A stretch of 64,000 nt of DNA from Lytechinus pictus. Its lineage: Eukaryota. The notes under the pieces were generated by a model. The model had not been told where the DNA came from, searched no databases, and was given only the letters and a program-made list of their open reading frames with translations. Below are positions 1 to 64,000 of the stretch, in pieces. Where the stretch lies: positions 13,082,001 to 13,146,000 of the forward strand of contig NC_087251.1 of NCBI RefSeq assembly GCF_037042905.1, read 5' to 3'. Every line of letters begins with the position of its first letter. Positions within the stretch are counted from its first letter, which is position 1. Both the position numbers and the translations under genes were made by a program.

Positions 1-3000
1 ATGAATCTGTAAAAGGCTTTTCTGGCTGAAATCTACCTAAAACCCCTTTTCCAAATACTATCTTATATTCTTGAATAAAGGTCGGTGTGGTGAAATTAAT
101 ATCTTTATTAAATGTAGAAGAGAAAATCAATTTGCCTCCAATGTTACGAGGGAATGATTCATTGGCGAGGCTGTGATATCATTGTTAATCATGATTCCTC
201 AGACTCAGAGAGTGGCGCCCGAAGCGCTGAAGTCACGTGATTTTACTCTAATAACCAATGAGCGACGCGCTCTTTTTGGTCTGCATGTGCCGCATGTCTA
301 TCGCCATTGAAGTGTATCATCGCGCATGATAAGCACGTCAACACAGCCACATTAAAAGAGTTCTTATTTATCATGTTTATACACGAAAATCGCATTATAA
401 CGCCATAGTGGTAATCTCATTTTGACGAAATTTCGGGACACTTGAGTATGTGCCGAAGGCGGGGGAAAGGGAGGGGGTGGGAACGACGCAATAATTTTGT
501 GGAAAAGCTTCGGGCATTTCCCGCTTTGCCACCTCGAGTTGGATGAAGCAGAAGACTTAGTCATCGAGTTCATTAAAACATGAAAGGGAATTCTCGGTAC
601 CCCTCGTATTTCTTTCGCTGAGTTGTCTTAGAATGTTAATGTCCATCTTGTTTTCAGAAATGTTCGATGCAAGGAGATGTTTTACATGTATTTGACCTCC
701 ATTGTCAGAAACTGGAACACGCCGTAATGTGTTATTGATAAAAATTGATACCCAAGCTAACGGTTGCCCCAGGTATATTTGATGATGAGCCTTTATGATT
801 CAATACCCGATATCAGTGGTATTTTTGTTACTATAAAACATTGATCATACTATACTCAAAGTTAAGATTGGGAGAATTGATGTGGACGAAATAAACGATC
901 ATCTGTACTGGTTTCTGAATTAGTACTCAAAATTTCCACCGCTGATAATTATAAAGATGATAGAGCTTTGGTATGGTAATATCTTGAGGTATCACTTGTT
1001 GATGTAGAAGGAATCATAGTACATTTTTATACTCTACATTATGATTTATTACTTAATAAATTGTGATTTCATTAATTAATTTTTTTCTTTTTTAGTTGAT
1101 TTTCATTTACTGATTAATTAATTAATTTCTTTCTTATCTATCTATTATTGTTGTCTTTAATTTATTCCGTAATAAAATAATTCATCTGTGCAGTCATAGG
1201 CCCTATGTCAATTATGTATAAAGGCCTGTTATGCATTGTATGCAACATTATTTTGGTTTATTTCACAGGGGGGCGTTAGCAGTTATTTTTTTATTTTCTA
1301 TTCCCTTTGATCATTCGAATTCACAAAGTCAATACTAACCGTCTGATGTGAGAGCGCCTAACCTAAATACCATCGATTTCCCTCCTCTTTCTGGTTGCTT
1401 TCATGTAAAAAACGACCCAATTTTCCAGCTGACTCATCCTTCATCTCACAACGACCCACCTTTTCCATCCTCCTTTACTCTACTTTTCCCTCCAAGAGAT
1501 GAAAATAATTACCCCAAATTACTTTTTTTAAGAGACAAAGAGCCCACATCACCATTTTATAAGTAGATGACCTGGTTACCTCCGTGTTGGTTTTTCCCTC
1601 GACACAGTTTGCGCAAGAAAGCATCAATTTTTGTCGCATTACCCTCGTTTTCTGCGTACGGAAATGTGATAGAAACTTGATGCATGCTTGGGGTGTCTTG
1701 TTGATGCTCTGTGACCTACCTGTAAATGCCTTTTTGGCGTTACCCATTACAAACTAAAGGCAGGTAAGCGGTTGAAGTTACGAAATTCATCAAAGTTCAT
1801 TTTGTTCATGGAAAATTATCTTTAATGATACGAGTTTTCGTTTTTCATGATATTGTATTAAAACACTGGACAAATGTATGAATGGGAGAAACAAAGTTAG
1901 TGGTCATGATAAAGCGCACAGGCAATCGATAGTTTTTCTCCCTGCCTGCCATATTGCAACGGTGAATAGTGCAAATGCGGCGACATATATGATGATATAT
2001 CAACCGATGAGAATGCAAATTGCATAAATAACGAAGAGCAATCCAGTTAAAGAGACCGTCAATGACCTCCATGATAGAATGATAACAACGTTAAAAATAA
2101 CATGTATAAAGTACAAATTTCGACCTGTTCGTTGGTGGCACGGGGTGATGTTCCTTCTTTCGTGCAATCGTGTATTGACATCATCGACATTCTTTGTATA
2201 TGATTTGGCTTATACCAGTATAAAAATAAAGAAATAATAATGACAATGATAGTGATGATGATAGTAACGATAATGGTGATAATGATAATATTAATAATTA
2301 GAATGACAGAATGATAATAATAATATTCATATTGTATTCTTATACTATAGCGCCAATGTCTGTCTGATTTTACACTCCTGGCACTCCAATACCCCGAATT
2401 TTTTTTTAAAGGAAAAAAAAAGGAAATCGTTAGATAAAAATGAAAATAAAGAGCAGAAAAACAGAAGAAAATGGTTCAGATTTTTCCACCTTAAGTTAAC
2501 TTTTGCGGACGACCCGTGCGATCGATCCCAACGAGAAGATAATGCGTGATTCTCGGGTGACACGAAGGTGAGAAACAAACACCTTTTTTCAGAACAAAAC
2601 GATTTGATGTCAGTCGTGATGCGGTCATGAAAAATTATCCAAGAGGGGCAACACCGGGACATCTAAGTTTCATCCGAGGCTGGAAAAAGAAAGAAATTGG
2701 AGTAATACTGCGAGATGAAAATGATCAATCCCATCTGATTTGGGTGCGCACATCTCTGTGAATGCGATTGGTCCACCCTATGTGGCTGTAAAAGGTCGCA
2801 AAGAAAAAAAAAGTGGGGGTAATTACAGGACATTGCAACTTATTTTCTCCTATACAAACACCGATTGCCATTTTATTTTTAAAACATCTGAAATAAATAT
2901 TGCTCTTGATGTAGGTAATGATCCACTGTCGTAGATGACTGTGGTTAATCGGTTGTGCTTTATTATTATAGTCATTTATTATGATAGTTGGTATTATACA

Positions 3001-6000
3001 TAGTACACTTCGTAGACCCTGCCAGTGTTGTGCATTGATTTATTGCTGTTTTTTATGTTTTCAAATATTATTTGAGTGAAAGCACTATTTTCGACATGCC
3101 ACGCGAAAAAAATTGAGGATTGTGGTAATATTGTATCCACTATCTTCATCACATCCATGCCAGAGCTTTAATATCTAAAGTACTTCATTATTGATCAAAA
3201 GCTAACTTGTCATTATGTCTTGTTATCTGTTTTATCTCTGACGAATTTCATGAAACTGCCGGGCCCATGTCAATTTACTCCAGTGTACGGAGTGACATTA
3301 TGTCGCCAAATACAATGGTGAAATTTTACTCTGCTTGAATCCACATAGTCAGCGTTGTACATTAATTTAAAAAGGATAGAATATCATCATAAGAGATGAT
3401 GTGGTTATTGCTGATGAAGTTAACCGGATGGTTTATATGGCTTTAAAAGACAATGTTTATAAAAGTTTTTAAAATAAATGGAATGTGTTTTGGAGGAAGA
3501 AATAAACACAGGATGTGAATTGTAGAGGGAAAAAAGTAGGTCATCAGGATATCCGAGCAGCTAATAACACATTACTAAAAATTAAAAAAATATATCGCTT
3601 CTTAGTTTCTTCGTATTTGGTTCATCTGATTTGACATAATATTCCTTACATGTTAATTCGAAAAAGCTAGTCAAAAACCAAACGCGCTCATCTTTCGCGG
3701 GTAACTCCTTGTTATCACCTGATACAAGTGACGGGAGCACTGGCGTGGTGACTTGTCGTTTCCATGATAACGAAGGGTGTTGTTTCTGCGCTGAATAAAA
3801 CAAGACCTCGGGCAATGCAGTGACAATATTTTCCTCTCTTATATTTGAAAGCATCTATTTCAACTGCTCATCTTCAGCAGTGACACAGACGGAAACTAGG
3901 TTCAATTATCGTTTCACTTTCTTCCTGTATTAGTTTATGATAAAGAAGATATCGAGATTGACAGACAAGTGACAATGTCCAGTCTTTGACTTCAGTTAAG
4001 GTGCTTTCCATGGTGTTATTTTAGGCGATTGTGTTTTCTCTTCACTGCCTTGGAAATTTTATTAATTAACTTTTTATCCCTTTGTGACTGATTTGTTTGC
4101 TAAGCCGGCATTCAAAAGCATTGATAAGTCAAAATAGAATTGTTTGAATTAAGTTACATGTAAATGCGAGAGAATAAAGAAACAGTTAATAAAATGACAA
4201 CAATATTATTCTCCAATCATTGGCAGGATTTATATATATATATTTTATTAATAAACATGGTCCTTTTTGTGTAACATTGTTTACTACAAAACTGATGTTG
4301 CATAAGCTTTCAACCTGTTTATACGACCAATGTACAGGTTTGGGGGAAGCAGTTTATTTTTTATTCCTTTTGTTTCCTTCTTTCTTCATTAGATTTATTA
4401 TAATGCTACTAATTTTGTCTCTCCTTCTGATTCTCCGTATCTCCTTCTTCTCCCCCATCTACTTCTGCTTCTTCTTTGTTGGCAATAAAAGCATAGATAG
4501 TTACCTGATCTTTTATTGTATTTCAAGTTTTAAACACGATTCGGAGGTTTACTTGTTATTACGCTTTGCCCGTTTTACTAACCTTTTTTTTTAATGCAAA
4601 ATGAAGGTATTTTATTACCCCATTTTCGGGAACACTCTTTTTAGATATACATTGGAAGACGTGAAAAATCAGTGATCACCCATCATACTCTGCAAACTCA
4701 AAGAAATTGTATTTCAATCAGCATCGTCATTTGCAGCAACGGATTAAATTAGATCTCGTCATCACGATTATCATCTTTGCAGGTCAACTTTTTCCCCCTT
4801 CAATTGCCACCCGAAAATCTCCGAGCACACTGCCGAAGATAAGTCGATGTTATCCGATCCCTGGATTTCAGCGAGGCGGTGTAGAGTATTCCGGAGGTCG
4901 ACACGCGTCGTCGCAAATCGGGACACCTTTCTTCCAGCCTCCGATGAGTCAATTTTTAGAAAGGCGCGTTCGTCTTCCATCCTCCTTGCGCACCGACAAG
5001 GTGCACATCCAACCTATTCCATCATATTATGAAAAGAAAAATGCAGTGTCGATGCTGAAGTCATATGACTTCATCGTGAATCAGAGAGAGTGTGAACGAG
5101 CTTGTGCGAAACTGTGGAAGGTGTTGTTAATAGGAAAATAATGATGAAATATAAGCGCAGGTTAGGAAATTCTCCATATACAGCAGTCATCTTTTTTTCA
5201 CCTGCCACCTGGCGCCTTACAACCCCCTCTCTTTCCAAGCTTAAAGATATCTATAGGCCTATTTATACTGACTTAAATCCACGGAACCCAATATTTCGTG
5301 GGTGAAATTTGGAAGACAGTGTAAGTCTTGCATGCTATGACATAGTCCTTTATACCAAGAGATTTGTGAAAATGCAAAAAAAAACACGAGACACACACGA
5401 GAAAAATAACACTCCGAAAACCAATTTGATTTGATTTATATGAATCTTACAACTCAGTTGCTCATAGCATTGAACTTTGCAGATGACAGTGTGTTTAAGT
5501 TGTGTTTAATTTGATTTTTGCCGGTTAATAAGTTGAAATGCATCAACAAAACAATCATTTAGTTAGAAATCACCTGCATGTTAAGAGTTTGAGGATTATA
5601 AGTGAGTAAATCATCAATAAATAGAATAAAATGAACGACAAAACATAAAATTTAAACAACAAATCATAGAAATATACATAAAACAATAGCGGACCAAGAA
5701 TATATCACTGATGAAAGCCAAATAAAAAATTGTGTAACCTTGACTCGATACTGCCAATAAAAGAAATAGATAGTGCTGTTGAGATGATTCGGGCTGATTA
5801 GAATACCCGGATTCATGCATGTGCATCGGTAAACAAAACATCCCTGTTATGTTAAATAATGTAGCAATAATAATTTTAAAGAATCATCAAATGGATGTAA
5901 ACAGGTATGATAAAAATAAGTTTTAAGTATTATTAGCATCAAAAGAGAAATGCAAATTAGTGAGAAAGACATCCTAAGAGGTTAAATTCAGGGTAAATTC

Positions 6001-6844
6001 GTCAGAAGAATAATGTTCTGTTCTGTAGTACATGTATTCGGATGCAATCTACAGATCTAAAATATTAGCTAGTCGAAAACACGAGAGAATCTGAAAACTT
6101 TGACCACAGCATGGTCATGATGGTAGAAACTTATGAGCTTCCTTACATTTAATCAATTATGCAAACTAAAAGCAGACGATCTCTAAATAGGTCAAGTCAG
6201 ACCAGAAAATATGTCACCTGAAAAATAATCACTTCCTTATTTTGAGGCGATCGCAATGCATTTTAACGTCTGGAAAATAGCTGGCGGAAAAGACGTGTGC
6301 GGAATTACAAACCATCCACTAATCCTAAAATAATGGAATTTCACACGCAGTCTTTTGTTGAAACGGATGTTTTAAATGGTAGGATGTATGAACAGTTTGT
6401 GTGTGTATTTTCGTGTCAAATTGAATAACGATGTGGATACAAGTTTAAAATGTCTGCTCTTTAACTAATATGTTCATCCTGTAATTATTTCCATATTAAT
6501 TCATAGTAAATATTTCTCACCACTTGATATCCCATGGACTATAAAGCCATTCGATGTCTGATTGCATGTGTACGAAGATAAGAACATAATTATCATTAAG
6601 TGGCTTCAGTGGATTTCTCACCATTTGCTCTCATATTATTTATTTCCACTTTTCCATTTATCCAAACTTTCAACTCACTTTGATTATGTTGCATACATTA
6701 CGACAACGTCTTCGTATCAATAAACATGTACTTTGATTCCGATAAGTTAACTTCTGATTTAACTGTTACCTGTTACGTTTTGGCTAATACATGAATTCAT
6801 TGAGCAATCTATCTTTCCAAAGAGCTTCGCTCCTTGATCTTTCT

Positions 6845-7010
6845 ACCTCTATTCAATCATCTATCAATCTATCTATCTATATATCTATATATCTATCTAT
6901 CTATCTATCTATCTATCCGTCCATCTTTCAATATCTGTCTATATACATATATCTATGCATCTACTTATCTATCTACCTATAATAAATCACATCTTTCTCT
7001 CTCTCTCTCT
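6845..7010. repeat. (CTAT)n and (CT)n microsatellites
   Basis: Direct reading; explains spurious ORF 6791..6982. Confidence 0.9.
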
Positions 7011-8485
7011 TAGCCCCCAATGCGTAAGTTTAATGCACCTTTGTGGCAAAGTAGCTCCACGCCGACAGTGAAGTTAAGTGAGCATGAGTAATCGTAAAGT
7101 ATCTTTCCCTTGAAACTCAACTTGACCCAAGGGGTGCGATGTACTCCTTTTAACTTACCCCGCGTAGTTCTTTATCGTGAGGTTATGAGATAAGGAGCGG
7201 TCCCTCTCCACTCCCCGACATCGTCGATTACCGCTGCCGAGGTCAATTACCGTGTCAACGAGATACTCACAAAGAGCATGATGTGTCATAGGATATTGGT
7301 TTGAATGAGGGTGATTATTGAAGACACTAAGTTTTAATGTTCGGTCATGGTTCTCCTCGTTCGTTTTAGTGAATTGCTAGCTGTGTTCAAGTCTAACATT
7401 AATTTTGGTATGATAGTACAAGATAATCTGAGCTAGGATCTCAAACAGCTGCTCTCATCTCACAATGAAGGCCATGACATTTGTGTCCTTAAAAAATGTA
7501 TTCATGTGTTGCAATACCTAATATAATAAGAATTAAGAAATTACTTTTAAACTTATTGTATATTTAGTTATTTTCTGTTTTGTTTTACAAGGAGAAAAAA
7601 GAAAAAATGAAATCATCATTAAAATTTTTGAGTAGGACCTGTCTGGAAACTCACTTTTGATAGTTGTTAATGTTTTGGAAATTTGAAGGCGCGTACCATT
7701 CACGTGTAAATATATTGCCCTCTTATCAGTCTAAGTCGAATATATGGCTACATTAAATGAAAATAAACTCCAAATTAAGATACTAGATTCAAACATTTGG
7801 ACCAAAAGAGTTACGACACAATAACCACACCTTAATTTGATCATGCATTTTTATAAATATTGTAACTAGGAAATCAATTACGTTTTTTTTTCTGTATCGA
7901 TCGTGTTGATTGGATGTTTAATTTATAAAATAACAGTTTATTCAAACAAATCTATTATAAGAATTGTTATTCTTTTGTCTTTTAAAGCCATATAAACCAC
8001 CCTGTTAAATTCATCAGCGATAACCACTTCCAAGCAACGCATTATTTGTTTCTGTTTGTTTCAAAGTGCATGTCTTTTCTTGTTATTTGGTAGGATGTTG
8101 GTCATGGTCAAAAGCTACTCAAGAAACCCCTTTTGTTTCATTGTCACGTATCATGAGAAAACTATATTTTGATCTCTTTGATCTTCCGTCTTCCTATATT
8201 TATGATTGATTATAGCTCACTTGCTATTGATTTCAAGCTTTCAATTTCTTTCTTGAATCATTCAGATATGGTTCTCTCCCTCTCTATTCCTTTTGATCGT
8301 TCAAATATCTGATATTTCGTTTACATCTTTCATTACCTTTATTTTTCCATTCAGTTAAATAATGCGTGTATAAAATATTTGATGTTTTCATAGGAATACT
8401 AAACATTTAAAAGGTGAAACAGAATGAGAAGTCATAGAACACTGTCGATAAAGGTGACTTGAATGTTCTCATGTTTTACAGATCC

Positions 8486-8580
8486 TACTCCCCTTCCCCC
8501 TCTCCCTCCCCTTTTCTCTCTGTCTCTCTATCTCTTTCCTTCTCTATCTCCCTCTGTCTCTCTCTCTCTCTCTCTTTCCA
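8486..8580. repeat. CT-rich polypyrimidine microsatellite
   Basis: Direct reading. Confidence 0.85.
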
Positions 8581-9199
8581 GTCTATTTATCCCATCATGC
8601 TCGTAGTCAGGTAACTATTTGTTCTCTTTCTCTCACGTTCTAAACCTACACACTATACAACCATCGATCAGGACATTGTGTATTTCCTCAATAGTTTCCT
8701 ATAGTCTATAAATCCTTGTCTGTTGTCTTTATTAATCTTCCCGAAGTATAGACCGCGTCAATAAGCACCCACAAACCTTCCGTTGTAAAGTTCTGTAACC
8801 TAATTGTACTATGAGTGCTTGGTTTTGTCAAGGCATATGTAATGATGCATCAAATGATACAATAAATATATATATATAATTAAAAAGTAGATTTTATTCA
8901 AACATCCGTGGAAGCAATTATCATATAAATTTTCCCTCAATGCAATGCAATAAATGGGCACTACATTCATATATATCCTGATACTAATATCAATAATCCT
9001 GAATTTTCCTGGCCTTTCATCTTTCATGCAGGGCCCATTGAAGAAGGAGTTTCGTTGAACGCAACTCAAGTAATCAGACGCAAGTCTCCATTATGGGCTT
9101 CTGATTGATGGCTTAAGTTGCGTATGATTTGGGTTAGTTGAGAATATTTTGCAGTTGAATCTTTCTGCTACCCGCTCCACAACATATTAATGGAAATTT

Positions 9200-9590
9200 T
9201 ATGCCAGCAATATAAGATTTAAAGACAATATTTATCCCAGCTTTCACAAAGGCACTAACACCGTTTATCCATTGATCACACATGTCTCTCCATTTGGACA
9301 ATGGTTTACCCTAAAATATAATAAACTTCGGACCTTTATCATGTTTATCAATCCCACATAGGAGGGAATACCTACACAATGTGTCACTTTGACTTTCTCA
9401 TGGGGGATGACACAGTTGGACCATTCAAAGTGGTCCCAACGTGGTATTCAAGATGCAGAGTTGAACCTTTCGTTTTATAAGAGTGAAACCTTGTCCAAAT
9501 GGAGAGACACGTGTGGAGAGCGTTGAAATTATGTTAGCAAATTTGTAAAGGCTTGAACAAATATTTCGTTAAATTCTTATGTTTTGAGGA
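9200..9590. mobile_element. Degenerate inverted-repeat element (MITE-like)
   Basis: CACATGTCTCTCCATTTGGACAA (9279-9301) vs TTGTCCAAATGGAGAGACACGTG (9491-9513), 22/23 complementary; weaker complementarity outward. Confidence 0.6.
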
Positions 9591-11124
9591 TATGACAGAA
9601 AGAACTGCAATCAAACATAACTTAAAACATGAAGGTCACATGATTTCCAAACAATGATATCAGAAGCGAGCATTTTAGACTTGCGTGCTCTTGATTTTCT
9701 GACTTTAGATACCATTCTGTCTGTTGACTCCTTCTTTTTTTCTCTTGACATATCATATCACCTTCTCTTTTCTCCTTTTGCCATTGTATTTTTACGTTTC
9801 TAGTTGCATTAACTGTCATCAGTTTGGTCAATTTAGGATATACCATTTATTTGTTCTTGTATTAAGAAATCTCTTTAAATATACACGTAAGTAGTGCCGT
9901 TTAGTTTCGATACTTCAAGGTTTAAGGAATATATCGAAGGTGCGAAATTATGACAAGTCAAACAAAACTCGTGAACTGGGTTTTCTCTAAACTTATAGTC
10001 CATTAAGTTTGGAAGTACACACTCTTGGAATTCTTTTATACAGTTTCTCATAGTCTCGTCCTCGCGGTTCTGGATGGGGTTTCTTTAACCTTTCGTTTCG
10101 GACTGCTAACCGAATTTGCAAAGATTTCCCCAAAGTGCAAAGTGCGGGCACTCTGGCAAAGACGAAGACACTTCACAGTTTATTTAGGATCTCCTTTTGA
10201 AAATGATTGTTTGCTTTCTAGAAACCCAAACCTCTCATCTTTTGCTGACGACCAAACTCTTCTTTTTCTTTGCACGGATCTGGTTTAAGGGGGTAAGCGT
10301 TATTCAACTTTAAACGGAAAATGGAGAGCTTGCTCAAGCGACGTCACGTTTTCAGGTGCTCTTATAACACATGTACACAAAGAGTTATTCAATTGAACGT
10401 CTAAGTTAAAAAAAAAAGATAAATGATTCAGAACAAAGTATATGAAGTTTCATTTAATGTGAATCTATTATGTTTCTAAGTTAGATATATCTACTCTATT
10501 AATTACATGTACATGCGTTGTTATTGTAGGAGGTTCGGTGAGGATTATCGAAATACATGCCACTTCCAGTTTTCATCTCGAATAAGATTAAAATCAAGTT
10601 TGTGCTCTCTCTCGAAAGGTAGATTTTGGAAAAAGAACCGTATTTGCAAACAAACAGATTTTTAAAAACTTATTTGGGAAGTCATCTAAAATCGGAATAG
10701 CATAGTTTATATCATTAAGGAAAGAGGGCAGATTGGAAATAAGAAAAAAATCATACATTCTCGTCATTATCATTAATCAAAAGCGCATACTCTCCATTTT
10801 TGCAGTATATCATTTAATTTTATTTTTGTAGAATTCAAACACCATTTCTACTTTATTCGTCCTTGATGGTACAATTTCTAATCAATAAGATGCCCACGAT
10901 AGATGATTTTCTTCATCTACTGCAGTCGGTCAAAAAGAATTAGACATCATTACGCATTAAAGGTAAATTACGTCATTACGTCAGCAGCAAAATTAAGTAA
11001 TATTAGATATACAGATTTGTTTCTTTTCATGCAACCTATTTTCGATGATTTTATTCCTTATTATTATCACAACTTTTTCATTGACATTTTTGAAGTTAAG
11101 TGAATGACAGAGCGAGTTGATGTA

Positions 11125-11232
11125 GGGGATGTGTGGGTGTGTGTATGTGTGCCAGTGGGGGTGTGACTTGTGAGAGAGACAGATAGAGAGGGGAGGAGAG
11201 TGGAGGGCGAGGGAGAGAGAGAGAGAGGGTAG
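11125..11232. repeat. (GT)n/(GA)n low-complexity tract
   Basis: Direct reading. Confidence 0.8.
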
Positions 11233-12300
11233 ATTATAAAAGTGAGAGGGTGGAATGCTCACAGAAAGATACACTAAACATAATGAAAAAATACTAACTT
11301 TTGCTTTGTCATTACCATTTACAATTCCAATAATATTTCAAAAGCCGTTATAAAACTCACATCTTGTCGAACACAATTTTCTCGGGAGTATCATGATCGC
11401 TGGTCTAAGAGCAAAAAACTTATTTTGCAGAGTTTTCAAAAACGGGAAATGTCTGTAACAGCTTTCTCCTATATTCTGACACTGAAATTGGCATGGCATT
11501 TACCCCAGCACGGGCAAATTGTATGCTTCATACAAATCTACAGCAGTGCAGATGAAAGTTAATATTGGTCTGCACAATTATTAGAGTAAACTCAAATCTA
11601 TTTAAAGTTGTAAGAGCAATATTTAAGTTTTAAAAGGGGGTTTGTGTGATCGTATTATTGTTCTAATTAAACATTTACTACAAAGGCAACGTGGGTTATC
11701 AAACGAAATGTTAAGCAATGTCGTGGTAGATGAACATTTAGTCTGTTGTCAACATGATGACGATTATGCTTACACAATTGCACAAGAGCATTTTGCTATA
11801 AGGAGAGTTATCAAAGTTAAATATCTAATAAAAAGAACGATTTATTTCTAAATGATGACATTTGCATGAAGTTAAAAGAAAGGAAGTGCTATTTTCAGTA
11901 TGATCTGCATGCTGTTGTCTTTATATTTAAAGGATATTGTTTTCAATATCTTCTACCAAGTACAAGTACACATATAACAATTGAACACCACATAAAACTC
12001 TCTATAATTACTATATCATGTCAATAGTCATTTTTATACCGCTCTAAGGTTTTGTAGTGGAAACTATACTTTTAAGATGTGCTGCAGAAGTTCAATACAA
12101 TAAACTTATACGGGATATAATTTACATCAGTAAATTTACAGAATGTTTCGCGTGATAGTACATTCTGTAGACATTTGATAAAATCGTTGCCTTCACATAC
12201 TTTTTGTAGAGTATATTTTCGGTATAAGAGTGAAATGCAGTCAATGTAGGGCCTATATTTCTATGCATTTGTGAAAATATTCAATTTGCTTCACGTACTC

Positions 12301-12855
12301 AAATGTCAAGTCCACCGCAATAACAAGTTGCCATGAATAAACATAAAAAATACAGAAATTGCATCAAAATTGGACGTAAAATATGGTTTATGGCATTTTT
12401 AAAGTTAATTCATTTCGCAAAACAGTTACATGCATAAATATGCTCAATAACAGTGATATGCAAGAATATAGTTGACGACGTCACTCACTCACTTTTTGTA
12501 TTTTCCTTACTACGAAGGTGTACATGTTTCAGCGTCGTGGATTTCATGATAAACCAAAGCTGTTGCTTAAACCGTAATACGTTACAACGATTGCTATATC
12601 ATGGACCAGTCTTTTTTTAAATATTTTTTTAACATTAAAATTGGTATTTGTTTATGATTAATTATGATTAAATATGAAATAATAATTAATGAGCATTTGT
12701 CATCACCGACTCAGACTTTTGCATAATGTTTTATGCATATAACTGTTTTGTAAATTAAGCAAAACTTTAAGATGTCATTCCTTTGTGAATTTTCTTCCAA
12801 TTTTGATTATGTTTTCACTGTTATCTATATTAAATATGTTGTTGGAGTAAATTCG
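12301..12855. mobile_element. Older, degenerate copy of the 25511 MITE family
   Basis: CAAGTCCACC, CATCAAAATTGGACGTAAAATA, TATGGCATTTT, GTCACTCACT and GAAATTAAGC-like blocks are collinear with 25511-25967. Confidence 0.65.
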
Positions 12856-13957
12856 GCTCATAGGTAAATTGGGTTTGTTTAGCGAAGCATGTTCATATAG
12901 ATTTCCGCATATAGATATTGACTCCTCTGCATGTTAGAGTTATGATATTTACGCCCCGTGAAAGCTACTTTCAAATCAAAATTTGAAGAATGAACACCGT
13001 TTAGCCCCCCCCCCATCTCTAATTAACTTTCTTTTAATGAGACCACGCAACGTCAAAACACAAGGATTTTGTTGGACTTCCTGCGATGATAAAACGATGA
13101 CACTTGGTTCCGTGAAAAACAATTCATCTTCTTTACTTCTTGATATGGGATATGGGGATTAACGACAAAAAGACAAGAAGAAAACACAGTTTTGAAGAGA
13201 AATTAGTGGCCATAATCAAATTAGTCAAATCGGTGAAAACGCCACCTAGAATAACCCTGCGAACCCTCCCAGCGGCGTGGGCATGACTTCCGTCGGGGAA
13301 ACTCATCGTTGAGAGTGGGATGGAGGTGTGGATGAATGTTTCAAAATACTTCAAAGGCAAAGTTTTTAGAGTGTTTTTTTTTAGTTTGAATAATGTAAAA
13401 GGGTTAGTAAAACTTAAAAAGATTTGTTTCGATAGAAATGAAAGAATTCCCTCTGCATTGAAATTGTTGCGTCTCAACAATGTGGAGGGTGTGGGATATT
13501 GTTTTTTTTTTATAATGTACCTAGGCCTATGTTTTATAATGATGAATTGACCTGTTTCATATTGGTTGACTTTCTAGGAGGCTTATGACGTTTTCTTCTG
13601 TTAAACGATATACCAAAAGCATTTTCAGAACCCTTATCAAATTTTGACAAATAATAACATTTATATTCACTTGCTATAGTTAACATAATTAGTATTAGTA
13701 AAAAAAAAAGGAATATATCAGTTTTCAACTTAAGCTGATGGGAATACAAAATGAAGTCGGGCATGACGTTACAAATATTTTTACGAAACACATCCATCTA
13801 TGGCATACCTCAGAGAACACTTTATTGGGGTGCCCCTACCCGCCCCAAAAACTATACTTTGATCATCTTTAGTGGGGTAAACAGGGGTTACAGGGGCATG
13901 TGCTCCATTCACTTTCGCTTGTCGGCAAATACTGAGGTAATCAACCAACCCTCTGCA

Positions 13958-14180
13958 CACTCGAAAAAAATATTTACCCAATATTGGGTGAACTGGGAAC
14001 ATACATGCTTGTTGGGTAAAAAGATCCCAAATATCTTGTAAATTGTACGCAATGTTGCGTTGTAATTTATTCTTCACTCATGCACTTTGCCCAATATTGG
14101 GGAACAAAATTACTCAGCAAACATGCATGTTCCCTTTTTACCCAATATTGGGTAAATTTTTGCTCTCTGCTTTTAGAGTG
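13958..14180. mobile_element. CACTA/EnSpm-like MITE
   Basis: Termini CACTCGAAAA...TTTTAGAGTG; repeated subterminal palindrome TTTACCCAATATTGGGTAAA and inverted GGGAACATACATG / CATGCATGTTCCC. Confidence 0.75.
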
Positions 14181-16149
14181 TGTGTGTCCCTTATGTATAT
14201 CAAAATTATGAAATCCTAGAATCTGCTCCTCGTTTATAATGTTATTTTTAAACCATGACACCTTTAAACTCAATTCTTCATCCTTGAAAGACACGAAAGA
14301 ACTTCAATGATTCATCTTACTTGTCTACCCCCCGGTCACAATATTCACAAATACAGCCTATAAACTGTAAGTTGAAAGAAATTTGATGAGTTAAGAAAAT
14401 ATATATCGTGTGTAAGTAGGGTGCCACCATAGACTATTGGGCAACCACCCTTCATGATCTTTTACGTGATTAGAATAAAAATATAATTTGAAATGAAAGG
14501 AGAAGAACAGGAGCAATGAAAAAAAAAACATGAAACTCTTTTTTCATTTAGAAAAGTAATTATGAAATCTCCTTTGGCCTACCCCCCTCTCAAATATAAT
14601 GACCCCGCCCCTACCATAAATGCTTGATGTCGCTAGTACTGATCAATAAAATGGGGGCGGGGTGTTATGTTGTAAATTTTTTTAAACAAAAAATGTTTTA
14701 TTAAGAGTTTGTCCTTATGCTTATAACAACAATTATGACGAATTTGTTAGATGTGATAAACCTAGGTACGGATTTCCTCAAGGACATCAGTGACGATTTT
14801 GACCCATTGCTTTATATAGATATACTTGAATCTTTCGTCATTTAACTTTTGAATAATTAGATTATTATTATGCCTTACTTAATTCATTTACAATCCATCT
14901 GATCACGTTAATACTACTTTAAAAATTATACCATAATGAAATGACGCAATAGACGAGAAGATTGAAGTAAAATGTCTGATACCGTTTGATCCGACCGTAG
15001 CCCCCCCCCCCCCCGCCTCAAAGAAGATGTTTACTGTATTTCACTTTTGAAAATATCTTCCTATATGCATTGATCGATCTTCGTTTGTTGGGTGAATGTG
15101 CATCACAGGCCGGTATCAAAGCCGAACTCATAGTTTATCCCGACTTCGTACTCGTGTATGTCCGGAACAAACGAATCGGCGGTCGTGACCCCAGGATGGG
15201 TTGTCGGGGAACCGAATAATGCCTTTTGTTTGATTCGTGACTCATCGATTACCTACATCAAATACAAAATATAAAGTCCACATCGCGTGGTATGCAAAGT
15301 GGGAGAATTATATAAAGTGAAAGAAGGATGAATAATTTGGTGATAAATTTGGACTCATTAATGACTCTGTGAACCGGATAGAATGACCAACATGACGAAA
15401 ATGGCTTGGAAATGGCTTTGTACGCAAAGTAGGCATCTCTGTCATTTGCCCTTCTTGAGAGTGGGAAAGGAAGGCAGACAGGAATATAAAAGAGAGAGCG
15501 ACAGAGACAAAGACAAAGAAAGACAGAGGGTGGGTGGAATGGGTGATGGGTCTACCCTCATTTGAGAGATAGTTGGGGCAGAGAATTTTAGAGAGAATAT
15601 AACTCACGAAAGAGCAATTGGCTGTAGAGGTGCAGAAATAAGTCAGAAAATAAAAAAGTCATACTTCAAAAGTTTAAACGATGACGAACTTTATTAGGTA
15701 TTCAGTCGCATACCTTATCAACATTGTTTTTGGCTAATATTTTCATTAGGTTGCCCGGCCCAGCTTACTTTTTAGCCACCCTCAACATAGCTTGTCTAAA
15801 GCTCAGCTTGCTCAGGGACCCAATCGCTGTCATCGCCCTTAAATTTGACGATAGAATATCGGCAAGTTTAGGAGTCAATGTCCGCTCTTGAAACTAAGGC
15901 GGTTTCTCCCGAATTACACCATAAGCCCTCCCCGCAGCTAGCCGATATTTTGTCTTCAAAGTGAGGCGACATAATACCAGTGATGTATTCAAAAGGAACA
16001 ACAAATTGATATTACTTTTCAGGAGGGGCATGATTTACTTTCATAATGAAAACGTAACATGTCACGACCATGAATAACAATGAAAATGTTAACCGTCTCC
16101 CTAAGTTTCAATAACGTCCTTTTCTGTATTAACAGAGCTGAAGACGAAA

Positions 16150-16350
16150 TATTGTTCCTCCAATTCGTTTGATGTCGACGCACGCGCGCGCTCGCACGTC
16201 TGCTAACAAAATATCGTCTGCAACGATTACACAGCGCAGACTCAGGAATAGCGAGAAGCTTTTTGCTCACAATTTTTTTTTTCTCCCAGCGCGAGCAAGC
16301 TCCAATAAATCACTACTGATCATTTTTCTCTGGGCAGACATCAGTCATCA
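16150..16350 (+). promoter_or_regulatory. Candidate core promoter (CpG-rich, CCAAT at 16302, TCAGTC initiator at 16341)
   Basis: GCACGCGCGCGCTCGCACG run (~16190), CCAAT and an Inr-like TCAGT, followed by ~600 nt of UTR-like sequence ending in a G|GTATGT donor. Confidence 0.45.
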
Positions 16351-16944
16351 CTTCGTTCCATGTCGATGCAAACCGGCTCGGAATCAACCTGAATGGATTG
16401 AGTGGAATTAGTCACACCTTTATAAGCTTGGGATCTAACCAACTGACCGCGGCCAGATTTTCTTCAATATATCAACACCTGCAACTGGATTTTTAGAGGA
16501 CAATTTTCCCTCACCGAACTCAAGGCAAGAGAGAAACTCCACCAGAAATGTCATCAATCAGTTCACTCGAGTGAATCGTACAAAAATATATTAATCTCAT
16601 TACAAAAAGTACACACATTGTTTGCAGTCGAATTTCTGTTGGCAAATATGAAATTCCAAGAGTGTGTGGGTCAAAACTAAAAAAATATTTTCAAAGGAAA
16701 TAATTTTGTATGACAGTTTCACGCTTCGGTTGGTCAGCTCGGGTCTGGAGAGGGTTAGCTGGAATATCAACTGCTTGCTGTCGCGATCGGACGCCAGTCA
16801 TTCGGCTGGAAAGTGGCAGAAACAAAGCGGTGTTTCCCGCAGACGTGGATATTGTGCCTGTGGTTCCTATTTGCATTTAAACGGAAATATCACGGTAACC
16901 AGGTTGGAAATCTTACAAGTTGCTGAAAACGAGGAATATTTCCG
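16343..16944 (+). other. Candidate non-coding first exon (5' UTR), possibly of the EGF/TM gene
   Basis: Runs from the Inr to donor GTATGT at 16945; contains only short uORFs; the gene's ATG exon has an acceptor that needs an upstream exon. Confidence 0.4.
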
Positions 16945-19900
16945 GTATGTATCATCTATTACCATAATCGGTCTACTATTCATAATTATGTCCAAGTAGT
17001 TACACAGACTCCTGATAATTAGGCCTATATGAAGCCTAAAACCCCTAATTACAATGATACGTCATGAGCTAAAATCATACATAATTCACAAACTTCAATT
17101 CCAGCATGCAAAGAAGATATTTCCCAATTTTATCAATGTAGGCCTATAGGCCTACATGGCAAGGCGAGATATAGCTCTTTTAAAAAATATTTTGCGGTTA
17201 ATAGCCAGAAATAATGATTTCATGAGTCATTTACGAAGTAAAATCTGTATTCATTGTTTGCAAATGATAGTTATCTTTGATTCTCGTTTAAAGCAAACAT
17301 GATTTACCTCAGCCATTAACATTTCACAACACTGTTCATTTAGCAGGCCAGGCATGGAGGAGGCTGTTGATTTATGACATGTAGTTTCAAAGGTATATTT
17401 GGGAAATAAATATTTGCATTTGGAGCTCTGAAAATGAACCCGATAAACAAGATTACCATATGAACTATATTAATATGGTATGGATGGAATCCAGATACGA
17501 CTCAATGGATTTTACATCTTAGGTCAGTTGCTGATGAAAATGAAATTGAGAACTCATTGGCACTAATTCTCCGTTTCTCGTTCTGTTGCTTCAGCAATGG
17601 GCTTCGTATGGTGCTTGAATATAGTTTAAATATGTCGTTACTAGATGGAATAAATCGTGAAAGCATCGAAGAAGTTTTATTTCTTTGGTCATACAAATAC
17701 AAATAGGTATGAAACTGCCTTTAATCTAGTTTACATGCCGAAAGAAGCAAACCGTCTAACATTAACCCTTACGGTGACCCTCTAGCGAAACAAATGTCAT
17801 CATTCAGTTCATCACTGCCAATTACGCCATCTAGTAATTTAGGTTTATGGGCTTAATACACTCCAGCCTTGTGTAGTTAAACCAACTATAGGTCTAATTC
17901 AAATGACCTCATTCAGTTATACATGCATCGATCAGCCTCCTTAATGAGATCTACTCGATCACTGTCAATAGTTCCAGGGCTGTGTTTCGTGACGTTAATT
18001 TTATGAACGACTTGACATCGCATAAATACTGATTTCCATATAAAAAATATTCAAGTATGTTATGACAGAATATTTGTCAATAATGAAAACGTTTTTATCA
18101 GCATCCTAATGTTTCAAATTAGACTATATTGCAATTCTCAATATCAGAAGGATCGCATTTCAAATGTGATTATTCAAATATTGCATAAAATTGTACCTAA
18201 ACTAACGAAAAGCGTTGTGAAACCAGTCCTGACTGAGCGTCTGTTTTAATGTCATGTTTAATCATAACCCAGTCTGGTTGAGGTATCTTGCTGTTCAGTA
18301 CATTTGTATCAAGCTGAATGTCATTTGTGTAAACATAGAAGCCAAGTCATTATCGTGATCACAATGCATGGATTCCGCATGATAATAAGAATTGAAACGT
18401 GAATATCATGTGTTGCAAAACCGGTTTAATGTCTGTGCACTTTCTTTGAAAATGATAAGTTAATGTGATGCTTGCGGCTTCATTTTGCCATCAACTTGTA
18501 TTAGCTATTGTATAATACGTGATCAGATGATATCATAGGAAGGTACAAATGTCATCGCAATCATCACAGCCGAAAATTCTTTGCTTGCAAGCAACCAAAT
18601 AAATAAGGTATTATCACCATGGCTGAATAGAAATGAAAAGATTGCAACATTTTCCACGTAGACCTATATGATAAACCTTAAAGTTAATAACCCATAACTA
18701 ATATATCATGTATCTCATGCTATTCAAAGATTCATGGTAAACATATTTGTAAACATTCTTTTAGCTTTATGCTGACCTTGTTGAATTTACCATTCTGACT
18801 TGTCAGACAATCGCCAAGGATCAATCTATTTTTAAATTACATCCTCTCGATTTCTTTCATCAAAACGACTTCGATAATTATCTCTCATCGATTAGCTTCG
18901 CTGCCATCGCCACAAAATAAAGGAGTCTTAATGATGTGTTCGTCGAGAGATCGTATGGAGTATAGAATCCTGCAAACCTTCCCGCGTTCAAATTCTTGTT
19001 AATTTCCCCTAAAATTTGATAAATTGTCTCCCCGTTGAATTAGCGCAGGAAATGTAACTATATGAAGCTACCCGACAATATTATATTGGCAGGTTGTGTG
19101 ACATGTCCCAGAATGAATATAGCGTCGATTGATGGCGATGATGATTGTCATTGGGGTATCTGGAACAAGAAATTATACCAGGTTATTCAAAATTGGACTG
19201 AAAGGTATCTAGAAAATTGTTGAAATTTACATTGAGGCATGAGGTCATTTCGGACAGAACTATGGTGTGGCTTCCAAAAATACAAATCATATCTCTTTCC
19301 GATCAATATCATGATATTGATATGATAGCAAAGTTATTGTAACTGTATAAAGGGCCTAGATAATGGGGAAAGATTATTTCGTGTGCCAACAGGTTTTTAC
19401 AGAATTGCTTATCAATTCGATTTCGAAAAAGTCTTAAAATCTTTGTCAACATATTTATGAGCGCCATTATAAAAGAAAGATGTGTGTTAAGGGGAAGACC
19501 GTGTTACAAGCAAAAGAGAAGGGAGAAATGAGTTTGGATACTAATAGGGTAGAAAAACTATTATTTTGTTATTATTTTGAACCACGTTAAGATGATCATA
19601 AAACAATTGTGGTATATAACAAGAAATCTCATGTTCAATTTCTTTTCCGTACATAACTTAGTTCTCGGGTGAAAACATATATTTCAATATGTCGTGCATG
19701 TGAGCAGTTTCCACACATTCCGTACAGATTACCACTGTCACAGCACGAGTTTTTTAGTTTTAATTGCTTTGTTGTTTACACACAGAGTGCTTGCAGTGTT
19801 ACTGTAAAAAGTAATTTGCGAGTGTAATTAATCAATCAATATAATATTGAATGCGAGTACTGCTCACGACTTTTTGCATAAAGAAATAATTAGTCATTGT

Positions 19901-20184
19901 TGCGATTGTAGAAATTCTATTGATTTATTTATTCATAAATGTCATTCAAAATTCATGGGTGTGGAAATTCAAGTCAACTTTGCGACCAAAAAAATGGGTA
20001 TCAACTTTTAAAGTAAACAAATTAGCTTGTAGATTGTGGCTGAAAATAGCAACACCTTAACCTCGATGCTAGCTAGAAGTTAGAACCACTAATCAAATTT
20101 TGATTCGACCAGGGAGTGGTAATTATTCTTTTTGGCAAGATTTTCGAGAGTGATTTTGCAAGATGGAAAGTGTGTATGAGAGTG

Positions 20185-20560
20185 GATTGAAGAGAGAGAG
20201 TGGGAAGTTGAGGGAGGGGAGAAGAAAGAAAGCGAAGGTGGAGAAGGGGAGAGAGAAAGATAGGACGAGACAAACACGAGACTCACTCACACACACACAC
20301 ACACACACCCACCCTCACATATCATAAACGAAAACCATCTCCTTCACACACTCCCTCCCGCCCATCGTAGTCCTCATCACTACACCCACACACGCTCAAT
20401 CACACTCACACACCATCACGCACACTCATAAACGCACACCCTCTAACACCACTCCCACCCTCCTGTCCATCTTTGTCCTCATCACCATACATGTAAACCA
20501 TTGTTCACATGCAATTCTCACAAATTCACACTTTCAGACACCACTTCCCACCTCCTTATA
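20185..20560. repeat. GA-rich then (CA)n low-complexity region with a short internal direct repeat (GTCCTCATCAC twice)
   Basis: Direct reading. Confidence 0.75.
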
Positions 20561-23500
20561 CAATGACCATTGCAATGACTCACATTTTACATTTTACGTA
20601 TAAACAGTAAAATATCACGAGACATGGAATGTATCCCATACGTTCAAAATATCAGTGATGAAAGAATGCAAATATTGCCGGAATAAAATCAGCACACCCC
20701 CATCCATATCCTTTGCTCCTAATGGTCTTGATATTCTTTTTAATATATCTATACTGCAATTGACCCTCAAATAACTTTACGGGTGTACCATAATTATTTA
20801 ACACAATATAACTTGAAAAAATCTCACCTTAGGTCTCGTGTCGTATTTTCTCGACCGAAATATGAAGTAATAATTCGCTCTGCTGAGTATCTTCCCATGG
20901 ATGTTTTTTATTGTGCCCCTATTGTTCCCATATTCTTCATATTTATATAATTGGCACAATGTCGTTCATGACATGCTTCAAGCTCTGGTAGGTCGATTTA
21001 TCTGTCTTTCATGATAGTTCTTTATGGTATCGCTCTCTTAAATCCCAAGGTTAATTGTAAAATTTCTTCCATACCATGGTTGAATTTGTAAATGTGTACT
21101 TCTCAACAATACACGGAGCATGTCTCTGAAAACATTTTAGGTCATACCAATTGTATGAAATAAATTTGCTAAACTTAGGAGTGACCTTGAAGTATGAAAT
21201 GACTTTGTACTATACACACCAACCCCTTTTGGTGAGACGTCCAATGATTAATATCGTTTGGAAATGATACAATAAAAAAAATGTCAGCAAATTCATCATT
21301 CTCAGTGTTTGCTCATATATGCTCCGTTGTTTGTTGTGAAATCCTTTTCATCTTATCGAGTTGGATATAAAAATCTCAGATGTTTATGTATGACGAGTCA
21401 TTTACCGCAGAATGAAAGGAATTGGAATTCTTCTCGGATGTACGAGTTTTCGTGAATTACTGCCCGGTTCCCAATCCGATATCTTGTACTTGTACAATTC
21501 ATTTAGCTTGTGCATTGTGTGGTTTCTAACAAAGTATGGCTTCTTTGAAAATGGTTCTCAATCATTCATAAAATTTCGAGATATTAACATACTGTGTTTT
21601 GACTCATCCACATTAACGATTCTTAGCGGAATCGAATTCAATATATTGATGTCATAATTATGGATATTTGAAATTTGATATTCATTTCTATTTTCTATTT
21701 TATTAAAAATAACCACATTTTCAAAATGCTTATCATCATGCTTATGTATGTAACATGCGACTTGTGCGATACACGCTGTGTAAAAATAATAATATTCAAT
21801 GTTGAATAGAGGTCCATGAAGGCAAATCAAATTATTTTACACCATATATAGACAAAAAACGTACAGTGATATTTACTTAATGCGTGCATCAAATAAAAGA
21901 TACCTCCAACAAAAAGTTAATACGTATTTTTTTGTCCACTTTGTCATTCTTTACGCCACTCTGATGATATCTAATGTCCGTCTTCCATATAATGATTAAT
22001 AATTCCGTCTGTGATCATCAATTAACTATTCGTAAAATTTGTAAAAGGTAAAGTCAATCATAATATTTATTTCATATTTTATTTTTATATTGCAATAAGT
22101 TGGAAAAAAACCAACACAACACTTTGTACGAAGTAATGTATACATGTACCACATTATAGAAGTATATGTATATGACTTATGAGTGTACTACATCATTCCT
22201 GATGCCAATATCTATGTGTGATTCATAATTCCTTCTGTCATCATACCAGTGCATCACATGTCATATATTGCTTGCCTATCATCTACGAATGTCATACAAA
22301 AGTGAGAAACGTTTCCTGTTGTTATTAGCACGGTCTAATTCAATTTACAGTCCACCTTCCTCTCATATCATAGTCACTGGTAATAGGAAGTTTCTTCCGA
22401 ATCTTGTCAATTTTTGTCTGATAATTCTGCTTGAAATTGAAGTTTATTGTTTGATCCTGAATGATTGACGTTGATTGATTTTAAAATGATTAAAAGGTGC
22501 TATACTGTTGATCATAATTATGTTTTAACAATTTTAACTCCTTGATTTTATAACTTTATCAAAAGAATCAAATAAGTTCATTAGTGTCCTCGCACGTTTC
22601 ATCAATAAAATGCCATGATATGAGCTAGAAAAATACATGCCCAAGAGTTAAGTCAAAATTGCTTACATATAAAAGCAATTTTATTCAAGTCAGTGAGTAC
22701 AATAAGGACGAAACTTGAAAAAAAAAATTTAGTGATAAATGTATACCTGGATTTTTTTTTAAATCCAGACTTCTTTTTTGCATTTGTCCTATTACAATCG
22801 TGAAATACTTATCCAGCACGGGATGCATGATTTTTGTTTAGAAACGCATTACACAGTTGCATTGCTTCTCTTTCCATTCTCTTTTTTTTAATCCTTATTC
22901 CCTTTGTATTTTGACCCATTCTTATTTAATCACTTGAAAATTTATGGGAGGCGACACACACTGCCCCATGTAGAGCTGCTCCTGATTAAAGTCGTTCGGA
23001 AACACTTCCTCTTTCATTTGACGCTAATACACTTTCCAGTGTGGCCGTGATCGGTGCTTCTAGAAACACGTCCGCTTTGACTTTGAGCATATTCGTAATT
23101 CTGTATCTACTTGTTAATCGGAATTCTCAATCAAAAAGGATAAATTATTGCTTATGTTGGATGTTTTGTTGTAATTTTGATGTATTTAGCACGTGTGAGG
23201 TCAATAAGTCGTGCTATCTTATTTGTACATTTTAATCGGTCGTAACTACTGGGAGTCTGGGATTTTTCAAATCAGTTCGACATTGAATATGACATTTGAA
23301 TAAAAAGATTAATCTTATCAATTTTAAAGAATTTCAATGCAATGCATGGTTAGAGATACAAAATCGATCAAAATTCATTATAAAGATGTGCATGAAAAAA
23401 TCTGGTGCTACATGTAAAGATCTCGATCATCTCGTAAATGTAATGCTATTGGAATGCACATTTTGATTTGAGTTTATCTACGCATACTAAATCATATCAT

Positions 23501-23689
23501 GGAATATATATTGATAAACAAAATTACGTGTAATTTGCAAAGCCTGTATTGTGTGTAGAGAGTAAAATCGTTCACATAATAATTAGAAATAAAACTTGAG
23601 ATGTTTTTTTTTTAATCCATATTTTATTGTTCGAAATAGACATGAAATGAAATACTCCAAAAATTTGCTTTGCCCAATTGATCGTGGGC

Positions 23690-23867
23690 CCGGCAGCCGC
23701 TATGCAGCGCCAGATCGACGAGGCTCTATCCCTTTAATCCTTGAACGCCAAACAAGGGTAGCAGCAACTCCCATCTTTTAACGTCTTTTGGTCTGACGCG
23801 GCCGGGGTTTGAACCCCGACCTCCCGGTTGTGAGACGGACGCTCTACCAACTGAGCCAACACACCGG
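23690..23867 (-). mobile_element. tRNA-derived SINE (tRNA-like head, 3' part apparently truncated)
   Basis: Minus strand reads CCGGTGTGTTGGCTCAGTTGGTAGAGCG...GGTTCAAACCCCGGCC (A and B boxes), then a non-tRNA body; lower boundary approximate. Confidence 0.8.
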
Positions 23868-23947
23868 ATTTATAGAATTTCTTAAATCCTTTAACCTTTT
23901 ATAATTCCATAACACTCGCTGAATCGCATGCCTTGTGTAGAACAATA

Positions 23948-24302
23948 AAAATAATAATAATAATAATAACCAATTTTTATATAGCGCTTTTCCCTGAATG
24001 GCTCAAAGCGCGTTACAGCATATTATTACCCCGGTCATTGGATTCATTTCAATCCCGCACGAAAAGTGCACAATTTCCACTCCCTGGGGAGCATTCCTTG
24101 CATTCATCGCAGCCTCATTATGGCGCTGGCAAAATCAAACATACAATATATTTCGCATCCTACCGGGTACCCATTTAGCACCTGGGTCGAGAGTGGCAAA
24201 GTGTGGATTAACGCCTTGCCAAAGGACGCTAGACCGCGGTGGGATTCGAACACACGACCCTCTGTTTACAAGGTGAGAGTCAGAACCACTACACCACGGC
24301 TC
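23948..24302 (-). mobile_element. Full-length tRNA-derived SINE with L2-type 3' tail and (TTA)n end
   Basis: Minus strand: GAGCCGTGGTGTAGTGG (A box), GTTCGAATCCC (B box), core CCCAGGTGCTAAATGGGTACC, tail GCGCTTTGAGCC...AGCGCTATATAAAA..(TTA)n. Confidence 0.88.
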
Positions 24303-25510
24303 TTCCAAATTAAAAATAATCAAATAAGGTGTTACATTAATATTTTTCTTTTTTATATCTTTATAGTCATATCATACTGGGTTTCTACTTAATTTTATTT
24401 GGAGATCATGGTAATTTTTTCTCAGAGAGAATACTGACTGACAATTTCAATAATTATGATATATAATCCCCCAACCCTGCCAACGTAATCATATTGATCT
24501 CGCTTATGATTTCGTATGCAGTTTGGGACGCACTTAGAGGTACATGTTAGTAGAAAAGGGCACTCCTCCCAATTCCAGCTTCCCAAGAGGGTGGGTCGAC
24601 CCACGATAGGGCGCTTAGCTCATCACTCCATATTTCCTCGTGTTAACCCGTAAATTATTACCAAGTATGGAACTGAACGGATCACTCGACACCAAGATTA
24701 AATCACATGATATCAAATCAAAATGGGGGCGTGGGGGCAGCACCGATATGCTCATGATTGTGTACACTGCGTTAACATCATTGGCATGTGTGGACCAGAC
24801 ACGGGGGGGGGGTCCAGGTATATGTTCTATTAAAATATGTTATATGTATGTTATATTAAAATATGATACGCTTAACGACAATATCATTTTAATCAAAAAT
24901 TGAAATTAGTAACCAACAGATATTAGGGCTTTATATCTAAGGTGTGATCCAGGACGGATGCCAGACGAATCACCGGTAGCCATGATGAGCAACTCAGTGT
25001 ATCATCCTCTACCATTATTGCATACTGTAATTAAAATGTTAAATGAATTTTGGTTGGAGAACTGTGGAATACATCTTACTTTTCAAGCGTTATGTTTTTA
25101 TCCATTTCTTCTTTTACCATTTCTTATTCGCCATTCAACACCTGCCGCATGTGGTACCTGCCCATGTACCCCCTCCTTATCGCTTCGACACCTGATAAAG
25201 TTACTAATATCTTTCCTTCAAAAATCAGTATTTGATTCGAAGTCATTCAATTATATTTAACTCATTTGAATTCACATGCATTTGTTTGTCTGGGTTAACC
25301 CCTTAAAGACAATTCCCCAAGAGTTTTCGCCAGTTAGGAAACTATTTTTTAACATAAAACGGAACTTTACAGGAAATTTGTCCTGTATTTTTTGCAAAGC
25401 AGTTAAAAGTCTACATCTTGAGGATAATCAAGAATTTTCGCACACCAGGCCACGTAACACAAGTTTTGTGATGAAGTGTAAATTTCAAACAACCAAAAAT
25501 TGTGATTGGT

Positions 25511-25967
25511 TCAAAGTCAAGTCCACCCCAGAAAATGTTGATTTGAATAAATAGAGAAAAATCAAACTAGCATAATGCTGAAAATTTCATCAAAATCGGA
25601 TGTAAAATAAGAAAGTTATGGCATTTTGAAGTTTCGCTTATTTTTCACAAAACAGTGATATGCAAAACTCAGTGACATGAGTCAGTCGATGATGTCCATC
25701 ACTCACTATTTTTTTGTTTTTTATTGTTTGAATTATACAATATTTCATTTTTTTACATTTTTGACGATGAGGACCATGCAGCTTGACTGAACCATATAGT
25801 ATTAAACAAAGCTCATTCCGCATGTTTTGTGAAATTAAGCGAAACTTTAAAATGTTATAACTTTCTTATTTTACAACCGATTTTGATGAAATTTTCAATA
25901 TCATGCTTGTTGGATTTTTCTCTTTTTATTCAACTCACCTTTTTGTTGGGGTGGACTTGTCCTTTAA
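25511..25967. mobile_element. Non-autonomous DNA transposon (MITE), Kolobok-like
   Basis: Long imperfect inverted repeats: CAAGTCCACCCC...AAAATTTCATCAAAATCGG vs CCGATTTTGATGAAATTTT...GGGGTGGACTTGTCCT followed by TTAA; left end slightly decayed. Confidence 0.8.
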
Positions 25968-28900
25968 TATGAACACATGTGTGCATGATCGTATTGACCA
26001 ATTATTTTTGTGTTACAGTTGCAAATTGCAGCCAGCATTTTAAAAATAAAAATTGATAATATCCATTGTGCACGAAAATGACCTGAATAAGCTTTTGTTT
26101 GCTTTTTGTATAACGTTTCAACAAAAAAATGAAAAGTAGAAGCAGGTCATCGAAAGAAGAATAAAAATTAAGATGTTCAGGGGAATATTAATTTTGATAA
26201 AGCTTTTTTTGTCGAAATTTCAAAATTAATGTCGTGAGTTACCTACAAGCCTCGCATTGATTGGCAATGTTGGCTGATACTCTTGAGAGCGAATTTATTA
26301 GCGTAAATCACCGAGATGCTTCGTGAAGTGCTCACCTAATCTCTTGATTAGTTTAAATTTAGGGAGCACCATTCTCTCTCATTCAAATAGTAAAGTGATG
26401 TGACCATGATTTAATTCTATCCCTTCTTCTAATGTGAGTAATTTGATCACCAACTCGTATTTAGCCTGCATTCACGTTTAAGACACGACATAGGGGATTG
26501 CTCTTCATCTTACACCCAAACTAGGTTTCCTTTGTTCAAGCAAACCTACGGGCTTGAAACTGAATCAAACAGTTTTTGTACTTTGGTGTTTTTCTGGCCC
26601 ATTTCGGATGGAATTCTCAGGGAATTAGAAACTCTACCGGGACACGCGGAGGAGATAGGAAAATGGGACAGGATTCGCTCCAGTGTAAATTTTCCCCTAA
26701 GAACATTAGGCTCTCGCAGCGAATGCGAAACTTTATCTGGACATGCACAATGACCGCCCAATCGCAAAAATAGGACAAGCATTTTACCCTTGGGTTTTTA
26801 TCTTCCTTCTGCATTGGTAGCCCGCCTCTATGCCAGTCAAAAAAGACGGCAAATATAGAAAGAGACAGAATAAACACGATTCAACAGCCTGATCAAATGT
26901 AATGTGTTTTCACTGCTGTAATATGTGTCACCGATTACACAATTACCACGGGAATGTGCACATTTCTCCTTCCTTTGCATCGATTCTCTCTATCTTCATT
27001 GCATTTCCCCCTTTTTTTGGTCTGCATTTTATCTCTTCTCCTTTCCATTTCTAAATCTTTATATGTTCATCCCGTTCACAGACGACTGTATGCTGTTATC
27101 AATATATGATGAGTCTTTATTATTTCCATGTATTATACCCCCTTCCATTATACATCGTCTTACCCCTCTCTCCCTCCTCCCTCTGCCACCCCTCTCCCCA
27201 TCTTCACGTTTCAAAATTCCCAAAGTTTCTTTAATAATTATTTTTTATTTAAGGGGTAAAATGTATAGATAATTCAAAATAAAATACATTCTTGTTAAGT
27301 AGCATGATGTGCAACAAACTTTCATACGGAGAAAGAGATGTTTTTACGGTTTTATCTGATTTTCCTCATCCGGGATTGTTAAGTGCAATATACTAATGTG
27401 TTTTTAGATAAAACATCTCATTATTGGAGACTTATATGAGTTCATGATGCATTACAAAATAAGTCTATCAAAAATTTGTACTTACAAAAATGTCTGAAAA
27501 ATAGTTAAAGCAAAATGATATCAAGCAGTTTCTCTGTGTAAATCAATGTACGGCTTCGAAGAGCAGTTTTTTCTCAAGTTAACGATTTTTCTGAAGAGGA
27601 TCGGTGTTCAAAAACACTTCTGGTTCGTTGAATGACGAAAGAACTAAGAAGAAAAGTTTTCTTTCTATTTGTTCAGGATCAGTGATATCAGGAGTTTTTC
27701 ATGCCGTGGTAGTGGACTTGGATTTAAGAATCGAACCTGCGATAATTACGGCTAAAATCAATGAAATTTCAAAGCATCGTATCAATGAACGTCCCAAACA
27801 ACAACAACCACGCTTGATAATGACTACTCAACCAAAACAACAATCGAATCAACCATTCAAATAAAAAAAATCAACGTGGTGGATTTGGATTACTATTTGA
27901 TTATTTGATTTCCAAGTTTGAAATATTTTTTTCCGATTGAACACCCCTTCGGGTTTTGGCCTGGACTTAAAATTAATGATGCGATCGTGATTGCCCCTTA
28001 AGTTTCCGCCACTTTGCGCAAAGTAAGGTTAATAGTGCAAAGAGAAGCCGATATAGGTACATTGATTTCAGCATTTTAAATCTTTTGAACATGAATGTCA
28101 AAAATATCGTTGGAAAGTATGACAGAAGCAGAATGAAGGTTTTCATGAATGTTTGATTTGATCTGAATGGTTTCTATTATACACCCTTCAACATTTGTCA
28201 TCCTATGTTTAAAAAGGCTTTGCGTACGTCTAATTCGTACAAACAATCCGTATGTATATGGTGTATATGGCGATAAAAAGAAAATTGAGTTAAATGAATC
28301 TCCCTTAAAAAGGCAAATGTTTCACCCAGACCTTTGGAGATCCAAGTTAATGGTTACTTTATTTCCAGCCAAGGAGACCGAGGTTTCACTCACTTAAACT
28401 GAAAACATCCCATTGCCCCACACCTACCAGCCTTGAAACTTCATCTTTTATCATTCCCGGGTATTCCCAGAACTTCTAAGCCATTCAGTAACCCAACACA
28501 GCATTAGATACGTGGTCCGAATGAATTAAATACCGAACATGTATATCAGTTGCCGCTGCAGACACACAAGATTGTAGCAATTTCCCACATGTGCATACTT
28601 TGACTGCCAAGTCTAACTTGCTTAAGTGGCTGGAGATGGGTCTGTTAAGTGGCGTCCCAGCGGTTTTTCAGGAAAGGGTGGGAGTTGAAAGAATTAGACA
28701 GGTTTAGTACAGCTTTTATAACAAAATGGGAGTTTCCCACCAAAGAGCTTTTTATTTCTCCGTTTTGTTTTACTTATCTGTTATCTAAAGGTTTTTAGAA
28801 GCTACAATTAAATTAATCGCTGTATAAGTACATAGCCTAATACGTTTCAGGCGCCTAGGCCCTATATACAAATCATTATAATCACATTTTAACCGATAAC

Positions 28901-29497
28901 GTAGACGCACTTTCTTCTTTGTAAATTCGGTCCTTGGAAAAGATTTTTTTTTTAATTATAGATGAATGTCTTGCTTAAGGTCATCTCGGATTATATAGTC
29001 CAAAACAATCATATAACAAGACACCTTCAGTTGGTTGCGCTTTATTACACATCAAGAACCTACATTATTTTCTCTGAATAGTCCGTCTTACAAACATGGA
29101 GGTCTTGGTACATATCGAATGGGCTCCTAAATATCACCAGACATTTAAGGAGGGGTGTCTCCTTGACCCCTTAAAGACGCCCATGGATCGATAATGACTT
29201 TGATGGCAGTCTGTTTGTAACCCACTGGATGCGTACTGAGATACCAGATGAACACAACAGCTGATATCCGTATATCCAGAGATAGGCTATACGTTGAATA
29301 TGCTGCCGATGACCTCTCTCATTGACGAGGCACAATGATGAAATCTTTTCATATCGTATTATTCACTTTGATATATACGTACTGAATGGATATTCCATTC
29401 TTATCATTCTTGTATCTTTGTGATATATCGTCAAATTCTAGGTAAATATCGATTGAGAAATTGTATTTTAATCCCCTAACTATTTTAGTCCTTTGTA

Positions 29498-29566
29498 TAA
29501 TAATAATAATAATACCAACATGCTTATATAGCGCATATCACTGCCAAATGCGTCCCTATGCGCTTA
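29498..29566 (-). mobile_element. Isolated L2/SINE 3'-tail fragment
   Basis: (TAA)n then TATATAGCGC...ATGCGCTT, the same tail stem-loop pattern as the 23948 SINE. Confidence 0.5.
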
Positions 29567-32214
29567 ATTTGATATTATGTATGTATGTATGTTTTATGAA
29601 AAATAGAAGTTTGATTAATGGGTGTAGCTATTAGTGGTAAGGCTAAATAAATGCACAATGGGTACCAGTGGCTATAAAAATGTGTACTTTATGATTTCGT
29701 GATAAATTTTGATATTTCATCCATAATTTACAAATACAACAGTTTACATACTTTGATATGCACTATTAACCTGCATTTCTTTAATGAAAAGTTAACAAAG
29801 TAATGAAAAACGAAAAAAAAATGATCTCCCTCTTTGCGATTTTTCGATCTTTTATTAATGTGGATAATATGTTTTATTTTTCATTTCAGTTCTATTTATT
29901 TTTCTCAGCATAAAAACAAGCAATATATTATACAAATGTGACACATAACAATACAATAACAAAAATATAATTTGTACTCTATATGCTGACAGGGTAGCAG
30001 CCAAAATGGAATAAACCTATACGGCCGACCCAAATTAGATAAACATGATATTGAACAAACATTAATACAGAAAGAAAGAAATCCCTAACAACCCATACCA
30101 AAAAAAATAAAATCGAAAATAATGATGATAACTTAGTATTCATAATTCCTTTTGAATGCGTCCGTCTCCCTGGCACTGCTATTAATATGAAAATGTTTAA
30201 TATTTTGTGAAAATTGTTCTTTTAATCGAGTGTGAAATATCCACCGGAGAGGTGGGAGTGTATGGGAGGGCCCGTAACAAATATACTTGTATTAAAGAAC
30301 TGCTCCCTTGTTTTATCGACCTGGACGGAATCGCAAAATTTGACAGGTCAACAATACATGAAGCTAAAATTGAATAGCTCTTAAAAACTACTAATATGAA
30401 GCAGTAAAATGTTCATGCTCACATTGATTGTGAATAAATGCAAAGGAAACAACCGCTCAGTTCCTGGCGTCACAACGCCTATTGCCTTACATGATATTGT
30501 GAGGGAGTTATATGGCGAAATGGATCATGGCAGTAACATGGAGAGTGCATAATGATGTTATTACTGTACTGCTTGGACGAGAGCAAGTCAACCTGAAGTT
30601 GACATTGTCAATTTTTCCATTACCACCAGACCAGAAAGTCAATATACTATCCGATCATGGCGACTGTTGTTTGCAATCAATCATAAAGTGATAATAACCA
30701 ATCAAGATCATTGTTACATATTATTCAACACAACTCTTATCAACAGGTCGATATTAGTATTTTTAAATTTTAAATTGATTGCATATTTCTGTGCTACGAG
30801 GCCCTGGAGTATTGACGATGATGTTGGATAATGGAAACGAGGAAGAATTAGACAAGTTACTTGCTTATTTTGAATTATATGAAGTATATGTTAGTAGAGT
30901 TTAAACAACTTCTTCTCTCCATGGTATACCTTGTATTCTATAATCTATAAATTTAGTATCGTTAAAAAGGTATTGATATTCAGATGAAATTTCTGTGAAT
31001 ATATTTGTTTTATGTTTTAAGGTGAAGTTATAAAGAAGAGAATCATGAATGCAATTGTAACAAAAAAATTATATCTGAAGAAACCTTTAAAATAAATCAA
31101 GATCTCGATGGGATTGAAATATGATGCAATGAAATTGTCAGGCGTGAGCTCAGGAAATAGTAAAACAAGACGGTGCAACAGACCAAGTGAAAGAAATGAA
31201 GAAGATTCAGTAAATAGGTAATGTCTTCTGCATATCTCTTATCGTGCGTTTTATTTTCAGACAGAATGCGATTTCTTTCTCGAAATGTCATATCCATTGT
31301 GCACTTAGTAAATCTAGGTTAGATCGAAAACTGTTGCTAGCCGGAATGTTCACATGGCAGAAAGGTTACAGCGTTTGTGATATCGGGAACGCTCCCACTT
31401 TCAGGGGCCAATCGTTGCCCCTTTCACTTAAACGTCAAATCTAGACAATTGACCTGATAAAACAGGCGAATCTTTTTATCGTAGTCTAAATCTGTTGCTG
31501 ATATCACCTTGTAGTTTTACGGGGGTGCGTCTGTTTGCAAGATCTGTGAATAAATTTCTTCAGAGGAAGCAATGTTTTTTTGCCCCGGTGCCTTATATGT
31601 ATAGGTTATTTTTTCGCGGGTCGAAATCCTAAAACATTGTAACTTTGCACGGGTAAGCTATCTCGGGACCTATATTGCCTCGATTTCTCTTTGAGGGGAT
31701 TATTTTTTCAAGATATACACAATATGGTAGTGTTTTGAAGCAGAGTTTCCCCTTATTACATCACATCACCACTGTATCACGTAGATCCTATTTCACTTGA
31801 TGAATGAGAAAGTCCGAGGTAAAGTATCTAACAACGCAACGCTGACCAAGGTTACGAAAATGGCAATATTTATAACCACCTACACCACCTCCAAAATAGT
31901 AATAGAAATAACAGAAATACGATGCCCAGGCATAAGATCCACTGAAACTATTTCAAAATTCTGGAAAGCCCCCGCCCCCATCCATTCGTTTATATTTTTG
32001 TAGGCACATCCTACTCTGCCCCATCTTCAGACAGAACATCTTTCCCCAAAGTGCATATTACATCCTTCACATTTTCATCCTCATCTATATACAAGAAGGC
32101 CAATTGACAACCATCTGATTTGGTAGAAGTACGAATTATACATTCGGATTATACGCCTCCGCGGTCGACAGCCGGTGTCCCGTACTTTCTAGGGCCCTCC
32201 AAGAAAGAAATAAA

Positions 32215-32300
32215 AGAAGAGAGAGGGATGAGGTATGGGGGAGAGTGAGAGGGAGAGTGAGGGAGAGAGAGAGAGAGAGAGAGAGTGAGAGCGAGAAAGA
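32215..32300. repeat. (GA)n microsatellite
   Basis: Direct reading. Confidence 0.85.
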
Positions 32301-35300
32301 AGAAATCCTTTACTTTTGCTTATTATCTTCAAGATTATCAAATTTGAGGCGAGAATAGCCGCAAATTTATGTAAAGTAGGGCTTATCATAGGAGATAATT
32401 TTTTAATGCCAGCTTTTAAGAATATCATTAAAATTCATGTGTTAAATACAATCGACAAGCAAACGATTGAACATAATAAACGTTCAATGAACCTCCTCTT
32501 TAGGAAAAGCAATCTTTGTAAATTGATTTTATATGGATGGGACAAACAAGATGATTAATATATTTCTATTGCTAAGCCATTAAGATAATGGCATTCTGCG
32601 GAATCGTTATGACTACGTCAATTCTTTTTCTGGTATTCTTTATTTTTAAAAATCCATAAATCTACTGAAAGTTTGTGTGCCGATTTTTTAGTAATTAGTA
32701 ACACAAACGGGTTTAGACTAATAATGTGTTACACTCTAAGGTTTTGATTATAATTTTGCTAATATTAAGGTTTTTTGTTACACAGTAAGCTTTTAATGGC
32801 TATGAATTCTGAATTTAGAAATTGTAGATAATCGTTTTGATATGTTCGAAGATAGAAAACGTGATCTGATTATTTCATCTCGGTCCATATTCTGTAGTAA
32901 TCATTGCGAGTATAGGTCCGTTGAGATTTCTCACGTCTCTCAACTTACAATTTCGTGCGAAAATGATGCGATCCTTTAATGCGCAAGATCATCTTGTCCC
33001 CACATCAGTATGATATCTAAGAAATCCTTACTCACACTAAATGTCGCATAAAAAGAATTAATTATCATTATTTCCCATGGCTGACTGCACTCATGTTTAT
33101 TCCGATCCTTAGCCAAGAAGAAAGCGATACATTCACGATTATATAAATCACTCCTTCATGTCTTTGACGCCGTTGTTGAATCAACAGCAAATGATTTAGT
33201 CATTTTTCCTCGCTGCTTGTCGAGGCGAATCTCAATGTACTCATACACCAAAATACCCATAAGCACAATAAGTGGAGACGCCATGCCAAGATATGCCACC
33301 AGAAATCAAATTGCAAATTTCCCAAGCGAGTGGAAGTGTTTGTTGTAATAAAGCCCTATGTCTTTTTATAAAGTTTGATTTGGATATAGGCGACGTCTTA
33401 TCGTATACACTTAATTTGTATTTTTGGTTGTCGAGATGTGATCTTAGGTTTCTCTATCTGCAAGTTTATAAGGATATTACTTTTCCATCAAATGTCATAT
33501 CCTCCTAAAAGAACCCGTAATATGATCACTATATAAAAGAAATAATGCACTTGATTTCGCCTTTATTATTGTCGTTTCTCATACAGTTGTCAGCTTTCTT
33601 TAGGGTGTTTCAGAGAAGATAGTTGAACTTATATACTTTTTTATATTTTCGCCATGCCATCAGCTTACAATGTATCGTTACTTCACTTTCCTCACTTCAA
33701 TATCAACAGAATATGTTTTCATGATGGTAATGTGTGTGGACTTGGTATAAATATGACATTTAAATCAATCATTAAATAGCAATGTCCAATCAAGATCATT
33801 GTTTCAAGTGCATTTTACTCAAAATACTGACAAGGAACCAATCAGAATTCTCCATTCATATAATACAATTGCAATCCATAGTCACATAATTTACACTGAT
33901 TATCAATAGCTATATAATACATCATTGTCGTGGTTATTATGATTTTTATTGTTTTTATTAATAGTTGGTCTATTACTATCATTATCACCATGATGATCAT
34001 CATCATTCTGAATTTTATTCAGCTTCTAACATAAAATTAAATGAGGATGGGGAACACTCCTTAACCATCCACCACCGCTGCACTGTTCTTTCTTCCAAGT
34101 CTGCGTCTCCAACTTCAAGGTTGATGCGATCAAGTTGAACGGGGGTTTCAATAAAGCAAAGCGAAACTAAGCGGAGACAGGGAGAAATGAAAATGTGATT
34201 TGACAGAAATAGGGGAAATCTGATGAATGCCACAATAGCGGTACATCTTCCCCTCCAGATAATAGCTGACGAGCGAAAGATGAAGCAAGCGAGACAGTGC
34301 CCCTTCCTGCTTTTAAGGAGCAAAGCGATCTTTTTGTTGTTTTTCTCTAGAATGTATTTCTTGGACTTGATAAAGATCTCGATATGTTTCTTGATGACTC
34401 ATCTTTCCCTTTTTATCCTCAACCGTTTTGCCCTCGTCTTTAGTGTTAAAAACGAAAGAAAATGCCAATGTCATTGTATATATGTCTGGACATAGGCAAA
34501 CAACAAAGAACCTTTCCTAGAAGAACTCCAGACTTAATGCGGAATTTATGTGTGTTGTTGCAAGAACTATAGGCCTATATGCACAAGGTTAACTTTATCA
34601 TTGTTTTGAAGATATCTAACATCATTTATTTGGGCTTGTTTTTATTCATGTATCGCATACTGAGCAAAGCGAAATTGACAAACAGATTCCTGAATAATAA
34701 CAGGGTTAATATACATCTTAGTTAATGCAATAGTTTGATAGCAATTAACTGATATCATAAACTCTTATTTGATATGCTTGAACTCATGTTACAATGACAA
34801 TTGTTCGTCTAATGAAGATGTTAAGTAAGTAATCACTTAACATTGATCTCTACATTCTATACCTTTCTTTTTTCTTCCTATATCTATCTCTATTCTTCTC
34901 TTATGTGGATCAATATTTTTTAACATTCTTATTTTTAATTCCCCTGTTTATTTTCGTGGGGTGGGAGCTTCGTTGCATTTATAGATTTGTCTGAAAATGT
35001 ACAAATCAATCTTTGCCTGATGACATAGTCGGCCTATATGTAATGCCTTTCCTTTTCTAGTCACCCCCTGAATCTCTCTTTGATAGCATTTGAAATGTTT
35101 GAATCTCTCTTTGAGCATTTCTCTTTATTGTGCATTCAATGTGGTATTAAATTGCGTCTGTTCTGTTATACGTGTCTCTTTCCCTTCCGACCTCTTCTAT
35201 TCTATGTTCTTTCAATTATGTCAAGAAGAAATAATTCATGTTTGGTCATGCTGACGTCACTCTGAAATGGGTACCTCTGATTTCGCTTCAAGATTCTTAA

Positions 35301-38300
35301 ATGCATACATACCCATTTCCATACATCAGTCTTTTTCCCTATATAAATTTACATAGAATTCCCTATACCAAAGGGTGAGTCACAGCTTCTCAGCCACATA
35401 ATTGCACATATCTTGCCATGCCTACGCTCAAGCTCAAATACACATATCATATTTTTCTATCGATTCTATGGTACACTTTGAACCCCCATTTACTTAACAG
35501 CTCCCTCGGGTTTTGGAACCAGCTATCAAATTGTTGATTTACTAAGCTTCCAAATTGCACAGGGAGTGAATTCAAATCTTGTATTTGTAACCTCTATTTT
35601 TCGACTATGACCGAGTGCAGTTATAAGTCTGTAATTTGCCCTTAATTTGTTCTCGTAAAATGGCAACAATATCTGCGCCAACCTATAGGATGTGATTCCC
35701 CCGAGCCCGGCGGGGTGGCGAGCACTTAACATCCGGACCCAGGGGTCGTATACCAGCATTACATTTCGTGTCATCTTCAGCCGTTTACCTGAAGCGAATC
35801 GATATTTTGGAGTAAGGCGACACCATTTTGGGTGTTGTTTTTCTCGCAGCAGAACGGTGTGCAAGATACTCCTCCGCTCCCATCATGTTCGCATAATTGA
35901 ATTGCCTTCCTCCTAATAGTACATTGAATGCAGAACGATTCCTACTTCTGTATATATAACCTAAATAAAGATCGCCTTCATTAAATCCATATCACCTGAC
36001 TAAACATTATAGAATTTCAAGAAGAATTGTTTTCGCCATGTCAATTTAGGATATCGATCGAACCATTAATGAGATTACTAAATCTGCCATTTTAATTCCG
36101 ACCGATGGATATCGAGACGAAAAAATAAAAACTTCCATGATTCATAGTTTTTAGGATATACCAAATAATAGAGTCTGACCTGATTCGTTACAAGTGATTT
36201 TCTGGTCATGAACAAAACGCGTATGTAGTCATAACAAAACCCATTTTATTTCGCATTCGAGAATGAATGACATTGCAGATCATAACGATAGAATATTAAA
36301 TGAAATTGATCAACCTGCTGTGTTCATTTTTTTCTCAATGGATAGAAAAGAGAGTGCATCCAATTACTTCAGCGATGGATTTAATGAAGAATGCAAGTGT
36401 ATACACACGTTTTTTAAATAATAGCATCTGACCTGATTTTTATAAGACATTTTTGAGCTCATAAGGAGAACAAAAACCTTTCATTACCGCGAATAAAAAA
36501 AATAGTCTGGTATTTAAAAAAAAATCTAAAGAGAGAGAGAGAGTAGGGGAAATGATTCGACTTGGATTTTTGTTATGATTGGTATCCAATCTACTTTGAT
36601 AGTTCCATATTATGCACACCTCCTTACGTACCACCATTCTTTCTCACTGTAATCAAATATAATATTGGTTTTTAGAAACTGCATAAATAGTTACAACAAG
36701 CAAAATTGCAATTAAAATTTTTATTGCAACATTTACAAATTTTATTCTTTACTATGTTTGTTATATGATATAGAAATTCTGTTGAAGAGCATTAGGATGT
36801 TAATGTATGCCATCAATGTAGTTTTTTGGTTAAATTTGATTTTTTGTCCGTTCCGATAGAGATCTTTCAATAAAAGTCTACAATCAGATTTGACAATAAA
36901 AAATTGCTCGAAAAGAATAGCAAATGAATGATAATTCAATTTTTAACTCTTCATGTTCTATGTTCAATATCTTACCCAATTTCAGATTTATACATTTGCA
37001 CATTCGAAATTCTTGAAATATCCACATTTGACATTAGAAATTCTTGGAGTATCCATTTTCAAGCATTGATGACAACCTTAATTTTTAGAAGGAAATATAT
37101 AAATTTTGCTGTTTTTTTTGTAGAATCATAGGATTTTTTTATTACATTCAATTTTTTATTTCATGTTTAACCTTTCATTGTAAACCTTGGCTTGTCCATT
37201 TATGTTTAATTAACTCCACATTTAAAAAAAAATATTTCAGAATTTAACTTCAATACTTCTGAATATTAAATAAAAATTTCATCAATAGTGCAATACAAAT
37301 TTTTTCCATAATCTACTGAAATGGGTAATTAGCATCCGCATCCAGACTTCCAGTGGTATTTAATAAAACCCCTTGTTCAAATGTGGGTCTAAAATTCCCC
37401 TCTCGAGCCCCTATAACGCCCTTCCGGCACAAGCCTTCACATAAACTTTATCGAATTTGCCACCTGACGATAACGTCGTGTCGTTTAATGATCGAAGCCG
37501 TGACACCTTAAGAAGATAACAAGGTGTATGAAGAGCACAAAACACGTGTTATAAATCAGGGGTGTATTAAGCCTTTGATCCAAAGGGAGGGGAACAACCA
37601 GTGCCGAAAAACATGAGCGAACAATGTGCGTACGAAGAGATTATAATTTTTGCGACGAGGGAGAAAATGATGATTTCAGAATAGAACACTTATTTTCCTG
37701 AAAAAAAGACAACATTGAGCATTCTCGATTACCAAGACATTTTCAAAGGATTTTGTTAGTATCAAAGCATATAATTCTTTTTTATAATAATGAGCTTTTC
37801 CTTTAGTCAGCTAGTGCAAATGGACTCATTTCTTTTGTAAATATTTTAGATTTTTTTCTGCCTTTTAAATTCACAGGGGTGCCATCGTTTCCCCTTATAG
37901 CCACCCCTTAGCGCCGCCCCAGGTAGTGGCGTTTATCCGTGATGAACATTTCCCCTTAACGTGATTCATTCCATGTCCAAAATATAATAACATTTTAAGT
38001 GGTGTAACACGACCTGTACGATGATGCAGGGCACAGGGGCGACCTTTATTTGAAACGTCATTCTCCTCTGCAGAATGATAATCATTTTTAGTGATCTCTT
38101 TCGAGTGATGAGAGATGAAATCGTCCATGTCATGTCATGAGGGAACGGTTAAGGTGCGGGGAAAGGTGAGGGGGTTGATCTGGTTGGTGCTTACGAAGAA
38201 TCAGTAAGCTACCTCGGCGATACCATGATAGAATATATCATCATTAACACTGGTTGATTTATTTCTATTTTTGGAGGGAAACGCCGTTTATACATCGTTT

Positions 38301-41300
38301 GAAATAATAACTTGCACTCAGTGTACATTGGAAAGGTCCATGCAGGGATCTGTTATTGTATTTCTTTGGAAATTGTTTTTAAACTTGAGTGGCAAATCAG
38401 CGAAAACTAGAAAAAATGTAATTCACCGAAAAAAATATATAATTTCATTTTCTTAAGTTCTTTTCAGGGGTTTTTGAGGGAATTAATTCATCATACATGA
38501 AAATCGTCCGAATTGTTAAAGTTTTAGTTTATAGAATGCTGGATTCATCATACTTTTTTTTTAAATTCACAATTGGCTATATTGCCTTCCAGGGATATCT
38601 TTTACATTGTGCATGTAAAATGGGTTTTTCCTTGTTCCTCTTCTATCTATGAAGTAATATTTCATAAAATGAAATCACATGAGTAGATAATAAAGCATGT
38701 ACTTTGTTCCACCAAGGTATAGGGATCTTCACATCAGTCTAGTAGTTAGCGTGGTGTGTGCGGAGGGGGCATGTTTAATCAACGCAATACATTTTCAGAT
38801 GTGGCTTTTAAGTAGTAAACTGTCTTCCTAACTTGCAATAATAATATTTAACTTTTTGTTTATTCGTCATTTAATTTACATTCATATAACTTCAAAAGAG
38901 TCCTAAAGATCAGGTTAGGTTATCAGAGTTTTGGGGACGTCCTATCCCAGTTCCGACTGTAAATAACCCTTGACCAAATCACTTGAAGGAAATGCGCTCT
39001 TCAGCTTTCCCTAATAATTCGTTTACGTCATAAGCACATCAAAAACATTTTCAGACAGGCGCAAAGGGAGTTCACGGTAGTGTCTTCAATATGTCATAAC
39101 CCAAGAATTCTTTTAATGAAGTGAGAGGAGTTTTGTACCTCAACAGCTGTTGAGTAATATCTTGTTGAAATAAAATTATAGATGTGTCACTGATCACATC
39201 TGCAAAATTGACTTAAGAATCCAGTTCATATAAAAACATAGGTATTCATTTGTCAAACTATAATTTTTCGAAAATTTATCACCAAAAAGAAGATCGACTT
39301 AATGGTACCAACGTTTAGCATATCTGAAGTCTTGATTTCAGATTATTTTATATTGTATACTGTGTTCTCTGTAAATCGTTGGTATTGGCTGACGGAAAAC
39401 AAAATAAACTTGAAATATTGAACGAAAGTGGACTATAGGCCTAGCGGTTACTCATGACTTGCTATTTAAAATATCCGTAAACATTAAGATGTGATATAAT
39501 CATATGAGTTGGTTGTGTGTTTGTCTTCACATTCAGAAAATAATTTATATTTTAACGCTCATTTGGGCCTATATAATAATCACCACAGTGACTATCATCG
39601 CCATGAAGCGTGATTATATCAATAAAATATCAATCTTCTTGAAACCCAATACTATCTAAATTGAGGCAGTGTATTTTTACACTTTGTCGGTCCGGTACCT
39701 GAGATCTTATTAATGAAAGGTCATCTCAAAATGATTATGTCTGTCTAATGAAGTTATAGGAAGACATGTGGCTGATCCTTTGGAGAAGTTAAGGCAATCT
39801 AAGTGAACAAAAATTAAGTTTTTAGTGTGACGTCATTGATAATTTGTATCTAATCAGGTGCACGGTTCGGGTTATGGGGATGGGTGAGGGGGGATGACAA
39901 AGGGCCTCAAAGTTGAAAATGACTGAATAAAAAGAATACTATCATGAATACAGAGTTATACGACCCGAATCTCACTTTTTGATATTTTTTACTACAGTCT
40001 TCCGTTTCTTGCATCCCTTTTTTGGTATTTTTCTTTATACACTATTATAAAAAATACACCATTTAATTAAGCAGCAACTCCTTTCTAACCTTGGTTATCG
40101 TGTAAGATATAGTTTAAATTTGATTTGAAATAAAATAAACGTTATCTGTGAACTGAAAAGAACTTCACGTTAGTTCATCTCTCATGCCCTAGGTATTGCA
40201 TTATTCTATAAAGTCACATATAATTTTGCCCATAATTTCTTGTTGCTGAATGATGCCAAAATGCAGAGGTTGGTTTTAGATAGATATTTATCATTGAACA
40301 TGATAAAATATGCAACAGCCACTCTTTGCAAACTGTGTGTAGAGAGAGAGAGAAAAAAAAATAATGGGGCGAATATTCCCCCTTTCATAAGAGGGGTTTT
40401 CCTATTTTTTGTTTTTACTTGGGTCAACTAAGACCATTTAAATGTTCAGACATGTGATGAATCAATGGAAAGGCAAAAAGACACAAAAGCTATTGTGAAG
40501 AAATGTCATGATAATGTGAAAACACAACAACCTGGATGATATTGTTAATCGGGATGAAAAGACTTCATTAAGGCTAGTTTATAGTATCACACCAATCGAG
40601 AAGAAAACTAGGACATTTTCTGTATGGAATCGTATTTGATTTAGAAGGTTTCATTCATCAGAAAACGATTTATCTTTACAATTCTCATTGTGCTTGGAAC
40701 AAGTCTTTTCAATTAACCAACCGACTCGAAGAACATCTCTATATACTAGTTGTATCCATTGTTACGTAGGTGATTAGGTGACTATTATAAGTCTTTGTGA
40801 TTACCTGACGTGGAAAGGTATACAACGGGATAAGTATGAAGGACCAAAGAAAGATTGCGTTGCTTCCGACAATAATCAATAAATTAGCTTTCACTCTATT
40901 TTCAATCCTCAAGATGAAAGGTCAATGAACTCCAATTTTCGACGATTCCAGTGGAAACTGCTTTTAATAACAAATTTGAAGATTAGGTCAACCATATAAC
41001 ATTGCTTCAAACCTAACCATTACGAACGCACAATTAACAAATGATATGCACCTAAAATAACCATTGTCGAAAAATAATTCTTATTGACCCAATAGTTGTA
41101 CATTTAACCGGATTTCTGGTACTATTATCCATGACTATGACACATAATTCAATCTTCATCGTTGGTCGGACGCAATCACCGGCGCATCAGATGTATCTGT
41201 AGAGAAATTAAGACAGAAGCAATATTCTTAAAGAGCTGGACAAAATAAATCGATCCAACATTTGTAAGTTCACAAAGATGTCTATATCGTTTGATCCCAA

Positions 41301-42387
41301 ATAACAATTCCTTTAATTTTGAAACGCATTTCCTTGATTTGAACACACACACAAACTCACATTTCCCGTCTTCATCTTCTGTGTGTAGTGACAGAAAATT
41401 ATTTTGTATAGAGCACATTGCCCTGCAGCAGCTTACACATTCAAATCGCATAAAGATAATGTCATTTGGATTATGTGCCGGAAAATATTTATGCACACTA
41501 GAGGTACATTATATATTGTGTGCTGAAAATACAATAACTTCTATGATTATCGAGACGCAACAAACATTTTCTTGGAAGCAAATACCATTGCACATTTCGC
41601 GATTCACAGATAAGCCCATTCAGGGAAAAGTGGATGCAAAATCGAACAGTGGCCTCATTTGCAGCCAATAACGGCACACTTTACACGGTTTTGATTGCCC
41701 TTGGGGGACATTTGTTGCAATGCAGGATTTAAAAATGGTTGTATTTTTTGTGATACGGTCGAGCTTGGGACATGCCTCTGTATAAAGTCATTTTTATAAA
41801 TTATGTTTATGTACATGTCATCTCATTTTCTTTCTTTTTTAAATATGTCCCTTTTATCAATCCTGGATTTCTTTGCAGTACAATTTCCCTCGTAAAAGTG
41901 AATGATTAATCTTATTTATGAGATCCAATATCATTTGACTGTATTGGAAGTAGACCTGGTTGATTCAATTTTGAAAAGATTTTAAGATATAATAGTATTT
42001 GTATATTCTAGGCCGAGTTCATCAACTTCGTGGTCCAAGAATACCGTTCGTGGTCCGAGAGTAACTGTTCAGTGCCCTAGACAAAGGGCACTGAACTCCA
42101 TTGGCAGGGTAGAATCACAACTAAAATTTTGATCAATTTCAAGAATGTGTGTCAACCATCCAATGATATTAATTTTCGGCAGTATTTCAATCAATCTCAG
42201 TTCTCAGAATATGTTCTCTGGTAGGTTCATCGTCAAGCCTTTATATTGTTGAAATATAATGACGACCTATATAATTATCTATTATATTTTCAATTTGTCA
42301 TCATTCACTGAAGTTTGACAGTAATAGCTAGAGAGTCACACGGACGAAACAGACTCCAAACTGACCGATGGTAGATTTAGTCGATCT

Positions 42388-42535
42388 GGGGCCTGTTGCA
42401 GACACAGTTGCAATCAAACGCAACTCATAAAATCAATTGTAACCTGACTTTCAACCATTGAAATGCGCATATTAGGGACTTGTGCATGATTTTTCAAGCT
42501 GTGTTTGAACGCAAATTCTCCTCCAAATAGCCCCT
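42388..42535. mobile_element. Short degenerate MITE (GGGGCC.GTTGCAGA family); related copy near 9030-9178
   Basis: GGGGCCTGTTGCAGA..AGTTGC..CAAACGCAACTC ... GTTTGAACGCAA...AGCCCC; similar blocks at 9030-9178. Confidence 0.5.
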
Positions 42536-44267
42536 GAATTGGGTTTTGCCGATATGACCGTAGTATTATAAATGTCTTTTATATTGAAGCCATTGTATGT
42601 TTTGTGAATATTCTTTTATAATGGATAGTTCAACTGACACAAATATCTCCCCCCCAAAGAAAATGTCAACCACAGAGGTTCTGAAGTGCCGTTGTATAGG
42701 AATAGGCAATTCACTCGACGGTTCATAATTCTAAGAAAATTCTTCGAAAATTTTGATAAAAAAGGGGTTCGCTACAAAATGAAGGTGATATTGGTTACAT
42801 ATGTTATTTAACATACATACTTAGCAGATTCCCAAGGGGTGCTGCCTATGGTGACACGCAGCACCCCCAGGTAAATCTTGAGGGTGCTTCAGCACCCCCG
42901 CTTCCAAAGGCCATGAAATGTAGCTAAAAACAAGATAATTATATGAAATTTCACATATATGCTTCTCATCCAACTCCCAATTCCATTATTTTAAATGTTC
43001 ATCATCCTTCATCAGCCAAATAATACATAGGCAAATTTTGATTTGATCATTTATCATGGATAACAAAAATTTAAGCGATAGAACAAGATAGTTGATCGCA
43101 GCAATGCACCATCGCATGCAATGTTGGAATCGTTTCAATCAATCCAATTTTATCATCCGGCCTTACTGTAATCTGTAAACAAAATGTTTGATAGATTATC
43201 TGCCAACAGAAAATTGCGTGATGATAATGAAGAAGAATTGATGACCTAAATTTCGGCTCTTCTTACATTTTCTTTTTATTTATTTTTTAATGTCAGTTGA
43301 TCTATCGTTACTTTTTTTTTGCCTGCTCCGGGCAATTTCAGATTCAGTAGCATGTGCTTTGATTGAAGATGTGCCACATCCAGCTCTCTTTAGATTATTC
43401 CGACGAAAATTCATTGTTCTAGATGTCTGTTCTGCTTTCCTCACTGATTATGCAAACTTTTATTTGCAAAGATAAAGTTTTTATTTTTTAGACATTTAAG
43501 GAATTTCAATGCATTGCAATTTTGAAATATGCTATAGGCCTATAGGCATATTCAATTACATGTGATCATTTGTAATTTTCCTTTTCTGATATGGCTCCCG
43601 TTTTCTTTAAACATGTTCACCAGTGAACATGATGAACGTTGCACAGATAAGTTTTCTAATAAATATTGCACCATATTCCATTACATCTTGGTATAATACA
43701 TGATGATTAATCATTCTTACTCAGATTATTAGAACGTTTTTGCAACAATTTCAAAGGTGAATTGGACACGTCCGTTATTACTATGTAATAATAATGATGC
43801 CCCCAAATAATACTTAAGTTTACCGGTTATTTTCGTTCGTGCTCAGACTACAGATGACTTGTGCTCCTTCGTTTTCCCAATATGAAATTTTACTCAATTA
43901 TTTAATATAATCTATTTCAAGTGGCACGCTTTCAAAAACAGACAATAGTTTAAGTAGACCTTGATGCACAAAAGAGGCCATACCCTTGGGGTGTGTGGGA
44001 TATAACGGGATAACTTTGCTTGTTCTAATATCTCGTTCTTCCGGTCACCAATTTTCAAGAATGGTTCAAGTCAGGTGAAATATGATTTTTTTCTTCATTT
44101 TTCCGAAGTTGTAGGTATACCGTATCAATAAACGTTATTTCAGTGATTAATTAAAGTTGTTCTAGATAGAAAGTAGGAGAACTGAATGTAGAGAGAGAGA
44201 GAGAGGGGAGGGGGGTAAAATAAATCGCTCTAATGATATGCACAAAATGTTGCTACAGCTATTAGTT

Positions 44268-44289
44268 CTACTACTTCTACTACTACTAT

Positions 44290-44337
<48 letters not shown>

Positions 44338-44445
44338 TACTTCTACTACTTCTACTACTTCTACTGCTGCTACTACTACTACAGCTGCTACCACTAATAC
44401 TGCAACTACCACTACTATTACTACTGCTACTGCTACTACTGATAG
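44268..44445. repeat. (TAC)n trinucleotide microsatellite
   Basis: Direct reading; produces the poly-Leu/poly-Val ORFs 44238..44459 and 44230..44487. Confidence 0.95.
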
Positions 44446-46035
44446 TACTGCACTGCTAAAGGTAAATCTGTTAAATGGAAGTTTCAATACTAACGAACAA
44501 CAAATTTCTCACCTGAAATACGCGACCATATATAGGTTCAAAATAATTTATGTATCCACAGTGCTTTTATTGTGACTTTCCACAATACTACCATAAACCC
44601 CACTTAAATTATTCACATTTCCAAAATTACTGCATCTATTGTTATGGCACATCTGTGAATGGTTGTTATGCTGCCTGTCACTCGTTATGATGATTTAAAA
44701 AGTATATATATTAGATTACGATAAACTGTTCTTTCAAAGAGTGTTATTTTTCCTTATAATTTATGAGAGCATTCTCCCCAACACGCCTTGATCGTACCCT
44801 ACTGAGGCATTGAAATTATTTCCATAGAATTCATTTTCACAAACGGAGACCTTTCACGTTGCTCCATACATCACCTCCGGGTAGTATTATTATTAACTCT
44901 ACAAGATCTACCGGTTCACCTCCTCTCCTATTGTGATTGGAAAGTCTTTGAATATTTGAAAAATATCATGTACTACAGGGGCGGAGTCAGAATCTCATAC
45001 ATCATGTACATGGGAGGTTGCATAGAAAGTCGATTGATTTTTTTTCCTCTGATCAATTTTGAAAATCAAAAGATGTAGGGGAATATCATACCAAAACTTT
45101 ATGATTTCCCGCAAAAATAATTTTAGAATGGTTGTCATTCTATATAATTCAGAGGACCTAAATTGCCTGCTCTTTTTTTTAAAGGGGGTACTATTAGACT
45201 TTGAAACTTCTCCTCACAGGGGTATAAAAATGTACAACAGGGGGGGGGGGGCACATTTCCTAAGTGCCCTCTGGATTCTTCTAGTGTTGCTTCGATTATA
45301 AAGACTTTAAAGGAAGGTTTGATGAAAGAGCTTGTTCTGATAGAATGGTCGCCAATTAATGCAGTAACCAACGTAATTAGATTCGTTTGCACCGGGCAGG
45401 ATCAATATTTAAGCTCACAGTTATTGATATCTTGCTGTATTATAAACATCGTGTTTTTTGGTCCCTTTGATATCCACATGGTACCTTACTGCATGTTATT
45501 ACACACTTTTATACTATGTTGACCTTTCTTTTGCCGTTCTGATTTTTTAAAACCCAATTGAAAAATAAATTGGCTTGCAAGGTGAAAATCATATTTGATG
45601 TTTGCTCTAGATCCATATTCAAAATATTAATTTCATCATTACACTGAGGAAAAAAACATAAATTGGTCTTACCTTCGTAAATATTTCTTCAGTATTTCAT
45701 AGATTATTGCATGTCACTCACAAAATTGTGTTGCTTTAAATAAATCTGCTTGAAATTCACCATGGAAATCCGATTGATTACAAATCAATTTTACCATTGA
45801 TGCTTAAATACTTTAGTATTTATGCTACGGCCCACGTGAGATTTCAAAATTTATATCAGTTAATCGTTCTGTTCAAATATATTGCATTACTCGGCCCTGG
45901 GATAGATTATTACGTTATGTACTTACTAAATGTCTTTCTCATTCTGTCTCTCATCCAGGTTTATTCTGCATTCTTAAAACGGGAGGAATATATTTGGACG
46001 CAAGGCGAGTCGTTCACACACCTGGGTAGATCATC

Positions 46036-46120
46036 ATGACGTCACAAACTAACACATTATGTATACTTTGTATCACGTTTCTCTTTGCAACATTCCACAC
46101 AGTCACTTCAACCAGTACAC
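46036..46120 (+). CDS. Coding exon 1: start codon and signal peptide ([28 protein letters not shown])
   Basis: ATC-ATG context with an upstream in-frame stop; hydrophobic core [13 protein letters not shown]; phase-1 donor GTGAGT at 46121. A pyrimidine tract + CAG (45956-58) implies the exon starts at 45959 and has an upstream non-coding exon. Confidence 0.85.
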
Positions 46121-49100
46121 GTGAGTTACCCCTCCTCGGGCAAATCTTTGCACTAATATGGCTTGAACATTTTAAATTGCATTTTCAATATAAATGGGAA
46201 AGTTTTCTTTCACTTTTGAGCAACAAAAGGAGCTTGACGGTGTCTTAATTAAATTCCCTTTTAAATCTAATCGAAAATCGAGCATTTATCATTTAAATGA
46301 TCTACGCGGAGACAATTTTTGCTGGGAATTTGATTAGTTTTTCTCGTGGCAAGTTTATCACATTTTTGCATCTTCTCAGTTGATAGGATTGTCACCATGC
46401 ATGCCATTTATCCTAATGTATTCGAAACTATTCTTGCTTTGAATCAAAATAGAATAATAATACATTCGTTTCGATATTCATTATGTAAAGAACTGTCTAT
46501 AACAATATGATTTCGGAACATCTTTAATTGAAAAAAATATTTGTAGGTAATTGTAACGTATTTACATATATATCTAGTCTTAAATAGGTTGAAGATGTTC
46601 TTGTACATTTGTTTTTTCTCTAATTAAAGGCCCACAACCCCATGTATTTCATACTTACCTTAGCAAGTGTAGTTCTCAAGTCTTGTTGCTTTAAAAATTG
46701 TTTTCTTTATTGTCTCGTATTGTCTTAACCATTAAACTATTTTTAAGCGCAGTAGTCATCATTATACTTGGTTATAACTATTGAATTGAATTGAATTTAT
46801 TACCAAATATCACTGTCAGGTACAATAACATGGAATAGTACATCACATATAAACAAAACATTTGGTAATTGGAGCTAACATAATAGCAAGATGCTAATCG
46901 AGGTTAGCCCCAAATAATGTCATTATAATACTTAAAAACAATAATTTTAACTAAATCTCTATATTGTACATCAAATTCAGTACTAATTCTACTTATTACT
47001 GTTGCAGAAAATTGCGATCATTTTTAGTGAACATATTTACACTATTTACAAGAAAAAATATCTTAATTATTCACAAAATCTTTATATATAATTATTTGTT
47101 TTCAGGCAGTATTTACCATGCCAAATTAATTATAATCTTCCAGTAGCATAAGATTTAACGATTTGCTAAATATCTTGCGACTGGGGGCGTTTCTGATATT
47201 ACTATTCCACTAGACACTTTACCAGAAGTCCCTAATTTTGACCAAAGTACTGGTAAAGGATAATAACTCTTAAAGTCATTGATTAATTTTGCCCATCTCA
47301 TTTTGATGTGAACTCCCATAGCCGCCGCTGTGCTGCCTCCATGTGCTAGCCATCCGTGTGAGAATGGAGGCACCTGTATCGAATATACCTCAGCATTCCA
47401 GTGTCGATGTACCAATGATTTCACAGGACTTAGATGTGAAATACCAGTATCAAATACAGGTAAATCTTAATTATAGAATACACTGGTATGGGGGCTTGGA
47501 GGCAATAGCCCCAAAAGTTCCACGACAGAGAACAACAAAACTGTGGGAAAAAAGTGAAAGAAAGAGGAAAGGGAAAAATATGAAACCATTTTCTAGATAT
47601 TAAATGTTAATATCTGTCACAAATTGTATTTTCAATTTGAAAGATCTTGCTTCACTTGCTCACGACTATTTAAAAACTGTCCCTTGTACACTTTTGTTTA
47701 TTACTCTACAGGAAGTAGGGAGTGATTGCCCAAATATGGTGTTTCAAGAAATTGAAAAAAAACCTGAAAAATAAGTAATATTGATTTCTTCATTCATTGA
47801 TTGATGTATTTACTATTTTACAATCCCTGGACTTATCTCCAACTTACTTGAATAAATGGATCCCACAGAAAATCGGCACTACTTTAATGAGTATTTACCT
47901 TATTCTGTATTACATACGATCCTAATGCTCATAAAACTTGATTGTATTGTTCCTTATCATTTTTGTTAATTCTGCTACAACAATTATTTATCTTGGCACA
48001 AATCGTCTTAACGTTTCTTTGAAGTTGCTTGGACTTTTACAATATTGATTTTTAGTAAAATATAACCAGTTTTTGCTTTAGAGTGTGAACGGTTCTCTTT
48101 CGTTTATCTTACATTAGCGTCTGTATGTGATGATAATCCCTGCGCTCACGGTGCCTGTGTGAGTTCAGCTTCGGACCGTTTCACATGTATGTGCCCCGGA
48201 GGTTGGAGGGGGACAGCATGTGAGATAGATGTGAATGAGTGCAACGGAGAGAGGGGCCCGAACCCCTGCACCAACGGGACAGTCTGCATCAATGAAGATG
48301 GGGGATACCGGTGTGAAGGTATGGATGAAATTGTCCAAAACTCTTTGTTGTAAAATTTAGCATATCATTTGCAAGGTACTACTGTTGGAGGGTTAACCAA
48401 ATTTTTATCATGGCAATTGCGATAGTTAGTAAAACCGAATGATAAATTCAATAGTATATTGTCTTATTTCCAAACATGAAATAATCTAGGATGCCCCTAT
48501 ACCAGAGAACATAAAAGGGGGGAAATCCCTGTACCGCTACCTTATATCACGACACTTCTATTAACATTATTGGGAGAACACAGTTGTCAGTTTATTCTTT
48601 CCAAAGAAAGGAAAATTTTGTTATGAAATATCAATGTAAAATAACATAATAATTCAATAACGATGATAATGGTAAGTGGTCTAATTTGAAGAGGTGCTAA
48701 TTTTATAGTCACTGTATTCCAATGGTGTCGTATTTTCATAGGACAACAAGGATTTAACTTATATACTAAACAAGTAATTTACTCCACATTCTAATGGAGT
48801 GTTCAGTCTAGCTTATATAATTTAGATATGTCTTAAACCCGTATTAACTTATATGTTAATATACCACACATTGCGTTATATTATCAATCTTTCCAATAAT
48901 CCATCCTAGCTCCTTGTGCCAGCCCTAGCCCTTGTCAAAACGGAGGTACTTGCTCGACGAAAAATACGAAGCCTTACTACACGTGCGAGTGCTTGCCAAA
49001 CTACGAAGGAGAAACATGTGATATTGTTATTGAAAGTAAGTTATCGATTGTTGTGAGTGTTCCTTATTTCTGTATTCTTTTATCTTATAATCCTGAAATT

Positions 49101-52100
49101 GATAGAGAAGTTGGTCCCCTTTGTTTGCAACAATGATTTAAAATATACTAAATATATTGAATACATAACATATCTTTTCATCTGGGATGTTCTTTTAACC
49201 TGTAACAGTGCATTTTGTAGTGAGTCATTCAGTTTTGATGATTAAAAGGCAATTCTCCGAAATATGAACAAAATACAAAGTAATTTTTAGGATGTAATTT
49301 TTTAATTGTTTTTATCGACCAGGAAATATTTTTGACACTACATTAGGCATACCTTTGAAAATGAATCTTGATTAATAAATAATATGCAACAGTACACTTT
49401 TCGATGAATACGGATTTAATGTTTTGATTCACAGTTCGTATACACATTGAAACTCATGAAGCTCAAAAGTTGGGTTACACAGAAATCACACCCTGCAAAA
49501 TTGCACTAGTTATTATTGTTGTCCCGCTTCTAGATGTTCAGTTGCACCAACTTAACCTGTTGTTACCAGCTAGTATCGCAGTACACATGTATGCACTTTA
49601 CCACTTCTGTAAACATTCCCTTGTATTGTATACCATTTTCATGTAGTTGAATGTTCTTGATGTTTAGTGCAGTTTGTATGATATGTACTGATCGCCAAGA
49701 TAGACTGACGTGAATAGTGTTGTGTGCATGAGATTTAATGTGAGCTTATTAGATATAGTAGAAGCCGTCGTCACAATTTATACAGTGTCATGATGCTTTA
49801 CCCTTCTCTCAAAAGTTTCTCTCATACCAAAGGCATCTGGGTGCCGAGTCTGGACCCAAGTTAATTCGGGACAAATCGTGACAAGCCTTGGAAGTAACTC
49901 GTGAAAGATGCGAACAATTCGTAGTTCATTTCATGTTGACTCTCAGAGCTCGGGTCCAGCTCGTAACAAGCAGATCTGTTGGAAATTTTGAGAGGGGCTT
50001 TTGTGAAAACCACCCCTTTTCCAATTTCCCTCCCGTGCGCTTCCCCAATTTCAATTACCTCATATGCTGTCATTCGCCATCAAACCCAGGAGACGATCCT
50101 TGCCGATCGGTGGCGAACATGTGTCTGAATGGAGGCACGTGTTTCTCGTTCGGAGGGGCAGCTCTGTGTTATTGCATGCCTGGATTCCAAGGCCAGCACT
50201 GTGAGATTGACACAGGTAAGAGAGGCTCGATGACATCACATGCCTTGCTGGCTGGCTCAGAAACCAGTAGTGCTAATGTTAGATATGGTAGATTAGTGCA
50301 CAGGCCGTTGCATGGACCGATGACAAAGATGGTTGTATGAACTAACTAACACCTTGCACTTGGATGTAAATCTGCCTTGCTGACATCAGTCAAAGGCGTC
50401 CCTGTTAGTTCGAACGTAGGGTGTGGGGGAACATTTCAAAAACTTACCAGAAATTCTGATTTTTTTTTTCAAATATCGGAGGCGCCGGTACGTTGTGATG
50501 AGGTAAAGGATGGGAGGGGCAAACTATTGTGTTGACAATGGATCGACCCTTATCAAGAACGTTGAGTGCCATACACACAATTATCATTGTCCAATAAATC
50601 TGATACGGTGATAGAAAGAGGTTAATGAATGTGAATTAGTTCCAAAAGACACAATCCTGTTTTGTGCCTCGGGCCGCAATCGATGGCTTTTCACTGTACA
50701 TGATCCTCTCAACAATACCTCAACGTACTAATCGAAAGCGAAATCATATTGAATAATCTAAAATTCTAGTTTTCCCCAGCTGTACCGCGCACAATCAACC
50801 CCCTCCATTTTTATTCGAAATACAGTAACGCCTTCGACTGGTATATTGACACTCTTATTGATTTCCGTGATCTTCTTGATCCCTTTCAATCTAATTGTTG
50901 AACCTAGAGTATAACTAACAAATAATTAATGTTTCATATATTGATGTCAGAAACGTAATCTATCTCTGATGAATAATTATTAAATACTTATATATCATAA
51001 TACATGGTCATACGATTGGTTTGCTGTATGGGGGTATAATTACGATTTCAAATCAGGGATTAAATCAATCACGATACACTACATATAATTATATATGATA
51101 CAATGATTATTATTATCAAAGTAGTAACAGGTACGTCATCAATTTCTTTTTGCGAATGGATATTATATATTTTGTAGTCACACATAAACATAAAACTGAA
51201 ATCCATTACATCATCATCATTATCATCATCATCGTCATCATCATCATCATCATCATCATCACCATCAAATCATCACCGTTATCACTATACTCACTGATAT
51301 TTGTACTTTTTATTTCAAATTTTTATTACCGAATACATGTAACTATGTAACTATAGTAATTATCATGTTATTGACTAATATAACCTGGATTTCTTCGGTA
51401 CCATGCATTGAAATATTTTGTTCTTAATCTCCTAACTCAGCTCCTTTGTCTAATCTTTCATGAGCTACAGATGTATGTCAGACCATTACATGCCAAAATG
51501 GCGGCACTTGTGAGAAGTCACGTGATCAAACAGCGTCGTGCATTTGCCCTCCCTATTATAGTGGCTTGCAATGTGACATATTTTTGTTATGTAAGTTAGC
51601 GTGTCAAATCTCTCCTATACATAAATACATATTTAAGACAGTTTGCCGTGGCGGGAATTGGGAACAGCTTTTTCTTATTTCAAATCATGCATGTTCTTTT
51701 GGTTATTTTTACCAAAATCATGCGGCCCTTTCGGTGAGCATTTGTTTTATCTCTGTCCCACATATTGGAACCTTGCAGTTTTGTTTCCTAAACCGTACAA
51801 TGATTGATATGCATTGTCCTATAAAGATGTAGCAACCCTCTTCATCTTTCTCCTATTTTGGTAGCATATACTAATATTCTTGTTTTGTGAAATGCACCAA
51901 AACTTGAAGTTTCTCCTTTAGCCGATTACATGGCAGGTGTAGCTTTGGATTACTTGTTAGTAATTTCATTGAAGTCTTTCTTAAACTTTGAAATTATTGT
52001 TTAGATTACAACATTTTCCATTGAAAAGACGAAAAAAAATCTATTATTATTAATGAAATTCATTGTAGCCTATTTGGTTGCATCGTCATAATGGTGTTTG

Positions 52101-55100
52101 TCACTATTTCTTTTAGTTCCTTTATAGAGTTTCTTTTATATAAAAATAGGGTTTTTATATCGTTATTATATGAAGGCTTACACGTCGCGTCATTAACGTA
52201 CTTTCCAATTCAGGAATGAAATAATATAATCATGATAATATTCAATCTTGTTAGCATGTTACCTTGTCCCATTACTATCAAACAAATGTCAGTTAGCCAT
52301 ATACATAGTATATTTCCATAGATTTTACTATCAGAATTATTATTGTCTTGCGTGCTAATGGCTGTAAGAACAGAAAAGATGAGTGAACGTGTGAATATAA
52401 GAAAAAAAGCTTTTGACGTTTTTCCTCTTCTTGTGCCTGCCATTTCAGCTCCCTGTGATAGCTTGCCTTGCAATGCATCTGCTACTTGTATTGAAGATTT
52501 AACACTGGATAGTGGTTTCGTATGCATGTGTGAGTTTGGTATACTAACCCTTGCCAGAGGTGGCGCCAGGTTGGGGGGGGGGGGGTGGTGACGACAACCT
52601 GAATGCCAATTTTCCTTTTCTCTCATTAAAAAGGGCTATTATAATAGGTTCATGCACACTCTTAATACCCTTCTTTATTTTGTTCCCGTATTTTGTTTCT
52701 CTCCTCCCCTTTTCAGTTTTTTTATTACTTACAAAAATTAAAGGGGACATTCAGCCCTCCCACTCCCAACATGGCGCCGTCCTCGAACCTTCTTAGCTAG
52801 GCATATATCGTTAATGGTTGCAAATGTTCCCGTTTGGTATGTCTTTTAACGATCTTTCAGCACGTCAATACCTTTGCACAGAAATTGAAATCTGTTTTAA
52901 AGTATTTCGTTTACATAATTTAGTTGATTGATTCAAAGAATTGGATCGAATAAACACACGAAGAGTAACAATATGTTTGTTGATTATTTATTACGGTTTT
53001 ATTAATCGTTCAAATTCAAAGCTGGTTATTTATATCTTGAACGTTCCTCTATTTATTTATTCATTTATTATGGATATGATCTTTTGAATGAATAAATCCC
53101 TTTTCTTAAATGATTTTGGAGAACGGTTAATTAAACATACCTAGTATTAGCCTGTTTAGTCTTTCTTGTAGATTGCTTGATATATATAAAAAAAATACAT
53201 GAATATAGCTGTAATTTAGGATGCTATAGTATTTGTATATTGGAGCATTATGCTCTGTGATATCTAATGGTATCTAGATTTGTCACTTTGAATAATGTGT
53301 AAGAAATTATATTGTATTGACATTTATTACTTTATAATATCTAGGGGCACTGTGTACATGACATTTTCCTCACTTATCCCAAACGGTTTAAAACTTTGCT
53401 CAAGTATAACTATAGTGTCATATAACAAAAACAAAAAAACCGGATGAATAATACTTACTTTAAAATGCATGTAAACGTTCGTGGATTCCATCACCCCTTG
53501 GGAGGTCACTAATGTTGATAATGATTGGATATTAAAAATATATATTTTTTATATTAAAAAGATAACTTACATGAAATACAATGTTACCACTTTGGGGAAT
53601 CTATAGGTTCAAAATGAAGTTGTCATCCGTTAGATAATAAGGAAAAAACAACTCACATAGACTATCAAGTGACCTGAACAGTCTAATGAGCCTTGCTCGT
53701 ATGATGGTACAAACATATCATTGCTTAAATCAGTCGAAAGAGGAAGCACGTTGTTTTCTAATCTTTAACTGACCCATTCAATCATATTAAAGTAATTATC
53801 ACACGCTCGATATGATTTCCCATCGTGTATTCAAAATTAGTGCAGCTTAATAGACCTTATTTATGTCACTTCTTCTTGTGTGAATTTATTATTACAGGGA
53901 GGAAAGGCCAACATTACCATTTTAATACATAACAACATTACAATTTTATATGTATTACTTTAACAAACATAAATGCATCGGTATAAATTTTGCATCATTC
54001 CTGGCTCAAGATATAAACATTCATATTATGATAAGTTAGATCATGTATTGCAGTATACATGTAACCGATTTTATATTTTGAAATAGTTAATGAAAACCAT
54101 ATATTACGTGAAAGTGAAAGTGCTTGTTGAACGAAATCTCTAGAGAATTAAACTGCTTATCAACCTGTAAACGGAAGATTAATTGGGTATTCAAGGAGGC
54201 AATATATAATAAGTGACAGTTCGCGGTAAACTTTAGACCGTGGTTAATGAATTTGTATCCGCCCCCTGCATCCTTTTTAATAATTAACCATAACTGAGTA
54301 ATCGTTTTCGAACAAAGCACCATAAATATCCTGTTATATCAGCATGGCGGTCTTGAGTGATAATAATCATGATAATCGAATTCAAACACAACGCACAAAA
54401 AAGCAAAACAGGAATGCATATTTCTATATTTAAAGTACATGTATAATTACCTCAGCATATTTAAGATAAAGCTCCAACTATAGTGATTAAGATTAGGCAA
54501 TTAGAGAATATTGACGCTTTACAAGTAAAAATCTTTATTGGAATGGATGCATTTAATGTTTATACGATCGTCTCGCCTCTGATTTAGCGCCATATGTGAA
54601 TAATACTTATAATTTTCGATGATATTTTAATCCGCTTTCTTATGTAGCGCCATGTGTGAAAGAACCTTGTCAACATGGTGCAACCTGCGTGCACAACCAG
54701 AGCACCCCTCTTGGCTTCACTTGTGAATGCACAGAAAATTACCAAGGATTATTGTGTGAAAATATGATACGTAAGTTTATAATGGTAACAATTTTGATAA
54801 TTCTTTGAAATATAGCTGCCTTTCACTAAATGTATCAGAAGTCCCTTAGCTTTCTACAATACTGCGACAGTTAACCGACCGTTATCTCTGATTCAATTTT
54901 TAACCTCCATCAAGCGATTTTGAAAATGTCAAATTTATTCAAAAAATATTGGCGGCAATGAATGTTGTGTGATTCTTTGTAAAGTTGTTACACAATACCA
55001 CACATTCCTTTAGTGAAGGTGAAACAACATAACTACAGAAGATTGAAGTAAATTACATTCACGTGATAATTAAGAAAGTCAACAATTGTAGTAGAAAGAT

Positions 55101-58100
55101 CTAAAGAAACTATTTATCTCAAATTTCTCCCATATAGCCCCGTGTTCGAAGGAACCGTGTCTCAACGGTGCTACTTGTCAGCCAGATGAAACTGCGTCAA
55201 CCGGTTACCAATGCTTATGCGATCAAGGATTTGAGGGACTAACGTGTGAAGTATATGTTATCTGTAAGCAAATATTATCCTCTTTATAATTGTTATATGT
55301 AATGTAATGCGAAAATTTTTATCTACTCTTCAATACCAAAATATGAAGTGAATTTTTGTGTAGTTGATAAATTGTAATGAACAATATATCAAAGGACTTG
55401 AGTTTCAGCAGTATAAAATATTAGAAAAAAATCATACTTTTTATATTCCATGTATATCCTCGTTATTGTGACAATCGTGTCAGAATGTCAGTTATTGTAA
55501 TATACTTAAAGTTTTGAATTATCGTAAATAAAGTATGGAAACAATTAATTGTATCAGCAATTACTGACATTAATCGTGTCACACTTGTATTGTATTTATT
55601 TATTATCTAAAATCTTTCTTCAGCTCCATGTTCCGAAGATCCGTGTCTCAATGGTGGGACTTGTCAACCCAACGACACGGCGTCAACCGGTTACCAATGC
55701 TTATGCGATCAAGGATTCGAGGGACCAACGTGTGAAATAGCTGTAATATGTAAGTAAATATTATCATTTCAACCATCACAGTATGTATTCTATCCATTGT
55801 AAACCACTCTCAACAAGGAGGGAATTTGTGTCTATTATAAAACCGCAGTTAAATATGAATGTGAGCTGTGGAATTTTTTTTTATGATTGGACCCTTCCCT
55901 TCTTTCTTGGTCTCAGTATCTCTCTCCTCTCGATCTCTGCCTGTCTGTCTACCTGTCTATTCTCTCTTTCCTAGCTCATTCTTTCTCTCTTTGCTTCATA
56001 AGACTTTATTTTTAAATTACAACGGTAATTTCCTTTTCTCACAATTTCACAGCACCATGCACAAGCAACCCTTGTGATAATGGAGGAACTTGTGAGGCTG
56101 TAGGGGGCGCTCTTGCAGAATATAATTGCATCTGTCAGAAAGGTTATAGAGGAAAACAATGTGAAATTGTTCTTCATGGTAAGTCCTGTCTTTCTCTCCA
56201 CGAATTTTCCTTCTTTTTAAGTGCATGAAATCTCCTATGTACTACAAATGAGACGTACAGGGTAGGTAAAAATAATGGTAACAAAAAATATGATAATTTC
56301 TTAGTGGTATTAAAATCTGTATGTAATCTGTTCCATATTTTGTAAGAAAGAAACAATTTGTTCCGGTTTGTCTGGTTCCCATTGCTACTTATGTAGTAGG
56401 TGTAGATTTATTATTACTTAAGGGTATACATTAATTTAAATAAATTAATGTAGCATAGTGTTTATCCACATTTCATAAATTGGAAATGAATACTTGACAA
56501 AAAGCTTTTATATACAGTAATCAACAAACACATTTTAATCAACAGAATATGATATCCATCTTAGAAACCGCCAGCACCTTACTTATTCCTTAGAGTATTA
56601 TTATGGTAATAACAGATTTAATGATTTGATTAGATAATCATTCAATAGTACAATTTTTACAATTCTTTTGTAGCAGTCTGTACTTTTGAAGGTGTAACAT
56701 ATCAAGAAGGCAGTGAAAGAAAGGAAGATTGTAATATGTGGTAAGTTAAGTTTTATTCACCATGACTATAGGCTTACACTAAAGCCCGTCTCACATTGTG
56801 CGATCCGGTGCGACACGATTTTTCAAGAAACCGCACTTTGCATTAAATATGAAAGTTCAAATAAGTAAAAAAAAAATTATTTAAGGTTTGTCATTTTGTT
56901 AGGAAAACTAAAATCATATTTTTACTTTGCGGCAAGCCCTATGGTCGGAATAAATTCCAAATAGGCCTCAAATCGCAGCAGATGATAACGTCATTACGAT
57001 TTGGAAGTGAAAATGTTTTTATTCATTCAGGGAGGCTCTAACTGGACTGAAAATCGATTTCAGTAGTCCTACCACTATTCTGAACTCTGATCCGTAATAT
57101 TTTATTAGTTGGAATATCCATATCAAATGTTATCACAATTAATTTGAAATTTGGATCGCAATGAATCGCATAGTGTGAGACGGGCATTATAGATGAAAAG
57201 GGAACTGTTGCATTAACTTACAACTGGCCAACTCAGGTCATATTCTATCACTTTTTTTCTGTGCTGAAACCAATTATGAAGGACACTATAGGGCCATACA
57301 AACAATGATTTTATGCCCCCATCCCTGTAAAAAATAAAAACAAAAATAATGAAAGGTTGACAGCCTTTTTTTCGTGTCAGATTTTTGTAACAAAGTAACT
57401 TGTACAAGTTTATTATGATTCTCAATATAATTTATTTGATGTTTACCTAAGTATTGACCTATATGTATTATTGGCATACAAATTAAAATTGAGATGTAAG
57501 TTGAAAAGATTTTTAAAAACTTTTTGGAAACAGTGGTCCATAAATAAAGTGCGAAATTACAACTATGTTTAGAATATAGCAATAATCATGTTTCATTTGT
57601 TTCTGTACATAGTCATTGTCAGCAAGGTTCATGGCACTGTACAGACAAATTTTGCGGGTAAGTACATCACATTTTTACAAATTACAGTTGTTCTTTCTCA
57701 AAACACAACCCCCAAAATATAAAAAAAAATGTTTAAATCAACCAGGAATGTACTCAGTTCATTATAATGTCGACTTTGTATACGTTTTAGATACTTAAAC
57801 ATTTGAAATAACATCTTATGTTAAAAATCATTGCTCCAAATTGATTATTCGTGTTGTCAATCCCAAAAAAGGAGTTATTTTTATTTAAAAAATTCATAAA
57901 CATATCCATGGTGTAAGATATTACACTGTATCAAAAAATCATCCACAACAACTCTTTAATCTTGATATGAAAGACATTTTGTTCAGCCATGTTTGCAAAA
58001 TGAATATTATCTCCTATCTTCTGTTTTCTACGGTTACAGTGAATTCATGGTTTCATTTGCCTTTGCAAATACCAATTCTAATGAAAATGATGATGATGAG

Positions 58101-61100
58101 GAGGAATTTTCAAAGTGAGTATTTGTGTGTTTTTATTTTTTTGCAGGAGTTTCTGCATTTTTATCATAAATCAATGATAAATCAACATGTTCACATAATA
58201 CCAAACACATAAATGAATACAATTTAAATGTGACAATTGAAGAGATACATTATAAATAATACAGAAAAGACTGATAATTAAATCATACATAAGCATGTGA
58301 TGTACTGAGTTCGGGAAAATAAAGGGGCCAGCTATTATAAGCACAAAGGTGCTTGAAGCGATAGCAGCCAGGAGAGGGCTTTCATGAAAACCATCATGAA
58401 TCATATTTTGACAAAATGATGTCATGAAATAATAAAAAAAAAAAAAAAATCGGTTGGGAAAATCATTTATGGTATAAAGCGAAATATTCTATTTAAATTT
58501 TTAAAAGATCTTTTTCACAGTTTATTACAATATCATCCATTTGTATCATAATATGAATAGTTCAAGACTTCCTCATACATCCCTTTTCATTTCAGAATAA
58601 AAAATTAAGTAAACTTCCTGAATGATTTAGAAATGCTAAACAAATTGAATGATATAGAAAAAGCTTAAGTTCCACAAACTTTTTTTTTTTTTTTTTTTGG
58701 GGGGGGTCAATTTTGCTTATTAATTTCCTTTACAGTTTCTCATAAATATCTCTGCACTCTTGACGGTTGAATATGATATATAGGCGTCATCTAGAGTAGC
58801 AAAGTCTAGTAGCAAGTATAAGAATTTGCTTTGGAGCTACCCTTGTATTAACAGTAGGACCACGTGGAAAAGAGTCAAATTTTGACTAATATCTTCTAAC
58901 ACTTCTACAATATTATGGTGTTAAAATTTCACAACCAGTGTCTATATACGATGACACAGAGGAATTTATAACATTGACTTAATTAACCCCAATATTTCTT
59001 CTCATTTTACAGTACACTCAAAGAAGACATTGCTGAATATTTTGATATCAATGTCAACATGATTCAAGTACTTACGGTAAATTCAATTTCTCTATTATTT
59101 CATGGTTCTATCACTGTAAAACAGCGATAATGAAAGTACACCATGTGGTGTCGTTTAACACTCATTTGTGCTACACTTTTAGAAAAGTTATCATTAAAAT
59201 AAAAGAAGTTCCTGCAGCAGAGTCTCGAGAACACCTGTAATCTTACCAGATTGCGTAATCTTACAGGAAATTGGTATTTGGTGTATGGAATCTGACAAAT
59301 TTCCTTGAATAAAACACCCTATTTAAACAGACCTGTTCTGTTAAATTGCAGAAAATTCCTGTTTTATGAATTTACAGAATGATTCTGTTATTGCTTTCTG
59401 CAAAATCTTCTTTTTTTCCTGTAAAATCACAGTTTTTTAAACAGTGTATAATAATAGATTATTCCTAGTATTTGAACACTATTTGATGTTATGCCCAAAG
59501 TTCATAGTGCATTTTTTTGTCAGTTCTATTAATAAACATTTAAATTCTTCCAACTGACATTCTCCTTTCATATAATAATTCAAAAATTGTAATACAATTC
59601 ACTTGAATATTTAAAGGAGAATGAAACCCTTGAAACCAGCTGAATCCATATCAAAGAGAAAAATCAAAGAAACATATTGTTGAAAGTTTGAGGAAGATTG
59701 AATGAATAATGAGAAAGTTATGAGCATTCGAATATTGAGATCACTAGTGCCATGTAGATCCTCCCAACGGCAATGCGACCAAGATCTGTGATATCACACA
59801 CATACAACTCCCTCATTACTTTAGTACTTATTTCACTTATATTCTCACTTTTATAGAGTCTATCACAAGGTGAGGTGTTCTCTTTATGAGATGACAAGTA
59901 CAGAGGTTTCACAACATTATATCATTGATGAATCGTTTGTCATATGATTAGAATGAGCAAAAAGAGATGTTTTGGGGTATATTTTCAGTGTCCAAATGGG
60001 AGAGTTGTACGTGTGTGACATCACAGATCTTGGTCGCATTGCCAATGGGAGGATCTCCATAGCATTAGTGATCTCGACATTCAAATGCTCATAACTCTTT
60101 TATTGCTAGTCCTATTTTTCTCAAAGTTTTGTTGATCTTATTCTTTGATTTTTCTGCTTTCACAAAAGCTAACTTGCTCCAAGAGTTTCATTCTCCTTTA
60201 AGGTCTGGTCCTTGGTCAGAACACCAATCAGAGCACTGTCTGATGTTGTTCTTAAGACTGTAATTTACAGTATTGGCTACTTATTCAAATCATTGTTCAT
60301 TGAGTATAGATATACATTTTCCCAAATTCTAAGTGATTCCTTACATTACTGTATACACATAGTCTTTGAGTTTGAGTAATATACGTGGCCTCTCAGATGC
60401 TCTCAAGCTTGAATTATCTTGAAACTCTAGTCATTTCACTAAATGAATAAATTTTACTGTGTATAAACTTTTTTATGTTTATTAAACTAAATCATTTATT
60501 TTCCTTGATTAGAAAATATTGAATATTTGTGAATATTAATTACTGTTTAAGAGAGAATAAATATGACTTCGTGCTTAATTGTGTTGATTTACACAGACCT
60601 TCATTTAATTTTCACTCTGAGCTATGGATACTGCTTTCAGAGTTTACAATAACTTTGCACTGAACAGTTTTAATGAGAAATTGAATAGTCTATTTCTATG
60701 AATCAAAGACCTAGGTTGTCACTGACCATTTTTCAACAATGATAATTCGATTACATTAATATACTCTCAAAACAATCTCTTATGATTTCCAACATTCACT
60801 GTTCAGGTATCTGGAAATCCAGCTCAAGTCCAGTTCCAGTTACAAGACACACTAGACTCTGAGGTTGATATAGAAAACGTTGCTGCAGATATGTTAAGAC
60901 AGGTAAGAAAATGTTGCATTTCTATGTACATGTGTACTGGTGGATTGATTAATTGAATTTATTTCTGCGTTCAATAACATGGCAAAACATAAAACAGTAT
61001 TACAAAAATTACATAATATTGTGCATATATCATACACTTTTTCATTCAAATACTAAAAAATATATGTATGGTAATGTTTTTTTTTTCAATCAATATTATA

Positions 61101-62748
61101 TGTGAATGCAGGAAACTATATTGTGTGTGGTGTTGCGATTGGTGGCTGGAGTGTGGCTTTCAAATATTTCTAAATGTAGCTAATGAAAGTCATTTAATAA
61201 TACTTTGAAAATTGTATTCAATGAGTTACTTAGTGTATTATTCCAGATGAATTTATCACAAAAAAATCTATTAAACACCCTTTCATCACAAAGAAATTAG
61301 AGTATTATAATATTTTTGACCATTGAGAATAGTCAATAGGAGAAATAGTCTCATTTGATATTTTATGAAAATTACTGTTATTAATATTCTTTTGCCTTTT
61401 TTTTTTTACATAGTTTGTGACAGGTACATATGCATTCCACTACAACCAAGCCTCATATTCCATCAATTCTCGGACGGTGGTCATCGAACGTCGAGATAGC
61501 GACAACCATGCTAACAATATCACTCATAAAGATGAGGGTCAACAGTTCATTAGTACAACATTGCTAATTGTGTGTATTGTTGTCAGTACAATACTGGTCT
61601 TTGCAGTTCTCTTTGGCATAGCAATTATAGTGGTAAGGATAAAACTAAAATTATTCATTTTATTACAGGGATAAAAACAATTGATTTTGATATTCTATTC
61701 GTGTCAATATATTGACAATTTTAAGCGAAATAGTATATGATTAAATAATTTTCCATCATTTGTTTTACCATTGCTGACCTCTGCAAACATTAAATTCTTT
61801 TCAGGTTTATTTGATTTACAGCATTTTAAGCTAAATTTGCTTTATCATTTCAGTGTAAGTTAAACAGAATGATGTCATTTTAAATCTTCTTTTTTTTCAT
61901 TTCCATATTAGGTCTACAAAAGAAGATCAAGGAAAGAACAGATTTATTGCAGAAAAGACAAGAATACAAATGCGGTAGGTACCATAGTAATCACTGTTAA
62001 ATAGTGGGTTATAGAGTGAATAATATGATTTATGTACTACTTATTCGGAAGGTGTCTCACTACATACCAATAACACCATGCAGTGTTGGAATAGAATGTA
62101 CGATCATACTGTTTCAAATTTATAGTTATAAGTACATTTTTTTTTCTTTTTTTTTAAAATTCATTCTAAATTTGTGATAAATTAATAAAGGGTCTTAATT
62201 GCCAAACCACTCATTTTACAATGACAACATCATTTTTAAGAAGCTATTCAACATGATTGCTGATATCTTTAACAGTAATTGTAGAGTTTGTGCTGAATCT
62301 ATTATTATCTTTCCTCAGAATGATAAAATTCAGCCCCATTGCTTAGCTACAGTTTACTGTTATGGTAGCTTTACCAACAATTACAATTACTATGGAAACA
62401 GGCTCAACATTTATTTAAAATTATGGTTTCTATGGAAGTTACCAATGATGGCAAAGTGTTCTTTGATATTTGGTGCAATGGATGTCGTGATAAAGGCCTA
62501 TAGGGTGATGCTATGATCTTTATTTTAAATTATTATTAACACTTCTTCCTTTTCTATTCCCCTTCCTATCATGATCCATGCAGTCAAACAATGTGGCAGG
62601 AGGTGCAATAAAATACCATAAGAACGTGTACAACCCTGTCCCTCCGTGTCCACCAGCGAGAGATGTACCTGTAGAAGTAGCTGAAATTAGGTTACAAAAT
62701 GGCGCCGGAAAACATGATGTTAACATCAACATGGAAGCCAGAGTATAG
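46036..62748 (+). CDS. Multi-exon gene (19 coding exons, 723 aa): EGF-repeat/vWC type I transmembrane protein, Serrate/Jagged-like architecture lacking DSL
   Basis: Manual splicing: join(46036-46120,47322-47459,48118-48318,48910-49035,50090-50215,51471-51590,52449-52529,54648-54770,55138-55263,55624-55749,56053-56178,56674-56740,57613-57657,58040-58114,59013-59076,60807-60902,61414-61632,61912-61974,62584-62748). All introns are GT..AG with matching phases, giving one ORF of 2172 nt. An in-frame TAG (46027-46029) precedes the ATG. Confidence 0.9.
47322..47459 (+). CDS. Coding exon 2: EGF1 ([32 protein letters not shown])
   Basis: 6-Cys EGF spacing, TAG acceptor, GTAAAT donor, 138 nt, phase 1-1. 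Confidence 0.93.
48118..48318 (+). CDS. Coding exon 3: EGF2 plus 4-Cys calcium-binding-type EGF3 ([30 protein letters not shown])
   Basis: EGF motifs, TAG acceptor, GTATGG donor, 201 nt, phase 1-1; overlaps ORF 48159..48353. Confidence 0.92.
48910..49035 (+). CDS. Coding exon 4: EGF4 ([35 protein letters not shown])
   Basis: 6-Cys EGF, TAG/GTAAG, 126 nt, phase 1-1. Confidence 0.93.
50090..50215 (+). CDS. Coding exon 5: EGF5 ([34 protein letters not shown])
   Basis: 6-Cys EGF, CAG/GTAAG, 126 nt, phase 1-1; inside ORF 49888..50340. Confidence 0.93.
51209..51266. repeat. (ATC)n microsatellite in intron 5
   Basis: Direct reading. Confidence 0.9.
51471..51590 (+). CDS. Coding exon 6: EGF6 ([33 protein letters not shown])
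   Basis: 6-Cys EGF, CAG/GTAAG, 120 nt, phase 1-1. Confidence 0.93.
52449..52529 (+). CDS. Coding exon 7: truncated 4-Cys EGF7 ([27 protein letters not shown])
   Basis: Pyrimidine tract + CAG acceptor. The strongest phase-1 donor is GTGAGT at 52530 (81 nt); a weaker in-phase GTATAC lies at 52539. Confidence 0.8.
52555..52785. mobile_element. Degenerate GC-terminated MITE-like insertion just after coding exon 7
   Basis: CAGAGGTGGCGCCAGG + poly-G ... C-rich + TGGCGCCGTCCTCG (approximate inverted termini). Confidence 0.5.
54648..54770 (+). CDS. Coding exon 8: EGF8 ([35 protein letters not shown])
   Basis: 6-Cys EGF, TAG/GTAAG, 123 nt, phase 1-1. Confidence 0.93.
55138..55263 (+). CDS. Coding exon 9: EGF9 ([35 protein letters not shown])
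   Basis: 6-Cys EGF, TAG/GTAAG, 126 nt, phase 1-1. Confidence 0.93.
55624..55749 (+). CDS. Coding exon 10: EGF10 ([35 protein letters not shown]), paralogous copy of exon 9
   Basis: 6-Cys EGF, CAG/GTAAG, 126 nt, phase 1-1. Confidence 0.93.
56053..56178 (+). CDS. Coding exon 11: EGF11 ([35 protein letters not shown])
   Basis: 6-Cys EGF, CAG/GTAAG, 126 nt, phase 1-1. Confidence 0.93.
56674..56740 (+). CDS. Coding exon 12: first half of vWC-like module ([23 protein letters not shown])
   Basis: C-x3-G-x2-Y-x2-G...DCNxC motif; TAGCAG tandem acceptor; GTAAG donor, phase 1-2. Confidence 0.9.
56783..57186. mobile_element. PIF/Harbinger-like MITE in intron 12
   Basis: TIR GCCCGTCTCACA(T/C)T..GCGAT / ATCGCATAGTGTGAGACGGGC, flanked by TAA and TTA. 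Confidence 0.78.
57613..57657 (+). CDS. Coding exon 13: second half of vWC-like module ([16 protein letters not shown])
   Basis: Completes CNxCxC..G...CT...C; TAG/GTAAG, phase 2-2, 45 nt. Confidence 0.9.
58040..58114 (+). CDS. Coding exon 14: juxtamembrane domain start with acidic tract ([24 protein letters not shown])
   Basis: CAG acceptor, GTGAGT donor, phase 2-2, open frame. Confidence 0.82.
59013..59076 (+). CDS. Coding exon 15 ([22 protein letters not shown])
   Basis: Long pyrimidine tract + CAG, GTAAAT donor, phase 2-0; amphipathic helix/strand pattern. Confidence 0.85.
59174..59446. mobile_element. CACTA/EnSpm-like MITE in intron 15
   Basis: TA|CACTTTTAGAAAA ... TTTTTAAACAGTG|TA, with repeated TTACAG/CTGTAA subterminal motifs. 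Confidence 0.65.
59615..60197. mobile_element. Intact Kolobok-like MITE in intron 15 with TTAA target site duplication
   Basis: TTAA|AGGAGAATGAAAC ... GTTTCATTCTCCT|TTAA; ~200-nt imperfect arms, e.g. GCAATGCGACCAAGATCTGTGAT / ATCACAGATCTTGGTCGCATTGC. Confidence 0.88.
60807..60902 (+). CDS. Coding exon 16 ([32 protein letters not shown])
   Basis: CAG acceptor, CAG|GTAAGA donor, phase 0-0, 96 nt. Confidence 0.87.
61414..61632 (+). CDS. Coding exon 17: stalk and transmembrane helix ([24 protein letters not shown])
   Basis: Poly-T + TAG acceptor, GTAAGG donor, phase 0-0; ~24-residue hydrophobic run; ORF 61417..61674. Confidence 0.92.
61912..61974 (+). CDS. Coding exon 18: basic stop-transfer and start of the cytoplasmic tail ([21 protein letters not shown])
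   Basis: Pyrimidine tract + TAG, GTAGGT donor, phase 0-0; KRRSRK follows the TM helix (positive-inside rule). Confidence 0.88.
62584..62748 (+). CDS. Coding exon 19 (last): cytoplasmic tail ending ...[10 protein letters not shown]
   Basis: Pyrimidine tract + CAG acceptor, phase 0, open to TAG at 62746-62748. Confidence 0.85.
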   Translation, partial: SNNVAGGAIKYHKNVYNPVPPCPPARDVPVEVAEIRLQNGAGKHDVNINMEARV

Positions 62749-63453
62749 AACATGGAGGACCAAGTGTCTTCTGACCGTTCCTGAAAAATGCTAAGAAATG
62801 CTAACAATCGCGAATGGTCCCCAGAACTAAACAAGAACAATTTGTATTCGTGAAACTCTTGCCATAGTTGTACATTGTGGACCTAAACGCTGCAGTTCAT
62901 CTCATTTGGAAGAAGTTTTTGTGTTTTCATTTTGTGGACATGGAAGATGAATTTGAAATACCAAGGAGAGAAACTCTTGTGTATACATATAAGACTAAGC
63001 TGTGACATGAAGTCTAGGTGATATAAAAAAAAACCCATGAGTGAATAACATGTTATTTGGTGCCATGCACCGATAGACACCAGTGTACGGATTAAAGTTA
63101 ACTATTGTGCTCCAGTTATTTGGGTGTATATCTGGGCATTTTATACTCATCATTGTGGCAAGCAATTCCTTTAGAAGAAATTACTCTGGGACAGAAGCAA
63201 CACTGCCGCACTATCGCCACCTTTTTAAATGATAAACTTTTTTGCCGCATGAAAAACATGATGGACTAGAACATTCATTCTACCTTTATTCCAAACTATT
63301 TACATCAACTTCAACAGATTATTTCATGGATATCCTTGATTGACTTTGGAACCAGTTCTATACAATATTATTATTGTTAAGTGATTACAACAACTGCTGC
63401 CCTTAGACCAAAGTGTGTGCCCAAAGACCAAAGGACAGAAAAGAGTTGATTAC

Positions 63454-63459
63454 AATAAA
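63454..63459 (+). terminator. Candidate polyadenylation signal AATAAA
   Basis: First canonical hexamer I noticed, ~700 nt after the stop; the 3' UTR could extend further. Confidence 0.3.
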
Positions 63460-64000
63460 TGTAAAAAACAAAAACAAAAAACTATGAGACCAGGGGCAAT
63501 CACCCTTTATGATATTTCAGGTGATAAAAACAAATACAAAAGGAGAAAACAAGGTAAAAGGAATCGAGAGGAGTCTTGAAAAGACAATACTGTGTCATGC
63601 CCTATTGTTTCATTCAGGGTATAAAATGAAGTCACCTGAAAAGTCATCAATACCCTGACGTCATTCCTCTCTATGTCATAATGATGTTCTTGAACATTAA
63701 TATGTCAATATTTTCTTAGTATTATTCATATCTGAAAGTTGACAAGTCAGCATCATTAACAGATTTGATGAACAAATTCAATTTCATGTATTTTTCTTTT
63801 CAACTCATACCAAACTCGAACTCAATCGATGTAATACATCATAGTATGTCCAGCATAACTTATATGATTATATCATGCATTTATCATTTCATATATTACT
63901 AATAACTAAGATGGACGATGAATTTTGCTAATAAGATTATATTTATTGCTTTTGATTATGAAAATTATTCTTGCCAACATTCCGTTTCAAACCCTATTCT

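What the first reader, a model, noticed from the sequence alone, without database searches (positions are those of the whole stretch)
46036..62748. A 'headless' Serrate/Jagged-like membrane protein: EGF array + vWC + juxtamembrane domain + TM + MExxV tail, but no MNNL/DSL
Seen: the signal peptide is spliced straight onto EGF1, then 11 EGF modules, a DCNxCxC..G...CT...C module, ~120 aa of alpha/beta-patterned sequence, a TM helix and a short tail. The in-frame stop 9 nt before the ATG blocks N-terminal extension of exon 1. I saw no DSL-like exon (C..YYG..C...C.PR.D..GHY.C) in intron 1 or in the 45 kb upstream. Known: EGF-array + vWC + TM is the Serrate/Jagged layout, and DSL is required for canonical Notch activation; DSL-less EGF membrane proteins (DLK1/2, DNER) act as non-canonical modulators but lack this vWC. 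Inference: either a Serrate-derived paralogue that lost its receptor-binding head (decoy, cis-inhibitor or adhesion molecule) or an independent family. Pipelines would likely mislabel it 'fibropellin-like' or 'notch-like'.
Basis: partly seen in the sequence, partly recalled or inferred. Interest (0 to 1): 0.75.

Follow-up and report, generated by a model that had tools for sequence, protein, structure and literature searches.

The report
DSL-less EGF membrane protein of sea urchins
This is a real, expressed sea-urchin gene for a membrane protein with eleven EGF modules, a small von Willebrand C-like module and an EpCAM/SEA-like domain next to the membrane. It has no Notch-binding head, databases give it misleading names, and a descent from Serrate is not supported.

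Summary
A 19-coding-exon model at 46036-62748 (+) translates exactly to Lytechinus pictus XP_054758872.2, 'fibropellin-1-like isoform X2', 722 aa. They also show that the ATG exon is not the first exon: it starts at 45959 and is spliced to a non-coding exon ending at 16944, 29 kb upstream.

No DSL or MNNL is coded in the window. The nearest copies on this chromosome are 11 and 26 Mb away.

JAG1 residues 861-1067 match only weakly, though in the same domain order. The species' own Serrate shares only a generic 22-residue VWC motif, has different intron positions and has no MExxV tail. Only echinoid orthologues were found (Lytechinus, Strongylocentrotus, Diadema).

Verdict: a conserved, uncharacterised, misnamed echinoid family. 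'Headless' is right. 'Serrate-derived' is unproven and the less likely reading. The scan earlier noted a different DSL gene with a SEA-like module elsewhere in this genome (s1-306782).

The parts
16238..16944 (+). Non-coding first exon (5' UTR). The 3' end at 16944 is firm. The 5' end is only estimated from contig length.
   Evidence: The loose 30-mer that precedes 45958 in contigs of X1 and X4 maps uniquely to 16914-16943, followed by G|GTATGT. Contigs extend 329-707 nt upstream of the joint. There is no long ORF here.
45959..46120 (+). Exon 2: 77 nt of 5' UTR with an in-frame TAG at 46027-46029, the ATG at 46036 and the signal peptide (28 codons plus 1 base).
47322..47459 (+). EGF1 exon (phase 1-1).
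48118..48318 (+). EGF2 plus a truncated calcium-binding EGF (DVNEC..., four cysteines only).
48910..49035 (+). EGF4 exon.
50090..50215 (+). EGF5 exon, a cassette that is skipped in the 614-aa isoforms.
51471..51590 (+). EGF6 exon (cassette).
52449..52529 (+). Truncated EGF7 exon (four cysteines; cassette).
54648..54770 (+). EGF8 exon.
55138..55263 (+). EGF9 exon.
55624..55749 (+). EGF10 exon, a near-duplicate of EGF9.
56053..56178 (+). EGF11 exon.
56677..56740 (+). VWC-like module, first exon. An alternative NAGNAG acceptor at 56674 adds one Ala.
57613..57657 (+). VWC-like module, second exon ([16 protein letters not shown]).
58040..58114 (+). Juxtamembrane domain exon 1 (strand 1 and an acidic loop).
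59013..59076 (+). Juxtamembrane domain exon 2 (helix 1 and strand 2).
60807..60902 (+). Juxtamembrane domain exon 3 (strand 3 and helix 2).
61414..61632 (+). Last strands of the juxtamembrane domain, a linker and the TM helix.
61912..61974 (+). Stop-transfer exon ([21 protein letters not shown]).
62584..62748 (+). Last coding exon: cytoplasmic tail with a YNPV motif and C-terminal NMEARV, then the stop codon.

Best explanation
**Shown**
- The locus is the single-copy Lytechinus pictus gene for a type I membrane glycoprotein that occurs in several splice forms, the longest 722-723 aa.
- Its layout is: signal peptide; 11 Notch-type EGF modules; a 6-cysteine VWC N-subdomain-like module; a compact alpha/beta juxtamembrane domain of the SEA-like / EpCAM-Trop2 C-domain fold; a TM helix; and a conserved 75-aa tail.
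- Of the EGF modules, 9 carry the O-fucose consensus, 2 are truncated to four cysteines, and the middle ones are cassette exons.
- It has no MNNL/C2 and no DSL, so it is not a canonical Notch ligand.
- It is conserved in camarodont urchins and in Diadema. No relative was found outside echinoids.

**Inferred**
- It works as a cell-surface adhesion or signalling receptor.
- The EGF stalk would bind a partner.
- The pair 'cysteine-rich module + SEA-like domain' next to the membrane would control dimerisation and/or regulated ectodomain shedding. This is the design of EpCAM/Trop2 (TY + C-domain) and of the Notch NRR (LNR + HD).
- The tail would couple to endocytosis (YNPV) and to a PDZ scaffold (-MEARV).
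For: - **Gene model.** Exact translation to XP_054758872.2.
- **Transcript.** RNA joints for exons 1-5 and the upstream non-coding exon.
- **Pfam.** EGF x9, EGF_CA, PF23244 at 31-37 bits (cut-off 27), VWC at 24.5 bits (below cut-off). No DSL, MNNL, SEA, LNR or avidin family was listed in the scan at E <= 0.01.
- **No head in the genome neighbourhood.** No DSL or MNNL within 11 Mb on C7 and no DSL motif in the window.
- **Structure.** The model of residues 459-620 has pLDDT 76.9 and the order beta-alpha-beta-beta-alpha-beta-beta.
- **Conservation.** The VWC + juxtamembrane region is 73% identical between Lytechinus and Diadema. The tail is conserved, including YN[PR]V and ME-A-[RK]-V.
- **Sugar sites.** O-fucose and O-glucose consensus sites are present.
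- **Design precedent.** SEA-like domains paired with an adjacent structured domain behave as proteolytic switches (PMC6586460).
Against: - There are no functional data at all. Shedding, dimerisation, PDZ binding and endocytosis are inferred from fold and motifs.
- Sequence support for the EpCAM C-domain is at chance level. PF21283 scores E 0.04 and 14.6 bits against a cut-off of 25.9, only for the Lytechinus sequence and not for Strongylocentrotus or Diadema.
- The structural model rests on only four closely related sequences.
- JAG1's VWC-to-TM region also matches, so the fold does not separate the origins.
- The restriction to echinoids rests on searches limited by shared words and length, plus one exhaustive HMMER search with a 73-aa exon.
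Confidence: 0.6

Rival explanations
1. It is a Serrate/Jagged-derived paralogue that lost the MNNL-DSL head and acts as a decoy or cis-modulator of Notch signalling.
For: - It has the same order of parts as the C-terminal half of Jagged: EGF array, VWC, folded juxtamembrane domain, TM.
- Foldseek aligns model residues 1-157 in the same domain order with JAG1/JAG1b residues 858-1071, at E 1e-3 to 1.5e-2 and ranks 2-5 and 21.
- The VWC motif DCNxCxCxxGxxxCxxxxCG is shared with the urchin's own Serrate.
- From my own knowledge, the tail ME-x-x-V resembles vertebrate JAG1's RMEYIV.
- The gene lies on the same chromosome (C7) as Delta and Serrate.
Against: - TM-scores to JAG1 are only 0.28-0.36.
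- Beyond the 22-aa generic VWC motif, nothing aligns with the own Serrate.
- Own-genome searches with the juxtamembrane exon, the TM exon and a VWC + juxtamembrane profile hit only the gene itself.
- Intron positions differ. Here the introns fall at DCNM^C and FCG^E; in Serrate the intron falls at CSK^VWCG, and the TM and tail share one exon.
- Serrate's roughly 110-aa cysteine-rich spacer is absent here, and its tail ends ...EKEPT.
- The nearest EGF relatives are fibropellin-like arrays on C3, C11 and C10. Serrate is not among the 148 best matches.
- Delta and Serrate lie 11 and 26 Mb away.
Confidence: 0.2
2. It is a divergent relative of the EpCAM/Trop2 family. The juxtamembrane domain would be truly homologous to the EpCAM C-domain, with the thyroglobulin module replaced by a VWC-like module and an EGF array added.
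For: - The best structural matches in four libraries are EpCAM/Trop2.
- AFDB cluster hits include invertebrate thyroglobulin-type-1 proteins, with E down to 1.8e-5.
- A near full-length but sub-threshold PF21283 alignment exists.
- The general plan is the same: cysteine-rich module, alpha/beta domain, TM, short tail.
Against: - No TY (PF00086) or EpCAM_N domain was listed in the Pfam scans.
- PF21283 is absent for the Strongylocentrotus and Diadema sequences.
- Identity in the structural alignments is 11-16%.
- SEA-like folds recur in many unrelated receptors.
Confidence: 0.15
3. It is an annotation artefact: the 3' part of a larger DSL-bearing gene whose head exons lie outside the window or are used from another promoter.
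For: - The ATG exon turned out not to be the first exon.
- Intron 1 is 29 kb long.
Against: - The upstream exon has no long ORF.
- The TAG at 46027 closes the frame 9 nt before the ATG.
- Three RNA contigs from two species labels and two studies carry the same join.
- All RefSeq isoforms in three genera start at the same Met.
- No DSL or MNNL lies within 11 Mb.
Confidence: 0.03

Closest known systems
Jagged/Serrate, C-terminal half (VWC to TM)
   Same: - EGF array followed by a VWC-type module, a folded alpha/beta juxtamembrane domain, a TM helix and a short tail.
- A weak Foldseek match in the same domain order to JAG1 861-1067.
- A hydrophobic C-terminal ME-x-x-V like JAG1 (own knowledge).
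   Different: - No C2/MNNL and no DSL.
- Only the N-subdomain of VWC, with no cysteine-rich spacer after it.
- Different intron positions.
- No sequence similarity in the juxtamembrane domain.
- 11 EGF modules instead of the roughly 15 EGF exons seen at the Serrate locus.
- The urchin's own Serrate lacks the MExxV end.
EpCAM / Trop2 (TACSTD1/2)
- A cysteine-rich module directly N-terminal to it.
- Single TM helix and short tail.
- Both are described as SEA-like plus an adjacent domain (PMC6586460).
   Different: - No thyroglobulin type-1 domain and no EpCAM N-domain.
- A long EGF array is present instead.
- The Pfam C-domain score is far below the cut-off.
DSL-less EGF membrane proteins (DLK1/2, DNER)
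   Same: Type I membrane proteins with Notch-type EGF repeats and no DSL. They are known as non-canonical Notch modulators (own knowledge).
   Different: From own knowledge, they have neither a VWC-like module nor a SEA-like juxtamembrane domain. No sequence relation was tested here.
Fibropellins and Notch receptors (the names RefSeq gives)
   Same: EGF repeats 40-49% identical to the giant fibropellin-like arrays of the same genome.
   Different: - No avidin-like C-terminal domain.
- No LNR, NOD or ankyrin repeats.
- Membrane-anchored and small.
SEA-EGF membrane proteins (MUC3/12/13/17, IMPG2) and the non-canonical C2-DSL/21-EGF/SEA-like gene of this genome (s1-306782)
   Same: - EGF modules combined with a SEA-type domain next to the membrane.
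- MUC3B and IMPG2 appear among the Foldseek hits.
   Different: - No Pfam SEA match.
- No G|SVVV-type autoproteolysis motif in the sequence.
- No sequence match to the DSL-bearing EGF loci sampled on C3.

Membership tests
Jagged/Serrate (DSL ligands) | N-terminal C2/MNNL domain (PF07657) | tested here: not met
   The whole-genome HMM search gives 3 hits, none in the window; the nearest are at C7:24.27 and 39.29 Mb. It is absent from the Pfam scan of P0009.
Jagged/Serrate (DSL ligands) | DSL domain (PF01414) | tested here: not met
   There are 11 genomic hits and none within 11 Mb. No DSL motif occurs in six frames of the window. It is absent from P0009. The transcript's 5' end is non-coding.
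Jagged/Serrate (DSL ligands) | VWC-type cysteine-rich region after the EGF array | tested here: inconclusive
   PF23244 scores 31-37 bits (above its cut-off of 27). PF00093 VWC scores 24.5 bits (below 27.6) and covers profile positions 1-37 of 57. The cysteine-rich spacer of the own Serrate is missing.
Jagged/Serrate (DSL ligands) | Sequence or profile similarity and shared intron positions with the species' own Serrate in the VWC-to-TM region | tested here: not met
   blastp aligns 22 aa only and hhalign finds nothing. Intron positions differ.
Jagged/Serrate (DSL ligands) | Fold of the VWC-to-TM region like JAG1 | tested here: inconclusive
   Foldseek gives E 1e-3 to 1.5e-2 and TM 0.28-0.36, in the same domain order. 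A comparison of the juxtamembrane domain alone was not possible with the remaining quota.
EpCAM/Trop2 | Thyroglobulin type-1 domain (PF00086) and EpCAM N-domain | tested here: not met
   Not listed in the Pfam scans of P0009 and of its C-terminal part.
EpCAM/Trop2 | C-terminal domain (PF21283) | tested here: inconclusive
SEA domain (PF01390) | Pfam SEA profile match; G|SVVV autoproteolysis motif | tested here: not met
Fibropellin | C-terminal avidin-like domain; secreted protein | tested here: not met
   No avidin family appears in the Pfam scan. A TM helix is present at about 620-650.
Notch receptor | LNR repeats, NOD/HD, ankyrin repeats | tested here: not met
   None appear in the Pfam scan of P0009.

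The most novel reading that the evidence does not exclude
The family is an echinoid-specific receptor built as a force- or contact-gated proteolytic switch. The VWC-like module would cap a SEA-like domain as the LNRs cap Notch's HD. It may descend from a DSL-ligand ancestor by loss of the head, and it may tune Notch-type signalling or adhesion without binding Notch through a DSL.
Probability: 0.15. Interest if true: 0.7.

Novelty: new variant of a known kind. Interest (0 to 1): 0.4.

Why it matters
Sea urchins are a main model for Delta/Notch-dependent cell-fate decisions. Their genomes hold very many EGF-repeat genes that pipelines name by best hit. This gene shows that one set of isoforms named 'notch homolog', 'fibropellin-1-like' or 'SNED1' is really a distinct family. 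It is conserved between Lytechinus and Diadema, is membrane-anchored, and has a domain combination not described before: EGF array + VWC-like module + EpCAM/SEA-like juxtamembrane domain + PDZ-type tail. If the juxtamembrane pair acts as a regulated shedding unit, it would be a new natural example of that design and a candidate modulator of cell contact signalling. Lytechinus pictus is an organism where knock-outs are feasible. If not, the result still corrects the annotation and removes a tempting but weak 'headless Serrate' label.

Tried and rejected
1. **Pfam on single non-EGF exons** gave nothing useful.
2. **Exhaustive HMMER search** with the 73-aa TM exon found only the Diadema orthologue and a 166-aa ENA fragment of unknown source. 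It also returned a spurious bacterial Big_13 repeat protein, P0003.
3. **Two word-indexed homologue searches** restricted to the non-EGF part found only echinoid proteins. This does not prove absence elsewhere.
4. **Own-genome searches** with the juxtamembrane exon, the TM exon and the A1 profile found no paralogue.
5. **tblastn of the C-terminal 264 aa** against sampled DSL-bearing EGF loci on C3 found nothing. I did not locate the SEA-like exon of those genes.
6. **hhalign and blastp against the own Serrate C-terminus** gave only the VWC motif.
7. **The loose end after exon 50215 in run X4** (a 26-mer) does not occur in the window. It differs at 3 of 22 positions from the start of exon 51471, and I left it unexplained as an allele, a paralogue or a mixed consensus.
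8. **Literature searches** by accession number found no paper. A search for Jagged1 + juxtamembrane + SEA domain found nothing relevant.
9. **No read-laying on the 3' half** was possible, because only one call was allowed. Exons 6-19 therefore rest on the exact match to the RefSeq model and on orthologues.
10. **No binding prediction** was run, because no binding is claimed.
Full report
**What is in the sequence.** The window is G000:C7:13082001-13146000 of an 812-Mb sea-urchin assembly. Stop-free, cysteine-rich segments on the + strand between 47.3 and 56.2 kb have the EGF pattern.

Reading the DNA at each border gave phase 1-1 EGF exons. It also gave two small exons that together spell [36 protein letters not shown], four further small exons, a TM exon, a stop-transfer exon and a last exon ending NMEARV-stop.

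Using an orthologue as a guide, I fixed all borders by script. The 19 coding exons are 46036-46120, 47322-47459, 48118-48318, 48910-49035, 50090-50215, 51471-51590, 52449-52529, 54648-54770, 55138-55263, 55624-55749, 56053-56178, 56677-56740, 57613-57657, 58040-58114, 59013-59076, 60807-60902, 61414-61632, 61912-61974 and 62584-62748. They translate exactly to P0009. P0009 is XP_054758872.2, 'fibropellin-1-like isoform X2' of Lytechinus pictus, encoded on a contig of the same length as C7.

**Transcript evidence and the 5' end.** Contigs of three RNA-type runs (two species labels, two studies) carry the joints 46120>47322, 47459>48118, 48318>48910 and 49035>50090.

The exon with the ATG begins at 45959, behind ...tcatccag, and the contigs continue 329-707 nt further 5' in sequence that is not adjacent. 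The 30 letters before the joint map uniquely to 16914-16943, followed by G|GTATGT. The gene therefore has a non-coding first exon about 29 kb upstream.

That exon holds no long ORF. The TAG at 46027-46029 closes the reading frame just before the ATG. No head-coding exon is spliced in.

I mapped only the last 30 nt of the upstream part, so its 5' limit (about 16238) is an estimate. Exons 6-19 were not checked with reads.

**No Notch-binding head.** Whole-genome HMM searches find DSL at 11 places and MNNL at 3 places. On C7 these lie at 24.27 Mb and 39.29 Mb, which is 11 and 26 Mb from the gene. A six-frame motif scan of the window finds no DSL-like pattern. Pfam on the full protein lists EGF (9 stretches), EGF_CA and PF23244, and no DSL, MNNL, LNR, SEA or avidin family.

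**The parts in detail.**
- *EGF modules.* Nine carry the O-fucose consensus C2-x4-[ST]-C3 and three the O-glucose consensus.
- *Truncated modules.* Two modules stop after the fourth cysteine ([30 protein letters not shown] and [25 protein letters not shown]). Each runs straight into the next EGF. Both truncations are present in Strongylocentrotus and Diadema, and the first is confirmed by RNA joints.
- *Isoforms.* RefSeq lists isoforms of 574-723 aa. Their lengths fit skipping of the symmetric exons 50090-50215, 51471-51590 and 52449-52529, plus a NAGNAG acceptor at 56674/56677.
- *VWC-like module.* It scores 37.4 bits on PF23244 (cut-off 27), 36.3 bits on Pacifastin_I and 24.5 bits on VWC, covering profile positions 1-37 of 57. 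It is therefore the N-terminal subdomain only.
- *Tail.* It is conserved from Lytechinus to Diadema, including YN[PR]V and the end ME-A-[RK]-V.

**The juxtamembrane domain.** An AlphaFold2 model of residues 459-620, made with four orthologues, has mean pLDDT 76.9. It shows beta hairpins for the VWC-like part and then strand-helix-strand-strand-helix-strand-strand. The fold searches gave these results:
- *Foldseek and the ESM Atlas.* Foldseek on PDB and on Swiss-Prot AFDB, and the ESM Atlas, also put EpCAM/Trop2 first.
- *AFDB clusters.* These add invertebrate thyroglobulin-type-1 proteins.
- *Language-model neighbours.* These were SEA clusters, at weak scores.

By sequence the link is at chance level. 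PF21283 gives E 0.04 for Lytechinus only. I therefore call it a SEA-like / EpCAM-C-like fold, not a family member.

**Is it a beheaded Serrate?** I located the species' own DSL ligands. The C7:24.26 Mb locus has about 8 EGF exons, and I infer it is Delta. The C7:39.27-39.29 Mb locus has about 15 EGF exons and a VWC followed by VWCGPSSC..., and I infer it is Serrate.

*Against.*
- Serrate's C-terminal exons read ...DCNRCRCDDGLIVCSK | VWCG + a roughly 110-aa cysteine-rich and linker stretch + IRLFLTFN... | GMTVDAVC... | STDGG... | TM and tail ending EKEPT.
- Only 22 residues around DCNxCxC...CG align with the window's protein (41% identity, mostly cysteines). hhalign finds nothing else.
- Introns sit at different places.
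- The spacer is absent here, and Serrate has no MExxV end.
- The EGF array is 40-49% identical to giant single-exon fibropellin-like arrays on C3, C11 and C10. Serrate is not among the 148 best matches.
- The VWC + juxtamembrane profile, the juxtamembrane exon and the TM exon hit nothing else in the genome.

*In favour.*
- Foldseek aligns the model in the same domain order with JAG1/JAG1b 858-1071, at E 1e-3 to 1.5e-2 but TM only 0.28-0.36.
- The order of parts is that of Jagged's C-terminal half.

I put the Serrate-derived reading at about 0.2.

**Distribution.** Two homologue searches restricted to the non-EGF part, and one exhaustive HMMER search with the TM exon, returned only Lytechinus pictus, L. 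variegatus, Strongylocentrotus purpuratus and Diadema antillarum, plus one unnamed ENA fragment. The VWC + juxtamembrane region is 73% identical between Lytechinus and Diadema, so it is under strong constraint. Absence outside echinoids is not proven.

**How it most likely works (inference).** The protein is a type I surface protein with a glycosylated EGF stalk for binding. Next to the membrane it has a cysteine-rich module followed by a SEA-like domain. Hayward et al. (PMC6586460) showed that SEA-like domains with a structured N-terminal neighbour (Notch, EpCAM, Trop2, dystroglycan, protocadherins) behave as contact-gated proteolytic switches. Lone SEA domains, in contrast, are shed constitutively.

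By analogy, I propose regulated shedding and/or EpCAM-like cis-dimerisation. The conserved tail would link to endocytosis and a PDZ scaffold. None of this was tested.

**Earlier notes of the scan.** Note s1-306782 reports a different gene of this genome with a C2-DSL head, 21 EGFs and a SEA/MAD-like module. It shows that SEA-like juxtamembrane domains occur in urchin DSL proteins. I found no sequence link between that kind of locus and this gene. Note s1-324871 describes the downstream CFAP97D-annexin gene. That explains protein P0010, a database entry joining this gene's TM exon to annexin sequence.

**Verdict.** The gene is real and conserved. It is already predicted in RefSeq under misleading names, and I found no paper that cites its accession numbers. 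'Headless' is right. 'Serrate-derived' is weakly supported and the less likely reading. Interest is moderate.

Noticed in passing
window 46779-47150 (inside the intron between the ATG exon and EGF1): RNA contig depth here is 5-20 times that of the exons in all three contig runs. The 161-bp core is a young interspersed repeat, with at least 40 scored copies (278 candidates) at 94-98% identity across the genome. There is no Rfam match.
   Followed up: partly
P0010 (994 aa, MetaClust); window exon 61414-61632 and the next gene beyond the window's end: This is a database protein, about 89% identical to the Lytechinus protein and probably from Strongylocentrotus. It joins this gene's TM exon (...GIAIIV) to annexin-containing sequence, that is, to the neighbouring CFAP97D-annexin gene noted in s1-324871. 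It is either a read-through or chimeric transcript or a mis-assembly, and it implies that the two genes are neighbours in both genera. In P0010 the VWC-like residues are replaced by other residues (...HAIANKGHGTAQINFVGI...).
   Followed up: partly
G000:C3:41.60-41.72 Mb, C3:47.03 Mb, C3:33.28-33.55 Mb: Clusters of DSL hits lie next to giant single-exon EGF arrays with open frames of 855-2766 aa. One of them has an MNNL hit at C3:41601761. This is a large expansion of non-canonical DSL/EGF genes in this urchin.
   Followed up: partly
window 56671-56680: A NAGNAG tandem acceptor (tag|cag) gives isoforms with or without one alanine between EGF11 and the VWC-like module. Both forms are present in RefSeq models of Lytechinus and Strongylocentrotus.
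   Followed up: yes
window 50215, run X4: Two contigs continue after exon 50090-50215 with a 26-mer that is absent from the window. It differs at 3 of 22 positions from the start of exon 51471. It may be an allele, another species' version or a mixed consensus.
   Followed up: partly
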